Below are positions 1 to 64,000 of a stretch of DNA of 64,000 nucleotides, piece after piece. The DNA is taken from positions 1-64,000 of the forward strand of contig JAYZAY010000001.1 of assembly GCA_036339465.1 (NCBI GenBank), given 5' to 3'. Below the pieces are notes generated by a model. That model saw only the letters and a list, made by a program, of their open reading frames with translations, was not told the origin of the DNA and ran no database searches. Source of the DNA: Myxococcota bacterium (GTDB lineage Bacteria; Myxococcota; XYA12-FULL-58-9; JABJBS01). The position numbers and the translations under genes are program-made. Numbering within the stretch: position 1 is the first letter of the stretch; every line of letters starts with the position of its first letter.

Positions 1-993
1 GTTCGACAAGCGACGGAGATATTAAATAAGAACTTCGGAGGAACAGGAAATCTCGAACTGCTGATCGATGCCAAAATGCAAGATGCGATGACCGACCCAA
101 AGTTGTTGAACCTGATGGCCGACACCGAACAATTCATGATCAAAACCTTTCCACATCTAGGCATCAAGGCCTACTCGATTGTCAACATGGTGCGAGAATC
201 CTTTAAAAAACTAAAAGAAAATAACCCAGAGTACCACAGGATCCCCGATAGTTCGAATATGATATCGCAAATTTATCTACTAATAAGCAGTGGCAATCCT
301 GACGAATTTAGCCAGACCCTCAATGATGACAGAAGCAGTGCGCGGATGTCGATACGGTTACGAGATCCTGGTTCCGGAGTCTCGGTCAAGATGGTAGAGC
401 GAATACAAGCAGACCTAGATCGACGAATTTCTATTCTGCGAAGCGACTACCCTAAACTCGAAGTTACCGTCACGGGCGGTGTTGCGTTCTTTTCGAAACT
501 CCACGAATACATAAGTTGGTCGCAAATTCGGAGTTTTGGATTGGCGTTTTTAACTATTTCAACCCTTTTAGTGGGTATTTTTGGGTCCTTCAAGGTTGGG
601 CTACTTGCCATTATCCCCAACGCTTTTCCTGCCCTAGCAATCTTCGGGGTCATGGGCTGGCTTGATATTCCTCTGGGACTAACCACCCTTTTGGTGGCTC
701 CTATTGTAATTGGCGTGGCCGTAGATGATACCATCCATTTCCTAACCCACTACACTTTAGGGCTCAAGGATGGGCACAGTATAGAGGCGGCCCTTGCCCA
801 AAGCATCAAAGAGGTCGGCCAGGCGATTGTTTTTACATCCGTGATCCTTGTCCTTACGTTTCTCGTCTTCATCCCCATCAGTCACATTGGGATCTCTCGT
901 TTTGGTGGCTTGGCCGTGTTGGCTATAACCGCAGCCATGATAGCAGATCTTGTTCTACTTCCTGGACTTTGTCTCCTCTTTAAGGCCAAGTGA
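1..993 (+). CDS. MMPL/RND-family membrane exporter, C-terminal part (5' end lies outside the window)
   Basis: Frame is open from position 1. Multiple TM helices, RND/MMPL motif IGVAVDDTIHFL, and a C-terminal LVLLP motif. Confidence 0.85.
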   Translation, partial: VRQATEILNKNFGGTGNLELLIDAKMQDAMTDPKLLNLMADTEQFMIKTFPHLGIKAYSIVNMVRESFKKLKENNPEYHRIPDSSNMISQIYLLISSGNPDEFSQTLNDDRSSARMSIRLRDPGSGVSVKMVERIQADLDRRISILRSDYPKLEVTVTGGVAFFSKLHEYISWSQIRSFGLAFLTISTLLVGIFGSFKVGLLAIIPNAFPALAIFGVMGWLDIPLGLTTLLVAPIVIGVAVDDTIHFLTHYTLGLKDGHSIEAALAQSIKEVGQAIVFTSVILVLTFLVFIPISHIGISRFGGLAVLAITAAMIADLVLLPGLCLLFKAK

Positions 994-1075
994 GGTTTCG
1001 GCTACGGGGTCATATTGAGACGAAAGAAAAAAACAAAGCAAAAAGAACACACCTGATCCCAATGGCCATCAGCAC

Positions 1076-1546
1076 TCAGGCCGGTTCGAACGATGCGGCC
1101 TTGTCTTCGCTCCAAACGTAGTCACCCAAATCCTTTTGAGCCTCGGCCTCCAAAATCCCAGTAACCACCCTCATCCCTGCTTCACAAAGGAGTTCAATAC
1201 CCTTGCCTTGGTTTTTAGGGTGGGGGTCGATAAGTGCCACATAAACCTGCCCCACTTTTCGCCGAATCATTTCTTTGGCACAAGAAGGCGTCCGCTGATG
1301 AAATGCACAGGGCTCTAAAGTAACAAAGGCCGTTACGTCCGACAGATCGCCTTCCAGCTGCGAGAGAGCAGCCGGTTCTGCATGATGCTCGAAAGGGGGT
1401 TGGGTAAAACCTCTCGCCACAATCTTACCGTCACGAACCAAGACACACCCCACCGGGGGATTGGGTAAGCATGCGGGTAATGCTTTCCGGCCTTCCGCCA
1501 AAGCTTCGGCCATAAAGGCATGCAGGTTTTCTTGGGAAAAACTCAT
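1076..1546 (-). CDS. ribD: RibD-like pyrimidine deaminase, deaminase domain only
   Basis: PNPPVGCVLV, HAE and VTLEPC-x8-C zinc motifs, DPHP. 156 aa with no reductase domain. Confidence 0.75.
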   Translation of the reverse strand: MSFSQENLHAFMAEALAEGRKALPACLPNPPVGCVLVRDGKIVARGFTQPPFEHHAEPAALSQLEGDLSDVTAFVTLEPCAFHQRTPSCAKEMIRRKVGQVYVALIDPHPKNQGKGIELLCEAGMRVVTGILEAEAQKDLGDYVWSEDKAASFEPA

Positions 1547-1991
1547 CGGCTTACATTATCCGATTGGCTCTAGATTTTCGAGACCTGCCCAGAGGTTTTT
1601 CGGGGTTTTTACCCCCTCCCCATTTCTCAAACCATGGCTCAGCTAGAAGCGACACAAATCCCCTTTTAGCTTTCTACTGCGTCACGCCACTTCCTCAACC
1701 CTACCCACTTATTTTGCCTTCTCCGTTGGGTTAATAGCAGGAGTCCCCAGATTGGGCCCCACCAAAACCCTGCGCGTCGGCACCTATTATGAGGTTTGAG
1801 CTTCGTTTCGTTAAAAAACGCCACAACTCTGGCCTTTTCCGAGGGGATTGCTTCCCCTAAGTCAACCAACCGAAAAGCGTCATTTTTCGTGATTTTCATT
1901 AAACAAATGGGGTGTTTCCGGCCGAAACAGTCCACGAGACATCCCACGCTATTGACCCAGGTGGTGGGTTCATGATTCGCATCTTGTCGAC

Positions 1992-3410
1992 ATGACTGAC
2001 ATTGAATCAAAGCCCAAAAACGACATCGAAGTTCCCATCCAAATCGATGTGAACGACCAACCCTTAACTGAAATAGAACGACTTCGAATTGAGAATCGAG
2101 AGCTCAAAAAACGCCTCGCGGCCCACAAACACGTGGATACAGCCCTAGGCGAAAGCGAGGCAAAATTCCGACATATTTACGACAATTCCCCCGTTATGAT
2201 GCATTCCATCGACAAAAACGGGAATATTTGTAACGTCAACAAAAAGTGGCTTGAGAATACAGGCTATAGCCGCGCTGAAGTAATTGGCCAGCGAGCCGAT
2301 TTCTTAATGACTCCAGAATCCGCCGAACGCGCCTTCGATGAGGTTATTCCACAGTTTTGGCGGGATGGCTTTGTGCGAAGTATTTCTTATAAGTACGTCA
2401 AAAAGAATGCCGAGGTTTTCGACGTACTCCTAGATTGTAATGCCACGGTTGACCCTGCGGGGAAAAGCATTAGCTTAAGTGTGACCCGGGACGTAACCGA
2501 GAAGAAACGAGTGGAGGCAGAGCTTCATCAATACCAAGAGCGACTGGAGTTATTGGTTCAGGAAAGAACCGCCGAATTAGAAACAGTCTTGGGTGAATTG
2601 AGAGCAGCCCAGGAGAAAATGGTTCATCAGGCACGGATGGCATCCCTAGGAACCATGATGGCCGGCTTTGCCCATGAAGTTCGGAATCCACTGAACTTCA
2701 CCATTGGCGGCACCCGCAATATCCAAAATCAAATAGGTGCTCTCTGGGAAATTGTCGAACGTGCGGATTTGGCAGACAATATTGCCGCAGAGATTTCCGA
2801 CTGTCTCGTGCGGGCCGAGCGAGCATTGGAGCTTCTAGGCGAAGGCAACCAGAGAATCGGGGGGATTGTGGGCCACCTACAGGCCTTTTCAGAATCCCGC
2901 AGCCGCCCCAGGAATGAACGTTGCAATCTGGCAAAGGCCATCAACGCCACTTTAATCCTGGTCCGTGACCTTCTGCAGCGCAATGAAATTTCGGTGGACT
3001 GGTCGAATCCAGAGATCTCCGAAGTGGCTGGAAACCGAGTGGAATTAAATCAAGTATTTATGAACCTGATTATCAACGCATGCCAGGCGATGCCCGAAGG
3101 AGGGAGGCTGAGGATCGAAGCCCTTGAAACATCGGAATCCATTAACCTCTCTTTCCAAGACACGGGGCCAGGTATTGCCGCCACCATTCGAGACAAAATA
3201 TTTGATCCATTCTTTACCACACACAAACAAGGAGACGGCACAGGCCTCGGGCTCTCGATCTCCCACAGTATTATCAAACGTCATGGTGGTGACTTGATTT
3301 TTCGAGAAACCCAAAAAGGAGCATGCTTTGTCCTGACTATCCCCAAAACGCCCCTTGAATCGACAAACACAGACCTAATGACGACACCACAGAAGCGAGA
3401 AAAGTCATGA
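1992..3410 (+). CDS. PAS-domain sensor histidine kinase (soluble)
   Basis: PAS/PAC region, H-box AHEVRNPLN, N-box NLIINACQA, G-boxes DTGPGI and GTGLGL. ATGA overlap with the next gene. Confidence 0.92.
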   Translation: MTDIESKPKNDIEVPIQIDVNDQPLTEIERLRIENRELKKRLAAHKHVDTALGESEAKFRHIYDNSPVMMHSIDKNGNICNVNKKWLENTGYSRAEVIGQRADFLMTPESAERAFDEVIPQFWRDGFVRSISYKYVKKNAEVFDVLLDCNATVDPAGKSISLSVTRDVTEKKRVEAELHQYQERLELLVQERTAELETVLGELRAAQEKMVHQARMASLGTMMAGFAHEVRNPLNFTIGGTRNIQNQIGALWEIVERADLADNIAAEISDCLVRAERALELLGEGNQRIGGIVGHLQAFSESRSRPRNERCNLAKAINATLILVRDLLQRNEISVDWSNPEISEVAGNRVELNQVFMNLIINACQAMPEGGRLRIEALETSESINLSFQDTGPGIAATIRDKIFDPFFTTHKQGDGTGLGLSISHSIIKRHGGDLIFRETQKGACFVLTIPKTPLESTNTDLMTTPQKREKS

Positions 3411-4759
3411 AGACACCGATTCTCTATGTTGATGACGAGGCAGCAAATCTAAGTCTCTTTGATATGGATTTTGGTTCCCTTTTTAACATACGCACAGTTC
3501 AGAGCGCCGAAGCCGCGCTCTTACTTATGGAAAAAGAGCATTTTGAGATTATTATCACAGACGAGCGCATGCCTGGCATGGGAGGGATTGATTTTCTCAA
3601 GCGGGTTTGCGCCCGGTGGCCCCGCACCATTCGAATGATTATCTCTGCCTACAGCGATGCCGACCGACTCTTGCGTGCCATCAACTGCGGCCATGCCCAA
3701 GAATATATATTAAAACCCTGGGACTCGGGTCAGTTGCAGGAAATCCTAAAACAGGCTGAAGCGACCGTCAAAAGGCGCCGAAAATTGGAAGCACGGGCCG
3801 ACTTAGCGCAGCATCTTCTCCTCAACGAAAAAACAGTGGCCCCCCCAGACAGTATCATTGGGGCCAAAGGCGGGCTCGCATCCACCATTGCTGCATGCCG
3901 AAAAGCTGCTATGGCAGACGCTTCCATCTTACTGCAAGGTGAGACCGGAACGGGAAAAGAAATTTTAGCGGGACTGATTCATCAATTAAGTGACCGCTCG
4001 TCTGAAGCAATGATCCGCTTTAATTGTGGCGCTATTACTGAGGGCTTGATTGAAAGTGAACTTTTTGGGCATGAGCGCGGAGCCTTTACCGGCGCCCATA
4101 AGACAAAAAAGGGCCGCTTTGAACTAGCCCACTCGGGCACCCTTTTTCTCGACGAAATAGGCGACATTAGCCCTCAACTACAATTGCGCTTACTACGCGT
4201 TCTTCAGGAGGGTGAATTTGAAAGGGTTGGAGGGGTGGCCACTCTCAAGGTGGATGTTCGGGTGATTGCTGCAACCCACCGAAATCTCCACAAGATGGTT
4301 TCTAGGGGGGAATTTAGGGAAGACCTCTACTATCGTCTTAACGTAATCCCCATTCGGGTGCCCCCACTTCGCGAGCGCACTCAAGACATCGAGTCACTCA
4401 TCACGTGGTTTATCCATAAGTATGTTCCGTGCAAATCCGTAAAGCCATCGCTTCCCCTAAGCGTGGTCAGCGCCCTGAGGTCCTACGGCTGGCCAGGTAA
4501 TGTTCGCGAACTCGAAAACCTAGTCCACCGAGCGGTGGTCATGAGTGAGGGCGACACCCTTCAACTTGAGGATTTCTCTTTGGATTTTTCCTCTCTTACC
4601 AGGACTCAACTTCAAAAAACAAACCAAGAACAATCCGCCAAAGTCATGATGGTGGCCCTTCAGGCACACGGCGGAAACTGTAGTAAAGCAGCCCGCTCCC
4701 TCAATCTCCCGCGCTCGACCTTTGTGAGCCGGGCCGAAAGGTTCGGTATCTTACCATAG
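3407..4759 (+). CDS. Sigma54-dependent NtrC-family response regulator (REC-AAA+-Fis HTH)
   Basis: REC (VDDE, TDERMP, KPW), Walker [30 protein letters not shown]-terminal HTH. Confidence 0.95.
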
Positions 4760-4913
4760 CCCCCACAGCCCTTCTTTTGGACGTTTTGAGGTTCCCTCTA
4801 CCACAAAATCTTCCCTAAACCCCTACACACTTGCTAGGAAGGGCTTGATTCAGCCGACAATCTTACCTATGAACGCAACAGACAATGCCCTCTACTTAAA
4901 TTTGGGAGACACC

Positions 4914-5381
4914 ATGCTTCGAAAAATCGCTGAAAAATTTTCCCCTTCAATCCTCCAAGCAGACGCTCATTGCGATGGGCCCTGTGGCGTATACGATCCT
5001 GCTTCGGCGAGAATCGCCGCGGAAGCAGCGCTTTCAATGACCAAGAAAATCCTGGCGTTAGAACCCCCTACTGCGGCGGACTCCAAAGCTTGGGCATCCT
5101 ATAACAACACCATGAGTCGATATATCACCATTAAAGAGGAACAAGCGCATTTAGCTAAAGAGGAATTGCTGATTCTATGGACCGACTACTTTAAGCCCCA
5201 GCACCTAGAACAATTCCCCGAACTCCACGAAACCTTCTGGAAAGCCGCTAAGCTTTGCTCATCGGTGAAAGTCGAGGTCAATCTCGAACATGCACAAGAG
5301 TTAATGGATGCTATTAAGAACATCCACAATAAGTTCTGGGCAAGCAAAGGCCGAGAGGTCACCTGGTACACCGCCAGCTAG
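4914..5381 (+). CDS. sodN: Nickel superoxide dismutase precursor
   Basis: Ni-hook HCDGPCGVYDP after a short leader; LWTDYFK. GGGAGA RBS before ATG at 4914. Confidence 0.96.
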   Translation: MLRKIAEKFSPSILQADAHCDGPCGVYDPASARIAAEAALSMTKKILALEPPTAADSKAWASYNNTMSRYITIKEEQAHLAKEELLILWTDYFKPQHLEQFPELHETFWKAAKLCSSVKVEVNLEHAQELMDAIKNIHNKFWASKGREVTWYTAS

Positions 5382-5406
5382 GGACCCGTTCGCAGTAAAT
5401 CGCAAC

Positions 5407-5841
5407 ATGACCTATTGTACGGAGGAAACCGGCGAAGGTAAGGCGAGTAATTCTGGCCTTCAAAACGGCGATTTTCATGGGGCCACGCCCCCTTCTAGTT
5501 TCAAAGAGTGTGTCTTACTGCTCTGTGGTTTCCGCCGACGCGTCGAAATTGACGGTATTTCTATGGAACCCACCCTAAGCGAAGGCGATGTACTCTTATT
5601 CAATCCCGCGGCCTATAGAGCCAAGGCCCCTACCATAGGCGACTTGCTTCTAATCAAGCACCCCTACGAGAAGGGTCGACACATGGTTAAACGACTGACC
5701 CAGATCATCAAGAAACGCGAAGAAACGCGCTACCATGTCGAGGGCGATAACCCGGACCACAGCACCGATAGCCGCAGTTTCGGCACGCTTATCAATACTC
5801 GCATTTTGGGACAGATCACCAGCCGGTATTCCCAGCGATAG
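5407..5841 (+). CDS. sodX: NiSOD maturation protease (S26 peptidase family)
   Basis: GISMEPTL (catalytic Ser), VKRL (catalytic Lys), GDN and STDSRSFG. Directly follows sodN. Start codon uncertain. Confidence 0.88.
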   Translation: MTYCTEETGEGKASNSGLQNGDFHGATPPSSFKECVLLLCGFRRRVEIDGISMEPTLSEGDVLLFNPAAYRAKAPTIGDLLLIKHPYEKGRHMVKRLTQIIKKREETRYHVEGDNPDHSTDSRSFGTLINTRILGQITSRYSQR

Positions 5842-5872
5842 GTCCATAAAAACAGACATCACCCAAACGTGA

Positions 5873-6501
5873 TTGCTTAGCACCGCGGTAAGTATTGCTT
5901 TTGTCCATACCCTGATTGGGGTTGATCACTCCTCCCCTTTATTCACATCGGCAAAGCGCGCGCTTGTGCCTTAAGGAAGGTTTTGACACCCACCGCCCTT
6001 TGAGGATTCGGCCACGTGGTGGGGGCCATGTTACTGAAGGCGTAGGGAATAAACCTCGGCATCGGACTTGATAAGACCGAATGGATTGAGACCTCCCGGG
6101 GCGAACTGCCGGCAATCTTCTGATTTACTTTGGGGCCGCCTACGCAGCCCAACACTTTGAGGCAAGCCATGAAAAATAAGGGACCCAATGCCCCCCATAC
6201 CCGTGGGACAAAGGGAAAAGCCCTGACAGCTTGGAGTCTCTTCCTTCTTTTTCTTTTCGGCCCCTGCCAAGCGTTAATTCCACTACTCATGGCCCCTGCG
6301 GCGCAACATCATCGGTTTTGGGGGCTCTTGGACACGGGTACCTTCAGTTTAACCACCCCAAGTAGCCACTTGGGACTCATGACCATGCGAGTGGTGTTTT
6401 TAGAGCGCTACGGGAATGTTTTCGCAGGCTTTGCCATTGCGGCATCTGGCTTGCCTATTCAGCTGGTGGGCCCATGGTTTGCCCACAAAGACCATCCCTA
6501 A
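5873..6501 (+). pseudogene. Degraded nickel/cobalt transporter (SodT/UreH-like membrane protein)
   Basis: Reconstructed across frames: LLSTAVSIAFVHTLIGVDH / LPFIHIGKAR...TAL*GFGHVVG...KA*GINLGIGLDKTEWIETSRGEL / ...AWSLFLLFLFGPCQALIPLLMAPAA...LERYGNVFAG. Stops at 6001 (TGA) and 6043 (TAG) plus frameshifts. Confidence 0.7.
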
Positions 6502-6772
6502 TATTTCTGCCGCTCGCCAACGGTATCACAATAGTGAAACGCCGTTTTTGAATCGTGGCCGTCGGCTGCACAAAGCTTCCATAGGCGTCTCACGATGCAA
6601 TCCCAGACCTGAAAGCTACAAGTTCCAGTTGGCCTTGCCCGCCCCCACCAGCCAGTTCTCCGGAGAACACAGCTGCCCTCCCCACACAGCCATGCCTATG
6701 GACAGGTTCCACAATCATTGACCCTCGGTCCTCCGGGAGGTAATTACCCAATGCGCTTATCTGGGAGGTAAA

Positions 6773-7468
6773 GTGAATAAGTTCGTTGAAAGTGCCGCCG
6801 AGGCCGTCGAAGACATCCCCAATGGAGCCACCATCATGAGCGGTGGATTCGGGCTTTGCGGAAACCCCGAAGATCTAATCCGAGCTGTCCACAACCTTGG
6901 CGTTGATGGACTTACGGTCATTTCCAATAACTGTGGTGTCGATGGTAAATGCCTGGGCCTCCTGCTCGAGGCTCGTCAAATTAAGAAAATGATTGCCAGC
7001 TACGTCGGCGAGAACAAAACCTTCGAAACCCAATTCTTATCGGGTGAACTGGAAGTGGAACTCAATCCCCAAGGAACCTTGGCCGAACGCATTCGGGCAG
7101 GGGGCGCTGGCATTCCTGCATTCTTCACGGCCACAGGATACGGAACCGTTATCGCCGAGGACAAAGAAACGCGATCGTTCAACGGTGTACCATGCGTGAT
7201 GGAGCAATCCCTGGTCGCCGACTATGCTTTGGTGAAGGCATGGAAGGGCGATGCCCATGGAAACCTCGTTTTCCGAAAAACCGCGCGAAACTTCAATCCC
7301 ATGATGGCCACCGCCGGCAAAATCACCATCGCAGAAGTAGAAGAGTTCGTTTCCCCAGGTGAATTGGATCCCGATCAGATTCACACCCCTGGCATTTTTG
7401 TACAGCGGGTCATTCAGAGCAGTGCTTACGAAAAACCCATTGAACAACGAACCGTGACCCCACGCTAG
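6773..7468 (+). CDS. scoA: 3-oxoacid CoA-transferase subunit A
   Basis: GGFGLCG, SNNCG, PQGTLAERIRAGGAG, RNFNP. GGAGGT RBS with GTG start. Confidence 0.93.
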   Translation: MNKFVESAAEAVEDIPNGATIMSGGFGLCGNPEDLIRAVHNLGVDGLTVISNNCGVDGKCLGLLLEARQIKKMIASYVGENKTFETQFLSGELEVELNPQGTLAERIRAGGAGIPAFFTATGYGTVIAEDKETRSFNGVPCVMEQSLVADYALVKAWKGDAHGNLVFRKTARNFNPMMATAGKITIAEVEEFVSPGELDPDQIHTPGIFVQRVIQSSAYEKPIEQRTVTPR

Positions 7469-7477
7469 GAGCTTGTT

Positions 7478-8143
7478 ATGGCATTATCACGAGAGCAAAT
7501 TGTTAAGCGGGTAGCCAAAGAACTGCAAGATGGTTACTATGTCAACTTGGGAATCGGCATGCCCACCTTGGTGGCCAATCATATTCCTGATGGTACTGAG
7601 GTTGTTCTTCAGTCTGAAAATGGTCTCCTCGGCATTGGCCCATTTCCCCTCGATGGTGAAGAAGATGCCGATCTCATCAACGCGGGCAAGCAAACTGTCA
7701 GCACCCTCCCCGGCTCTTCGTTCTTTTCGAGCTCCGATTCGTTCGGCATGATCCGAGGCGGGCACATCGATCTCGCCATCCTAGGCGCCATGCAGGTCAG
7801 CCAGGAAGGGGATCTCGCAAATTGGATGATCCCCGGCAAGATGGTCAAAGGCATGGGCGGGGCCATGGACTTGGTGGCTGGTGCAAAGCGCGTCATCGTC
7901 ATTATGACCCACAACAGTAAAGATGGTTCGCCGAAACTTCTTAAGGAATGCACTTTACCGCTGACTGGCAAACGTTGTGTGGAACACGTTATTACGGATT
8001 TGGGTTGGTTTGATGTGGTAAGCGAGGGTGAGTCGCGGAAGTTGGTGCTTAAGGAAATCGCCCCAGGGGAAACCCCCGAAAGCCTCCGAGCGCGAACCTC
8101 CGCTGAATTCGATGTTACCGAAAATTTAATCACCATGTCATGA
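7478..8143 (+). CDS. scoB: 3-oxoacid CoA-transferase subunit B
   Basis: [14 protein letters not shown] (catalytic Glu), [14 protein letters not shown]. Confidence 0.93.
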
Positions 8144-8667
8144 CTACGGATATCGTTTTAGTCACGGGTGCCACGGGCTTCATTGCCCTGCATATCTGCC
8201 TCAATCTGCTTGAGGCGGGTTACCGCGTAGGTCGCACCGTGCGTAATCCTTCGCGCGAAAAAGCTCGGTACCTCACAAATAAACTCTTCGCCCCCCGGGG
8301 CAACGATTTTGAAGTCGTTCGAGCAGACCCACAAGCCATGAACCACGGTGCAGCGGATTGCAAACGAGACATCATTCACCATGACCACCAGAACATCAAC
8401 GACATGGTTGCGTCTTTACGGTCTGATCTGGTTGCAGAGGGTTTTTATCTACCCCGCCACACCTTTCCCTATTGGGTTCTAAAATGTATGGCCTTCTTTC
8501 AGGCCGACGCGAAGGTTCTCGATCACACACTGGGGCCGGTTGATGGAAAGGTTCGAAAATTTTACACTCACTTATCGAAAAATGAGCTAGGCATTGAATA
8601 TCGGCCCATCCGAGACTCCGTCCGCCACAGCATCGATTCCTTTCGTAGGGTAGGATTCCTTTCTTAG
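8140..8667 (+). pseudogene. Internally deleted NAD-dependent epimerase/aldehyde-reductase-like extended SDR
   Basis: N-terminal VLVTGATGFIA...TVR and a C-terminal ELGIEYRPIRDSV tail, but only 175 aa and no YxxxK catalytic core. Confidence 0.6.
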
Positions 8668-8694
8668 GTTATCATGATTTCCACAAGGATCCCC

Positions 8695-9327
8695 ATGTCA
8701 CGACAAAGATACACCCCCAAGCAACTCAAGGAATTAACGGCGCGTACAGTCGGGCATTATCAAAACCGTGCCGATGATTTTTGGGAAGGAACACGTGACC
8801 ACGATGTCACACAAAACATCAACGCGCTCCTAGACCCTCTACAGATCCCAAAAGGCGCTCGGATTTTAGATTTTGGGTGCGGTCCTGGTCGGGATATCAA
8901 AGCCTTTCAAGAGCTAGGGCATGTTGCCATTGGGCTAGACGGCAGCGAAGCTTTTTGCGCCATGGCCAGAGCCTACAGCGGGGCAGAGGTGTGGTGCCAA
9001 GATTTCATTGCCCTCACCCTACCAAGGGAGACCTTCGACGGGATTTTTGCGAATGCTAGCCTCTTTCATATTCCCCGCTGTGAGTTACCGAGGGTTTTAG
9101 GAGAACTCTTTGATACCCTCAAAACCGGCGGGGTTTTGGTCGCTTCGTCGCCACGAGGTCCCAATATCGAGCAAATGAATGCTGAAAGATATGGAGCGTA
9201 TCTAGACCACAGTGTTTGGGCATCTCTCTTTGAGACCGCTGGCTTTCGGACATTGACTCATTACTTTCGACCATCTGGATTACCAAGAGAGCAGCAACCC
9301 TGGCTCGTTACCGTATGGCGAAAATAG
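8695..9327 (+). CDS. Class I SAM-dependent methyltransferase
   Basis: ILDFGCGPGRD, FDGIFANASLFH, LKTGG. AAGGA RBS before ATG 8695 (alternative start 8674). Confidence 0.9.
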   Translation: MSRQRYTPKQLKELTARTVGHYQNRADDFWEGTRDHDVTQNINALLDPLQIPKGARILDFGCGPGRDIKAFQELGHVAIGLDGSEAFCAMARAYSGAEVWCQDFIALTLPRETFDGIFANASLFHIPRCELPRVLGELFDTLKTGGVLVASSPRGPNIEQMNAERYGAYLDHSVWASLFETAGFRTLTHYFRPSGLPREQQPWLVTVWRK

Positions 9328-9591
9328 GCGACAAGACCATTTAAAATCCCCCCCACGAAAGCACCATCCTGTCCTATTTTAAAAACAAGCCCCCTCTCTT
9401 TTATTGCCGCGACACCCCAAACCTCCTTGAAGAGATAGCACCGGTGCTGGGGTGGATTGTTAGAATCAACCAAAGGAGTCGGGCTTCCTTGGGGTTTACG
9501 TTCTTACTGTAGCTAAAATATATTCTGCCACCAGAGACACTAAAGAAGTGACGCAGGCTGGCCAAATACGGGACTTCCCCTGAAAAAGGGC

Positions 9592-11262
9592 CTAGTTTAG
9601 GTCACCAAAGAGATGTTTTCGCAAGGTTGCCTCAACTTCCGATACCACGAAGGGCTTTACCAAAAGACCGTTTGCCCCCGCATCCAGGAGTCGTTTCTTT
9701 TCGTGGCTATCTTCCAAATCGGTCACTGCTATGATTGGCGTTGGAGAGCTTAGATCGTTTTTTTCTTTCCGCCTAATCCACCGCGTTGCTTCGAAACCAT
9801 CCATGAGGGGCATATCAGAATCAACAATAACGGCATCGAAACAGTCGCTAGCGGCAAATTTATCCACCGCTTCTCGTCCGTTTCTAGCCAGGGAAACGGC
9901 ACAACCCATGCGGCTCAATATGCGACGGAGCATTTTTTGACTCATGACATCGTCTTCTGCAATCAGAACCCGAAGGCCTGTGCTTTCAGTGTCGTCTTGT
10001 GGGCCAGGGGCCGCGCTGGGCGCTACAGAAGGCTCGTCTAAAGCTTCAAGCTTAAGCTTGACCCAAAATCGGCTTCCGTGAGGCGTTCGTCTGTCAACCC
10101 CAATCTTACCACCAAGGCTATGCACCAATGATTTACTGATGGCCAACCCCAGTCCGTAACCAAGTTTTCGGGCCTCGTTGGGTTGCTCGAGCTGGGTAAA
10201 CTCCCCAAACATTTTTTCCTCTGCACCTTCTGGTAGCCCCGGTCCATCATCAAGCACCGAGATAATGAGATAGGCACTTGCGTTGAGGAGTTTACCGTCC
10301 ACCTGTAAAACCACGGTTCCTGCCTTTGTGAACTTGATCGCATTCCCCAGAAGGTTTTGAATAATTTGCCGAATCCTACGTGGATCGACCATCACTTGAG
10401 ACGGAGCAGAGTTACTGTATTCATGAAGTACGCTTACCCCTTTTTCCTCACCCAGAATCTTGTTCTGCCCAACGATGTTGGTCGTCAATTCTCTCAAATC
10501 GGTCTTGCATGGCTTTTGGGTAAGATTGTTCAACCCCTCCCGCTGCATGTCCAAAACATCGGTTGCCAATTCAAGTAGGTTCTCACAAGCGTTGGATATG
10601 CCCGCCAACCAGCTAGCCTGCGCACTGTCGAGGTGGGAATCCAACAAGAAGCCTAGATAACCTTGAATCACATGGAGGGGAGAACGAAAATCGTGGCTAA
10701 TAAACGACAAAGTCATGGCCCGTTCCTTGGTGGTCCGATTCATCACCTGAATATTATTGAGCAATTCATTATAGTTTTCCGTACTGATTGCCTTGATATT
10801 CTTTTGTTCTTCTAACTCCCCTTCCAGGGCGATCTTTGTTTTACGAAGTTCGTCAATATTTCGGACCGTCCCAAGCAGGGAGTAACACTGCTCCCAGCCG
10901 GCAAAACACGCCACGGCTCCTTGTTCACAAAAGCGCTTGATGATCGCATTTCTACCCAAGCTATCCACGGCAAAACACGGGATATCCAGTTCCGATCTCA
11001 GCTCGCCTAAGGCCAAATACTCGATTTCGCAGTCCTCACCTAGAATAAATATCATCGCGTCAGGTCGGGTTCGATGGACCACCGTCTTTGCATCTCCGAC
11101 CGTGGTCGCCTCAAAAAAGGTCCATCCTGCCCCATCGCATGCTTCGCGCAAATCGAGACGTCGCTCGACAGATTTGCTAAAAGCTAAGATTTTCAACTGG
11201 TTCACGATAAAACCTTCGAAGCAACAGTGTACGGTGCCAACTTGAGTTTGATCCGTGTGCAT
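9592..11262 (-). CDS. Hybrid sensor histidine kinase/response regulator
   Basis: H-box SHDFRSPL, NLLGNAIKFT, DDGPG, GYGLGL, C-terminal REC (AEDD, DSDMP, KPF). Degenerate REC-like N-terminus. Confidence 0.92.
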   Translation of the reverse strand: MHTDQTQVGTVHCCFEGFIVNQLKILAFSKSVERRLDLREACDGAGWTFFEATTVGDAKTVVHRTRPDAMIFILGEDCEIEYLALGELRSELDIPCFAVDSLGRNAIIKRFCEQGAVACFAGWEQCYSLLGTVRNIDELRKTKIALEGELEEQKNIKAISTENYNELLNNIQVMNRTTKERAMTLSFISHDFRSPLHVIQGYLGFLLDSHLDSAQASWLAGISNACENLLELATDVLDMQREGLNNLTQKPCKTDLRELTTNIVGQNKILGEEKGVSVLHEYSNSAPSQVMVDPRRIRQIIQNLLGNAIKFTKAGTVVLQVDGKLLNASAYLIISVLDDGPGLPEGAEEKMFGEFTQLEQPNEARKLGYGLGLAISKSLVHSLGGKIGVDRRTPHGSRFWVKLKLEALDEPSVAPSAAPGPQDDTESTGLRVLIAEDDVMSQKMLRRILSRMGCAVSLARNGREAVDKFAASDCFDAVIVDSDMPLMDGFEATRWIRRKEKNDLSSPTPIIAVTDLEDSHEKKRLLDAGANGLLVKPFVVSEVEATLRKHLFGDLN

Positions 11263-11578
11263 TTTTACTTGTGTGGGGCTCCCTAGGAGCTAATCCGCTT
11301 TAAGTACTTATAGTCACTAAACAACAGGGCAAGTCGTAATGGGATGCTCATTGCACAAAACCCAAAGATTTAGCAACCCATTCCAAGCCCTGAAATAGGC
11401 AGTAGGCCATCATATCGATTGCGTTTTATAAAACGACTCTCTTTTCGGAAAAATGGATTCTATGGAGCGATAATCTCTGCTAAACTTGGTTCCTAGGTAA
11501 GGCCGGCGCGCCGCTATGCCTAGCTCAAATAGGTTTAATCTGGGTCAACGGGGTCATTTATTTGGGGGCTTAGAAGCC

Positions 11579-12502
11579 ATGCACATTCACCATAGACACA
11601 GAAACGACGACCCGGTCGAGGGTTTTTATGACAGCCTAAGGTACGTTCCCGGACTCTTGCTGCCCACCCGTTGGCGCACTCCAGCCACAGCTTCGACACA
11701 CCGCATGCCCATCGTTGGGCCCAGGGACTGCCCCATTCATTTAGCGCACCTGAAAGAATACGAACTTATCACAGACGGGCCAAAACGTAACTTCCTCCCC
11801 CCCACCTACCTACAAGTGGTCGCCACCCCCCTGCATTTCGAACTCCTGGCTCGAAAGGATTTCCCCGTTTGTCCCCTAGGGCTGCTCCACTTATACAATG
11901 AGATAGAATTAGAACGGCCCCTGCCCATAGAACCAGGAAAACTCATGGCCCAAGCGCTACTAAGTGAGGTTCAAGCCGTTCGTTCAGGACTCCTCCTCGG
12001 CATTCAAACCCTCGTCACAGATGAAGAGGGTGCTCTGGTCTGGAAAGCACACTCCGTGGTTTTATCCCCAGAACAGGACCCATCCAACCACGCACTCCCA
12101 CTCAACAAAAGCGGTATCATCCCCCCTCTCCCAAGGCTCGACGAATCGCAGACACATCAAGTATCCACCCGTGGGTTGGATAAATCCCTTGGGCGAAACT
12201 ACGCCCGGATTACGAGGGACCCAAACCCCATTTTTCAATATACCTGGACCGCAAAACTAATGGGCCTTGAGCGGACAGTTATCCATGGAATGTGGACCCA
12301 AGCCTGGGCTCTCAATAAGCTCACGGCCAATTTATTCCGCCCCCTCACCAGCGTGAAGGCCTGGTTTACAAATCCCATCTACTTACCCTCGACTCTCTTG
12401 CTCGAAGCAGCGCCCAATAGGGACGGGACCATGAAAGCCAGGGTTATGGGCGAAGGTGACGTGGACAACCGACCCGCCATGCTCCTGGAAATCGAATCAT
12501 AA
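11579..12502 (+). CDS. MaoC/PaaZ-type double hotdog acyl dehydratase
   Basis: PPTYLQV, LGLLHLYNEI, hydratase-2-like motif YARITRDPNPIF...IHGMW. The usual His of DxNPIH is Phe here. Confidence 0.8.
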   Translation: MHIHHRHRNDDPVEGFYDSLRYVPGLLLPTRWRTPATASTHRMPIVGPRDCPIHLAHLKEYELITDGPKRNFLPPTYLQVVATPLHFELLARKDFPVCPLGLLHLYNEIELERPLPIEPGKLMAQALLSEVQAVRSGLLLGIQTLVTDEEGALVWKAHSVVLSPEQDPSNHALPLNKSGIIPPLPRLDESQTHQVSTRGLDKSLGRNYARITRDPNPIFQYTWTAKLMGLERTVIHGMWTQAWALNKLTANLFRPLTSVKAWFTNPIYLPSTLLLEAAPNRDGTMKARVMGEGDVDNRPAMLLEIES

Positions 12503-12526
12503 CTGCGCTTTACAGTACGCTTCTGG

Positions 12527-12817
12527 TCACTCTTGCCTCGATTCAAATTTTTCCAGTTGCTCGACAGTTGCTTCTTTTTGGTAGCGCTTCTTCCATTCCC
12601 CGTAGGGTATGCCATAGACCTTTTCCCGCGCTTGCTCGTTGCTAAGACCACATCCCAGCTCTTCGCTTGCTGCGGCATACCATTTTGACAAGCAGTTCCT
12701 GCAAAAGCCCGCGAGGTTCATCAAGTCGATGTTTTGAACATCCTTGCGGCTATCTAAATGCTCTAGAAGCCTGCGAAACACAGCGGCTTGGATTTGAAGT
12801 TCTTGTTGTTCGTTCAT
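12527..12817 (-). CDS. DUF1244 family protein
   Basis: AAVFRRLLEHL, DVQNIDLMNLAGFCRNCLSKW, YGIPYGEWK. GAGG RBS. Confidence 0.9.
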   Translation of the reverse strand: MNEQQELQIQAAVFRRLLEHLDSRKDVQNIDLMNLAGFCRNCLSKWYAAASEELGCGLSNEQAREKVYGIPYGEWKKRYQKEATVEQLEKFESRQE

Positions 12818-13425
12818 GCTATCCTCTTTTCACAAGCATCATCTTTTCTGGCCTCCCCAATCAAAGAGCGGCGCCATGAGCTAAGATCCGAATCCATATG
12901 GGTTTGGGTGCCCCATTGCAATCACGTCCATCCACACTTATGGCCCGGTCTGTCCCTACTTCACCGACGAACTCATCTGGTTTGGCTCTTTGTGCAAGTT
13001 CCGGCTTCTTATCCCCGTCACCTCATCAAATATCTTGCCGCGGCCCTAATCGGGGCCCCCTGTTTCTAAGAGAGCGAGCCACCGAGGTCCCGTTGCCCCT
13101 AGCCCATAACCATAAGCGCAACAAACCATTTTTAGGATTCAGGCCTACCCTCACCGAGGTCTGCGATGAAGGCACAGGGCACAAAGGCACAGGATAGCCA
13201 CCCTAGCAGCATAAGGTTAAACCCTATCACCGAATTTAAGAAGATGCAGGTAAACCCTGTGCTTTGTGACACTGCCGAGATTATAAGTTCCCCTAGAATA
13301 ACCTGGAAAGCGTGGGTTTTAGGGAGCATCCAAAAACCTAAATCCCCGGCATCAGCAGAACAAAGCCCCAAGCCGCCCACGGGTCCTTCATGGGCTGCGC
13401 CCACAGAAATGCGCCAACGCCCGGA

Positions 13426-13650
13426 CTATAAGCCCGTTCGCACCTCTTTTATTTTCGTAATAAGTCTCTGTACCTCTGACGATGGCGGCCATTGCGGTTC
13501 TTCCGGCTCCCCGTTGCGGCCCCAATGGATTGAAAATTCGTGCCCCTCAATGCAGCGATAACGGTCATCCTCCCGCCCTTCTGCGATGCGCTTGGCTCGC
13601 TCACCGCACTCAAAACAAGCGACAGAATCAGCATATTTCCCCCCAGCCAT
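13426..13650 (-). CDS. Small hypothetical protein, putative zinc ribbon
   Basis: CxxC...YRCxxGH pattern, G-rich RBS, ATG start, 74 aa. Confidence 0.55.
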   Translation of the reverse strand: MAGGKYADSVACFECGERAKRIAEGREDDRYRCIEGHEFSIHWGRNGEPEEPQWPPSSEVQRLITKIKEVRTGL

Positions 13651-13944
13651 CTCGTTGCCCCCCCCGTCTCTAGATAATTAACTATATTATATACCAGAAA
13701 ATGAACCACCGACCAACCCGCCAACCATTAGGGGCATAACCTATGGTCTCCCTCATTACTGTTTGCCACTTGGCAAATGACTCAGATCCGCCTAGAATGA
13801 GCAATGAGTTGCTTTCTACCGTCCCCCATAGGGTCGCGTTGCTTAATTGTAGACCGCGCCGACTTTTCACCTTGTTAAAAACACGTAAATCAAGTATCGG
13901 CAGGGGCCCAAGTCTACATTTATACCTAATCAAAGGGGATCCGA

Positions 13945-15558
13945 ATGTCAGTTTATAGAATCGCTTTCGTAGGGATTTTAGCTCTCTTTTTGGCCGCCTG
14001 TGGCAGCGGTGGCGATGAGCTTGCGTGTACAACCGAAAACAACTGTGTGCTTAAGGACGGCCAAGCCGAATGCCTAGATGGCTATATCTGGGCCAGTGAA
14101 GCCAACGATGACTACCGATGTATCCCCGAAGAGAAGGGTGCCTGTCTACCCACAAGCAACGACGGAAACACCACCCCCACCAACACCAACAACAACACGG
14201 TGAACGGCAATACCAACGGCAACACCACCCCCAACCCCAACTGCAGCGGAAATAGCAGCAGCGGAAATAGCAGCAGCGGAAATAGCAGCAGCGGAAATAG
14301 CAGCAGCGGAAATAGCAGCAGCGGAAATAGCAGCAGCGGAAATAGCAGCAGCGGAAATGACAGCAGCGGAAATAGCAGCAGCGGAAATAGCAGCAGCGGA
14401 AATAGCAGCAGCGGAAATAGCAGCAGCGGAAATAGCAGCAACGCGTCCTCAACCCCCGTGGCTTCCAGCGACGGCCTTCCCTTTCTTGGGGGCGCCACCC
14501 ACGACCTCTCCAATGTCGAAATCACAGTGATTGCCGACGCCACCGATGGACTCAATGGTCCCACCGACGTGAAGACCCATCCCCTTCGCGACGAACTTTG
14601 GATCACCAATCAGGCGACATCCGGCACAGAAAGTATGACCATGGTGTCCAATGCGAACTCTTTTCAGCCGAGTGCGCGAAATCAACCGATTACCGGTGGC
14701 GGCCAACATTTCTTCGCCCAGCCCTCAGCCATTTCCTTCAATCAGGATGATGGCACCTTTGCCTCCATTCACGATAGCGACATCATGACCCAGATTGGTG
14801 AACCAACCAACCCGCCCTTCATGGGTCCCACCCTCTGGCTTTCTTATGGCTACATCGCCAACAACCGGGAAGGAAGGCCCAGCAATCCCAATGCAACCTT
14901 CGATGCAGGGCATGGTAGCCACCTTGATATGCTACATGCCAGCCCTCTGGGTAAGGGTATCGCCTGGGAAAAAGACAATATTTATTGGGTGTTCGATGGT
15001 CACAACGAACGCATCGTTCGCTACAACTTTAATAAGGACCACGCCCCAGGAGGCACCTCACACACTGATGGTCAAATAGTTAGTTTCGCTATGGGACAAG
15101 CAAAAGGGGTCAATAAATTACCATCCCATGTCGTCTTCGACCACACCACCAACATCCTCTACATTGCCAATTCGGGCACCGGAAACATCGATAAGCTGGA
15201 CGTAAATGATATGAGCTTTACCCCAGGCGGCCTTTCCCAAATGGGTTTTCAGTCAGAGTTTTCCTACGATACCCAGCAGCAGGGTATTATTCCTGGGGTT
15301 GATTTGGAAACTTTCGTCGATGGCGCAAGCGTCGGCATGTCACGGCCCTCTGGGCTCGCTCTCCATGGTGGGTACCTCATCGTTTCAGACAACCAAAACG
15401 GCAAAATTTTTGCCTTTGACAAATCAAGTGGTGCCTTGCTCGACTACCTCGAAGTCGCTTCACAGATCGGTGACGTCATGGGACTCGAGGTTTCCGGCGA
15501 TGCCCTCTACGTGGTAGACCACACCGCCAACAAAGCTTTCAGGCTCACCGCCAAGTAA
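13945..15558 (+). CDS. Lipoprotein with Cys-rich N-domain, Ser/Asn/Gly linker and beta-propeller-like domain
   Basis: Lipobox LAAC, six further Cys, (SGNSS)13 linker, NHL-like blades (GLNGPTDV, LYIANSG, PSGLAL, LYVVD). Confidence 0.8.
   Translation: MSVYRIAFVGILALFLAACGSGGDELACTTENNCVLKDGQAECLDGYIWASEANDDYRCIPEEKGACLPTSNDGNTTPTNTNNNTVNGNTNGNTTPNPNCSGNSSSGNSSSGNSSSGNSSSGNSSSGNSSSGNSSSGNDSSGNSSSGNSSSGNSSSGNSSSGNSSNASSTPVASSDGLPFLGGATHDLSNVEITVIADATDGLNGPTDVKTHPLRDELWITNQATSGTESMTMVSNANSFQPSARNQPITGGGQHFFAQPSAISFNQDDGTFASIHDSDIMTQIGEPTNPPFMGPTLWLSYGYIANNREGRPSNPNATFDAGHGSHLDMLHASPLGKGIAWEKDNIYWVFDGHNERIVRYNFNKDHAPGGTSHTDGQIVSFAMGQAKGVNKLPSHVVFDHTTNILYIANSGTGNIDKLDVNDMSFTPGGLSQMGFQSEFSYDTQQQGIIPGVDLETFVDGASVGMSRPSGLALHGGYLIVSDNQNGKIFAFDKSSGALLDYLEVASQIGDVMGLEVSGDALYVVDHTANKAFRLTAK
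14245..14439 (+). repeat. Intragenic tandem repeat, 13 x 15 bp AGCGGAAATAGCAGC
   Basis: Read directly: 195 bp, 12 identical units plus one variant (AGCGGAAATGACAGC, 8th unit, at 14350). Confidence 0.97.
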
Positions 15559-15777
15559 TTCCCGAACCGGCTCCGCAGTCATCGCCAGGTGTATAAAACA
15601 CGCTTTCGGCGGCCCCACAGTCGTCCTTCCCCTAAAAGACTTTCCTTTTACCTCGGCCTAGCGATACTCAAATCCTGAGTCAGTCTGTGAATCCCCTTCA
15701 CGGCTCGTCTTGCGTTAAATAGGGGGGGGTTATTTCGCCATTTCGCAAAACACCGTGGTGTTACTCATGGAGGGCGG

Positions 15778-15796
15778 TTGACCATCCTCTGGTCAA
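15778..15796. promoter_or_regulatory. Perfect inverted repeat TTGACCA-N5-TGGTCAA (candidate operator or hairpin)
   Basis: 7-bp arms about 65 bp upstream of the TIGR00725 gene. Confidence 0.4.
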
Positions 15797-15860
15797 GCTT
15801 GCATTTGATTTCTGTCCTCTGCTATCGGATGCCCATCTCTTTCTTCAACAAAGTTTAGGT

Positions 15861-16382
15861 GTGTCTTTGAAGCCTCAGATTTCTGTTATCGGCAATAGCG
15901 ATGCCACCCCAGGGCAAATCGAGCTTGCCAGATCGACCGGCACGCTCATCGTCGATCATGGCGGGCGGATCGTGTGCGGGGGAATGGGTGGCGTCATGGA
16001 AGCTGTTTGCGAAGGCGCCCGAAGCAGTGCCCATTATTGCGCCGGAGACACCATCGGGATCTTACCCTCCTCGGACTTCGCCGCCGCCAATACTTTTGTG
16101 GACATTTGCATCCCCACTGGTATCGGATTGGCGAGAAACGCTATTGTGGCTGCAGCCGGCCATGCGGTGGTGGCCATCGGAGGAGGCGGTGGCACCCTGT
16201 CTGAAATGGCATTCGCATGGCAATTAAACCGCCCGCTCCTGGCATTGGATTGCGGTGAGGGCTGGAGTGCAAAGCTTGCCAATCAGCGCCTAGACGACAC
16301 CCACCGGCCCTCCATTCAGGGGGTTGGCTCCCCTGAAGAGCTCATTGGGTTCTTACAGGCATTGGAGATCCTTCCACCCTAA
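15861..16382 (+). CDS. TIGR00725/SLOG (LOG-like) nucleotide-binding protein
   Basis: ISVIG, CGGMGGVMEA, GILP, TGIGLARN, GGGGTLSE. Confidence 0.88.
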   Translation: MSLKPQISVIGNSDATPGQIELARSTGTLIVDHGGRIVCGGMGGVMEAVCEGARSSAHYCAGDTIGILPSSDFAAANTFVDICIPTGIGLARNAIVAAAGHAVVAIGGGGGTLSEMAFAWQLNRPLLALDCGEGWSAKLANQRLDDTHRPSIQGVGSPEELIGFLQALEILPP

Positions 16383-16479
16383 AGGAACACTCGAACCCAG
16401 CCTTACGCCCTTGAATGGAAGTGCGGAGCAGCTTAGTCTCACGTTAGGCGGTCCATCAGACCCTTGCGAGGACAACGCG

Positions 16480-16959
16480 ATGACCAACAAAGAATGCATT
16501 AAACCGGCGATTGAGGGTTGGTTCACCTTAGACGAACAAAATCCGAAATTGCTGGGATCAAAGTGTGAGAGCTGTGGAACCTTCTATTTCCCGAAACAAC
16601 TTTTCCGGTGTAAAGTGCCCACCTGTCGCAGTCCGGAATTAATAGAAGAGCAATTGTCAAGTCGGGGCACACTATGGTCTTACTCTTCAAGCCATTATCC
16701 CCCGCCCCCACCCTTTATTGCCAGCGACCCTTTCGTCCCAGTGGGCATCGCAGCAGTAGAACTCGACCAAGAAAAAATAATCATTATGGGACAGGTGGCC
16801 TCTGCATTCCCTCTGTCTAACCTAAAAGTAGGCCAATCCATGCACCTAGTCATTGAACCCCTTTATGAGCAAGACGGAGAAAACTTTTGGGTTTGGCGGT
16901 GGGCACCTTCGGATGCCCTTAATGAGGCCAGGCCCGAAGGATGGGAGGCTTCCACATGA
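16480..16959 (+). CDS. DUF35 Zn-ribbon/OB-fold thiolase partner
   Basis: GSKCESCG...FP...C, LSSRGTLWSY, AAVEL, VGQSM. ATGA coupling to the thiolase. Confidence 0.88.
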   Translation: MTNKECIKPAIEGWFTLDEQNPKLLGSKCESCGTFYFPKQLFRCKVPTCRSPELIEEQLSSRGTLWSYSSSHYPPPPPFIASDPFVPVGIAAVELDQEKIIIMGQVASAFPLSNLKVGQSMHLVIEPLYEQDGENFWVWRWAPSDALNEARPEGWEAST

Positions 16960-18143
16960 ATCCGTCTGTTGCCATTTTAGGTGTGGGAATGCACCCCTGG
17001 GGAAAATGGGGTAAGCCATTCACGGAGTACGGTATTGTCGCAGCTGAAGACGCCCTGGAGCACGCCAAACTCAATTGGTCGGATGTGGAGTTGGTTTCAG
17101 GGGCAAACACCATGCGCTGCGGTTATCCTGGGTACATCTCCGGCGCCACCTTTGCCGATGCATTAGGCTCAAGGGGAACCCGAATCGCCAGCAGTTATGC
17201 CGCCTGTGCGTCCGGAGCCATGGCCCTCCAACAGGCACGCGCCCACATCCTGGCTGGCTTTTGTGAGGTTGCTCTCGTCGTGGGAGCTGATACCGCTCCG
17301 AAGGGATTTTTTGCCCCCACCTCCGGCGACCGTCCATCGGATCCCGACTGGCTTCGTTTCCGCCTCCTCGGTGCCACAAATCCGGTTTATTTTGGGCTTT
17401 ACGCCCGCCGGCGAATGGATGTCTATGGGGCCAGTCTAGATGATTTTTCCCGCGTAAAAATCAAAAACAGTCGCCACGGCTTACACAACAAAAATGCCCG
17501 TTATCACCGGGAATACACCGAGGCCGATATGGCAAAATCCCCAGTGGTATCCGATCCACTGCGATTGCTGGATATTTGTGCCACCAGTGACGGAGCGGCC
17601 TGCGTCATCCTCAGCAGCATCCAGTATGCCAAAAAGACGAGACAAAAATTCGTGGAGTTAAGTGCAATCTCCACCATGACCCCCACATTCCCAAATCCTT
17701 TATTAGACCTCCCCAATTTCTCCAACGATTCCTGGGCCGCCTTTGACACCCCAAAGACCTCCTTTCGAAAACAAATTGCAACCCTGGCCTATGAAGAGGC
17801 GGGCATCGGCCCAAGACACCTGGATCTTGCAGAAGTGTATGACTTGTCCACGGCCTTAGAGTTGGATTGGTATGAAGAACTCGAACTTTGCCCGGAGGGA
17901 GAAGCAGAGGTCTTTCTTCGAAGCGGTGCTACCGAGATTGGTGGAAAAATTCCGGTAAACCCAAGCGGGGGTTTATCGAGTTTCGGTGAAGCTGTCCCCG
18001 CTCAAGCGTTGGCCCAGCTATGCGAATTGACCTGGCAATTAAGGGGCGAAGCAGGCCAAAGACAAGTGACCTCTGCCCGGGTAGGTCTCGCCATAAACCA
18101 GGGGCTTTTCGGACATGGCTCAGCCATGATCGCCAAGGTTTAA
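16956..18143 (+). CDS. SCP2-type thiolase / lipid-transfer protein
   Basis: GVGMHPWGKW, AACASG, CATSDGAA, AEVYD, PVNPSGGL, QLRGEAGQRQV. Confidence 0.9.
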   Translation: MNPSVAILGVGMHPWGKWGKPFTEYGIVAAEDALEHAKLNWSDVELVSGANTMRCGYPGYISGATFADALGSRGTRIASSYAACASGAMALQQARAHILAGFCEVALVVGADTAPKGFFAPTSGDRPSDPDWLRFRLLGATNPVYFGLYARRRMDVYGASLDDFSRVKIKNSRHGLHNKNARYHREYTEADMAKSPVVSDPLRLLDICATSDGAACVILSSIQYAKKTRQKFVELSAISTMTPTFPNPLLDLPNFSNDSWAAFDTPKTSFRKQIATLAYEEAGIGPRHLDLAEVYDLSTALELDWYEELELCPEGEAEVFLRSGATEIGGKIPVNPSGGLSSFGEAVPAQALAQLCELTWQLRGEAGQRQVTSARVGLAINQGLFGHGSAMIAKV

Positions 18144-18226
18144 TTAAAAGCCGGCCATTGCCTTGTGCCTACCCCCACAACTCTCTAAGAGCCACGTAGA
18201 TTTTTCCGCCAAAGGAGTGTGAGTTC

Positions 18227-18739
18227 ATGGCGCGCAAACGTATTGCTTTAATTTCCACCGGGGGAACAATCGAAAAGACCTACGATGAATTAGAAGGGAT
18301 ACTGGCCAATCGTGTGAGCGTTTTGGATGTCATGCTTGCTTCATTGGAATTACGTGGAGTGGAGATTGTCCGAGTGCCTTTGCTAAATAAAGACAGTCTC
18401 GAAATGACCAACGACGAACATGATCTCATCGCACGCACGGCACTCAATTTGGCCGAGGCTCACGATGGCATTGTGATTGTTCATGGCACAGATAAATTGC
18501 CAGAAACCGGAGAAAGGATCGAAGCACTCGCGGCCAACTTAAGAGTCCCAATCGTATTGACAGGAGCCATGCGCCCCTACCAACTTCGCCACACCGACGC
18601 CATTCAGAACTTAACTGAAGCCTTGATGGCCGTGCAAATTTTGTTGCCTGGGGTCTATGCATCCATGCACAACCGTATCCTTCGGTTTCCCGGCGTCATA
18701 AAGGACCGCTCAGAGGGAACATTTGTAGGGCCTCGCTAA
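18227..18739 (+). CDS. Short asparaginase-domain protein
   Basis: STGGTI and HGTD motifs, KDSLEM, VLTGAMRP. N-terminal domain only, 170 aa. Confidence 0.85.
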   Translation: MARKRIALISTGGTIEKTYDELEGILANRVSVLDVMLASLELRGVEIVRVPLLNKDSLEMTNDEHDLIARTALNLAEAHDGIVIVHGTDKLPETGERIEALAANLRVPIVLTGAMRPYQLRHTDAIQNLTEALMAVQILLPGVYASMHNRILRFPGVIKDRSEGTFVGPR

Positions 18740-19123
18740 CCTTGCCACGCCAAGTAAGTCTTAGGGGTTCTTGTTCTCCCCACCTCTCCATCCTTAAGGG
18801 TATTGGATTTTAATCCCAAGCTCTGACGGCGCAAAAAGACCTCAGAAGAGAGGTGATACAGAGACGAAATCCAGGGCCATATTCATCCCCCCATGGCCGA
18901 TACCTCAGGCGACGGGTGCTCGGGTTCCATGATCTACAGTCGTATTTCCGAAAAAATCACCACCTCCGACCGCTTCGAAACTCCTACCCAGAACGCGCCA
19001 TAAGCCCGTTCAACAAGCGGATACACATTTTTCTCAGTGGGTTTCGGCAATTGCCTTGCCCGACCTTAACTGCTACCGAAGTCGCCGCTGCCGGTGGGCA
19101 TACAAACTAAAAGGATACGAAAC

Positions 19124-20590
19124 ATGTCTCTTTCGGATATCAAATGCTTCATAAATGGTGAATGGATAGAAACCCCTTCCGAGGGACATTTTACCACCAA
19201 AAATCCTGCGACCGGCCAAACTTTGGCCACGGTTCACGGCGCCAATTCAGAGATTGTTCAGGCCGCAGCTAACGCAGCGAAAGAAGCCTTTCCCGCGTGG
19301 AGAGATATGGCCCCACGTGAACGCGCGCGCATCTTGCATCGGGCTTCGTGTCTCTTACGAGAGGAAGTGGAGAACTTAGCGTCACTGGAGATGCAAGACA
19401 CCGGCAAACCCATTACCGAAGCACTGGAGGTAGACATTCCATCGGCGGCGGATTGCTTGGAATATTTTGCGGGTGTAGCACCTACCATCGCAGGTAACCA
19501 CATTGATCTTGGAGGCGGTACCTTCGGCTATACCCGGAGAGAGCCACTTGGGGTCTGTGGCGCTATAGGCGCTTGGAACTATCCGATCCAGATTGCAGCT
19601 TGGAAGGCCGCCCCCGCCCTGGCCTGTGGCAACACGGTGGTCTACAAACCCTCCGAAGTCACCCCCATCACAGCCAATCATCTGGCGCGAATTTTCACAG
19701 AGGCCGGGCTCCCGAAGGGCGTTTTTAACGTGGTCCATGGACACGGTGACGTCGGAGAAGCCATCGTGAAATCCCCGGATATCGCAAAAATATCCCTAAC
19801 AGGTGAAGCCAGCACAGGAAAGAAGGTTATGGCCGGAGCAGCACAGTCGCTCAAGAAGGTCACCCTGGAGCTCGGGGGGAAATCCCCGCTCATTGTCTTC
19901 GAGGACGCCGACGTAAAAAATGCTGTCTCCGCAGCGATGGTGGCAAATTTTTATACCCAAGGTGAGATTTGTTCCAATGGAACCCGGGTCTTTGTCCACG
20001 AAAAATTAATGGACACCTTTCTGGAGCAGCTTAAAGTGCGCACCGAGAAACTCGTGGTGGGCCCTCCTCATTTACCCGAGACCCAAATTGGTTCCCTTAT
20101 CCACCAAGCCCATCTCGAAAAGGTCCTTAGCTACATCAAGATAGGGCAAGCGGAAGGGGCCACTTTGGTCTGTGGCGGCAACCGCGTGACCAAAGGCCCC
20201 CTAGGCAAAGGCGCGTTTGTGCAACCAACCGTATTCGCGCAATGTATCGATTCAATGCGCATTGCAACGGAGGAAATATTTGGGCCCGTCATGAGCGTGC
20301 TCTCCTTCAATGAAGAAGATGATGTCGTGAATCGAGCCAATAACACCCCCTTTGGTCTGGCCGCTGGGGTGTTTACCTCGGATATAAAACGGGCCCACCG
20401 CGTGATTGCGAAACTCCAAGCCGGAACCTGCTGGATCAACAACTACAATATCACCCCCATTGAACTCCCTTTTGGTGGCTACAAAGAATCCGGTATGGGG
20501 CGGGAAAACAGTCTCGCGGCCATCGACCACTATACACAGCTGAAATCTGTCTACGTGGAGATGGGTAACGTCGATTGCCCCTACGAATAA
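19124..20590 (+). CDS. betB: Betaine-aldehyde dehydrogenase
   Basis: IGAWNYPIQIA, KPSEVTP, LELGGKSP, NFYTQGEICSNGTRVFV, EEIFGPV, YTQLKSVYVE. Confidence 0.88.
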   Translation: MSLSDIKCFINGEWIETPSEGHFTTKNPATGQTLATVHGANSEIVQAAANAAKEAFPAWRDMAPRERARILHRASCLLREEVENLASLEMQDTGKPITEALEVDIPSAADCLEYFAGVAPTIAGNHIDLGGGTFGYTRREPLGVCGAIGAWNYPIQIAAWKAAPALACGNTVVYKPSEVTPITANHLARIFTEAGLPKGVFNVVHGHGDVGEAIVKSPDIAKISLTGEASTGKKVMAGAAQSLKKVTLELGGKSPLIVFEDADVKNAVSAAMVANFYTQGEICSNGTRVFVHEKLMDTFLEQLKVRTEKLVVGPPHLPETQIGSLIHQAHLEKVLSYIKIGQAEGATLVCGGNRVTKGPLGKGAFVQPTVFAQCIDSMRIATEEIFGPVMSVLSFNEEDDVVNRANNTPFGLAAGVFTSDIKRAHRVIAKLQAGTCWINNYNITPIELPFGGYKESGMGRENSLAAIDHYTQLKSVYVEMGNVDCPYE

Positions 20591-20671
20591 AAGCCTGCCG
20601 ATTCTCCTTGATAGACTCCCTACCGAATAGTAGGTAGCGCCAACCCCAGATCTATCTAAGGAGGCATTTCC

Positions 20672-21580
20672 ATGGCCAATTCCGCCCTTGCTTACCTACC
20701 CGAGCAGTGGCCTTCCATTAGGACCATGCTATGGGCCGGCATGGAGGGTATCCTAACCCCGAAACCTGCCGGCATCTTAAGCGAGTCCGATTGGATAAAG
20801 GCGGGTACGGTTTCGGGAGAAGTGACCGCCCCTTCGAAGGCTTTAGTGCGCGATTATTCCGCCTTCTGCAAAGCGCTTCCTGGAAGCTATACCAATGAAT
20901 TACCTCCTCACCTCTTCCCCCAATGGACTTTTCCCCTCGTTGCCAAATCATTGATGAGTCTCGGCTACCCCCTTCACTTGGTGATCAATGGTGGGGCTTG
21001 CCTCCATGTCAATGACGTAATCCCCATAGGGCAACCACTCAGCGTTAGAGTCGAACCTTTATCGATCACCCCGAAAGGCCGTTGGTTGGAACTGGTGCAG
21101 GAAGTCACCACCGGAACTTCCCAAGCACCTAGGGCCGTCCAAGCGCGCATGCACACCCTCGTGCCCGCCCCCAAGAAGGATGGTGGGTCGAAAAACACCA
21201 AGGCCACCATTCAAATCCCCACCCATTGCCGTGAATTGGCTCGACGACGTTTCAAAAAGAAAAGTGGCCTTCGATTTGCGGGGCTCACGGGCGATTATAA
21301 TCCCATCCATTGGATAGCACCGGCTGCACAACTCTCAGGCTTTAAAACGGTGATACTTCATGGATTTGCCACTTTTGCCACCGCCTATGAGGTGGTTCGA
21401 AAAGCCCGTTGCCCATGGATAAAACGGGTCTCCGATTTTAACTTAAAGTTCTACAAGCCCCTGCATCTCCCCGGAGATGTTGGGATTTACGTGGGCGACG
21501 ATTCGACGACTCCACAGGTTTTTATTGGCAAAGCCCCGGGGGCAAAACCTGTCGCTTATGGAACATTCAATATTGAATAA
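20672..21580 (+). CDS. MaoC-family (HtdX-like) 3-hydroxyacyl dehydratase
   Basis: FAGLTGDYNPIH...ILHGF hydratase motif; GGAGG RBS; first gene of a three-gene operon. Confidence 0.85.
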   Translation: MANSALAYLPEQWPSIRTMLWAGMEGILTPKPAGILSESDWIKAGTVSGEVTAPSKALVRDYSAFCKALPGSYTNELPPHLFPQWTFPLVAKSLMSLGYPLHLVINGGACLHVNDVIPIGQPLSVRVEPLSITPKGRWLELVQEVTTGTSQAPRAVQARMHTLVPAPKKDGGSKNTKATIQIPTHCRELARRRFKKKSGLRFAGLTGDYNPIHWIAPAAQLSGFKTVILHGFATFATAYEVVRKARCPWIKRVSDFNLKFYKPLHLPGDVGIYVGDDSTTPQVFIGKAPGAKPVAYGTFNIE

Positions 21581-21592
21581 AGGAAACTAAAG

Positions 21593-23017
21593 ATGCGTGA
21601 TTTTCTCGTAGAGCTTTCGCACTCACCAACCGCTCAACAGGTTGTCAAATCTCTCGGCCTACCTATTCCCCTTCCTCCTGTTTTGGAACGCAGTTTCGGC
21701 GCTACGCCAGCGCTTCCTTTCGTCGGACGCACGTTTGGGGTTTGCTCTCCAGAGCAAGGGCCGTTGGCCGTGGCGGCGGTCGAGGCCCTCAGTGAGGCCG
21801 GCGCCGATATCGTCACCGCTGATAGGGACCAAGTCGCTCAATGGAAAGCTGCGGCGCAAGCCTATTCCCGTGTCGTTTCGGTCATGGATCCGGAGAGTGG
21901 TCAGAAACTGTCCGGCTTGGTCTTTGATGCTTCCCATTTCGATTCCATTCTGCAGCTTGATTGGATCTACCGTAGCATGCGGCCTTTTCTACGAACATTG
22001 AGAAAAGGCGCTCGAATTGTCATCATTTCCCCCGTGCCCAGTGAGAAAAACAGTGCCGAAATGGAGGCCTGCGCCAGAGGCCTTGAGGGATTTATGCGCA
22101 GTCTCTCAAAAGAAATGGGCAAAAAAGGAATTGGTGTTATTCTCTGTAGATGTCCATCCACAGGATCCCCGAGTCTTGCTGGTGCCCTGCGCTATTTTCT
22201 ATCCGGTGCATCGGCCTATGTCACAGGCCAACCCATCACCCTAGGAACATCGGGAAAAAAATTAACTGCTGGCTTTAGTTGGGATCAGCCCTTGGCCGGA
22301 AAAACCGCTTTGGTCACCGGCGCTTCCAGAGGGATTGGGCGTTCCACGGCGATCACCCTTGCCGCAGATGGGGCCAAGGTGATTTGTTTAGACCGTTTAG
22401 AAGAAGCGGATTCATTGGCCGAATTAACCCAGAAAATTAATGGTGTTGCGCTCTGTGCTGACATTACCGCCCCAGATGCCGGGCAACTCATCCAAGATCT
22501 GATTGAGAAAGAGTCCGGTGGACTTGATATTATCGTGCACAACGCTGGTGTAACCCGAGACAAAACCCTTGCCCGGATGTCCGAAGAGCAGTGGAACCTG
22601 ACGCTTTCGGTAAACCTACAAGCAATCGTGCGCGTCACAGGGCAATTGCGGGTTGTATTCAACGACCATGCCCGAATCGTGCTTCTCTCTTCTATCGCTG
22701 GTATCGCCGGCAACGTGGGCCAAACGAATTATGCTCTTACGAAAGCCGCTCTCGTAGGATTGGTAAGTGCCTGGTCCAACGATTTTAAAAAGAAGGGAAT
22801 CACAGTCAATGCCGTCGCCCCCGGCTTCATCGAAACCCGAATGACAGCAGCGATACCATTCGCAATTCGCGAAGTTGCTCGCAGATTGAACGCCTTCTCA
22901 CAAGGAGGGCTGCCCGGAGATGTGGCCGAAGCCATCAAGTTCTTCGCTCTACCGTCCAGTACGGGCGTGAGCGGACAGGTTCTCCGGATCTGTGGCGGAG
23001 CCCTCGTAGGCGCATAA
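21593..23017 (+). CDS. fabG: High-molecular-weight 3-oxoacyl reductase (FabG4-like)
   Basis: Long N-terminal extension, then TGASRGIG, HNAGVTRD, GQTNYALTK, VAPGFIET. Confidence 0.9.
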   Translation: MRDFLVELSHSPTAQQVVKSLGLPIPLPPVLERSFGATPALPFVGRTFGVCSPEQGPLAVAAVEALSEAGADIVTADRDQVAQWKAAAQAYSRVVSVMDPESGQKLSGLVFDASHFDSILQLDWIYRSMRPFLRTLRKGARIVIISPVPSEKNSAEMEACARGLEGFMRSLSKEMGKKGIGVILCRCPSTGSPSLAGALRYFLSGASAYVTGQPITLGTSGKKLTAGFSWDQPLAGKTALVTGASRGIGRSTAITLAADGAKVICLDRLEEADSLAELTQKINGVALCADITAPDAGQLIQDLIEKESGGLDIIVHNAGVTRDKTLARMSEEQWNLTLSVNLQAIVRVTGQLRVVFNDHARIVLLSSIAGIAGNVGQTNYALTKAALVGLVSAWSNDFKKKGITVNAVAPGFIETRMTAAIPFAIREVARRLNAFSQGGLPGDVAEAIKFFALPSSTGVSGQVLRICGGALVGA

Positions 23018-23032
23018 TCAAAGGAGTCGAGG

Positions 23033-24352
23033 ATGTCTGAGAAAACGACAAAACAGAAAAAATATTCATCACGACCACGGCGTGCCGTGATTGTGGGTGG
23101 TGTGCGGTCCCCTTTCGTGAAGGCTTTCGGCCCCTACTTAACCATGGACACAATTACCCTAGCAACGGCGGTGGTAAAAGCGTTGCTCGAAAAATACCCA
23201 CTCCCCCAGGGGTCGATTGATTCTCTGGTTTGGGGTGGTGTGATTCTCCCAAGTGCCTGCCCAAACACTGCGCGAGAAATTGTTATTGACGCCAACCTTC
23301 CACGTTCTACTGAAGCGTTTACGGTAAGTCGCGCTTGTGCTTCCGGGCTACAGGCCATTACCACCGCAGCCATGGCTATCGAACGGGGTGACGCGGATAT
23401 CGTTATTGCAGGTGGATCCGATTCCACCAGTAATGCGGAAATCCAATTACCACAGAAACTTGTCCATGAGTTAGCCCCCCTTGCTTTCGGCAAGGCCAAG
23501 CCCTCGGATTTAATTGGCTCTCTCGCGCGTTTGAATTTCGCCAAAGACGTTTTGCCTCGTGCGCCCAAAATAGCAGAGCGTAGCACGGGCCAAACCATGG
23601 GTGAAGCCGCAGAAGACATGGCCCGGCGCAATGAAATTAGTCGGGAAGCCCAAGACAATCTCGCATTTGAGTCACACCAGCGCGCAGCCAACGCAGTAAC
23701 AACGGGACGCTTTGACGATGAGGTGGTTCCTATACAATGCCAAAACGGCGAGTGGGTTCACCAAGACCAATTGATTCGTGCAAGCACAACCCGGGAAAAG
23801 CTAAGCAAACTGAGATCCGCCTTTGCCAAAAACGGTTCCCTCACAGCGGGAAATTCAAGTCCCTTGACCGACGGCGCCTCGGCGACCCTCCTCATGTCGG
23901 AAGAAAAAGCTGAGAGCCTCGGTTTAACGCCGAAAGCAGCCATTTTAGATTGGGCCTACGTAGGCGTTGACCCGGCAGACCAACTACTAATGGGGCCCGC
24001 ATTGTCTATTCCGAAGGTATTGGCAAAAAGTGGCTTGGAATTGGGCGACGTCAGCCTGGTTGATATCCATGAAGCCTTTGCTTCCCAGGTTTTGAGTGTC
24101 GTCAAAATGCTCGCTAGCGACTCATTTGCCCAAAAGCGCTTAGGCAGAAAACAAGCAGTGGGGCAAATTGGGCCGGCGAAGCTCAATGTTCATGGCGGGT
24201 CCATCGCTATCGGTCACCCATTTGCGGCCACGGGCTCACGTATGGTGAACACCATGGCCAACGAATTGGCACTCGGACAAGGGGAATTTGCGGTTCTTGG
24301 CATCTGTGCCGCAGGAGGACTTGGCGCCTCCGCGCTATTACAACGGCTCTAA
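23033..24352 (+). CDS. fadI: Acetyl-CoA C-acyltransferase (FadI/FadA2-type thiolase)
   Basis: VSRACASG, TAGNSSPLTDGAS, HEAFASQ, GHPFAATG, GICAAGG. Confidence 0.88.
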   Translation: MSEKTTKQKKYSSRPRRAVIVGGVRSPFVKAFGPYLTMDTITLATAVVKALLEKYPLPQGSIDSLVWGGVILPSACPNTAREIVIDANLPRSTEAFTVSRACASGLQAITTAAMAIERGDADIVIAGGSDSTSNAEIQLPQKLVHELAPLAFGKAKPSDLIGSLARLNFAKDVLPRAPKIAERSTGQTMGEAAEDMARRNEISREAQDNLAFESHQRAANAVTTGRFDDEVVPIQCQNGEWVHQDQLIRASTTREKLSKLRSAFAKNGSLTAGNSSPLTDGASATLLMSEEKAESLGLTPKAAILDWAYVGVDPADQLLMGPALSIPKVLAKSGLELGDVSLVDIHEAFASQVLSVVKMLASDSFAQKRLGRKQAVGQIGPAKLNVHGGSIAIGHPFAATGSRMVNTMANELALGQGEFAVLGICAAGGLGASALLQRL

Positions 24353-24367
24353 AAACGACTCCATCAA

Positions 24368-25132
24368 TTAGACACTCCTCTGGTTCTTGATATTATCATA
24401 GGCCCGATTGATAAGCTGTAGCTTATGGGTTGCAGCCTCAACAAACTCCTCTGGCATCCCACTGGCCATCAGCTTATCGGGGTGATGCTCCAGGGCTAAC
24501 TCTCGGTACCTCTTCTTAATTTCGTCAAGCGGCGCGCTCGCGTCAACGCCCAGGATTCTGTAGTCACTTTCTGCCGATGAGAAGAAAAGTTCCTTGATTG
24601 CCAACTCTTGCGCGTCTGAGAAACCGAATATCTGGCTCACGTCCTCTAGAATAACACGTTCTCCCTCGTGAAGGACCTTGTCTGCTGCAGCCACCTGATA
24701 AAGCAGCGTGAGAACCTGTTCACGAAGGGCCTTGGAATGTTGGAAAAATGAGGCGAATTGTATCGCATAGTCCCGATAGGAAGTTTCGCTATCTTTTGCT
24801 GCACTGAAGAGTCTGATAGCCATTTGGCGTTGAGCGTCTTCGAGCCGTAGGCAATCCCGCATAAACGATTCCACGACAGATATTTCTTCTCGGCAAACCA
24901 CACCATCGGCTTTGGCAAGTTTCCCCAAGAGGGCGAAGACCGTGGTAAAAAAGACAGCTTCCCTAGGCGCCTTATTTGCCCTCTGGGTAGTTGTTGTGCC
25001 TGTTTTCCCGGCTTCGGCACGCTCTTTGGCATCGCCGAGCGCATGTCCCGCAACCCCGCCTAAAAGGGCTCCGATGGGCCCCCCAAGCACATACCCCACC
25101 GAACCAAGTATGAACGTATTAAACCAACTCAT
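24368..25132 (-). CDS. djlA: DjlA-like co-chaperone (TM-TerB-J domain)
   Basis: GGPIGALLG TM, KLAKADG TerB motif, C-terminal J domain with HHPDK. GGGAGA RBS before ATG 25132. Confidence 0.88.
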   Translation of the reverse strand: MSWFNTFILGSVGYVLGGPIGALLGGVAGHALGDAKERAEAGKTGTTTTQRANKAPREAVFFTTVFALLGKLAKADGVVCREEISVVESFMRDCLRLEDAQRQMAIRLFSAAKDSETSYRDYAIQFASFFQHSKALREQVLTLLYQVAAADKVLHEGERVILEDVSQIFGFSDAQELAIKELFFSSAESDYRILGVDASAPLDEIKKRYRELALEHHPDKLMASGMPEEFVEAATHKLQLINRAYDNIKNQRSV

Positions 25133-25214
25133 TGATTCTCCCATCTTAAAAACGAGCATGCCGTATACCTCATCTACTTGCGGGGCAGAAGTGTAGAAAC
25201 TATGTGTGTGAACT

Positions 25215-25973
25215 ATGGATTTAGACACTCTACATACTGGGGTCATGGTTGAGTTCGTAGCTGCGGTGGTCACAGGCGCCGCGCTACTACTCATTTCAGC
25301 ACCTTATGGGCGACACGCTCGGTCGGGTTTTGGCCCGACGGTACCAGCGCGCCTTGCCTGGATTTTAATGGAAGTACCTGCCCTCCTCTGCTTCAGCGTC
25401 CCTTTTTTAATGGAAGCCACAAACCAGCCCGGTATTCACTGGCTCTTTTTCGGCGGTTGGTTTTTTCATTACAGCTATCGAACTTTCGTTTTCCCCTTCA
25501 AACTCAATATAGCTAGACGCACAACCCCCTTTCTAATCGTTGTATTGGCCATCATCTTCAATGCGTTGAATGGGTCGATCAATGCAGCCTGGCTGAAATT
25601 CTATCCTACGGATCTGGATTCTTGGGAGACAATACTCCGGGTGATTCTAGGCTCAGTCCTTTTTACCTCAGGTGTTCGTATCAACCACCAATCCGATGCA
25701 ATCCTGATGGCGTTACGAACAGACACATCGGATACGTCCTATAAGATTCCCCACGGGGGCATGTACCGCTATATATCCTGTCCAAACTATTTCGGTGAAT
25801 TATTGGAGTGGAGCGGTTGGGCTATCGCAACCGGCTCACTGGCGGGCTGGGCGTTCGTCGCATTCACTGCTTCTAATCTCGTCCCAAGGGCACTGGCCCA
25901 TCATCGCTGGTACCAAGAAAAATTCGGTGATTATCCAAAAGACCGGAAAATCCTCCTACCTTTTGTGTGGTAG
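25215..25973 (+). CDS. 3-oxo-5-alpha-steroid 4-dehydrogenase (steroid 5-alpha-reductase family)
   Basis: APYGRH, AWILME, HYSYR, YKIPHGG, SCPNYFGE..EWSGW, NLVPRA..HHRWY, RKILLPF. Confidence 0.9.
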   Translation: MDLDTLHTGVMVEFVAAVVTGAALLLISAPYGRHARSGFGPTVPARLAWILMEVPALLCFSVPFLMEATNQPGIHWLFFGGWFFHYSYRTFVFPFKLNIARRTTPFLIVVLAIIFNALNGSINAAWLKFYPTDLDSWETILRVILGSVLFTSGVRINHQSDAILMALRTDTSDTSYKIPHGGMYRYISCPNYFGELLEWSGWAIATGSLAGWAFVAFTASNLVPRALAHHRWYQEKFGDYPKDRKILLPFVW

Positions 25974-26018
25974 TAGCCCCACAAGCCACCGTCGACCACA
26001 GGCCTCAGGGCCCCTATC

Positions 26019-27236
26019 TTAGCGAGGAGGAAGGAAAAACTCGATAAGTTCCTCGCGGTAAGCATCTGCATCGGCCTTGCCGAGTTCAATCATCGCCGTG
26101 GCCAATCTACCATCGAAAAGCAGATAACTAAGCAAATCCGACTCACCTAAGGCATCTTTATCGGAAATCAGATCAAAAAGAACACCCGAGAGACCCTTTA
26201 ACTTTGACTTGAAAACGTCAATAAATTCTGCCGCCATCTCACCAAGATCCCGAGAAGGCCGAATCACCAACGTGTCGATTTCGCGGTAAGAAGCTCCTCG
26301 CATGTCTTTGGATGTTTTGTTGATTTGTTCGACAAACTCTTTTCCGAAGGTCGCACGCCCGTCGCTCAGCAGCCGATTGAATCCCTCAAGTCTTTTTAAA
26401 TCATAGTCTAGACGATCCAGCATGATACTGTCGATCATCTTACCAATAAGAAAGAGCGGACTCGGATATTCTTCCACATCATCATCCAACAATAAGGGAT
26501 CCGCAGTCGGCAGACTATCTCCACTCACGCCCACCACCAATACGCGGCTCGCTCCCAAACGAAGGGCCGGAGACAGTGGCGTATTCTGCCTCACTCCACC
26601 ATCGCAATAATAAGAACCATTAATCTCCCGTGCCGGAAATAGAATCGGAATGGCCGCTGAAGCCAAAGCATGTTCAGAAGTTATCTTCGCCGCTTCTGCC
26701 CTGGCTTTTGGATCTCTGGACCAAGTCGGTAATCCGCCTTCATGCCGGTCCACAAAAACTGTGCTTTTGCCCGAGCGGACATGGGTCGCACTAACCGCCA
26801 AGGCATCCACGATTCCGGCGCGGATATTATAGCCAATCTGCGTCCACGGCAGGTCGCGTACGACAGCATCGGTCAACCTAGCGGAATTGATGAAAATCCC
26901 TCTTTTATTGGGTTTGGCGTTCAATAGCGCTCGAATATCCAGTGGAAGACGCAACATATCAGTGGCGCCCAACCGAAGCATATTCTCAATTCGCATATCT
27001 CGCCAAAAATCCAAGAGGCGGTCAATATCGTTACCGGGAATATGGGAGGTCCCAGCCAAGTAGCAGGCATGAATTGCCCCCGCGGAACTGCCACAAAAAA
27101 TATTGAACATGGAAGGGCGAATAATTTCCTTCGGGAGTTCCTCGAAGATATAGGCCAAAACGCCAGCTTCATAGGCCCCCCGAGCGCCCCCGCCGGCTAA
27201 AACGATGCCTCGTTTAATTTCGGTTTCTCTGCTCAT
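26019..27236 (-). CDS. Patatin-like phospholipase
   Basis: GGGARGAY, GSSAG (GxSxG), ASAAIP, DGG. Start overlaps the trpA stop. Confidence 0.92.
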   Translation of the reverse strand: MSRETEIKRGIVLAGGGARGAYEAGVLAYIFEELPKEIIRPSMFNIFCGSSAGAIHACYLAGTSHIPGNDIDRLLDFWRDMRIENMLRLGATDMLRLPLDIRALLNAKPNKRGIFINSARLTDAVVRDLPWTQIGYNIRAGIVDALAVSATHVRSGKSTVFVDRHEGGLPTWSRDPKARAEAAKITSEHALASAAIPILFPAREINGSYYCDGGVRQNTPLSPALRLGASRVLVVGVSGDSLPTADPLLLDDDVEEYPSPLFLIGKMIDSIMLDRLDYDLKRLEGFNRLLSDGRATFGKEFVEQINKTSKDMRGASYREIDTLVIRPSRDLGEMAAEFIDVFKSKLKGLSGVLFDLISDKDALGESDLLSYLLFDGRLATAMIELGKADADAYREELIEFFLPPR

Positions 27237-28060
27237 TTAAGGCGACCTTCGGTCGCAGATCCATCTATCCCCCTGCGTAATTCCGCGACAAAGCGGCCCA
27301 ATTCAGCAAGCCGGTCTGCTTCAGGTGCATCCAATTCGAGGATTTGCACCAAAGCAGACCCCACAACAACACCATCGGCAATTTTTGCCACTTCCCCAGC
27401 CATCTCTCCTGACCGAATCCCAAAACCGACACACATCGGCAGCGAGCTGTCGACACCTACATCTGAAATCATACGTTCCACGGGCTTGAGTGACGACAAC
27501 GCCCCCCCCGTCACCCCTGTCATGGCAACAAGATAGATAAAGCCAGAGGCATCTTCCGCAATTCTTTGCGACCGCTCTCGCCCACTTGTTGGAGCAATGA
27601 GTCGAATCCACGCCAAAGAATAACGCTTCGCGATTTCGGAAAACCCACTCGCTTCTTCCATGGGAAGGTCCACAACCAAAACTCCATCAACCCCGGCCTC
27701 CACAGCTGCTTTGCACAGCTGCTCCTCTCCGATGGATATATAGGGATTTAAATAACCGAATAACACCACGGGGGTTTTCTCGTCTACTTGCCTGATTTTT
27801 CGAATTAAATCCAGGGCGCTATGCAACCCCCCACCATTTTCCAAGGCTCGGCCCATCGCGCGTTGAATCACCGGGCCATCCGCAAGGGGATCTGAGAAAG
27901 GGACACCGACTTCGAGAATATCTACGCCATTCTCGATCGCTTTGATTGCGGCCATAAAGGATACTTCAAGATTAGGGTCTCCTGCTGTCAGATAAGCGAC
28001 CAGGGCCTTTTTACCCGTCTGCCGCAAGTCTGAAAAACATTTATTTAATCGATTACTCAT
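27233..28060 (-). CDS. trpA: Tryptophan synthase alpha chain
   Basis: YLTAGDP, LEVGVPFSDPLADGPVIQ, GVTG, VGFGI, DGVVVGSA. Confidence 0.97.
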   Translation of the reverse strand: MSNRLNKCFSDLRQTGKKALVAYLTAGDPNLEVSFMAAIKAIENGVDILEVGVPFSDPLADGPVIQRAMGRALENGGGLHSALDLIRKIRQVDEKTPVVLFGYLNPYISIGEEQLCKAAVEAGVDGVLVVDLPMEEASGFSEIAKRYSLAWIRLIAPTSGRERSQRIAEDASGFIYLVAMTGVTGGALSSLKPVERMISDVGVDSSLPMCVGFGIRSGEMAGEVAKIADGVVVGSALVQILELDAPEADRLAELGRFVAELRRGIDGSATEGRLK

Positions 28061-28087
28061 CAACGTTGTTCCCTTAATACCATCGTC

Positions 28088-29287
28088 TTAAGATGCACTC
28101 TCGCCTAAGAAACGGGCCAATTCCGTCATGTCCTTATCGCCCCGTCCCGACAGTCCAACCAAAATTCGGGCGCCTTGGTGACCCTTTGCATAACGCATTG
28201 CCATAGCCACAGCGTGCGCCGTTTCAAGAGCACAAATGATGCCCTCAGCTTTCGCAAGTACTTGTAAAGCTTCGACTGCCTCTCGGTCATCCACACCCTC
28301 ATAACTGGCCCGACCTGTGGCTTGTAAAAAGCAATGCTCTGGACCAACAGCCGGATAGTCCAGTCCCGCTGCAATAGAATGCGGAGGGCTAATTTGCCCG
28401 TCTTCCGATTGCAAGACTTGAGTTCGCGCGCCATGTAAGACCCCCAGGGTGCCACAATTTAGGGAAGCAGAATGCCGGCCTGTATCGAGACCATCGCCCG
28501 CCGCTTCAGCCCCAATCAGCCGCACCGACTCATCACCCACAAATGCGTGGAAAAGACCAATGGCATTCGAACCACCTCCCACGCAAGCTGTGACCATATT
28601 CGGAAGTCCACCCTGCTCCAACATTTGCCTGCGGGCTTCCTCACCAATCACGGATTGCAAATTACGGACCATCACCGGGTAGGGGTGTGGTCCAGCGGCG
28701 GATCCCACCAGGTAGTAGGTATCATCAACATTCGCTACCCAATCCCGCATTGCCTCGTTCATCGCATCTTTCAGAGTTTTGGTGCCGGAAGTTACAGCAC
28801 GAACCTCGGCGCCAAACAATTGCATTCTTAATACATTTAACCCTTGGCGTCGAATGTCTTCAGACCCCATATAGACCACGCACTCAAAACCAAATATGGC
28901 GCAAGCCGCCGCCGTCGCAACCCCATGCTGCCCTGCACCCGTTTCAGCGATCACTCTCTTCTTACCCATTTTGCGGCACAGCAGAGCTTGCCCCAGGGTT
29001 TGGTTTATCTTGTGTGCCCCAGTGTGGTTGAGGTCTTCCCTTTTTAGGAATATCTCAGCCCCCAATTCAGATGACAAGCGTTTTGCATGGGTCAGCAAAC
29101 TCGGTCGCCCCACAATGGTATTGAGCAGCTTCCGATATTCCACTTCGAACGAAGGGTCAGCACTTACTGCGTCATAGGCCCGCTCAAGCTCCAGGAGAGC
29201 CGGCATAAGCACCTCCGGAACAAACCGCCCCCCAAAATCGCCAAATCGGCCAGTTTTATCTGGTCTTCCCGCAATCGGCTCAAACAT
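28088..29287 (-). CDS. trpB: Tryptophan synthase beta chain
   Basis: [41 protein letters not shown]. Confidence 0.98.
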
Positions 29288-29936
29288 CTTCCAACTCCGC
29301 ATTCATTTGGGCAAAGGCCCTCTTTGCTTCCTCGATAAAGGTTTTCGTTTTCTCTGGGCACTTCCTACCTGGGCTAAATTCTACACCAGAGGCAGCATCC
29401 ACCCCCCAGGGGTTTAGGGTCGTAATTCGCGAATAAATATTACCGGAATTCAATCCTCCCGCGAGTATGGTTCGACGCGCCCGGCATACCGTGCGTGCCA
29501 CATCCTCTGGAGCAAGGACACCTGTTCCGCCCTTCCGAAGGGGATCTCGGGCATCCACGAGCAGGATGTCACCGGGCCAGGATAGCACACCCTGGAGGTC
29601 TGTATCACGACCGACGCCCACAGCTTTAAATGTCTTGCCTGGCTCAAGCCTCAACATCTCGGGAGATTCATCACCGTGAAGTTGCACCAAATCCATAACC
29701 CCACAACGAAGTATCTGACTTAAAGCATCCGGAGAAGGGTCCACCATGACTGCAACCCGGAGGATATCCTCTCCAATGGCACCCCCAATCTCAATGGCTG
29801 AGTCAAGGTCCACCGACCGGGGACTATTTGGCCACAGGTTAAGCCCAATGGCATTGGCACCAAGCTCCACAGCTATTTTAGCATCCTTCACAGTACGGAT
29901 TCCGCAAATTTTTATCAGATTTACCGGTAGCTGCAT
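29280..29936 (-). CDS. trpF: Phosphoribosylanthranilate isomerase
   Basis: [34 protein letters not shown]. Confidence 0.96.
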
Positions 29937-30740
29937 TTACTGCCCCAATAGCATCTTGAGGGCGCGTGTAGGGTCAGGGCTACGCGCTAAATGCGTTCCC
30001 ACCAAGAAAGCTTGATAGCCCTGTTCATAAAGCTTTTTGATGGCGGTGGAGTCAGAAATACCGGATTCAGCTACTAGAAACCTACCTTCTGGTAAGTCTG
30101 AGTAGATTTTGGCAGCACGATCGTGGTCGACTCTGAGACTACTCAGATCGCGGTGGTTCACCCCAATTAACACCTCTTCCGGTAATTTTAGTGCTTTTTG
30201 GACCTCTAAATCTTCGTGTACTTCTACCAAGACATCCATACCAAGTTCGATCGCACGTTCGGCGCACGCCCGTAATACGTCGATTTCCAAAGTTCGAGCC
30301 AGCAACAAAATTGCATCTGCCCCCAACCATCGAGATTCATCCACTTGGTACGCGTCTACAATAAAATCCTTTCGGAGCGCAGGCAGTCCTGCGGCCTGCT
30401 TACACCAAGCAATCATTTCTTTTTGGCCCCAAAAATATCGATTATCGGTTAAAACCGACAAGGCGCGAGCGCCGCCCGCACCGGAGGCTGAAGCAAGATC
30501 CTCACCAGACCAATCGGGCACCTCTAAATCGGGCCGCAATACCCCTGTAGAAGGTGATGCGCGCTTGACCTCGGCAATAATGGCGGGTCCCGTTTGGCAC
30601 TCAAGCGCTTTCTTAAAGCCCTCGGAAGCAGGCGCGGCCGCCGCTAACTCCTTCATTAATGACGGGGATATCCGTTCCTTCTGCCACGAAACCTCGCGTT
30701 TCTTAAAAGCCACGATACGTTCCAACACACCACCACTCAT
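29937..30740 (-). CDS. trpC: Indole-3-glycerol phosphate synthase
   Basis: IIAEVKRASPS, LSVLTD, LRKDFI, VEVH, GVNHRDL, VAESGI. The true start is ATG 30740, not the longer ORF. Confidence 0.96.
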   Translation of the reverse strand: MSGGVLERIVAFKKREVSWQKERISPSLMKELAAAAPASEGFKKALECQTGPAIIAEVKRASPSTGVLRPDLEVPDWSGEDLASASGAGGARALSVLTDNRYFWGQKEMIAWCKQAAGLPALRKDFIVDAYQVDESRWLGADAILLLARTLEIDVLRACAERAIELGMDVLVEVHEDLEVQKALKLPEEVLIGVNHRDLSSLRVDHDRAAKIYSDLPEGRFLVAESGISDSTAIKKLYEQGYQAFLVGTHLARSPDPTRALKMLLGQ

Positions 30741-30900
30741 GGTTCTCACCCCTTCAAGCTCACCAACCCGCCCACTCTCTTTAAACCAGTCAATCGAGAA
30801 TGCAAACAATCCCCTCTTCTGCCCTTTAACTATGAACAATCCTTTACACATTACGTCGGTAAGTTTATGTACTCCCACCGTTAAAATGGAGTAGCGCCTC

Positions 30901-32553
30901 ATGCTAGAGATTGTTTCCAAGGGCTTCAAGAGCGCCAAAGCAGCGTTGACCGGTAAGGCCGTCCTCAACGAGGACAATATCAACGATGCGGTTCGACAAA
31001 TTCGTATGTCCCTGCTTGAGGCCGACGTTGAAGTCGGAGTGGTCAAAAGCTTCTTAAAAAGGGTCAAAGAACGATCCATCGGCGAAGTTGTCAATCTCGA
31101 CACCGATAGTGGGAAAAAGAAACTTTCCGCGACCCCTGGCGACCATTTCATCATGATTTGCCAGCATGAGCTGGAAAAGCTTATGGGCGTCACCGAAGAA
31201 GACCCAATTGTCTACAAGCGGCCCTATACGGTCATCATGATGGTGGGACTCCAGGGAACAGGAAAAACCACAACCACCGGTAAATTGGCCCGCCATTTAC
31301 TCTCACAAAAGAAAAAGCCGATGCTCGTGGCCGCGGATATCTATCGTCCAGCCGCCGTGGAGCAGCTGAAGATTCTCGGCGAACAAATTGGCGTCCCTGT
31401 CTATGCAAAGGACGGTGTACCACCCGCCCAGCTATGTGCTGATGCCCTCAGGGAAGCGAAGAAGCGAAAACGCGACATTGTAATCTTTGATACCGCCGGT
31501 CGGTTGGCCATTGATGATGCGATGATGCTCGAACTCGAAGAGGTTAAAGCCAGAACCCAGCCCCACAACATCTTTCTTGTATGCGATGCGATGGCTGGCC
31601 AGGACACCGTGAGGACCGCCTCTGAATTTAATAGGAGATTAGACATCGACGGTTTCATCATGACCAAACTCGACGGTGATGCCCGCGGTGGCGCGGCACT
31701 TTCGATCCGCGAGGTCACGGGAAAACCAATTAAATTTCTCGGGGTTGGCGAGGGCATGGACAAGCTTGAGCCGTTTCGGGCCGAAGGACTTTCCTCTAGA
31801 ATATTAGGCATGGGAGACATCGTGGGTCTCATGCGTGATTTCGAGGAGGTTATCGACGAAAAGCAAGCCGAAAAGGACACGAAGAAGCTCCTAAAGGGAC
31901 AATTCACCCTGGATGACTTTCTGACTCAAATAAAAGCCATCGAGAAAATAGGATCTTTAAGCGATATTTATGAAAAGTTCCCAATTTTTGGCGATTCCGC
32001 ACCCGACGGGTTTAAGGTCGACAACAATGCCTTCAAGTTGATGGAATCCATGATTCACTCTATGACCCCAGCAGAGCGGCAAACCCCCAGTTTGATTGAT
32101 AAATCGAGAGCCAACAGAATTGCCCGGGGGTCGGGAAGAAAACCAGAACAAGTCCAAGACCTTATTGCTCGTTTTGGCATGATGCAGAACATGATGGGTG
32201 GCTTGGCGGCCCAACCCGGTTTGATGGGCCAGATCCCAGGACTCAAACAATTCGGTCAGCTACGAAAAATGAAGGGGCAAGGACTCGGGGGCTTGTCTGA
32301 TCTCTTCGGGGGAAAAGGAATGGGTGGAATGCCAGGTGGAATGCCAGGAATGCCTGGAATGCCTGGAATGCCGGCCGGTGCCGCCTTGCCGCCTGGCGTC
32401 ACGCCTGAGCAAATCGAAGCCATGCAACGTCAGTTCGGTGGGATGCCTGGAGGAGTGAGCAGAGGTCCTTCTCGAGCGACCCCTAAGGATAAAGCCAAAA
32501 CCAAAGTAAAACGTAAAAATGCCAGAAAGGCCCGTAAAAAGCAGAAGCGCTAG
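30901..32553 (+). CDS. ffh: Signal recognition particle protein
   Basis: LLEADV, GLQGTGKTTT, DTAGR, TKLDGDARGGAALS, RILGMGD, M domain with RIARGSG. Confidence 0.97.
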   Translation: MLEIVSKGFKSAKAALTGKAVLNEDNINDAVRQIRMSLLEADVEVGVVKSFLKRVKERSIGEVVNLDTDSGKKKLSATPGDHFIMICQHELEKLMGVTEEDPIVYKRPYTVIMMVGLQGTGKTTTTGKLARHLLSQKKKPMLVAADIYRPAAVEQLKILGEQIGVPVYAKDGVPPAQLCADALREAKKRKRDIVIFDTAGRLAIDDAMMLELEEVKARTQPHNIFLVCDAMAGQDTVRTASEFNRRLDIDGFIMTKLDGDARGGAALSIREVTGKPIKFLGVGEGMDKLEPFRAEGLSSRILGMGDIVGLMRDFEEVIDEKQAEKDTKKLLKGQFTLDDFLTQIKAIEKIGSLSDIYEKFPIFGDSAPDGFKVDNNAFKLMESMIHSMTPAERQTPSLIDKSRANRIARGSGRKPEQVQDLIARFGMMQNMMGGLAAQPGLMGQIPGLKQFGQLRKMKGQGLGGLSDLFGGKGMGGMPGGMPGMPGMPGMPAGAALPPGVTPEQIEAMQRQFGGMPGGVSRGPSRATPKDKAKTKVKRKNARKARKKQKR

Positions 32554-32592
32554 CTGAGTGTCCCGTTTCTAGAGATGAACTGGAAACCGAAA

Positions 32593-33126
32593 CTATTTTT
32601 TTCCGGCCCTTCGTTTGGCCCCTTTAGGTTTCTCGGTTTCCACAGCAACGGTATAAACAATCCCCGTTGAACTTGATTTCTTAGGGAGAGTTTCATCTTC
32701 GTTCTCGGGCACAACGGTCAGGACTCTACCCTTCGCTACGGTTTCGCCACGCTGGTTATCGGCCCAAACATCGATGTCGACCAAGTACTCATTATCCTCA
32801 ACCCGTGTTTCAACGATTATTCCCCGGCAGGTTAGAACATCGCCTGGCCAAAGGAGTTTCATGAGCCGTAGGCCGTAACGTCGAATCGAAGATCCAGTCA
32901 ATGAATTCTGAATCATCCGCCCAATATACGACATAACCAATGTGCTCGGCGCGAAGACCGTCGTTCGCCCAGCGGCTTTCGCAACTTTATCGTCTAAATG
33001 GACCGCGTTATAATCATCTGCTGCCCCGGCATAGCGAGCAAGAGTCACTCGGTTAAGGGCTGGTATAGAAATCCCTTCCAGTGGACTTCCCGACTCTGCA
33101 TTCTCGTATGTAAGTTTCTTTGGCAT
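32593..33126 (-). CDS. MaoC-family single hotdog dehydratase (HadB-like)
   Basis: RYAGAADDYNAVHLD..VA, WPGDVL, NQRGETV. Confidence 0.8.
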   Translation of the reverse strand: MPKKLTYENAESGSPLEGISIPALNRVTLARYAGAADDYNAVHLDDKVAKAAGRTTVFAPSTLVMSYIGRMIQNSLTGSSIRRYGLRLMKLLWPGDVLTCRGIIVETRVEDNEYLVDIDVWADNQRGETVAKGRVLTVVPENEDETLPKKSSSTGIVYTVAVETEKPKGAKRRAGKK

Positions 33127-33142
33127 TGAAAAGCCCTCAGTT

Positions 33143-33598
33143 CTATTTTTTCAATTCCACCAATACACGTCGCGCCTTAAAGACAGGCCGTTCCTTGGCG
33201 TCATTCGCCCGAGTTTCGATCACCAGAAATATCAATTGGCCATTTGGTACCCCCTTATCAAAGGCGTTCACCATCTTGTGAACCACCGAGATTTTGTCAC
33301 CTACCATGATCGGCCGGAAGTATTCGTACTCCTCTTCCTGGTGCATCATCGTATGGGGATTGATTCCCACGTCAGCGTAGAAGTTGTCGTAATCATGAAG
33401 AACCGCTGGAAACGTTAAGGGCGCGATAATCTTCGAGTATCCGCCTGCCTTGGCCGCTTCTTCCTCGAAGTGGATTGGGTTCACCTCGCCAATTGCCTTG
33501 GCAAACCGGCGAATTTGGCCCTTTTCAATTTCAAAAGTCAAGACGCCGCTCGATTTGCCCATCATCTTACTTAAAACCGTCGATGTTGCCACTACCAA
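33143..33598 (-). CDS. MaoC dehydratase N-terminal/FAS1-like hotdog protein (HadA-like)
   Basis: IEKGQIRRFAKAIGEVNPIH, APLTF, H.EEEYEYFRPI.VGD. Confidence 0.82.
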   Translation of the reverse strand: MVVATSTVLSKMMGKSSGVLTFEIEKGQIRRFAKAIGEVNPIHFEEEAAKAGGYSKIIAPLTFPAVLHDYDNFYADVGINPHTMMHQEEEYEYFRPIMVGDKISVVHKMVNAFDKGVPNGQLIFLVIETRANDAKERPVFKARRVLVELKK

Positions 33599-34116
33599 AT
33601 CAACTCCGCGTTATGGTTGGTCTTTTGATAACCGTTTAAGGAGACAAACTCAAGTTCTGGCTTCTGAACCATATTCTCAACAAGTCTCGTGAATGGATTT
33701 CGCCTCTGTACTCCTTCATCCTTGAATTGTCGAGCTAATCCGGGTCTTTCCCGAAAAATAGCCGAAATCCCTGCCTTCTAACTAACGCCCATGGGTTGGA
33801 GACAGAGCGACGGGTTGGTTCAGACTCCACCCAGCTATTTTTCTCATTTTTCGCCCCGGGCCTCGCAGTCCTTGTGCTTTTTCCGCTGATTGGCCGAGCA
33901 CTTTTCTTCGTGGAGACATGTTTTGTGCGGTGTTTCCTGTCCTACACTCTGCTGCGTCCTCTCCGAAGACCCGCTCCTAGGGGCAAATCAAGCAGGTCGA
34001 CGCCCCGCTGATTACGTGAGCGCTTGAGCCTCACTTGGGTATGAGGTTTTCAGCAACCGGGGAGGTCGTAGGCCGTGGTTTGGGTGAGTTCGTCCGCTTT
34101 ACCTCGTACCGATCAC

Positions 34117-34530
34117 ATGCTCATTATCACCGCGTTTTATCCTCCGCACCAATCTTTTGGAGAGGTTCTCCACGCGAGAGTTATCAATGCCTGCCCGTTG
34201 GTTGCTGGCGCGCCACTGTCCCTTCCCGGTTTCTTCGTATCTTTAAGACATGAAAGACATTCCTCGCCAGTAATGAGGCTTTTCACCCACAATAGCGCTA
34301 AAGAGGCGCTAAGAATAATCCAAGAGCTGGGGCTGGCCGCCACCAGAGAATCAACGCCGCCCTGGGGCAGCGATGTCGATTCTCTACGACCCGGTATTTG
34401 GGAAAAAATCTTACGCGAAATTTCCAATTCCCCAGCCTGGATCTCTTGTACTTGGATCAAAACGCCAAAAGCAAGCCAACGTCTAGAACTCGCTCGCCCT
34501 GACGACTTGACGGCAACAGCAACTATCTAG
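34117..34530 (+). CDS. Hypothetical protein
   Basis: ORF ends 18 bp before the CNNM gene on the same strand. No recognised motif; start uncertain. Confidence 0.35.
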   Translation: MLIITAFYPPHQSFGEVLHARVINACPLVAGAPLSLPGFFVSLRHERHSSPVMRLFTHNSAKEALRIIQELGLAATRESTPPWGSDVDSLRPGIWEKILREISNSPAWISCTWIKTPKASQRLELARPDDLTATATI

Positions 34531-34548
34531 AATAGTATTAAGAACAAT

Positions 34549-35835
34549 ATGGAATTGCTCGCACTCATCAGTTCTCTGGTCCTCGTTTTCCTAAACGGCT
34601 TCTTCGTGGCCACTGAATTCGCAATTGTCAAGGTCCGATCGACCCGAGTCGAGGAACTTATCACGCAAAACAAGAAGGGCGCTAAGGGTATCCGCCACAT
34701 GGTCAGTAATCTCGACAGCTACCTATCTGCCACTCAATTAGGTATTACCTTTGCCAGTTTAGGACTCGGTTCCATTGGAGAGCCAGCCTTTGCCAACCTT
34801 ATCGAGCCTCAACTTACGAAACTGGGGTATGACAACCCTGTCTTACTCCATACGATCGCAGTTAGCTTTGCTTTTGCGATTATTTCTTTCATGCACATCG
34901 TTATCGGTGAACTTGCACCCAAGTCGCTGGCGATCGTCAAACCCGAATATGTGGCGGCCTTCGCCGCCTATCCGATGCGCATTTTTCATACCCTTTTCTA
35001 TCCGTTTATTTATATTTTTAACGGGTTGGCTGGAATGCTCCTACGCTTGGTTGGGATCGATCCCCAAGACTATCAAAACAGCATCCATTCCGACGACGAG
35101 CTGCGCATCATTTTATCCCAAGCCCGTAGCGGCGGCCTACTAAGTGAAACTCGTGCAAAACTACTTGAGAGAGCATTGGGAATTCGCAACAAAACCGCCC
35201 GTCACGTGTTGGTGCCAAGAAACGAGGTGGTCTTTCTTGACACGAACTTGAGTCACGAAGAAAATCTAGAGCGAATCCGGGAATCGCCCTACTCTTATTT
35301 CCCCCTTTGCGACCGCGAACTCGATCATTCCAAGGGTGTCATTCACATCCGTGATTTCCTGGAGGCAACGTGGTCAACAGGAGCGAGCCTCCTCGAATTT
35401 GCACGACCGGTCACCTATTTACCTGAAACGATGACTGCGGATCGGCTTTTGACCGAATTCAATAATCGAAATATCTCCCTGGCCATTATTGTCGATGAAT
35501 ATGGTGGAGCCTCAGGAATTGTTACTGCCTCCGAATTAGTCGGTGAAATCATGGGAGACCTTCACCATGTCTGCGACTCAGACGTGGTAGAACTGGCCTC
35601 CGGGGCCTATGAAGTTGATGGTTCGGCCGAACTCGAAGAACTCGAAGAAACTTTGGGTGTCAGCTTCGACAAAACGAACATAACCACCATAGCCGGTTTC
35701 CTTATGCGGGAAATAGGACGGATGCCCAATACGGGTGATAGAATTCGCTGCCAGGGCCTACTCCTCCATGTAACGGCGGCCGATGGCCCCAAAGTACGGC
35801 GGGTACGGATCCAGAAATTAAAGAAGAGACCCTGA
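34549..35835 (+). CDS. HlyC/CorC (CNNM-CBS-CorC) family transporter
   Basis: NGFFVATEFAIV, ATQLGIT, GELAPK, CBS pair, VDEYGG, C-terminal CorC domain. Confidence 0.93.
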   Translation: MELLALISSLVLVFLNGFFVATEFAIVKVRSTRVEELITQNKKGAKGIRHMVSNLDSYLSATQLGITFASLGLGSIGEPAFANLIEPQLTKLGYDNPVLLHTIAVSFAFAIISFMHIVIGELAPKSLAIVKPEYVAAFAAYPMRIFHTLFYPFIYIFNGLAGMLLRLVGIDPQDYQNSIHSDDELRIILSQARSGGLLSETRAKLLERALGIRNKTARHVLVPRNEVVFLDTNLSHEENLERIRESPYSYFPLCDRELDHSKGVIHIRDFLEATWSTGASLLEFARPVTYLPETMTADRLLTEFNNRNISLAIIVDEYGGASGIVTASELVGEIMGDLHHVCDSDVVELASGAYEVDGSAELEELEETLGVSFDKTNITTIAGFLMREIGRMPNTGDRIRCQGLLLHVTAADGPKVRRVRIQKLKKRP

Positions 35836-35848
35836 CAATCAGGGATTT

Positions 35849-38326
35849 TTAGTTTGAAGGCGGTTGCTCTGCTATTTCGGGGGTCTTTTTACGCGACCGG
35901 TTCTTCTTTTTCAAAGGGACCACCGGCTTTGTGAGAGCCGAGCCCAGTACGTCTTCAATTCGTTTTGCGAATATAAACTCGACTCCTTCGAGGTTTTCTT
36001 CGGGAATCTCAATCAAATCCTTCTCGCACCGCTCAGGAATTATGATGCGTGTGACCCCGGCGCGCTTGGCGGCTAGAACCTTTTCCTTGATTCCCCCTAC
36101 AGCCAGCACATTGCCCCTCAGGGTAATTTCTCCGGTCATGGCAACATCGGCCCTAACTTTGATGTCGGTCAGTAAAGACACCAACGCGGTTAGCATCGTC
36201 ACCCCGGCTGAAGGCCCATCTTTAGGAATACCTCCTGCAGGCACATGGATATGGAGATCCGTGTCTTTAAAGATCCCTTCATCAATCCCCCACAAAGCTG
36301 AATTAGAACGGACCAGTGACATCGCCGCTTGAGCCGACTCTTTCATCACATCACCAAGCTTGCCCGTGAGAATTAGCCCACCCTTACCCTGCATTTTAGT
36401 CGCTTCGATAAAAAGGATATCCCCGCCGACTGCGGTCCAAGCCAGGCCCGTTGCTACCCCGGTAACGTCTGTCCGTTGGGCCATTTCATTGAGGAATTTC
36501 TTTGGCCCTAATATTCTATGGACGTCGGAAGGCTTCACTTCTCGCTCATTTCGCTTCCCATCCACGTAGTCCACAGCCAAATTCCTGCATACGCTCGCAA
36601 TTTCTCTCTTGAGATTTCGAACGCCTGCCTCCCGTGTATAGGAGGTAATCATTTCCTTGAGCGCTTCAGGTGTAAACTCCACATCCTTGCTTTTTAAGCC
36701 ATGTTCAGAAACTGCTTTGGGAATAAGGTGGCGGTCACCAATCTCGATTTTCTCTTCGACGGTATACCCGGAGACCTCGAGTACCTCCAAACGGTCTCTA
36801 AGTGCCGGTGGGATTGGCTCCAACTGATTTGCTGTTGCGATAAAAAAACATTTTGAGAGATCGAACGACACATCGATATAGTGGTCGGAGAAAGTGTGGT
36901 TCTGCTCGGGGTCCAGCACCTCCAAGAGTGCAGAAGCAGGATCCCCGCGGAAATCACTGGCTAGCTTATCAACCTCGTCCAAAACAAAAACAGGATTATT
37001 GGTACCAGCTTTTTTAATCCCCTGTAACACCCGGCCGGGCATAGAGCCGACATAAGTTCGACGGTGACCTCGAATTTCCGCTTCATCGCGCACACCACCC
37101 ATGGCCACCCGAACGAATTTTCTACCCATGGCCGTGGCAATACTTTGACCAAGTGACGTTTTGCCGGTACCCGGCGGTCCAACCAAGCAAAGGATGGGCC
37201 CTTTCATATCACTTTTGAGCTTTCTAACTGCCAGGAACTCTACAATTCTCTGTTTGATTTTTTCCAGGCCAAAATGTTCGGCGCCAAGAATCCCACGGAC
37301 TTCCTCTAGGTTGATCTTGTCATCGGAAGACTTGCTCCACGGTAAATCACATAGCCATTCGACGTAGGTACGTGAAACAGTGTATTCCGCCTGAGAAGGA
37401 CTCATATTTCGCAGTCTTCGCAATTCCTTCCTCGCTGCTTTCTCGGCTTCGTCGGGAAGTTTTGCTTCCACAACCCTCTTTTCCAAATCCGCAAGATCTT
37501 CGTCGCCGTCCTCCCCTTCGCCGAGTTCTTCCTTAATGGCCTTGAGCTGCTGCCGAAGGTAGTATTCACGTTGAGTCTTCGACATCTCCCCCTTTACATG
37601 GGTACTTATTTTATTCGACAACTTCAGAACCTCGAGCTGCCGTGACAAGAATTCCAAAACCCTTCTCATTCTGGAAACCAGTTCCGCCGTCTCCAAAACA
37701 CTCTGCTTTTCATCAACGGTTGCATCGACATTCGAGGCAATCAAATCCGCTAATACACTCGCATCTTCCACCCGCTCTAGAAGTTCGGCCGCTGATGGCG
37801 GAAGTTCTGGAATGAGTCGAAGAACTTCACGCGCGGTTTTCTTGAGGCTCATGGTGAGTGCCTCAACTTCAACCTGGCTCGAAGCCAGGTCGTCCACCGC
37901 AGAAATTCTCGCCTTTAGATAGGGGATGCTTTGCGTATATTCATTGAGTCTTACGCGAGACAACCCCTGTACAACGACGGAAAAGTTATCTTTAGACGCT
38001 TTCACCAGTTTCACTAATCGGGCCGCACAGCCAATAGTGTAAAGATCGGTGGAGAGAGGATCATCAACGTCAGGATCCCGTTGCGCCACAACGGTTACGA
38101 GGCCATTTTCTTTAATTCCTTCCTCTACCAAACGAACGGTTTTAGGCCGACCGATTCCCAATGGAACAATGGAACCAGGAAAAAGAACGGTATTCCGCAA
38201 AGTTAGAACAGGGAGTTCGTCTGGGATCAACACCAATTCATCATCGGAACCCGTCTTGGTTAATGCGTGCTCGATGCTACCAATATTACTGAATAATTCG
38301 TCTTCAGGCTTCTTAGGATCTGACAT
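35849..38326 (-). CDS. lon: ATP-dependent protease Lon
   Basis: LON N-domain, GPPGTGKTS, RGHRRTY, LDEVDK, PKDGPSAG, GGIKEK. Confidence 0.98.
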   Translation of the reverse strand: MSDPKKPEDELFSNIGSIEHALTKTGSDDELVLIPDELPVLTLRNTVLFPGSIVPLGIGRPKTVRLVEEGIKENGLVTVVAQRDPDVDDPLSTDLYTIGCAARLVKLVKASKDNFSVVVQGLSRVRLNEYTQSIPYLKARISAVDDLASSQVEVEALTMSLKKTAREVLRLIPELPPSAAELLERVEDASVLADLIASNVDATVDEKQSVLETAELVSRMRRVLEFLSRQLEVLKLSNKISTHVKGEMSKTQREYYLRQQLKAIKEELGEGEDGDEDLADLEKRVVEAKLPDEAEKAARKELRRLRNMSPSQAEYTVSRTYVEWLCDLPWSKSSDDKINLEEVRGILGAEHFGLEKIKQRIVEFLAVRKLKSDMKGPILCLVGPPGTGKTSLGQSIATAMGRKFVRVAMGGVRDEAEIRGHRRTYVGSMPGRVLQGIKKAGTNNPVFVLDEVDKLASDFRGDPASALLEVLDPEQNHTFSDHYIDVSFDLSKCFFIATANQLEPIPPALRDRLEVLEVSGYTVEEKIEIGDRHLIPKAVSEHGLKSKDVEFTPEALKEMITSYTREAGVRNLKREIASVCRNLAVDYVDGKRNEREVKPSDVHRILGPKKFLNEMAQRTDVTGVATGLAWTAVGGDILFIEATKMQGKGGLILTGKLGDVMKESAQAAMSLVRSNSALWGIDEGIFKDTDLHIHVPAGGIPKDGPSAGVTMLTALVSLLTDIKVRADVAMTGEITLRGNVLAVGGIKEKVLAAKRAGVTRIIIPERCEKDLIEIPEENLEGVEFIFAKRIEDVLGSALTKPVVPLKKKNRSRKKTPEIAEQPPSN

Positions 38327-38574
38327 TAATTACTTCCAACATGTTTGAACATTAAACAGGGGACCTCATCAAGCGGCCCCCGCCTTACCGTACCCAAAAT
38401 AAGTCTAACTATACTTTATCTCGCGAAATTGAAGAAAAGCCAATTCCAACGAGAAAGTATTAATTAAAACGCAATATTTACAGGTACTTATGCATTCATA
38501 AACAAGGAGGTGGGAACTAAAGAGAGATTTCGGCAGGCCCCCGTGCGAAGGCGACCTAGCGCCGAGAACTGAAA

Positions 38575-40725
38575 TTACTCAACAGGGACGCAGGCACGTA
38601 CCTGCAATGCTACTTGGTCTTCGTTAAGTTCAAGGCTCTGAAGATCTGGACCACTCACCAAAGCTTCGTCCGAACATACGGTTGAACGAGCACAATCATC
38701 GTCGGTTCCACAAGAAGCAAGGCATCGGCCAGAGTCCATACAAATACCGGACTGACAAGCGTTGTCTCTAGAACAGAAGTCTGCCCCTGGTGCGTCGCCT
38801 ACAGAGCCCTTACAAACGAAGGTAACATCACAATTATCCAAAAAATGCTTTCTAGGCTGACATGACTCATGGGCCGCACAAGCGGCGTCGTTCGGACAAA
38901 CCGTAAGTTGTGAAAGAGCATAAACCCCCGATTCAAATTCCGGTCGAACGGCTCCGCCAAACGTCCACTGCCCAGTAGCCTCACCGACAAGCTCGTCGGT
39001 TTTCATGTCCATGTCCTTGTCCTCCAGCTTACCGGTGAATTCCATCGTCCAAAAGCCTTCACTGTTGTTCTCGCCATTCATTTCGAGTTCAGTACCATCG
39101 AACATGATTGCATTGAGACGGTCTTCGAACTGCTGCTCAGCTTGTTCTAGAGCTAGGCGGCAAAGTTCCGAACCTACTTGCTGTTGGATAGCATTATTCG
39201 TGCTTCGAGCGATGAAAGAACCAAAACGCTCACACCCACAATCAGCCGTGGTCGCGCCACAGGCGTAAGGTGCTGTGGCCGTGTCTTCACAACCCATGAT
39301 GCTTTCAAGGGCACAACTGAAACTATCCTGGCCGGTAAGCGACTTTAAAATCACTTTATTGATGATGACCAAGAGCAGGTTCCCTACTTTTAGAGAAAGG
39401 TCGTGACGATCAACGGTGATGTCCATGGTCAGACGTCGGGCGGACGTATCATCCGTTAATGGGGTACGAACCACGGAACCGGTGAAGTCACTTGCGACAG
39501 GTTCAAAGCCCAGTTCGTCACCGGAATAAACAGTTCGACCACAACAGCTATTAAAGGGGTCACACTCAAGCTTATGTCTCCATCGAAAGAGGAAGCTGTC
39601 CCAACCCCAATTGCCAGTGAAGGAACCGGTTTCGGCGTCAACCGCACCAATCGTCATATCTCCACCCACTTGGATATCCGTCAGAAGATCTGTAATGTCG
39701 TCACCCACTCTAAAGGTTTCCTGCAACCATTCTGGGGAGTTTGTGGCAATAATATCGTCGACGACCCTGTCAATCGGAATCGCCCCTAAAATGCTATCAA
39801 TTGTGGAACCAGTACCTGCACCAGCTACCCCCGCGGCAGTGAGACCCTGAACAAGCGCATCCACCAATGCCCCCGTAGGACTCTCAAAAAAGTCGCTAAT
39901 AAGACCGATGATTTGGTCACCCGGTTCGGGAATGGCGGTATGAAGATGCAACTCAGTGGAAAAATCATACTCTCCCGAAACTGATAAGGGGAGTAGATTT
40001 AGGTCCACCTCCACAGTCAGCTGCCGCCGGCCCGGAATCACAATATCGTTTTTACAGCCTGTGGCGACCATCTCTCCTGTGGGGCCTGTTGCCGTGATGG
40101 TTGCAGTCAACTTTCTACCTTCTTCTAATCCAGAGAAAACTGCGGCCGACCTTACGTTTGCGATAGTTTCCAGGTCGATTACCCGGGGAAGCTGGCTAAA
40201 ATCCAAAATAGCACAATCCAAGACGGTATTATGCAATCGAACAGTAATGTTTGAGAGTGGCACCGCATCGAGATACTTTGGCTTGACCTTGAGGTCACTT
40301 TCGTATTTATCAACAACCGCAATGTTCACTATTCTCTTCACTTCCGAGCCATCCTCATTGAGGGTGGAAACGACCAACTGGACGCTCCGCCGCTCGGTTC
40401 CCGCGGTTAGAACAACCTGAGCGCGCCCATCTTGGCCGGTGGTCGCAGAAAAGGCGGAAAGACTGGAACCCCCATTTGGCCTGGTAATCGAAAATTTTAC
40501 GGGGCGATCTGGCACCGCGATATTGTCGGCTTCATAGAGTACTTTCGCCTTAATCGGACTCGATTCCTGAAACTTCAATTGAAGTGACTCTGGGCTCTCT
40601 AAAATCAAGATAACTGGCGCGTCAGGAAGAAGGCCTTCCGCCTTGCTGTCACTCAGAACGTCTTTTTCCGAACACGCTGCAGAAAAGAGCGCCAGGAGAA
40701 CCATACATACACTTAATTTTTTCAT
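38575..40725 (-). CDS. Cys-rich lipoprotein with Ig-like (invasin Big_1-like) domain
   Basis: Lipobox FSAAC, TTGQDGRAQVVL Ig-type motif, many paired Cys, C-terminal Cys-rich repeats (CxxDxxC). Confidence 0.75.
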   Translation of the reverse strand: MKKLSVCMVLLALFSAACSEKDVLSDSKAEGLLPDAPVILILESPESLQLKFQESSPIKAKVLYEADNIAVPDRPVKFSITRPNGGSSLSAFSATTGQDGRAQVVLTAGTERRSVQLVVSTLNEDGSEVKRIVNIAVVDKYESDLKVKPKYLDAVPLSNITVRLHNTVLDCAILDFSQLPRVIDLETIANVRSAAVFSGLEEGRKLTATITATGPTGEMVATGCKNDIVIPGRRQLTVEVDLNLLPLSVSGEYDFSTELHLHTAIPEPGDQIIGLISDFFESPTGALVDALVQGLTAAGVAGAGTGSTIDSILGAIPIDRVVDDIIATNSPEWLQETFRVGDDITDLLTDIQVGGDMTIGAVDAETGSFTGNWGWDSFLFRWRHKLECDPFNSCCGRTVYSGDELGFEPVASDFTGSVVRTPLTDDTSARRLTMDITVDRHDLSLKVGNLLLVIINKVILKSLTGQDSFSCALESIMGCEDTATAPYACGATTADCGCERFGSFIARSTNNAIQQQVGSELCRLALEQAEQQFEDRLNAIMFDGTELEMNGENNSEGFWTMEFTGKLEDKDMDMKTDELVGEATGQWTFGGAVRPEFESGVYALSQLTVCPNDAACAAHESCQPRKHFLDNCDVTFVCKGSVGDAPGADFCSRDNACQSGICMDSGRCLASCGTDDDCARSTVCSDEALVSGPDLQSLELNEDQVALQVRACVPVE

Positions 40726-41151
40726 CTTGCTGCCTCAGTCTAAGACCATCCCCCCCCGGGTACGATCAGGTGCTACGAATTCCGACACGGTGGTTTTTGC
40801 CTGCTTCTTCCAGAGGTTGCAGATAAATTCAACACAAATAAAATCTATTTAATGATCAAAAAACTCATTTTTGACACGAGGCGCCAGAAATAGGCTGCAA
40901 GCCGCCATTTCGTTGATAAAATGATATGTTTTGGCCGAAGGGATTTCCCCTTCGTAGGTCCTAATATATATTCAAACGATCATATTCTTCTCAGGAATTC
41001 ACAGATTCTAATTGACTGCCCCTTCAGAACCGTATCCTAAGGAGATTGTGTAGCACATGACCTTCAACCTCTGACGAACGTTGAAAGCCATCATCGAGGC
41101 TACAGAAAACCTAGCTTTGAGCATTGTTATGACGTGGAGGCAAATTAAAAA

Positions 41152-41454
41152 ATGAGCCGCATAAACAACAGTAGTAATCCTAGTTCCCCTCTTCCCTTTA
41201 GCTGTGCACCCGCCGATGAAAAGGAAGGCGAATTCGACAGTTATGATGACGATGACGAATACGACGAATACGCGGATGAGGACGATGACGGCTACGACGA
41301 ATACGAAGAAAGATTCTCAGGCAAGGAATCAGCCGCCGATTTTGACGCCTTCGCTAACGATGACCCAGATCCCGAAGACAGCGAAGATGATGATGACGTA
41401 ATCACCACTACAGATAACGAAAAATTTGATGACGAGGAAGAAGATCTCTTTTAA
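41152..41454 (+). CDS. Small, extremely acidic hypothetical protein
   Basis: GGAGG upstream, ATG start, 42 Asp/Glu in 100 aa encoded with mixed codons, ends DDEEEDLF. Confidence 0.65.
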   Translation: MSRINNSSNPSSPLPFSCAPADEKEGEFDSYDDDDEYDEYADEDDDGYDEYEERFSGKESAADFDAFANDDPDPEDSEDDDDVITTTDNEKFDDEEEDLF

Positions 41455-41612
41455 TGAAGTTCCATCATTGAGTTCGATTTCTCAGGGGAGCCCTGTCGCC
41501 TCACGCCTGCTTTGCCTTTTTGGCATTCCCTTACAGGACGATAGAACGGTTGGGAGTCAAGGAACTGGGGCGTCCTCCGGTAAGCCCATTCGTTTATAAT
41601 AAGGAACTAGCA

Positions 41613-42671
41613 ATGCTGAAAAAAATAATCGCCCACATTTCTTACTTAATGGTGCCCTTAAGCTGCCTAACATACATGGGTTGCGGTCAAGATACCTTTC
41701 AACAAGGTTTTCAGCCAGACGCAATCGTCCCCGCCGAGGTTAATCTAGGCCCTGCATACCCGGTAAAACCAGGCGATAATCGTTGGTACAGCTTCACCGG
41801 TGAAGTACGGTCATCTGATGCGGAGGCGAACGCCAACGCAGAAACTGGCTTTAATAGTTACGTCTGCATTATGGTCGACAAAGTTCTCGACACAAACACG
41901 GAAACCTACCAAAGTAGCGCGCAAACTTTGGTCGAGGGAAGGGTCAAGATGTCGGGTTTGAATGGTGCCATGACGCCCTTCACAAAGAAGGCAGGGAGCG
42001 CAGCATCCGCTGCTGATATCGAGCCCGACTTGCAGGATTTGCTGCTTAAGAAAATGATCCTTCCGGACTTAACCAATCCCGATTTTCAAACACCTTCAAA
42101 AGTGACCTTCTCCACCCAGGCTGAATCCGTACCCGGCGCAGCTTCAGTACTCGAAAGCCTATTTTTTACAGACCCTCGAGAAACAGAGCGGCAAAAATGG
42201 GGCGGCTGGAATTCTCCTAATCCCGATGTCGAATCCTTTGAAACCATCGTCAAGAACGGCTTCAGCACCGAATTCACCCCTGAATTCATCAGGGACAACA
42301 CAAAATTCAAGGCTCAATTCAAGGCGCCTTTGGGAACCTGTAGTGACAAGACTGATGCCATCGCGTGTGCTGCAGCCTCCTGTAACTGGGGACAAAATGG
42401 ATGTGAAAAACTGTTTCAGGCCAGGGTTGTTTGGAGAACCACCACTGTTGCAGGCGTCTCGGCCATTCACCAGATCAAACTCGAATATTCCAACAATGGC
42501 ATTCTGAACTCTGCCGTTGAGTGGGTTCTACCGGTTTCACCAACCCAGATAGACGGCCCGGTACCGAGTGAAATTCGGGACTGTACGGATGGATGTATCT
42601 CTGCAAGCCTCGTCAGTTACGATAGTTTTTTTAGCAATCCTGATTTTAGTGCAGGTTGTGCGTTTGAATAG
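41613..42671 (+). CDS. Hypothetical lipoprotein
   Basis: AAGGA RBS, MLKK start, lipobox YMGC, Cys-rich insert CSDKTDAIACAAASCNW. Confidence 0.72.
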   Translation: MLKKIIAHISYLMVPLSCLTYMGCGQDTFQQGFQPDAIVPAEVNLGPAYPVKPGDNRWYSFTGEVRSSDAEANANAETGFNSYVCIMVDKVLDTNTETYQSSAQTLVEGRVKMSGLNGAMTPFTKKAGSAASAADIEPDLQDLLLKKMILPDLTNPDFQTPSKVTFSTQAESVPGAASVLESLFFTDPRETERQKWGGWNSPNPDVESFETIVKNGFSTEFTPEFIRDNTKFKAQFKAPLGTCSDKTDAIACAAASCNWGQNGCEKLFQARVVWRTTTVAGVSAIHQIKLEYSNNGILNSAVEWVLPVSPTQIDGPVPSEIRDCTDGCISASLVSYDSFFSNPDFSAGCAFE

Positions 42672-42729
42672 CCATAGCAGGTTTTTTGACACTTTCGTAT
42701 TTTATTAGGAATCATAGTAAGCTTCACCG

Positions 42730-44262
42730 ATGCTCGAAGGGGATCCACCTAGAACTTTCACTGTGACGCACGCTATCGTGTTCTATTGTCTCGGCCTCCT
42801 CATTCTCATCATTACTTCCATCGAACTTTCAACCCTGGTTCCCCGAACGGCAACATTGGTGTACGGTTCCACACAGGTGCTCAAGGGAAACCCTGCTCTG
42901 TTTCGCCTCATCCATGTGACTCCGAAGCATATTACCAAAACGGCGTATAAAGCAGTCGCTTGGCGCTTGGAGAGCCCAGGAAAGGACGTCCTCGCTTCAG
43001 GAAGAGACATCAATGGAATTTTATTTGAGCCGAAAGTATTCATTCCTAAAGAGTCTCCCGACCGCCTCACGCTCTTCTTTACCATCGACTCTTTCGATGA
43101 AGAGGAGATAAGAATCGATCTCCGGGCAAGCACAAAAGCCGTGCCCAAAAGTCTCTTCAGCTTTATCTCCACCGATGAAATTATCCGCTATAAAAAAGCC
43201 AAATCCCCCCCCCCTCCCGTGGAGTTTGCGTTTGAATCTGGTTTCCCTATTCTTTCTTTTACCCAGCAGGGGTTCGCTTGGTCGCCCCTAAAAGATGACC
43301 AGCCCTCAGCCACCCTTCAAACCACCGATTCAAACGTGCTAGCCTTGGCCCCTGCGCCAACCAAGCTCAATATAACGCCTGAGCTAAAGACCGGGGACAT
43401 CGTATTAAGTCATTCCTTCAACCCTGAAAATGAGAAGAAAAAAAAGACTTATCTCAACTGGCGAGCCAAACGTCCAAAGGTCTTAATCCAAGGCATTGAA
43501 CGGCTTCCTGGCCCCGCCCCCACCACAATATCCTACAAGATCCAAGCACTACCGACCAACCAACCCGTGATTGTAGATTTATGGGCGGGAACAACCCTCA
43601 TCGATACCGCTTCTCACACCGCAAGCCGTAAGCCTAGCTACGAAACTTTTTCTCTGCCAAATAATCTCCCACTTTCCCCCTTAACCCTCGTCGCATACCG
43701 CAGCCTTTTGATTCCGGAAGCAGCATCCTCCTGGTCTATAACCTGGCCCGGCATTTCTACTAAAGCATCCATCGACGACACCCTGACACCTTGGATAGAC
43801 GAAACACCGGGGTTCCAAGGGCCTGACAGGGGTGTCACAGAAGCGGCTCTTTCAGATACTGCTTTGTTGAAACTCTATCGACTGCGTCCGCTTCATTATG
43901 AAAACTTCCTCATTCATTCTTCAATCGAACCACAACAACGACGATATGAAGCCCTTAAAAAGACCCTCCGCACACGGGTCAATTATGGCCTCGGTTTCTA
44001 CTTCGGAATGGGGGCAGCCCTGCTCCTCTTTTGGATGACACGAAGCTACAAGGCTCGGTTAAAAGCAATTCGTGGCGTTTTCATCGATAGCGCATGGGAC
44101 CAACAACCCACTCATGAAGAAATGAGCCCCGATACTTTGGCTCGACTCACGGCATTTGGAGGCAAACACTCCTTCTTCGGAGCCATGATCGCTTTGGGAG
44201 GATTCTGCGTATTCCTGTACTGGCTTTTACATTTCGTCATTCGCTGGGACTTACCCCTCTGA
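42730..44262 (+). CDS. Hypothetical membrane protein
   Basis: 510 aa ORF with one N-terminal and two C-terminal hydrophobic helices. Confidence 0.7.
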   Translation: MLEGDPPRTFTVTHAIVFYCLGLLILIITSIELSTLVPRTATLVYGSTQVLKGNPALFRLIHVTPKHITKTAYKAVAWRLESPGKDVLASGRDINGILFEPKVFIPKESPDRLTLFFTIDSFDEEEIRIDLRASTKAVPKSLFSFISTDEIIRYKKAKSPPPPVEFAFESGFPILSFTQQGFAWSPLKDDQPSATLQTTDSNVLALAPAPTKLNITPELKTGDIVLSHSFNPENEKKKKTYLNWRAKRPKVLIQGIERLPGPAPTTISYKIQALPTNQPVIVDLWAGTTLIDTASHTASRKPSYETFSLPNNLPLSPLTLVAYRSLLIPEAASSWSITWPGISTKASIDDTLTPWIDETPGFQGPDRGVTEAALSDTALLKLYRLRPLHYENFLIHSSIEPQQRRYEALKKTLRTRVNYGLGFYFGMGAALLLFWMTRSYKARLKAIRGVFIDSAWDQQPTHEEMSPDTLARLTAFGGKHSFFGAMIALGGFCVFLYWLLHFVIRWDLPL

Positions 44263-44409
44263 GAATAAGAACCTTTCTTTCATTTGTCCGGGCAGAACAT
44301 TTGACCCTCCGAATTTATCAAGATTATATAGGTCAGGCGCAATAATTGTTAGTTGGGCGTCGTTAGTGCTAAGTGTGGGCGAAGGATAATATGGAAACAG
44401 GCTGAGCAA

Positions 44410-45750
44410 ATGCACAACATTTTAATCGTACATAACTCCTCTACCATTCGAAAAGTGGCAGAAATCGCTTTTCGCTTTGAACCATTTAGTTTGCATATGG
44501 CAGAGGGAATCAAATCGGCCGAACCCATCATCGCAGAGGTTGAGTTGGACGCTGCACTTATCAACGTAGGGTTACCCGGAGAAGATGCCGCAAATCTTTG
44601 TCAAACCCTCCACAGTAAATTCGGTGATCGGCTTAGGATTATCCTGTTGTCACCGAATGACGCTCCCCTTAATCCGAAACAACTCGAAGAACTTCACGCT
44701 CTGGCCCAAATCGCAAAACCCTTTCAGACCCAAGTTTTAATAGACCAAACTCGAAAGAATCTCGGCCTAAAGATTGAAAAATCTGTAGCGACCATTCGGT
44801 TCGGAGCGGTTGCCCAAGCCCCAGATCCGCTGGGACCACCTGTTTTCGTAGAAGAGCAAGTTTCCTCGGTGACAGCCCCCCTGGCAACCGAGACAATCGA
44901 ACTTTCCCTTGCAGATATTCAAAAGGGTTCCTCAATTATCGCCCCCTCCACTACCCCACCCACACCCATCACCGTACCTGAATTGCTTACGCCCAAAGTT
45001 ATCTATTCCCCTCCCCCTCCCGCCCCTCTCGTCAAAGGGTCCGATACAGAATGGACAGAGGCATCGGTTTCGGAGGCACTCGGAGAAGATAACAACAATA
45101 TAGAGCTGAGCCCTCCGCCAATTGTGTCACAGCAATACACCGAACAATTGACCGATACGCTCGGAGATGCCGAAATAGGTCGAGAGACTCAAACAACTGC
45201 GTCGGCGCCAAATCTAAACGACGTTGATATAGACGAGGATATCACCAACTTCCAAACTCAAGACGGAGAGGGGGTTGAAGGTGCCGAGGAGACACCCGAT
45301 TCGCCCCAAGAAGAGACAAACATACCCTTTGCTCCTCCACCAATCTCGGCTACTGAATATTCGGACGAGAAACCACTTACGCTTGCGACCGCAGCCACAA
45401 CGCCCGACTCCCCTGACGACAACGCTCGTCTACCTTTTGCGCCAGCCCCCGGTCTCCCAACCAACGAGTCCAGAGGCGAGGCCCAAACGGCTGAAAAACT
45501 AACACCCTTTGATCCAATCACGGACTTAACCTGCGATTTACTCACTCGTGAATTCGAACTTTCACATGATCATCCGCTTCTTCCTGAGTTGGACGAAGAA
45601 CAATTGATGCCATTGGTGGAAGCAGCGGTTAAAAAAATTGCCCAGGAGTCAATTGAATCCGTAGTCTGGGAGGTTGTACCACAAATCTGTGAGCTAATTA
45701 TCCGGGAGAGATTATCAGAGATTAATCCCGGCTTGGACTCTCTTCGATAA
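44410..45750 (+). CDS. romR: RomR-like polarity response regulator with pseudo-receiver
   Basis: Receiver with STIRKV and KPFQTQVL, Pro/acidic linker, C-terminal IESVVWEVVPQICELIIRERL matching the RomR C-terminal motif. Confidence 0.8.
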   Translation: MHNILIVHNSSTIRKVAEIAFRFEPFSLHMAEGIKSAEPIIAEVELDAALINVGLPGEDAANLCQTLHSKFGDRLRIILLSPNDAPLNPKQLEELHALAQIAKPFQTQVLIDQTRKNLGLKIEKSVATIRFGAVAQAPDPLGPPVFVEEQVSSVTAPLATETIELSLADIQKGSSIIAPSTTPPTPITVPELLTPKVIYSPPPPAPLVKGSDTEWTEASVSEALGEDNNNIELSPPPIVSQQYTEQLTDTLGDAEIGRETQTTASAPNLNDVDIDEDITNFQTQDGEGVEGAEETPDSPQEETNIPFAPPPISATEYSDEKPLTLATAATTPDSPDDNARLPFAPAPGLPTNESRGEAQTAEKLTPFDPITDLTCDLLTREFELSHDHPLLPELDEEQLMPLVEAAVKKIAQESIESVVWEVVPQICELIIRERLSEINPGLDSLR

Positions 45751-47194
45751 GCCGCTTCAGATCCGTCTCCAATCTCTCGAACAACCCCAACCAGCCACCA
45801 TCCTCATCTTGTCTGTAGAGCCTCATGGACGGATACCAATGGGTATCAGTCCCATGCATTCTCCATCGCCAATCCGGCACCCTCGGTAGTAACAGCCACA
45901 CCGGCTTACCTTGAGCCGCTGCAACATGGGCCACACTGGTATCGGAACTAATCACCAGATCGAGGTTCGAAATCAAACCAGCGCAGTCATTAAACGCTCC
46001 ACCAACTGCATCCAAGGTATCAACTATCAGGAGTTCAGCGAACGAACCCCCATTTTCAGTCAACCCAGGCTGTGGGTTTCGGTGCAGGGAGACAAACGTG
46101 AGTTCGACATTCCGCGCAAGCTTAATAATATACTCCGGCGCAATGGAGCGAAGATAGTCTTCCCGGTAATCGGCGTTGCCTTGCCATGCCACCCCTACAC
46201 GCATAGGGCCAAGCTCCTGAAGGTCGAGCCATTTTTTCCATTTCAGTTTTTGGGCCGGCCGTATTTTTAAGTAGCCCCCCATTGGCGGACTATAATTCGG
46301 AAATACGGCCGCGAGGGACATGATCCCAATCTGTATTTCAGCATCCACACAGTCGCTCTTTGAATGTAGCAGCGCAACCCCCCCACAAGTCATGGTTGCT
46401 AATGGAGTCAACAACTTAGGACAAGCCAGCGTGACACTCGCTGCCACATTTACAAGCGGGGATATATAACGAGCGAACTGTACAAAATCGCCAATTCCTT
46501 GCTCGGAAAAAACCACAACCCGTCTGTTGCTTAGTGGTTGCCTGCCATTCCACAGTGGGATGTTGCGTAATCCCGCGGACATACCAGATAGATGGTGCCG
46601 TGAATCGAAATGGCGCCACCCACTTACCTCATCCCCAAGCATCAACTGACAAATCCCGATATTCCAGCGATAGACATGATTTTCGGCAGCTCTCGACGAT
46701 GCCTCCTCGAAACAATCGAGCGCTTCTTTTAGTTTCCCACGAAGCTTATAAGCACTCCCAAGGTTTGCCCAAAGACGTGGGTCCTCGTTATCCAATTCAA
46801 GGGCTTTCTTGAAATGCTCCGCTGCTTGTAGCGACTCCCTCGCTTCAAGATAACAGGTCCCGATGTCAAATAGCAGGCTTGAGTCCTCAGGAGAGGTTTC
46901 GAGCAGCTTCCCATAGATCTCAATGGCCTCTCTTGTTTGTTTTCGTGCGAGATAAAGCCCCGCTAGATTGGACAGTGACTCCTTGGTCTTTCCGTATTTT
47001 TGTATGCAAGCATTCAATGTTTCTGCTGCAGCGTCGAAACGCTTCAATCTTTTTAGGATATTGCCAATTGCGTTCAGCAGGGTATCATTTTCAAATCCGG
47101 TGCCACGAATTTCCTCAAGTAGCTCTAGGGCACCCATCAGATCCCCTTGCCCCAGTCGTGCCAGGGCCTCTTGATATTTATCTTCAATGCCCAC
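45722..47194 (-). CDS. TPR-repeat glycosyltransferase (GT9-like C-terminus)
   Basis: TPR repeats, then WNG, EQGIGDFVQFARY, VGVAWQGN, LDLVISSDTSVAH, PDWRW, WYPSMRLYRQ. Confidence 0.88.
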   Translation of the reverse strand: MGIEDKYQEALARLGQGDLMGALELLEEIRGTGFENDTLLNAIGNILKRLKRFDAAAETLNACIQKYGKTKESLSNLAGLYLARKQTREAIEIYGKLLETSPEDSSLLFDIGTCYLEARESLQAAEHFKKALELDNEDPRLWANLGSAYKLRGKLKEALDCFEEASSRAAENHVYRWNIGICQLMLGDEVSGWRHFDSRHHLSGMSAGLRNIPLWNGRQPLSNRRVVVFSEQGIGDFVQFARYISPLVNVAASVTLACPKLLTPLATMTCGGVALLHSKSDCVDAEIQIGIMSLAAVFPNYSPPMGGYLKIRPAQKLKWKKWLDLQELGPMRVGVAWQGNADYREDYLRSIAPEYIIKLARNVELTFVSLHRNPQPGLTENGGSFAELLIVDTLDAVGGAFNDCAGLISNLDLVISSDTSVAHVAAAQGKPVWLLLPRVPDWRWRMHGTDTHWYPSMRLYRQDEDGGWLGLFERLETDLKRLIEESPSRD

Positions 47195-47228
47195 CTACCA
47201 ATATCCCCGATCCCTCAGTACGATAAAG

Positions 47229-47942
47229 CTATTTGTCAGCCAAGCAATTGGCCAAGATCCCCTCGGCCTGAATCGTCCGCCTCTGGGAGGCATCAAATCG
47301 TTCCCGGTAAGCAAAACATATGGATTCATCGCCGTCTGTTCGGCGGAGGCAGTCTCTGAAGAACCCTGATTGCTTACTCAGTTCAGCCCTTCTAGTGGCC
47401 AGTTTTTGCTCCAAAGAGGCACACCCTTTCCCTTGAGTTCTCAGTTTTACCTCCAACCCACCACTGCCATTCCCATTTCCTTGGGAACGAGAGACGGAGT
47501 TTAGCGCCTCCTTTGCCTTAAGAGCAACCGCAGATTTTTCGACAGCCTGCTTCAGAAATAGCGGAGGTTTCCAACGGACAGTAGCCAGGCAATAGTGTTT
47601 ACCGGGATCATACGAGAGGTCTTGTACGGATCCATTTACAACACTTTCATTAGCATAGTGATACAGAAGTGGAGTTCCATCAGAAAGCCCCAATGATTCA
47701 GCAACCTCCTCGCCGACATCATCTTGCTCTTGCGCAAATCGGTGCGATACCGCAGCTGCCGCGCGCCTTACAGCCGCTCGACAGGCCTGTGTTTTTCCGA
47801 CCCCCTCTCCAGCCGCACCCGCAACGTAGACCAATCCGCCATCCTGTTCGACCATTTCCACGTAGCTTCCTGCCTTGGTGTGAATACATGACGTTGCAAA
47901 CAGGAAACCCAAAACCGTTAATAATAGCCATCCCAATCGCAT
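47229..47942 (-). CDS. Hypothetical lipoprotein (possibly LPP20-like)
   Basis: Signal MRLGWLLLTVLGFLFATSC, YVAGAAGEG...ACRAA..RA pattern, paired Cys in the C-terminal coiled region. Confidence 0.7.
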   Translation of the reverse strand: MRLGWLLLTVLGFLFATSCIHTKAGSYVEMVEQDGGLVYVAGAAGEGVGKTQACRAAVRRAAAAVSHRFAQEQDDVGEEVAESLGLSDGTPLLYHYANESVVNGSVQDLSYDPGKHYCLATVRWKPPLFLKQAVEKSAVALKAKEALNSVSRSQGNGNGSGGLEVKLRTQGKGCASLEQKLATRRAELSKQSGFFRDCLRRTDGDESICFAYRERFDASQRRTIQAEGILANCLADK

Positions 47943-48104
47943 CTCGCAGACTCCCGTAAATCCATCCTGGGTCAATTTGCCCCGGTGGTCACGACAAGGC
48001 AACCCCCCTCTTCACTCGCCCCTAGGATAATGACGCTTTCATTGGCGTTGAATTCATACTATCTATCAACGATTAAACATGTCCCAGAAAAGAGCCTTAA
48101 ACCC

Positions 48105-49136
48105 ATGACCTCAAGTCTCCATGCAGCTTCAACGGATGCCGTTTTAGCCGACAACAAATCCGACACCACGTTCTTAGACCGTTTCAGTCATCTGAAAAAT
48201 GACGTAATCACCCAGATGCGCCATAGGATTATTGGTCAAGAGCTGATCATCGAGCAACTTCTGATTACCCTATTGTGCAACGGGCACGCGCTCCTCGTCG
48301 GGGTACCTGGTCTCGCTAAAACCAGATTGATTCAAACCCTGGCGGAGGTTATTGCTCTCGATTTTAACAGAGTCCAGTTCACCCCCGACCTAATGCCATC
48401 CGACATCACCGGTACCGACGTCATTCAAACCAGAACTGATGGCTCAAGGGTTTTCGAATTTTCGCCTGGACCGATCTTCACAAACCTCCTACTCGCGGAT
48501 GAAATAAATAGAACCCCCCCGAAAACCCAAGCCGCCTTGCTTCAAGCAATGCAAGAAACGCAAGTAACCATGGGTGGCAACACCCATAATATAGATGCTC
48601 CGCTCTGCGTTTTTGCGACTCAGAATCCAATTGAGCAAGAAGGTACTTATCCCTTACCGGAAGCTCAACTCGACCGGTTTATGCTAATGCTACAGATTGG
48701 GTACCCCTCCGAAGAAGAGGAGCTGGCGATCATTCAAAAAACCACCTCACCAAATATCGGCGCCCCCACGCCAGTACTCAACCGAGATGCAATTTTGGAC
48801 ATTCAGCAATTCATTCCACGTATACCCATATCCGAGTCATTGACCCGCCAAGCAGTCACGATTGTTCGCGCAACCCGACCTGCTGAGAGTTCCTCGCGGC
48901 TGGTACGTGATTTTGTATCCTTTGGAGCGGGCCCGAGAGCGGCCCAGCACCTTGTGATGGCAGCAAAAGCACGGGCCTTTTTATCCGGCCGCCCTACGGT
49001 TGAGACAAACGATTTAGAGGCCCTATTGTTACCGTGTCTCCGCCACCGACTTTCATTAAATTTCCAAAGTAACTTACAGGGAATTAAGGCCGATGAAATC
49101 TTGTCAGACCTATTAACATCCATTCCTCATGGATAA
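48105..49136 (+). CDS. moxR: MoxR-family AAA+ ATPase
   Basis: GVPGLAKT, RVQFTPDLMPSD, LADEINRTPPKTQAALL, NPIEQEGTYPLPEAQLDRF. Confidence 0.95.
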   Translation: MTSSLHAASTDAVLADNKSDTTFLDRFSHLKNDVITQMRHRIIGQELIIEQLLITLLCNGHALLVGVPGLAKTRLIQTLAEVIALDFNRVQFTPDLMPSDITGTDVIQTRTDGSRVFEFSPGPIFTNLLLADEINRTPPKTQAALLQAMQETQVTMGGNTHNIDAPLCVFATQNPIEQEGTYPLPEAQLDRFMLMLQIGYPSEEEELAIIQKTTSPNIGAPTPVLNRDAILDIQQFIPRIPISESLTRQAVTIVRATRPAESSSRLVRDFVSFGAGPRAAQHLVMAAKARAFLSGRPTVETNDLEALLLPCLRHRLSLNFQSNLQGIKADEILSDLLTSIPHG

Positions 49137-50058
49137 CACTGTCAATGAGATGGGTGCCGATCCTGGCCATCTAACAAATGATGACCCAGCACTTTGGGAA
49201 CAAGCTGCGAGACTCCAATTGGTTGCGCAATCGGTGGTTGATCAACAATTGGCCGGTATTCACTTAAGTCCACACAGAGGCCAGTCAATAGAATTTAGCG
49301 AACACCGCCACTATCAACCCGGTGATGACCCCCGCAAAATCGACTGGCGCGCTTTCGGTAAAACAAATAAACTCCATGTCAAAGAATATGAAAATGAGAC
49401 GCGGATGCAGGTGCATTTGGCCCTAGACCACTCCGGCTCTATGGGCTTTCCATCCGAATCCGATAAGATGAGCAAATTCGGTTGGTCAAAACAACTATTT
49501 GCTGTCCTCGCCTATATGTTTATCAAGCAAGGGGATGCGGTTTCGTGCTCAGCCTTCAACAACCGGACAACCGATTATTTAGAATCGAGCAGCGTCCCAA
49601 GCCATCTTGGGAGGGTTCTTCGTGCGTTGACAGGCGTCTCCGCAACAGGCCCCAGCGATTTCGGCAACGTTATTCATGAGGGTAACCGTGAAAAGCGTCG
49701 TCCGACTTTGAATTTCTTCATCAGCGACTTTTTCTCTCCCATGTATGTGGCAAATCTTAATTTCCCTACCATTCCCGTCAATCAAGGTCGTATGGTTGCC
49801 ATCCAAGTTCTAAGCCCCCAAGAAATCCAATTTGCGTTTCAGCAACCAACGTCTTTTAAGTCCCTCGAAGGTCCCGATGAATTGTTTCTCTTCCCAATGC
49901 AAATAAGAAAAACCTATCTAAAGAAATTGAGGGCATACAACAACGCACTCGAGCGCCATTTCCATAAAAGCGGGGCCTATTTTTTTCGTTTTCCCACACA
50001 ACACGACCTGGCATCCGCAGTCACGGAGATGGTATCGGTGATCCAAACAATGCTGTGA
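49129..50058 (+). CDS. DUF58 domain protein
   Basis: GIHLS...GQSIEFSEHRHYQPGDD.R.IDW, DHSGSM, ISDF. Overlaps moxR. Confidence 0.92.
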   Translation: MDNTVNEMGADPGHLTNDDPALWEQAARLQLVAQSVVDQQLAGIHLSPHRGQSIEFSEHRHYQPGDDPRKIDWRAFGKTNKLHVKEYENETRMQVHLALDHSGSMGFPSESDKMSKFGWSKQLFAVLAYMFIKQGDAVSCSAFNNRTTDYLESSSVPSHLGRVLRALTGVSATGPSDFGNVIHEGNREKRRPTLNFFISDFFSPMYVANLNFPTIPVNQGRMVAIQVLSPQEIQFAFQQPTSFKSLEGPDELFLFPMQIRKTYLKKLRAYNNALERHFHKSGAYFFRFPTQHDLASAVTEMVSVIQTML

Positions 50059-50073
50059 CCTTAAAAATTACTG

Positions 50074-51684
50074 TTAAAAATTACTGTCTCCCCGTATATA
50101 AAGTTCTACGCTCTCGGTTGCCCTTAGGGAACCCCCAGAAAAACGCACGCCCCCTGTAACCAACACGTCGCCCCACGCAAGCACGGTAAGATTCGGCCAG
50201 TATTGCCCACTTTTCAGCCCTATCGCAACGGGAAGAAACTCTGAATTACAGGGGCTTTCTGGGTTGATAACAAGGCGTTCAGCAGAGGAGAGGAACTCCC
50301 CGCTCTCCCCGACACCGGCCACAATCAGGTAATCGGACTCGGTTAAGGGAGTAATCGCACCAGCAGAGCGAGGCTCCCGAAGTGCCAAAGGTTCTGCACA
50401 ATCCTCATCCACATGGATAAACGAATTCCCCTCATTTTTTAGGATTTCGATATCCGCAGTAGCCTCGCTGTACTCGGGTCTTGACGCGATAGCTCTACTT
50501 CCACCACTGGCGACAATCCAACCCTCAGTGATTGCGATGGACGAAAAATACTTTGGTGATCGAAAGCTACCTACCACTTCACTGGTGCCCTCGTTTATGT
50601 CAATGAGTTCGATGGACTCTTCTGCCTTCACCAGTGTCTGACCTCCGGCAATCACTATTTGTCCTGAAGAAATTTCCTTCGCTTGGTGCAAAAAACGAGG
50701 ATTGTTTAGCTTGGGACCACATTCAACGGAGTTTTTGATGGGGTCATAAATCTCTGTAATCAAAGATGCACCGTCAATACAGGACTCCGCAGCACAGGCG
50801 ACGGCAGTCGTGCTAATACTGTCTGTTCGTGAGCATCTCCCCCCAACGAGAAGGACCCTACCATCATCAAGAACGGTGCCGCTATGAAAACCCCGAGGGT
50901 GGGCTGTTTCGACAAAATCGGTTATGGAATGGTCCACCTGGCGACCGATCAAAATCCGGCGTGTAGCGACATTTTTTGCCTCCTCATTAAAATCAACCCA
51001 TTCTCTCAATCCCCCTACCACGATCCATTTGTCCTTCGAAATCTCGTGAAGCGTATGCCCAACAAGCGCTGCGCGGGCAGCACCATTGATAGTCAATGTC
51101 TCGTTAATATCACTAAACTCCCCAGTCTGAACTGAAAACGTTTCAAGCCCTGCATGGCTCGATAGTTTCCCAGCGTCCACCGAAACTCCGCCCTGAACCA
51201 GTACGGTCCCCGATGAAAGTAAGGTATGGGCACGAAAAAATGAAGGCAAAGAATCCCTTGAACATGCTCCATTTCTAAGCGCTCCACCAAGCCGAACAAA
51301 ATTATCCAATCGCCCCGGTTGTAGCACCAAAGGACCTTGGAATTGCGTACCTTCACCGATGCTAAGAGGGCCGACCGTCGTTCTTGCGAAAATGCCTGCG
51401 TCTCTTCGGGACAGCAAAACCTCAATGCTCATCCCTTCGCCAACGGGGCCTTGAAACACGCCTTTTCCGTCCGCTCTTTCCCATTTATATTCTTGAATGT
51501 TGCCTGCTGCTTTTACAGATAATTGAATTTCGGTGGCTTCTTGTATTGTCGATTGAGAACAGGGGTCTTTAATTTGTACGTCCAATAAGTGCTTGGGGCT
51601 GCACCCACAAAACAAGTAAAGCGCGATCCCCAAAAAAAGCGGTTTTCTGTTCAAGGCTTGGTTGAAAGATTCACCAGGAAACAT
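50074..51684 (-). CDS. Kelch-repeat lipoprotein
   Basis: Lipobox FCGC; Kelch units R..H...L.DGRVLLVGG, EIYDP, IVIAGG, VLVTGG. Confidence 0.82.
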   Translation of the reverse strand: MFPGESFNQALNRKPLFLGIALYLFCGCSPKHLLDVQIKDPCSQSTIQEATEIQLSVKAAGNIQEYKWERADGKGVFQGPVGEGMSIEVLLSRRDAGIFARTTVGPLSIGEGTQFQGPLVLQPGRLDNFVRLGGALRNGACSRDSLPSFFRAHTLLSSGTVLVQGGVSVDAGKLSSHAGLETFSVQTGEFSDINETLTINGAARAALVGHTLHEISKDKWIVVGGLREWVDFNEEAKNVATRRILIGRQVDHSITDFVETAHPRGFHSGTVLDDGRVLLVGGRCSRTDSISTTAVACAAESCIDGASLITEIYDPIKNSVECGPKLNNPRFLHQAKEISSGQIVIAGGQTLVKAEESIELIDINEGTSEVVGSFRSPKYFSSIAITEGWIVASGGSRAIASRPEYSEATADIEILKNEGNSFIHVDEDCAEPLALREPRSAGAITPLTESDYLIVAGVGESGEFLSSAERLVINPESPCNSEFLPVAIGLKSGQYWPNLTVLAWGDVLVTGGVRFSGGSLRATESVELYIRGDSNF

Positions 51685-53215
51685 TGTATTGGACCCTTTT
51701 CTCAGCCTGATCTTGTTGCCAGGTCGTTATTCCTGCAACTCCCGCGCTAACACCGATAACCCCCACGGCCGTCCAAAACCACCATTTCTTATACCAGGGT
51801 TCTGATTCGACCAGCACCGCCACCCTTCCCCCGGTCTGTGACTCCTGGTAAGAAGGAGAGGCGTCCTCCAAGAAGAGCTGCGCATCATTAATCCTAGAAC
51901 GTGACAGGGGTTGACTCGACATCCTTGAAATACCAAGAAGGACCGGATCCTCGAGTTGCTCGAGCTTCATCGCCTCCCTCGCATCTTGAATCTTTCCGAC
52001 ATTAAACCAAGTGTGTGTCCCGAGTTCTTTATCGGGGCTCAATAGTGAATCCAATGTGCCCCAAGCATCAAGACCCGATATGAGTCGATGGTCGCGCCCA
52101 GTCAGATATTGAGCCGGCCCAGTGGAACCACCCCGTAACCATTTTTGAATTTTCAAACTCGTGGCTTCGGTCATTTCTAGACTGGGCCCAAGTTCCAATA
52201 AATTCAACTTTCTCCACCGTTTTTCATTGCCGTAGCCTATCACTCCGCCCGCAAAATGACTGCCGCCACGTCTAAATATTCCCCACACCACGACCTCATC
52301 AAACCCCTTCCTGCCTGCAGTTCTTAGGGTCATCTCCCGGAGAAGATACGGAAAATGATTGGCAGCCAGTAGTTTCCTTGGTTCCAATCTGTCTTCGGTC
52401 GCAGGTATTTTCGGAAACCCTACGACGGCTCGATTGGTCCCTTTCTGCACCTCCACCCATTCCGCCCACAGCTCACCGGTGGGAGCGAAAACAGCCACCA
52501 CGTGTGGCCCCGCAACCAAACCTTCAATGACCAAAGGCACCGTGCCAACCCTCTTCCCATCCACAAAAATGTCCGCACTCTCCTGTGGGCTGTGAACAGT
52601 TAAGCTTCCACGTGGCCTATTCAATACTTCTCCACGGACCGCCGCGACGAAGTTGACAAAGGCCGGTGGGTATTCACGAAGATTGAGTACCAAAGCAGGA
52701 TTAATCATCAGCAATTTGCTCAACCACACTCGACACTCATCTTCGAACCCCTGGCGAAGGGCCGTTTCGGCTAATCCCAAATACGTCTCTTCCCAAAAAT
52801 TGCTGTCGGCAACACTCGCCGGAGAGTCTAGAGCGATCGTCAAAGCACCCATGAGCCTTCGATAAACTTCACCGTATCGTCCCGCTTGCGCTAACCACTT
52901 GACCTCTTTGAGCAAGCTCTTAAGACGAAGCGCCGGACTCGTTCTTGGAATCAACGATGTTTTTTCCAATTCCCTTTCAAACACAACCGCAGGCATGAGC
53001 ATCGGGAATATTCCATGGGTTGGTCGAATCAATTCATTCACGAGCCAGGAAGAGAAATCACCATCGAATTCACCCATCATGACAGGTTGCACCAACCCAA
53101 TGGAGCGACCGCTTGCGTAGGCCATGGTTCCACTGCTCGAACCCATAAACAGCCCGGCCAAAATTATAAAGCACCGCGCGGATCCCACGCTTGGCTTATG
53201 GTTGCTAAATCCCAT
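51671..53215 (-). CDS. PEGA domain protein
   Basis: GSLTVHSP..ADIFVDG..VGTVPL....L.AGPH and the C-terminal PWYKKWWFWTAVG typical of myxobacterial PEGA proteins. Confidence 0.85.
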   Translation of the reverse strand: MGFSNHKPSVGSARCFIILAGLFMGSSSGTMAYASGRSIGLVQPVMMGEFDGDFSSWLVNELIRPTHGIFPMLMPAVVFERELEKTSLIPRTSPALRLKSLLKEVKWLAQAGRYGEVYRRLMGALTIALDSPASVADSNFWEETYLGLAETALRQGFEDECRVWLSKLLMINPALVLNLREYPPAFVNFVAAVRGEVLNRPRGSLTVHSPQESADIFVDGKRVGTVPLVIEGLVAGPHVVAVFAPTGELWAEWVEVQKGTNRAVVGFPKIPATEDRLEPRKLLAANHFPYLLREMTLRTAGRKGFDEVVVWGIFRRGGSHFAGGVIGYGNEKRWRKLNLLELGPSLEMTEATSLKIQKWLRGGSTGPAQYLTGRDHRLISGLDAWGTLDSLLSPDKELGTHTWFNVGKIQDAREAMKLEQLEDPVLLGISRMSSQPLSRSRINDAQLFLEDASPSYQESQTGGRVAVLVESEPWYKKWWFWTAVGVIGVSAGVAGITTWQQDQAEKRVQYNVSW

Positions 53216-53340
53216 CAGATTGACCGCCTCGACATAAACTCAGAACCCGTAGTTCCCTTCAAACCAAAAAAAGACAGAAAAGGCTACCCTTTCGGCTGTT
53301 TTGCGTCATAAGACAAACGAAGTTAGATTCATGTAAAGCA

Positions 53341-55269
53341 ATGAAAAGACTCTTATACAAACTGGTTTTACCACCAATAATCTGCCTGTTAGTCGCGACT
53401 TACGTCATGACTGAAGATAGAAATACGCTTAAGGTGCGTCGAGACCTCAGAGCGGCTCAAAGCCAATCCTTGGGGAAAATTGTACGTGCATGGAACCAAT
53501 TGACTCAAATTCAAATGGACCTTTTCACCAATCTGATAGAGTGGTCCGAAGCAAATCTTTATGTCAACTCACCAAGGCCACTACCTACCCAAATAATTCG
53601 AAAAACTGAGCGACTTCAGGCTTCTATTATTGCTTTAGATGCCCACATTCACAAAGAGTCGTCCTCGGTCAGCCAAACAAGCCAATTTTCGCTATCACGA
53701 TCCTTGGCCATCCTAGAGAGGCTCTCAGACACCAATTTGAGCATCCAACAACTTGCATCTTTAACCACCGAGGATGTTCCGCTTTTCATCAGCTTAGCCC
53801 AACGGTCCGTGGATCTAATGCGGCAACGTTTCCAAGAACAAGCTCTAGCGGAGCGACTGATTCTCGCAGAATTAACAAGAAATACACCCGAGCTTCACGC
53901 AATACCCATGGCAGACGTTGTGGCACTCGTTTTTGTTCTCACCGCTGCTCTTTGGATTCTCCTCGGCGCACTCAGCGTGAGCCGATTTATTCAGGAGCCC
54001 AATACCGGTGGCCTCTTTCATTCGCTTGAACAAGAAACTTTATTAAAGCGACTCAACCTACTTGAATCAGGCAATCTAGCTCTGGGGCGTCAAACTGAAC
54101 GCCTTCAAACGACCCTTTCGGCGGAGGAGCAAAAGCTCCGAACCTTGGAAACTGACCTCGCACTGATCCAACTTTACAACGAAAACCTCGTCAACAGTAT
54201 GCAATCTGGCTTGGTGGTTACCACAACCAATCTGGAAATCACGAACTACAATCGACGAGCCCAGGATATTCTATCCTTGAGTCGTGATTCCATTCGACAA
54301 AGCTTTAGGGACCAACCCCTCTGCACCACCATCCAAACAACCCGCCGAGATTTTGACCACCTTATATCTCAAGCCATTACAGCAGTTCGCTCCCAGCGAT
54401 TTGAGGCAATCAGTTATACCGCCCTGGATCGGAACCTTGTTTTAGACATTCGAATGGTGCCCATCAAAGATGGTCGAGGCAGTTGCCAAGCACTCATGTG
54501 GATGCTCGATGATATTTCTGAGGCGACCGAAATGAAGAACCAGCTCTATCTCGCAGAGCATATGGCGGCCGTCGGCCGCGTTTCGGCACAAGTCGCCCAT
54601 GAAATCCGCAACCCCCTCAGCGCCATAGGGCTCAATGCTGAGATGCTTGAGGAAGAATTCGCAACAGCCTTGCCTGAAACCCAGCAAAGCGAAGCACTCG
54701 CGCTCCTAAGAGCAATCGCCCGAGAAATTGAACGCTTGAACGAAATCACTGAAGATTATCTCCAGCTGGCTAGGCTACCCTCACCCAACCTCCAGCCCAT
54801 AGCTCTTAACCCCTTGATCTCAGATTTACTTACGCTTCTACGCCCCGAATTCGACAATCGTGGAATTTCTCTACAACTGAATATGCAAGTTCCAAATCCC
54901 GTCGTGCTGGCCGATAGCGGCCAAATGCGACAGGCGCTCCTTAATATAATACGTAACGCCCAAGAGGCGATGGCCGACGGAGGACTTCTTCGGTTGGAAA
55001 CGAGCCTCTCCGCTGAACACCTCATCATCACGATCGAGGATAATGGACCAGGTGTACCCACCGATGTTTCCCACCGAATCTACGAACCGTTTTTCACCAC
55101 GAAGGCTACAGGCACCGGACTGGGTTTGTCGCTCACCCAACAGATCATCCGCGATCACCATGGAAGTTTAGAGCTGCTAAATGTTGCCCCCCAAGGTGCG
55201 AGGATGTGTGTCCTTCTTCCATATGCCGCGCAAGAAACGCGAGAGGATAACCTAGAAAGCCCCAATTAA
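53341..55269 (+). CDS. Membrane sensor histidine kinase with PAS domain
   Basis: Two TM helices, PAS, AHEIRNPL, NIIRNA, DNGPG, FFTTK..GTGLGL. Confidence 0.92.
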   Translation: MKRLLYKLVLPPIICLLVATYVMTEDRNTLKVRRDLRAAQSQSLGKIVRAWNQLTQIQMDLFTNLIEWSEANLYVNSPRPLPTQIIRKTERLQASIIALDAHIHKESSSVSQTSQFSLSRSLAILERLSDTNLSIQQLASLTTEDVPLFISLAQRSVDLMRQRFQEQALAERLILAELTRNTPELHAIPMADVVALVFVLTAALWILLGALSVSRFIQEPNTGGLFHSLEQETLLKRLNLLESGNLALGRQTERLQTTLSAEEQKLRTLETDLALIQLYNENLVNSMQSGLVVTTTNLEITNYNRRAQDILSLSRDSIRQSFRDQPLCTTIQTTRRDFDHLISQAITAVRSQRFEAISYTALDRNLVLDIRMVPIKDGRGSCQALMWMLDDISEATEMKNQLYLAEHMAAVGRVSAQVAHEIRNPLSAIGLNAEMLEEEFATALPETQQSEALALLRAIAREIERLNEITEDYLQLARLPSPNLQPIALNPLISDLLTLLRPEFDNRGISLQLNMQVPNPVVLADSGQMRQALLNIIRNAQEAMADGGLLRLETSLSAEHLIITIEDNGPGVPTDVSHRIYEPFFTTKATGTGLGLSLTQQIIRDHHGSLELLNVAPQGARMCVLLPYAAQETREDNLESPN

Positions 55270-55361
55270 TTCAATGCTTACCATTTCCTTTCCGCTACTC
55301 TTGGCCGGTTTTTCCTTTGAATTGCGCTTTGGGGCGAAAAGGCCGTAGGCAAGAATGTGAC

Positions 55362-55389
55362 TTGACACAAATCCTGGTAGGTTTAAAAT
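55362..55389 (+). promoter_or_regulatory. Sigma70-like promoter TTGACA-N16-TAAAAT
   Basis: Consensus -35 and near-consensus -10, immediately upstream of the long hairpin. Confidence 0.55.
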
Positions 55390-55397
55390 CGCACTAC

Positions 55398-55503
55398 TGG
55401 GCCAATCTTGGGTTCGGGAGTGGTGTGATAAGTAGGTGACTTCTTCGTAGTAGCCAACTCGGCATCTGTTTGTCGCACCACTCGCGAAGCTGAGATCGGA
55501 CTG
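55398..55503 (+). ncRNA. Candidate structured non-coding RNA (long hairpin)
   Basis: 55405-55438 pairs with 55463-55496: 32 of 34 positions pair, including 7 G-U and no A-C; 24-nt loop; intergenic between convergent genes. Confidence 0.55.
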
Positions 55504-55627
55504 CACCTCGAATCAAAATCAGAAAAAATAACCTAGACAAGATGCTGCGGATAAAAAGCTGCTCACAAAGCTTTGATGGAACCTCTGTTCACAAGGTTTC
55601 AGCGTGTTGTTTACGGTAGCTGTGGTA

Positions 55628-56803
55628 TTAGTGAGCTGTGGCAACCTTGCGTCGCTCGTTGGTGGCTGGAGTTTTCCCTTCTTGGCGTTCCCGAATCACC
55701 TCATAGGTCATGGCAGCGACGCCAACAGAGGAGTAGGTCCCCACTATGACCCCGATAGCCAGCGCAATACTGAAATCACGAATAATACCTCCGCCCATAA
55801 GTAGAAGTGCAGCCACAACTAAAAGAGTGGTAACACTGGTCAGTAGCGTTCTAGACAGCGTTTGATTCACCGATGAGTTGACCAATTCCGTCGCCGGTCT
55901 ACCTTTAAACCTTAATGCGTTTTCCCGAATACGGTCATAAACAACGATTGTATCATTCAGTGAATAACCCACAACGGTAAGTATTGCGGCAATGATTGGG
56001 AGGTTAAACTCTATTTGAAACAAGGCGAAAACCCCTATCGTAATCAAGACATCGTGGAGTAGGGCAATAATAGCTCCTGGAGCGAAGGCTAGGTCAAAAC
56101 GGATTGCGACATAGATAAGGATAAATCCAAGTGCATAAATAATAGCTAAAACGCCCTGGTTTCTCAACTCTTCACCGACATGGGGACCAACGTATTCGGC
56201 ACGCTGAATCATCGCTTGGCTTTCGGGGACTTCATAGCCTGCCCTAAGCGCTGATTCAATCAAACCCGCGACGGAAACAATTTCGACTTGGTACTCAGGC
56301 TTATCATCCCGACCTCGTTTTAGGATGTTCTTAGTCTTCAGGTTTAAACCCGCAACCAGCGTCTCTAATTCGCCTTCCCCTACTGGCTTACCAAATTGCA
56401 CGGTAATCGACTCCCCACTTTCGGCCATCACCCAATTGAGGATCCCCTGGGCGCCTCCAGCGATCGCCTCCAACCCCGCCCGGACCTGGGCTTTTTTGGT
56501 TTCATCGAGGCTCCCCTGCTCCCTAATCATAATCAGCGCCTGCCTAGAATCACGACCACCAAATCGCTGAACGCGTACTTCCGATAACCCCAACGGGGCC
56601 AATAAATCTTTGACCTCGTTTTCCTGAAAATCCTTCGGGAATTCGACCTGTAGCTCGTAGCCACCCGCGAAATCGATACCGAAATTCAGCCCAAATAGCC
56701 CCACAAACAGCACAGATAAGAGGCAAGCAGTTGCAGACAGCTTCACAAAGACATCTCTTTTACCACTGAAATCGAAGTCAGCTTCACCTTGCATAATTTT
56801 CAT
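55628..56803 (-). CDS. secF: Protein translocase subunit SecF
   Basis: NFGIDFAGG, VGP.VG.EL, LLHDV, GYSLNDTIVVYDRIRE, TLSRT, GTYSS. Confidence 0.96.
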   Translation of the reverse strand: MKIMQGEADFDFSGKRDVFVKLSATACLLSVLFVGLFGLNFGIDFAGGYELQVEFPKDFQENEVKDLLAPLGLSEVRVQRFGGRDSRQALIMIREQGSLDETKKAQVRAGLEAIAGGAQGILNWVMAESGESITVQFGKPVGEGELETLVAGLNLKTKNILKRGRDDKPEYQVEIVSVAGLIESALRAGYEVPESQAMIQRAEYVGPHVGEELRNQGVLAIIYALGFILIYVAIRFDLAFAPGAIIALLHDVLITIGVFALFQIEFNLPIIAAILTVVGYSLNDTIVVYDRIRENALRFKGRPATELVNSSVNQTLSRTLLTSVTTLLVVAALLLMGGGIIRDFSIALAIGVIVGTYSSVGVAAMTYEVIRERQEGKTPATNERRKVATAH

Positions 56804-56811
56804 GTCAGACC

Positions 56812-58587
56812 TCAGATGCTTAGAGTTTTAAACCGCGCACGGGATGTGGAAATATCAAAAACCAACCGAGTGACGACAATGGCGGTAAACATCGAGCAGA
56901 CAATACCCACCATCAATGTCACCGCAAAACCTCGTACAGGTCCAGAACCATACTGATAGAGCACCACACAAGCTAAAAGCGTGGTAATATTCGCATCGAG
57001 AATCGTTCCGAATGCTTTTGAATAGCCCCCATCAACCGCAGCTCTCGCCGATTTACCAATGCGTAATTCCTCTCTAATCCGTTCGAAAATAATCACATTC
57101 GCATCGACCGCCATACCAATGGTTAGAACGATTCCTGCCATTCCGGGTAGGGTTAACGTTGCCTCAAAGAGAGATAAAACCGCCAAAACCAAGAGAATAT
57201 TCAAAACAAGCGCGAAGTCTGCGATGAAACCGCTGAGCTTGTAGTAAATTAGCATAAATATCAGAACAAGAATCGCCCCAAGGGCAATGGCATAGGCGCC
57301 CCCCCGAACAGATTGCTCGCCCAATGTTTGGCCCACTTGCCGCTTTTCTCGAATCTCCACCGGTGCCGGTAAGGCGCCCGCCTTGAGGACCAAGGCTAGG
57401 TCAGTCGCTTCCTCAAACTTCTTGCGGCCATCACCGTAACCACCAAGAGTGACCCTCGCACTACCGCCGGGTATCTTCCCTTCAATTTGCGGCGCACTAC
57501 TCACCACATCATCAAGTACAATCGCCATCTTATCACGGGCATGTTTTTCGGTAAGATCAGCAAAAACCTTCGCACCCTTTTGGTCAAATTGCATCGAGAC
57601 ATAATAGTCGGTTGGAATATCGGGATTTCGATCCACAAACGCGTCCGTTAGATAATCCCCGGTGATACCGGCTTTACGATACAAGACGTATGTTCTCAAT
57701 TTCGCACCCGGCTCAGCACTACCATCACTAAAAGCCAACTGACGATCCGCTGCAAGGAGCGGCTTTAGAACCGCCCGAACTGCCGCCTTGTCTTTGGGTG
57801 CCAATTCAAAGTAAAAATCCTCTTGAATCGAGCCACCTTTTCCATCGAAACGAGCCGATTGCCGTGTCGTGCCTTCCGGCAAGGTCGAAAGTTCGATAGT
57901 TTCAAACACTTTTGTGGCTGCAGGATCAACAATCTTAAATGCCAATTGCGCGGTTTTACCGATCATATCGATGGCTCGCTGCGGATCCTTAACACCCGGA
58001 AGTTGAATGACAATACCGCTCTTGCCGCGTTTCGCAATTGTGGGCTCGGTGACCCCAAATTTATCCGCGCGATTCCTCAGGGTTTTAATGGTCTGGTCCA
58101 GGGCCATCGTCTCTACTCTGGCTTGTTCCTCAGGCGTCAGTTCGAGAAAAATTGCGTCATCGCTGCGCCCTACAATGGTCAGAACGCTGTAATCTGACCG
58201 AATAAACGTCTCAAAAGCAGAAACATTATCTTTCGCTAGGTTTGCGGTAATGCGCTTCGAGCCTTCGTCTCGCACCGCGGTTGCCGACTTCCACTTCTTT
58301 TCCTCTAGATTCGACTGAAGACCGTCGGCCAATCGGTCGAGGCGTTGCTCAAGCGCTTTTTCAACGCCGACGCCAAGGACCAAGTGAACGCCTCCCTGCA
58401 AATCAAGCCCCAGGTTGATCTTGGCGCAATTGAACCACCCCGGAAGTGCTTCACAAAACTTCTCATGGGTGGCCTTCTCTGCCTCTGTGGCCGAACCAAA
58501 AAAATATATCGAAGGATATAACAAATAAATTGAGCACCCAATAACAGATGCGACAACCAGTAATCGCGAACGAATACCCCGTTCCAT
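56812..58587 (-). CDS. secD: Protein translocase subunit SecD
   Basis: NLGLDLQGG, GVTEP, IQLPG, GALPAP, TLTLPG, GMAVDANVIIFERIREE. Confidence 0.97.
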   Translation of the reverse strand: MERGIRSRLLVVASVIGCSIYLLYPSIYFFGSATEAEKATHEKFCEALPGWFNCAKINLGLDLQGGVHLVLGVGVEKALEQRLDRLADGLQSNLEEKKWKSATAVRDEGSKRITANLAKDNVSAFETFIRSDYSVLTIVGRSDDAIFLELTPEEQARVETMALDQTIKTLRNRADKFGVTEPTIAKRGKSGIVIQLPGVKDPQRAIDMIGKTAQLAFKIVDPAATKVFETIELSTLPEGTTRQSARFDGKGGSIQEDFYFELAPKDKAAVRAVLKPLLAADRQLAFSDGSAEPGAKLRTYVLYRKAGITGDYLTDAFVDRNPDIPTDYYVSMQFDQKGAKVFADLTEKHARDKMAIVLDDVVSSAPQIEGKIPGGSARVTLGGYGDGRKKFEEATDLALVLKAGALPAPVEIREKRQVGQTLGEQSVRGGAYAIALGAILVLIFMLIYYKLSGFIADFALVLNILLVLAVLSLFEATLTLPGMAGIVLTIGMAVDANVIIFERIREELRIGKSARAAVDGGYSKAFGTILDANITTLLACVVLYQYGSGPVRGFAVTLMVGIVCSMFTAIVVTRLVFDISTSRARFKTLSI

Positions 58588-58602
58588 GCGCTAGCTCCAA
58601 TT

Positions 58603-58950
58603 TTATGCTGTTTTCTTAACTGTTTCCGGATTCCATCGGCCCGAGATCCGGTCCTTCAGAATCTTGATTTTCACGCGGTCAGACACTTCCAATGTCGCCA
58701 CGTTCTGCTCAAGTTGCACTACCTTACCCCATATTCCACCCGTCGTCACAATTTCATCGCCCTTCTTAAGAGCCTGAAGAAGCTGCTGATGCGCTTTCCG
58801 CCTTTTCGAATCCGGACGGATGATTAAGAAGTACATAATCCCAACAATAAGGATAACAGGAACCGCCTGCATGAAGCCCATTGCCGGTGGAGCTTGCTCG
58901 ACCTGTTGAAGCAGGAGCGTTGGTACAAAAGTGAGGTATGGTGTAAACAT
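58603..58950 (-). CDS. yajC: Preprotein translocase subunit YajC
   Basis: MYFLIIRP, LKKGDEIVTTGGIWG. Confidence 0.95.
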   Translation of the reverse strand: MFTPYLTFVPTLLLQQVEQAPPAMGFMQAVPVILIVGIMYFLIIRPDSKRRKAHQQLLQALKKGDEIVTTGGIWGKVVQLEQNVATLEVSDRVKIKILKDRISGRWNPETVKKTA

Positions 58951-59084
58951 AATCGTGCCCGTTCAATCTAAGTCCCGAGAGACTTTTAAATTACCGCCGG
59001 TGGGCCTAACATACGCCCCCAACGAAAGCAATGCTATTGGATTCATCAATCAAAATGAACGCTTAGCTCTCAAGGAAATCCGCT

Positions 59085-60146
59085 TTATAATAGAAGCATC
59101 GCGTCGCCGTAGGAAAAGAACCTATACTTTTCTAGAATCGCTCTTTGATAGAGTTCTTGAATTCGTTGTCGTCCCATAAATGCTGAGACCAACATAAGTA
59201 GGGTGGACCGCGGTAAATGGAAATTGGTAATCATTCCGTCCACTGACTGGAACCGATAGCCAGGATAGATGAAGAGTCGGGATTCACCTTCTGCTTCACC
59301 ACTGCTCTGCCAAGATTCGATGGCCCTAACTGCAGTGGTCCCAACTCCAATGATTCGACCACCCTCCCGTTTTGTTTCCTCGATCGCTTTAATGGTAGCC
59401 TGTGGAACCTCATAATACTCCGAATGCATGCTGTGCCCGCGGATGTCCTTATCTAATTCCTTCGGTACTGGTAGGAATGTACCAAGACCGACATGGAGTA
59501 TAACCGGCGAAAATCGTACACCTTTTTGCTTAATCTCCTCGATCAGTGAATTCGTAAAATGCAGAGACGCCGTCGGAGCCGCAACGGAGCCCAGCTCTTT
59601 GGCAAAAACGGGTTGATAACGCTCTCTATCAAGAGCGTCGTTCGCCTCATCATGTCGAATAATGTAGGGTGGCAAGGGCCTACGGCCGACCTCCTGCATC
59701 ACCGTGATTAAAGGAATAGATGAAGCCACGGTGATCGTACGACCTTCCTTTGCTCGAACCTCTAATTCATATCTCCCGACTTTGATGATACGCCCAGGAC
59801 GGAGGGATTTACCCGGCCGACCAATGGCTTGCCACACCATGGCCTCAAGGAGCGCTGCGTCTACGGGCTTAACAAATACGAGCTCAATTTTGCCACCGTG
59901 GAGAGTCTCACCAAAAACCCGAGCAGGTAATACCCTGCTCTCATTGCGTACGAGCAAATCGCCCGGCTTAAGAAACTCTGATAGGTCGCTAAAATGTGCG
60001 CCAACAATGCCCGAGGAGTCATCACGATTCGCGACTAAGAGTCGACTTCCATCACGATTGGCCAATGGCGCCTGAGCAATTAAGTCAGAAGGGAGTTCGT
60101 AGTCGAACCACTCAAGTGGAATAGCGCTTTCCCTCGTATTATTCAC
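59085..60146 (-). CDS. queA: S-adenosylmethionine:tRNA ribosyltransferase-isomerase
   Basis: FDYELP..LIAQ, PLPPYI, GSVAAPTASLHF, LHVGLGTF, TNFHLPRSTL, YRFFSYGDAML. Confidence 0.97.
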   Translation of the reverse strand: MNNTRESAIPLEWFDYELPSDLIAQAPLANRDGSRLLVANRDDSSGIVGAHFSDLSEFLKPGDLLVRNESRVLPARVFGETLHGGKIELVFVKPVDAALLEAMVWQAIGRPGKSLRPGRIIKVGRYELEVRAKEGRTITVASSIPLITVMQEVGRRPLPPYIIRHDEANDALDRERYQPVFAKELGSVAAPTASLHFTNSLIEEIKQKGVRFSPVILHVGLGTFLPVPKELDKDIRGHSMHSEYYEVPQATIKAIEETKREGGRIIGVGTTAVRAIESWQSSGEAEGESRLFIYPGYRFQSVDGMITNFHLPRSTLLMLVSAFMGRQRIQELYQRAILEKYRFFSYGDAMLLL

Positions 60147-60187
60147 GTAAGCCTCTTACGAGAGCTACCAACCCCTGGCAATAGGTG

Positions 60188-61540
60188 CTACCGAAAAGTT
60201 CGGTCCCAAAGAAAAATAGTCTTTCCTGCAACCACATTGACTGTATAGGCCTTCGAAATCACGGGTTGATTGCTTGAATCAAGAAAGTCAATTTCCAAAA
60301 CATGCTCGCCCGGTGGCAAAAAGACCCGTCCAACGTCTATTCTGCTCGGCAACGTGATCCAACTGCGTTTATCGGCTTCCTCAGCGAGAGCACTGCCCCA
60401 GTTCATCAGTATGCCCGCAGCCTCTAATAAATTCCCACCTCCAGAATCGCTTTGTTTCCCTAGGGCTTGGACCCCCTTACTCGCGACATATTTCCCAATG
60501 GCTCTAGCAATGGCTTTTGCCTTAATTCGACCCATATGGTCCTGCAAATTCTGAATGGCAATCGCAGTTATATTCTCGAACAACTCGGTTTCAGCACTTC
60601 TGGCTCCCCCTTGCCAGTTCAATCTGGCTTTCCAAATGGTCGGTCGTTTCTCTACGAACCGCGGGTACGCAACCCTTATAATGTCTCCCCCAGATTGCGC
60701 CGTCCAAAACTGATCGATCTTGTAGGGAGCTTCTCCATTGAGATGCAAAAAAATAATTTCCCCAAGGCCCCGGTGCTGGTCTGGATCCTGCTTGCTAAGG
60801 TATGGGTACTCCGCGCGTAATGCGTTTCTTTCCTCCGAAAAATCGTCCCCAAGTTTGGTCAAGGCCATAAACGCATCTTCCACAACAAGCCTAGGAAGCA
60901 CGGTTTTATAGCGGGCGGCATAGTCTTCTTCAAAAAGCTTTAGAGATTTTCGGTAGTCTATCCAAGCATCATTGTATCCCGCATAAGTGCCCTCCGTAGA
61001 AGCCAACTTACCAGATAGCCACCGGGCGAAAGCGTCGTCCCTATACGCATTCTTGCTCTCTTCTGAATATTGCACATTAATGGCCTCGAGCTTATTGGTC
61101 ACCTGCCTCGCTTCCACTCGAGCGGCGCTCAGATCTCCGAGACCCATGTAATTCAATGACGCTATCAAGTGAATAAGCACCCGCTCAAAATCTTCCCCAG
61201 GATAAGACAATGCGTTGTCTGTTGTGAACAATGCCCCCGCGTGCTCGCTAACACTTTCGGTCCACAGCTCTTCGGATGCCGTTTTCGCAGCCTCAAGCCA
61301 CGTATTGGACTCAACGAATTTTTGGTCTAAATGAAGAACCACCGCTTTATCGAGAAAATAAAGAAGTCGATTCTTCTCCGAGCTATAAAAATCCTTTTTC
61401 GACTTATCTAGAAACTCATTGGCCGATGAAAAGTCGCCAGCCACCAACATGGGACGATATTGCTGGTAATGGCGCTGCATATTCAAGCCACACCCCAACA
61501 TCGGAATGATAAGCGCGAAATATACGAGGTATTTTTTCAT
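60188..61540 (-). CDS. COG3014-family lipoprotein
   Basis: Lipobox MLGC, LLYFLDK, Y.GEDFE, ARVEAR, A.IDY, ADKRSWITLP. Confidence 0.8.
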   Translation of the reverse strand: MKKYLVYFALIIPMLGCGLNMQRHYQQYRPMLVAGDFSSANEFLDKSKKDFYSSEKNRLLYFLDKAVVLHLDQKFVESNTWLEAAKTASEELWTESVSEHAGALFTTDNALSYPGEDFERVLIHLIASLNYMGLGDLSAARVEARQVTNKLEAINVQYSEESKNAYRDDAFARWLSGKLASTEGTYAGYNDAWIDYRKSLKLFEEDYAARYKTVLPRLVVEDAFMALTKLGDDFSEERNALRAEYPYLSKQDPDQHRGLGEIIFLHLNGEAPYKIDQFWTAQSGGDIIRVAYPRFVEKRPTIWKARLNWQGGARSAETELFENITAIAIQNLQDHMGRIKAKAIARAIGKYVASKGVQALGKQSDSGGGNLLEAAGILMNWGSALAEEADKRSWITLPSRIDVGRVFLPPGEHVLEIDFLDSSNQPVISKAYTVNVVAGKTIFLWDRTFR

Positions 61541-61551
61541 GGTAAAATGCG

Positions 61552-62178
61552 CTACCAGCTAACGGATCCCTGAGAAATTAACTTTTTAATTTCATGATCA
61601 CCAATCCAGGCTTTTTCACCACTGGTTGAATTGAGAAGTTCAAAGTTAACTTTATAAAACTTCGCTTTCTTACCTTGGACTTGATCTAAGATCGAGGTCA
61701 CCCGTACAGCAACAACATAATTAGCACCCGTTTCATTGCCAATACTCACATCGGAATCGTCAGAAAGCCGGCCCGATGCTGCTCTGTCTTGTTCACTTTC
61801 GACCGCTCCCAATTCCGCCCCTGCCTGAGCGAGCACGCGAACCTTGCCACTATTGATCATGGCTTTTTCGATATTCTTAATGAATACTTGTGAATCGATG
61901 TGCTCATCTGTCTTGTTAACAACCGAACGAACCCGAACCGCGGGCCTTTTCCCATAGGACTCCACAAACTGAATCAGCCACGGTGAATCGAAGCAATCAG
62001 AGATAAGGGCCTTCGAAACCAACTTTGCGTCGGTATCATTCCATTTACCCGATAAATCGGTCTGGGTATCCGCCGCCACCCTGGCCACTTGAATGCCCCG
62101 TGGAGCACAGCCTGTAACCACAAGTGACAGTGCCGCCACCGCCATAAATTTCGTTCCTGTCTGATTCAAAGAATTCAC
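61552..62178 (-). CDS. lpoB: LpoB-like lipoprotein (PBP activator/CsgG-like fold)
   Basis: Lipobox VTGC, DLSGKWNDTD, NKTDEHID, NSGKV, C-terminal W....EIKK. AAGGAG RBS with GTG start. Confidence 0.75.
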   Translation of the reverse strand: MNSLNQTGTKFMAVAALSLVVTGCAPRGIQVARVAADTQTDLSGKWNDTDAKLVSKALISDCFDSPWLIQFVESYGKRPAVRVRSVVNKTDEHIDSQVFIKNIEKAMINSGKVRVLAQAGAELGAVESEQDRAASGRLSDDSDVSIGNETGANYVVAVRVTSILDQVQGKKAKFYKVNFELLNSTSGEKAWIGDHEIKKLISQGSVSW

Positions 62179-62213
62179 TTTTTCTCCTTATGGTTCGCTT
62201 TCGAGATAGACGG

Positions 62214-63176
62214 TTATCGCTTAACCTTCCCTCGCATTTCGAGCATTAAGTCTTCCATATCTTTCATCTGGGTTTTTCTTAAATCCGCAAACGAAAATGG
62301 GCGTGGTTGCGTTAACACCTTCCCTGGCACTTGGCTAGATTGCGAACGCATTTTAGTGCCTCGGCTTCGGTCAACCACTGGATGAATGCCCCTCTGCTTG
62401 CGCGCTTCCACCCTTTTCTGGGCAAGAGTTTTTGGGATGACTGGTAATCCCTTGGCGCTTGTTCTCAACCAATTCAGAACCACAGTTGAACGTAAGGAGA
62501 AGTTAACATCGGTGATTGCCATTCCGTCGCTGGCTTGCCGCGCCACCGCAGTATTAATCCCTACAACGCGACCATTGGAATCGATTAAGGGTCCCCCAGA
62601 GTTACCCCGGTTCAGAGACGTCTCCGTCTGCAGCACATTTTTTCCCTTGACGCCCCCAAAATGGGCAACAAAGCTCGAAACAGCACCCGTCGTGAGTGTC
62701 CAAAGACCGGCCTGTTCGGGATGTCCAATTGCGACAACAGAGTCACCAATATCCACGGCTGTTGGATCTGCAAATGTAGCGGCTTCCAACCCCGTCGGAG
62801 GTCTTACAATCTTCAGCAACGCTAAGTCCAATTGGCTTGGAGGACTGTAGGCGACAATTTTCATAGAGTACCGTGCCCCTAAATCTTTCGAGTTATCGCC
62901 CGTAAGGGTAGGTGGTTTAAGGAAGGCAAAAATCTTTTCGAACCCTTCCCCCTCACCATTCAACACAACATGCGCATTGGTGACCACATATCCTTCTTTC
63001 TGCATGATGATTCCGGTTCCGCCACTACCCGCACCCTCGCCATCTGCCCCCAGTATCAGCACCACGGAAGGTGCGACTTTCTTATAGATCTCTTTAGGAG
63101 AGAGTGTTTGAGCCAAAGAAACGGAGGCCGCCATCGACACAAAACAAAACACGACAACAGAAAGTTTTAACTTCAT
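62214..63176 (-). CDS. Secreted trypsin-like (S1C) serine protease without PDZ domain
   Basis: Signal peptide, TNAHVV (His), DLALL (Asp), NRGNSGGPL (Ser). Confidence 0.9.
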   Translation of the reverse strand: MKLKLSVVVFCFVSMAASVSLAQTLSPKEIYKKVAPSVVLILGADGEGAGSGGTGIIMQKEGYVVTNAHVVLNGEGEGFEKIFAFLKPPTLTGDNSKDLGARYSMKIVAYSPPSQLDLALLKIVRPPTGLEAATFADPTAVDIGDSVVAIGHPEQAGLWTLTTGAVSSFVAHFGGVKGKNVLQTETSLNRGNSGGPLIDSNGRVVGINTAVARQASDGMAITDVNFSLRSTVVLNWLRTSAKGLPVIPKTLAQKRVEARKQRGIHPVVDRSRGTKMRSQSSQVPGKVLTQPRPFSFADLRKTQMKDMEDLMLEMRGKVKR

Positions 63177-63188
63177 TGACGCACCACC

Positions 63189-63224
63189 AAAAAAGCCCCG
63201 CAACGCGTCACGCATTCCGGGGCT
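63189..63224 (-). terminator. Intrinsic terminator between the LPP20 and protease genes
   Basis: Minus strand AGCCCCG-GAATGCG-TGA-CGCGTTG-CGGGGCT followed by a T run. Confidence 0.75.
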
Positions 63225-63250
63225 GCTTTCGAAATTCAATCATTTTAGGT

Positions 63251-63823
63251 TTATTCGCGCTTTGCTTCTTCTCTTTCGAGATCCAGATGCACACGCTCCG
63301 CATTCTTTTTAACATAGTCTCTTACTTCCGCATTCAAAGACTTCATTTTTTCAAGATTCCCCTTGAAGTTCTCAAGATCCAGCTTTGCCAACGAAAAAAC
63401 GGTCCCATCAGGATGAAAGAAATGGTCCACGACCTGCACCCCTGACAAGGTCTGCGCAGAGAAAGTTTTGACAACATTTTCAATGTGTTGCTCTTCATTC
63501 GATTCCCCACCTGTCGTGGTCGCTGACATATAATCCTTCATAAGCGAGGCACTGTAGGTTTCAAAAACCCTTGCGATATCCGCTCTCGCTCGGTTATCAG
63601 CGGTGAGTCTAGCCAGGGAAAAATCCTTCACCCCCGAAACGGAACCGACACCATAAAAGACCCTTCCGGAATCACCCCCAAAAGCGCCACCCCCCTTAAG
63701 AACCCAATCGGGATAATTAATCCCTTCAAAGCTCTTTGGGGCGTCACCTGCCTGCTTGCTACTGCCGCAAGCAGCCATTAGAAACGCCAACACGATTCCC
63801 ACCCCTAAATGTCTGCTCTTCAT
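63251..63823 (-). CDS. LPP20-family lipoprotein
   Basis: Lipobox MAAC, PDWV, FYGVG, A...A..RARADIA, TLSGV. AGGAG RBS. Confidence 0.82.
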   Translation of the reverse strand: MKSRHLGVGIVLAFLMAACGSSKQAGDAPKSFEGINYPDWVLKGGGAFGGDSGRVFYGVGSVSGVKDFSLARLTADNRARADIARVFETYSASLMKDYMSATTTGGESNEEQHIENVVKTFSAQTLSGVQVVDHFFHPDGTVFSLAKLDLENFKGNLEKMKSLNAEVRDYVKKNAERVHLDLEREEAKRE

Positions 63824-63898
63824 CTTTATCTCCTACAAACAAACTGAAAACTTCGCTGCTGCTAGCCTGGCCATAAACCTGGAGCGTAATGCGCGCAC

Positions 63899-63928
63899 AG
63901 CCTACTCCCGCTATTAAGACAGTGTCAA
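63899..63928 (-). promoter_or_regulatory. Possible sigma70-like promoter TTGACA-N18-TAGGCT for the lipoprotein operon
   Basis: Consensus -35 and weaker -10 upstream of the LPP20 gene. Confidence 0.4.
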
Positions 63929-64000
63929 GCCGGCGGGTGCCTACTGCACGAAATCGACGAGTTAAAAAAAAAATATATTCAATAATAGATAGAGCTCTGG

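Follow-up and report, generated by a model that had tools for sequence, protein, structure and literature searches.

A long hairpin between a histidine kinase gene and secF

The window analysed here is the first 64,000 nt of contig JAYZAY010000001.1 from the genome of a Myxococcota bacterium, designated G000. In it, a histidine kinase gene and secF converge on a spacer that holds a long hairpin (Table 1), the arrangement that the initial annotation had read from the same DNA. The recount of the hairpin agreed with that annotation in every figure: 21 uninterrupted pairs (55418-55438 with 55463-55483), extending at 55405-55438/55463-55496 to 32 pairs over 34 positions with seven G-U pairs, two G-G mismatches and no A-C. 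At the helix margin an A-C (55404/55497) and a G-A (55401/55500) mismatch occur, and pairs resume out to 55398/55503. Seven stems of at least 21 pairs exist genome-wide in G000, and the hairpin is the only one of these with a loop longer than 10 nt. Its sequence was identical in contigs of three studies, one of which is possibly the source sample itself.

Table 1. Features of the hairpin locus and of the predicted target gene (window coordinates unless a contig is given).
Feature	Position	Strand	Remarks
PAS/HisKA/HATPase histidine kinase gene	53341..55269	+	flanking gene, context
-35 hexamer, sigma-70-type	55362..55367	+	TTGACA
-10 hexamer, sigma-70-type	55384..55389	+	TAAAAT; 16-nt spacer; start site predicted near 55396
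Candidate small RNA	55396..55505	+	rod of ~105-110 nt, both ends predicted; fold and conservation
Long helix, 5′ strand	55405..55438	+	contains the sequence-conserved block UGGUGUGAU
Predicted target-pairing segment	55444..55456	+	13 contiguous pairs with the target start
GCCAAC	55453..55458	+	invariant (19/19 homologs); apical loop GCCA predicted to be unpaired
Long helix, 3′ strand	55463..55496	+
secF	55628..56803	-	flanking gene, context; last gene of queA-yajC-secD-secF; convergent
Predicted target, Lys/Ala-rich ORF, 83 aa	G000:C69, ATG at 726	-	unlinked; divergent from uvrB

Folding of 55396-55505 gave a z score of -5.76 on the plus strand vs. -2.63 on the minus strand, and the 221 nt originally delimited gave -3.57 and -0.84, respectively. 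The ~200-nt 6S-like fold once proposed from weaker outer pairings was not sustained. The pairing letters are present, but the first of them precede the predicted start site, and such a fold would take in the promoter itself; moreover, the outer flank-to-flank duplex was at shuffle level (-19.0 vs. -18.4), with p<0.05 in just 2 of 13 homologs.

The hairpin is a conserved single-copy element of one order

BLAST with the hairpin DNA returned no homologs among 60 relatives, and homologous hairpins were located through secF synteny, in the DNA downstream of secF. Using covariance models, which match their training sequences by construction, the element was found in 19 of the 22 genomes of the order at one locus each; the loci of G005, G007, G014 and G018 were detected by model R1 although they lay outside its training set. 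The upstream gene abuts secF in G002 (94% complete) and G010 (65%), neither of which is a carrier, and the spacer beside secF in G012 (100% complete) gave no element match. The element was absent from 129 other genomes of the phylum under model R2 with stricter filters. Two matches were rejected: a weak R1 match in G091, which sits in an apparent rpsO-pnp spacer and was gone under R2, and a second match in G006, which lies within coding-like sequence. No comparable long stem occurred within 900 nt past secF in any of 30 other-phylum genomes. An unrelated, near-perfect inverted repeat of ~38 bp, A+T-rich and strand-symmetric, lies ~620 nt past secF in G058 (L358).

Beyond these genomes, 120 loci retrieved by pattern from a genome collection were mostly chance matches; 117 were scored and six reached 69-99 bits, these six being labelled as Myxococcota or Deltaproteobacteria MAGs that may overlap the relatives and are given no separate count. 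Strong scores were obtained for 7 of 120 metagenome pattern loci, and phage sequences gave no convincing match. The Rfam search that the initial annotation had proposed returned no 6S, SRP or other relevant match for the window at E≤10, and only sub-threshold miRNA-type hairpin matches at two of 16 homolog loci. The literature covered, main texts lying mostly outside subscription journals, gave no description of the element or of such an sRNA/target pair in myxobacteria.

Collection of the homologs revealed the covariation that had been sought. In 20 sequences, whose alignment was fitted to the model, 20 of the 30 helix pairs had changed on both sides and 94.6% of the alignment cells were paired; core identity was 0.64, against 0.41 and 0.39 in the flanks. 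A tree-aware test, for which a SecF tree of 15 genomes served as the independent phylogeny, counted 36.5 same-branch co-changes vs. 12.5 (maximum 22) for re-dealt partners, and the tally on this tree was ~31 compensatory double, 59 pair-keeping single and 26 pair-breaking changes. The homolog helices contain 101 G-U and 9 A-C combinations when read on the plus strand. This excess fixes the strand as plus, extending across homologs the asymmetry first seen in the window, and together with the single copy in G000 it disposes of a dispersed, strand-symmetric repeat of the MITE or REP kind. The hairpin homologs share no conserved reading frame, the frames and stops of their mini-ORFs being variable. 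These results, namely covariation, strand bias and no shared frame, demonstrated a single-copy, non-coding gene with a conserved RNA structure on the plus strand.

The TTGACA-16-TAAAAT promoter reported earlier is present at 55362-55389 and agrees with the consensus at 11 of 12 positions, and promoter-like sites scored above shuffles (p≤0.05) in 12 of the 19 carrier genomes. A sigma-54 box look-alike inside the helix was dropped; it has GG at a position where the sigma-54 consensus has GC. The RNAs of family f3 (L152, L154, L157 and L158) have the promoter ~40 nt farther upstream in three of four cases and possess a common downstream block, which suggests 5′ and 3′ extensions. The hairpin could also be read as a cis element, a 3′ UTR or a terminator hairpin belonging to the kinase gene or the secF operon, consistent with its constant position 3′ of a co-oriented gene and with G008 and G020, where no clear promoter was seen. 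This reading is very improbable, as a U-tract follows the hairpin in just 3 of 19 homologs, terminator-like hairpins of secF itself intervene in G001, G003 and G004, the element is 3-4 kb away from secF in three f3 genomes, and the upstream gene swaps while the RNA persists: an M16-peptidase-like gene, labelled from its sequence, replaces the histidine kinase in some relatives.

The element is distinct from 6S, SRP and Y RNAs

The initial annotation had left open a novel sRNA or a divergent 6S or SRP RNA. In size and rod shape the element resembles the bacterial small SRP (4.5S) RNA (RF00169), but it gave no RF00169 match, and the helix-8 SRP motif, already reported as lacking in the window, was absent from all 19 homologs. 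With 6S RNA (RF00013) it has in common the long hairpin, a short GGUGUG motif and, in G000 alone, a 12-nt stretch of the genome's own 6S (p 0.01); it differs from the ~180-200 nt of 6S RNA with their central bubble in having about half the length, no bubble and no RF00013 match. Similarity at p<0.05 was reached in only 1 of 18 comparisons with SRP RNA, 1 of 16 with the own 6S and 1 of 19 with Escherichia coli 6S. Furthermore, separate SRP RNAs were found in all 19 carriers (canonical ones in 21 of the 22 order genomes) and separate 6S RNAs in 16 of the 19 (19 of 22). As G000 likewise has its 6S and SRP genes elsewhere, the hairpin is neither, and a diverged second copy of either RNA is hardly credible. 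Conservation, covariation, strand bias, single copy and promoter all speak for the first half of the earlier proposal, a novel plus-strand sRNA, whereas the second half falls with the canonical genes elsewhere and the chance-level similarity. The 6S gene lies on the same contig as the element at ~8-9 kb in G016 (C378, L396) and G011 (C121, L395), and on another contig in G000.

Compared with bacterial Y RNAs as described in PMC4201824, the element has a similar stem joining the 5′ and 3′ ends, a pyrimidine-rich top and a near-match to GNCGAAN0-1G. Unlike them, it has the exact motif in just 1 of 19 homologs and no tRNA-like arms, and the gene for Ro60 (TROVE) was found in none of the 22 order genomes.

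The loop is antisense to the start of a gene for a Lys-rich protein

The target lead was found post hoc, several earlier ideas having failed. tRNA-Sec was rejected, with the motif in 5 of 12 cases and the RNA also in genomes without a strong selC; a strong tRNA-Sec match occurs in just 12 of the 22 order genomes, patchily. The queA, yajC and secD leaders were rejected as well, their complementarity not being conserved. An initial scan across the genome, limited to 3115 ORFs of at least 120 aa, yielded nothing above shuffles, and with this threshold the 83-aa ORF was invisible. When the loop complement was sought before start codons in the two most divergent carriers, both gave the ribosome binding site of a Lys/Ala-rich ORF. 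The consensus RNA read antisense encodes Met-Ala-Thr-Ala-Lys-Lys, which was recorded first; a MATAKK N-terminus was then found in seven genomes (G003, G004, G001, G005, G006, G007 and G018), and a uvrB-adjacent target gene also in G000, G009, G011, G013, G015, G016, G017, G019 and G021. These seven and nine genomes form the 16 RNA/target pairs analysed, a set that leaves out G002 (uvrB at the contig edge) and G014.

The ORF has its own promoter (TTGAC-17-TA..T) in 12 of 12 cases checked, its start region in G000 was confirmed by contigs of two studies, and lysine makes up 52-63% of the target proteins whose composition was counted from the AUG. The protein had no Pfam match and was not found in the protein cluster collection; the NCBIfam H1-like model NF038053 scored 12.4 bits against a cut-off of 80 (E 0.14), which is sub-threshold and concerns a low-complexity protein. 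Composition and analogy suggest a histone-H1-like protein that would bind and condense DNA. RNA and target are not always found together. G010 has the target gene and lacks the RNA, and its leader carries neither UGGC; in G008, which retains the RNA, the 7.7 kb upstream of uvrB contain no Lys-rich ORF; and no predicted target turned up in G020 (84% complete). In a single case, G012, both are missing: this genome has no match to the RNA, and the DNA examined around uvrB contains no Lys-rich ORF. G008 encodes a 300-aa protein whose N-terminus is Lys-rich (C30 near 29707, L512), a possible target switch.

The GCCA of the loop, with a predicted mean unpaired probability of 0.87-0.96, is complementary to the ribosome binding site or start codon of the target in all 16 genomes for which RNA and target sequences were both available, weakly in four. 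Through this predicted accessible seed, the RNA matches the initiation region of an unlinked mRNA partially but in a conserved manner. Two registers were observed. In families f1, f2 and f3, the 5′ side of the loop is matched to AUG-GC and the codons that follow over 13-18 contiguous bp; the G000 segment matches target positions +2 to +14, 11 of its pairs being Watson-Crick, and the MATAKK genomes, in the order listed above, have runs of 18, 18, 18, 16, 16, 16 and 14 pairs. In families f5, f7 and f9, it is the 3′ side that pairs, over 7-10 bp plus an extension, and its partners are UUGGC, the Shine-Dalgarno and an upstream CCC; one G-A mismatch occurs, replaced by a U-A pair in f7. The two sides changed with the mRNAs. 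UUGGC has been lost from all five f1 mRNAs (G000 and four relatives), whose pairing lies at the start codon, and the 3′ side of the f1 RNAs has drifted or, in the window's copy, become shorter; AUG-GC has been lost from the mRNAs of G009, G013 and G019, whose pairing falls on the Shine-Dalgarno, and there the RNA 5′ side has drifted. A synonymous Lys codon difference between G001 and G003/G005 is mirrored in the RNA, and G004 has codon changes without compensation in the RNA.

Net duplex energies, opening costs included, were -7 to -22 kcal/mol. Against 25045 background starts, taken from G000 also for the relatives' RNAs, none equalled the perfect 18-pair matches of three genomes, and at most 33 paired equally well in 11 of 16 genomes, the worst being G013 (827). 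G013, G019 and G016 were modest also against 1500 background starts, 12-39 of which scored equally. The window's copy is among the weakest: its whole-segment duplex ranked 1320 of 25046 candidate starts, and seven other G000 starts have 13 contiguous pairs somewhere in -25 to +25. Its target is nevertheless the sole one of 2475 Shine-Dalgarno-led NUG-GC starts with at least 11 contiguous start-anchored pairs. With kinship left out of account, matched RNA/target pairs exceeded mismatched ones overall (permutation p 0.00025), but they were not better than same-family pairs (-4.2 vs. -4.85), so the covariation of RNA and mRNA exists at the family level only; it appears to rest on a few family-level events and one synonymous change. 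These results demonstrated complementarity and a family-level co-shift of RNA and mRNA; on the sequence comparisons, the sRNA family is real and apparently undescribed, and its predicted target is well supported.

Real pairing could still have another outcome, such as RNase III decay, control of several Lys-rich targets or titration of the RNA by an abundant mRNA. An RNase III gene is present, which would suit decay, and the G008 RNA pairs well with the start of the L512 gene (-43.9; none of 300 background starts as good). Against this, both registers sit exactly on the Shine-Dalgarno or the start codon, and another Lys-tailed protein of G000 (L546, C62:49153-49434, plus strand) has a leader that pairs with the RNA over just 4-6 bases; overall we regard such outcomes as unlikely. 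L546 is a 94-aa protein that combines a Lys/Ala/Pro-rich, H1-like tail with a bacterial histone fold, its best PDB match being 9qt0 (E 3e-9).

The target pairing leaves one feature unexplained. Helix columns 17-27 (window 55421-55431) are conserved beyond the needs of pairing: the 5′ U is retained opposite A or G, and a change to C-G nearly never occurs in this block or its homologs, GC-rich genomes included. This conserved mid-helix sequence suggests a protein-binding site, and may be a site for a protein or for RNase III. The whole RNA might accordingly be a protein-binding or decoy RNA, whose helix and loop bind some protein and whose complementarity to the mRNA is secondary or due to chance. 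The 18-pair matches and the co-shift of the registers stand against a decoy, and CsrA, which was not found in G000, joins Ro60 among the missing partners; we consider this reading improbable.

A predicted translational switch and its counterparts

The match between the loop and the start of a histone-like gene points to a likely sRNA that would switch off a predicted DNA-condensing protein. Our preferred reading, to which we assign a probability of about 0.78, is that the conserved single-copy hairpin is an sRNA of ~105 nt, probably made from its own promoter, whose loop would pair with the start of the H1-like mRNA and likely block its translation. The 30-bp helix would serve as a stable scaffold displaying GCCA, which would nucleate on a UGGC of the mRNA, either in the AUG-GC of Met-Ala or in the UUGGC immediately 3′ of the Shine-Dalgarno. 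Unzipping of the weak apical stems would then give 13-18 bp across the start codon and the first Lys codons or, in the alternative register, about 8-19 bp, interrupted by one G-A mismatch, across the Shine-Dalgarno. The ribosome would thereby be kept from loading, and Hfq would not be needed.

In the literature covered, regulation of a histone-like protein by an RNA is documented in Chlamydia, where it times chromosome condensation (PMC4355289; PMC3469542). According to these reports, IhtA is a trans-acting, Hfq-independent sRNA of ~107 nt with three stem-loops including a terminator; through a hairpin loop it binds hctA around the start codon (CAUGGCG) and represses translation of the histone-like Hc1, 7 bp being sufficient (PMC4355289). 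The element is similar in its predicted size, in opposing a hairpin loop to the start region of an mRNA whose product, by composition, is probably histone-like, and in a host, G000, in which no Hfq gene was found. It differs from IhtA as so described in its single 30-bp rod, the scarcity of U-tracts, the 13-18 bp or Shine-Dalgarno pairing and the two registers; the phylum is another one, and the target matches no Pfam family. Lacking the three-stem architecture, the element is not classed as a member of IhtA, and the likeness, compared by description, would presumably be convergence. Pxr of Myxococcus folds into three stem-loops, is driven by a sigma-54 promoter and lies behind pxrK-pxrR (PMC5684412). 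The element is like it in its myxobacterial, Hfq-less host, its predicted dependence on the loop and its position 3′ of a two-component gene, and unlike it in its one rod, its sigma-70-type promoter and the lack of an RF01812 match at the locus.

More tentatively, and with the odds somewhat against it, the order may have independently evolved a switch of the Chlamydia type, in which the sRNA restrains an H1-like nucleoid condenser until a compacted dormant or dispersal form is made, with GCCA as the pivot that lets the duplex slide between Shine-Dalgarno and start codon while control is kept. The RNA family would be new to Rfam, and its predicted target was read from sequence co-evolution in uncultured organisms. 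If true, the predicted control of the H1-like protein would be a second, apparently independent case; it would point to a recurring way of holding a toxic, DNA-compacting protein in check and hint at an undescribed change of cell state in the lineage. C-terminal Lys-rich repeats the same as those of the target were also seen in two long proteins, L500 and L503, which by our own reading are topoisomerase I-like.
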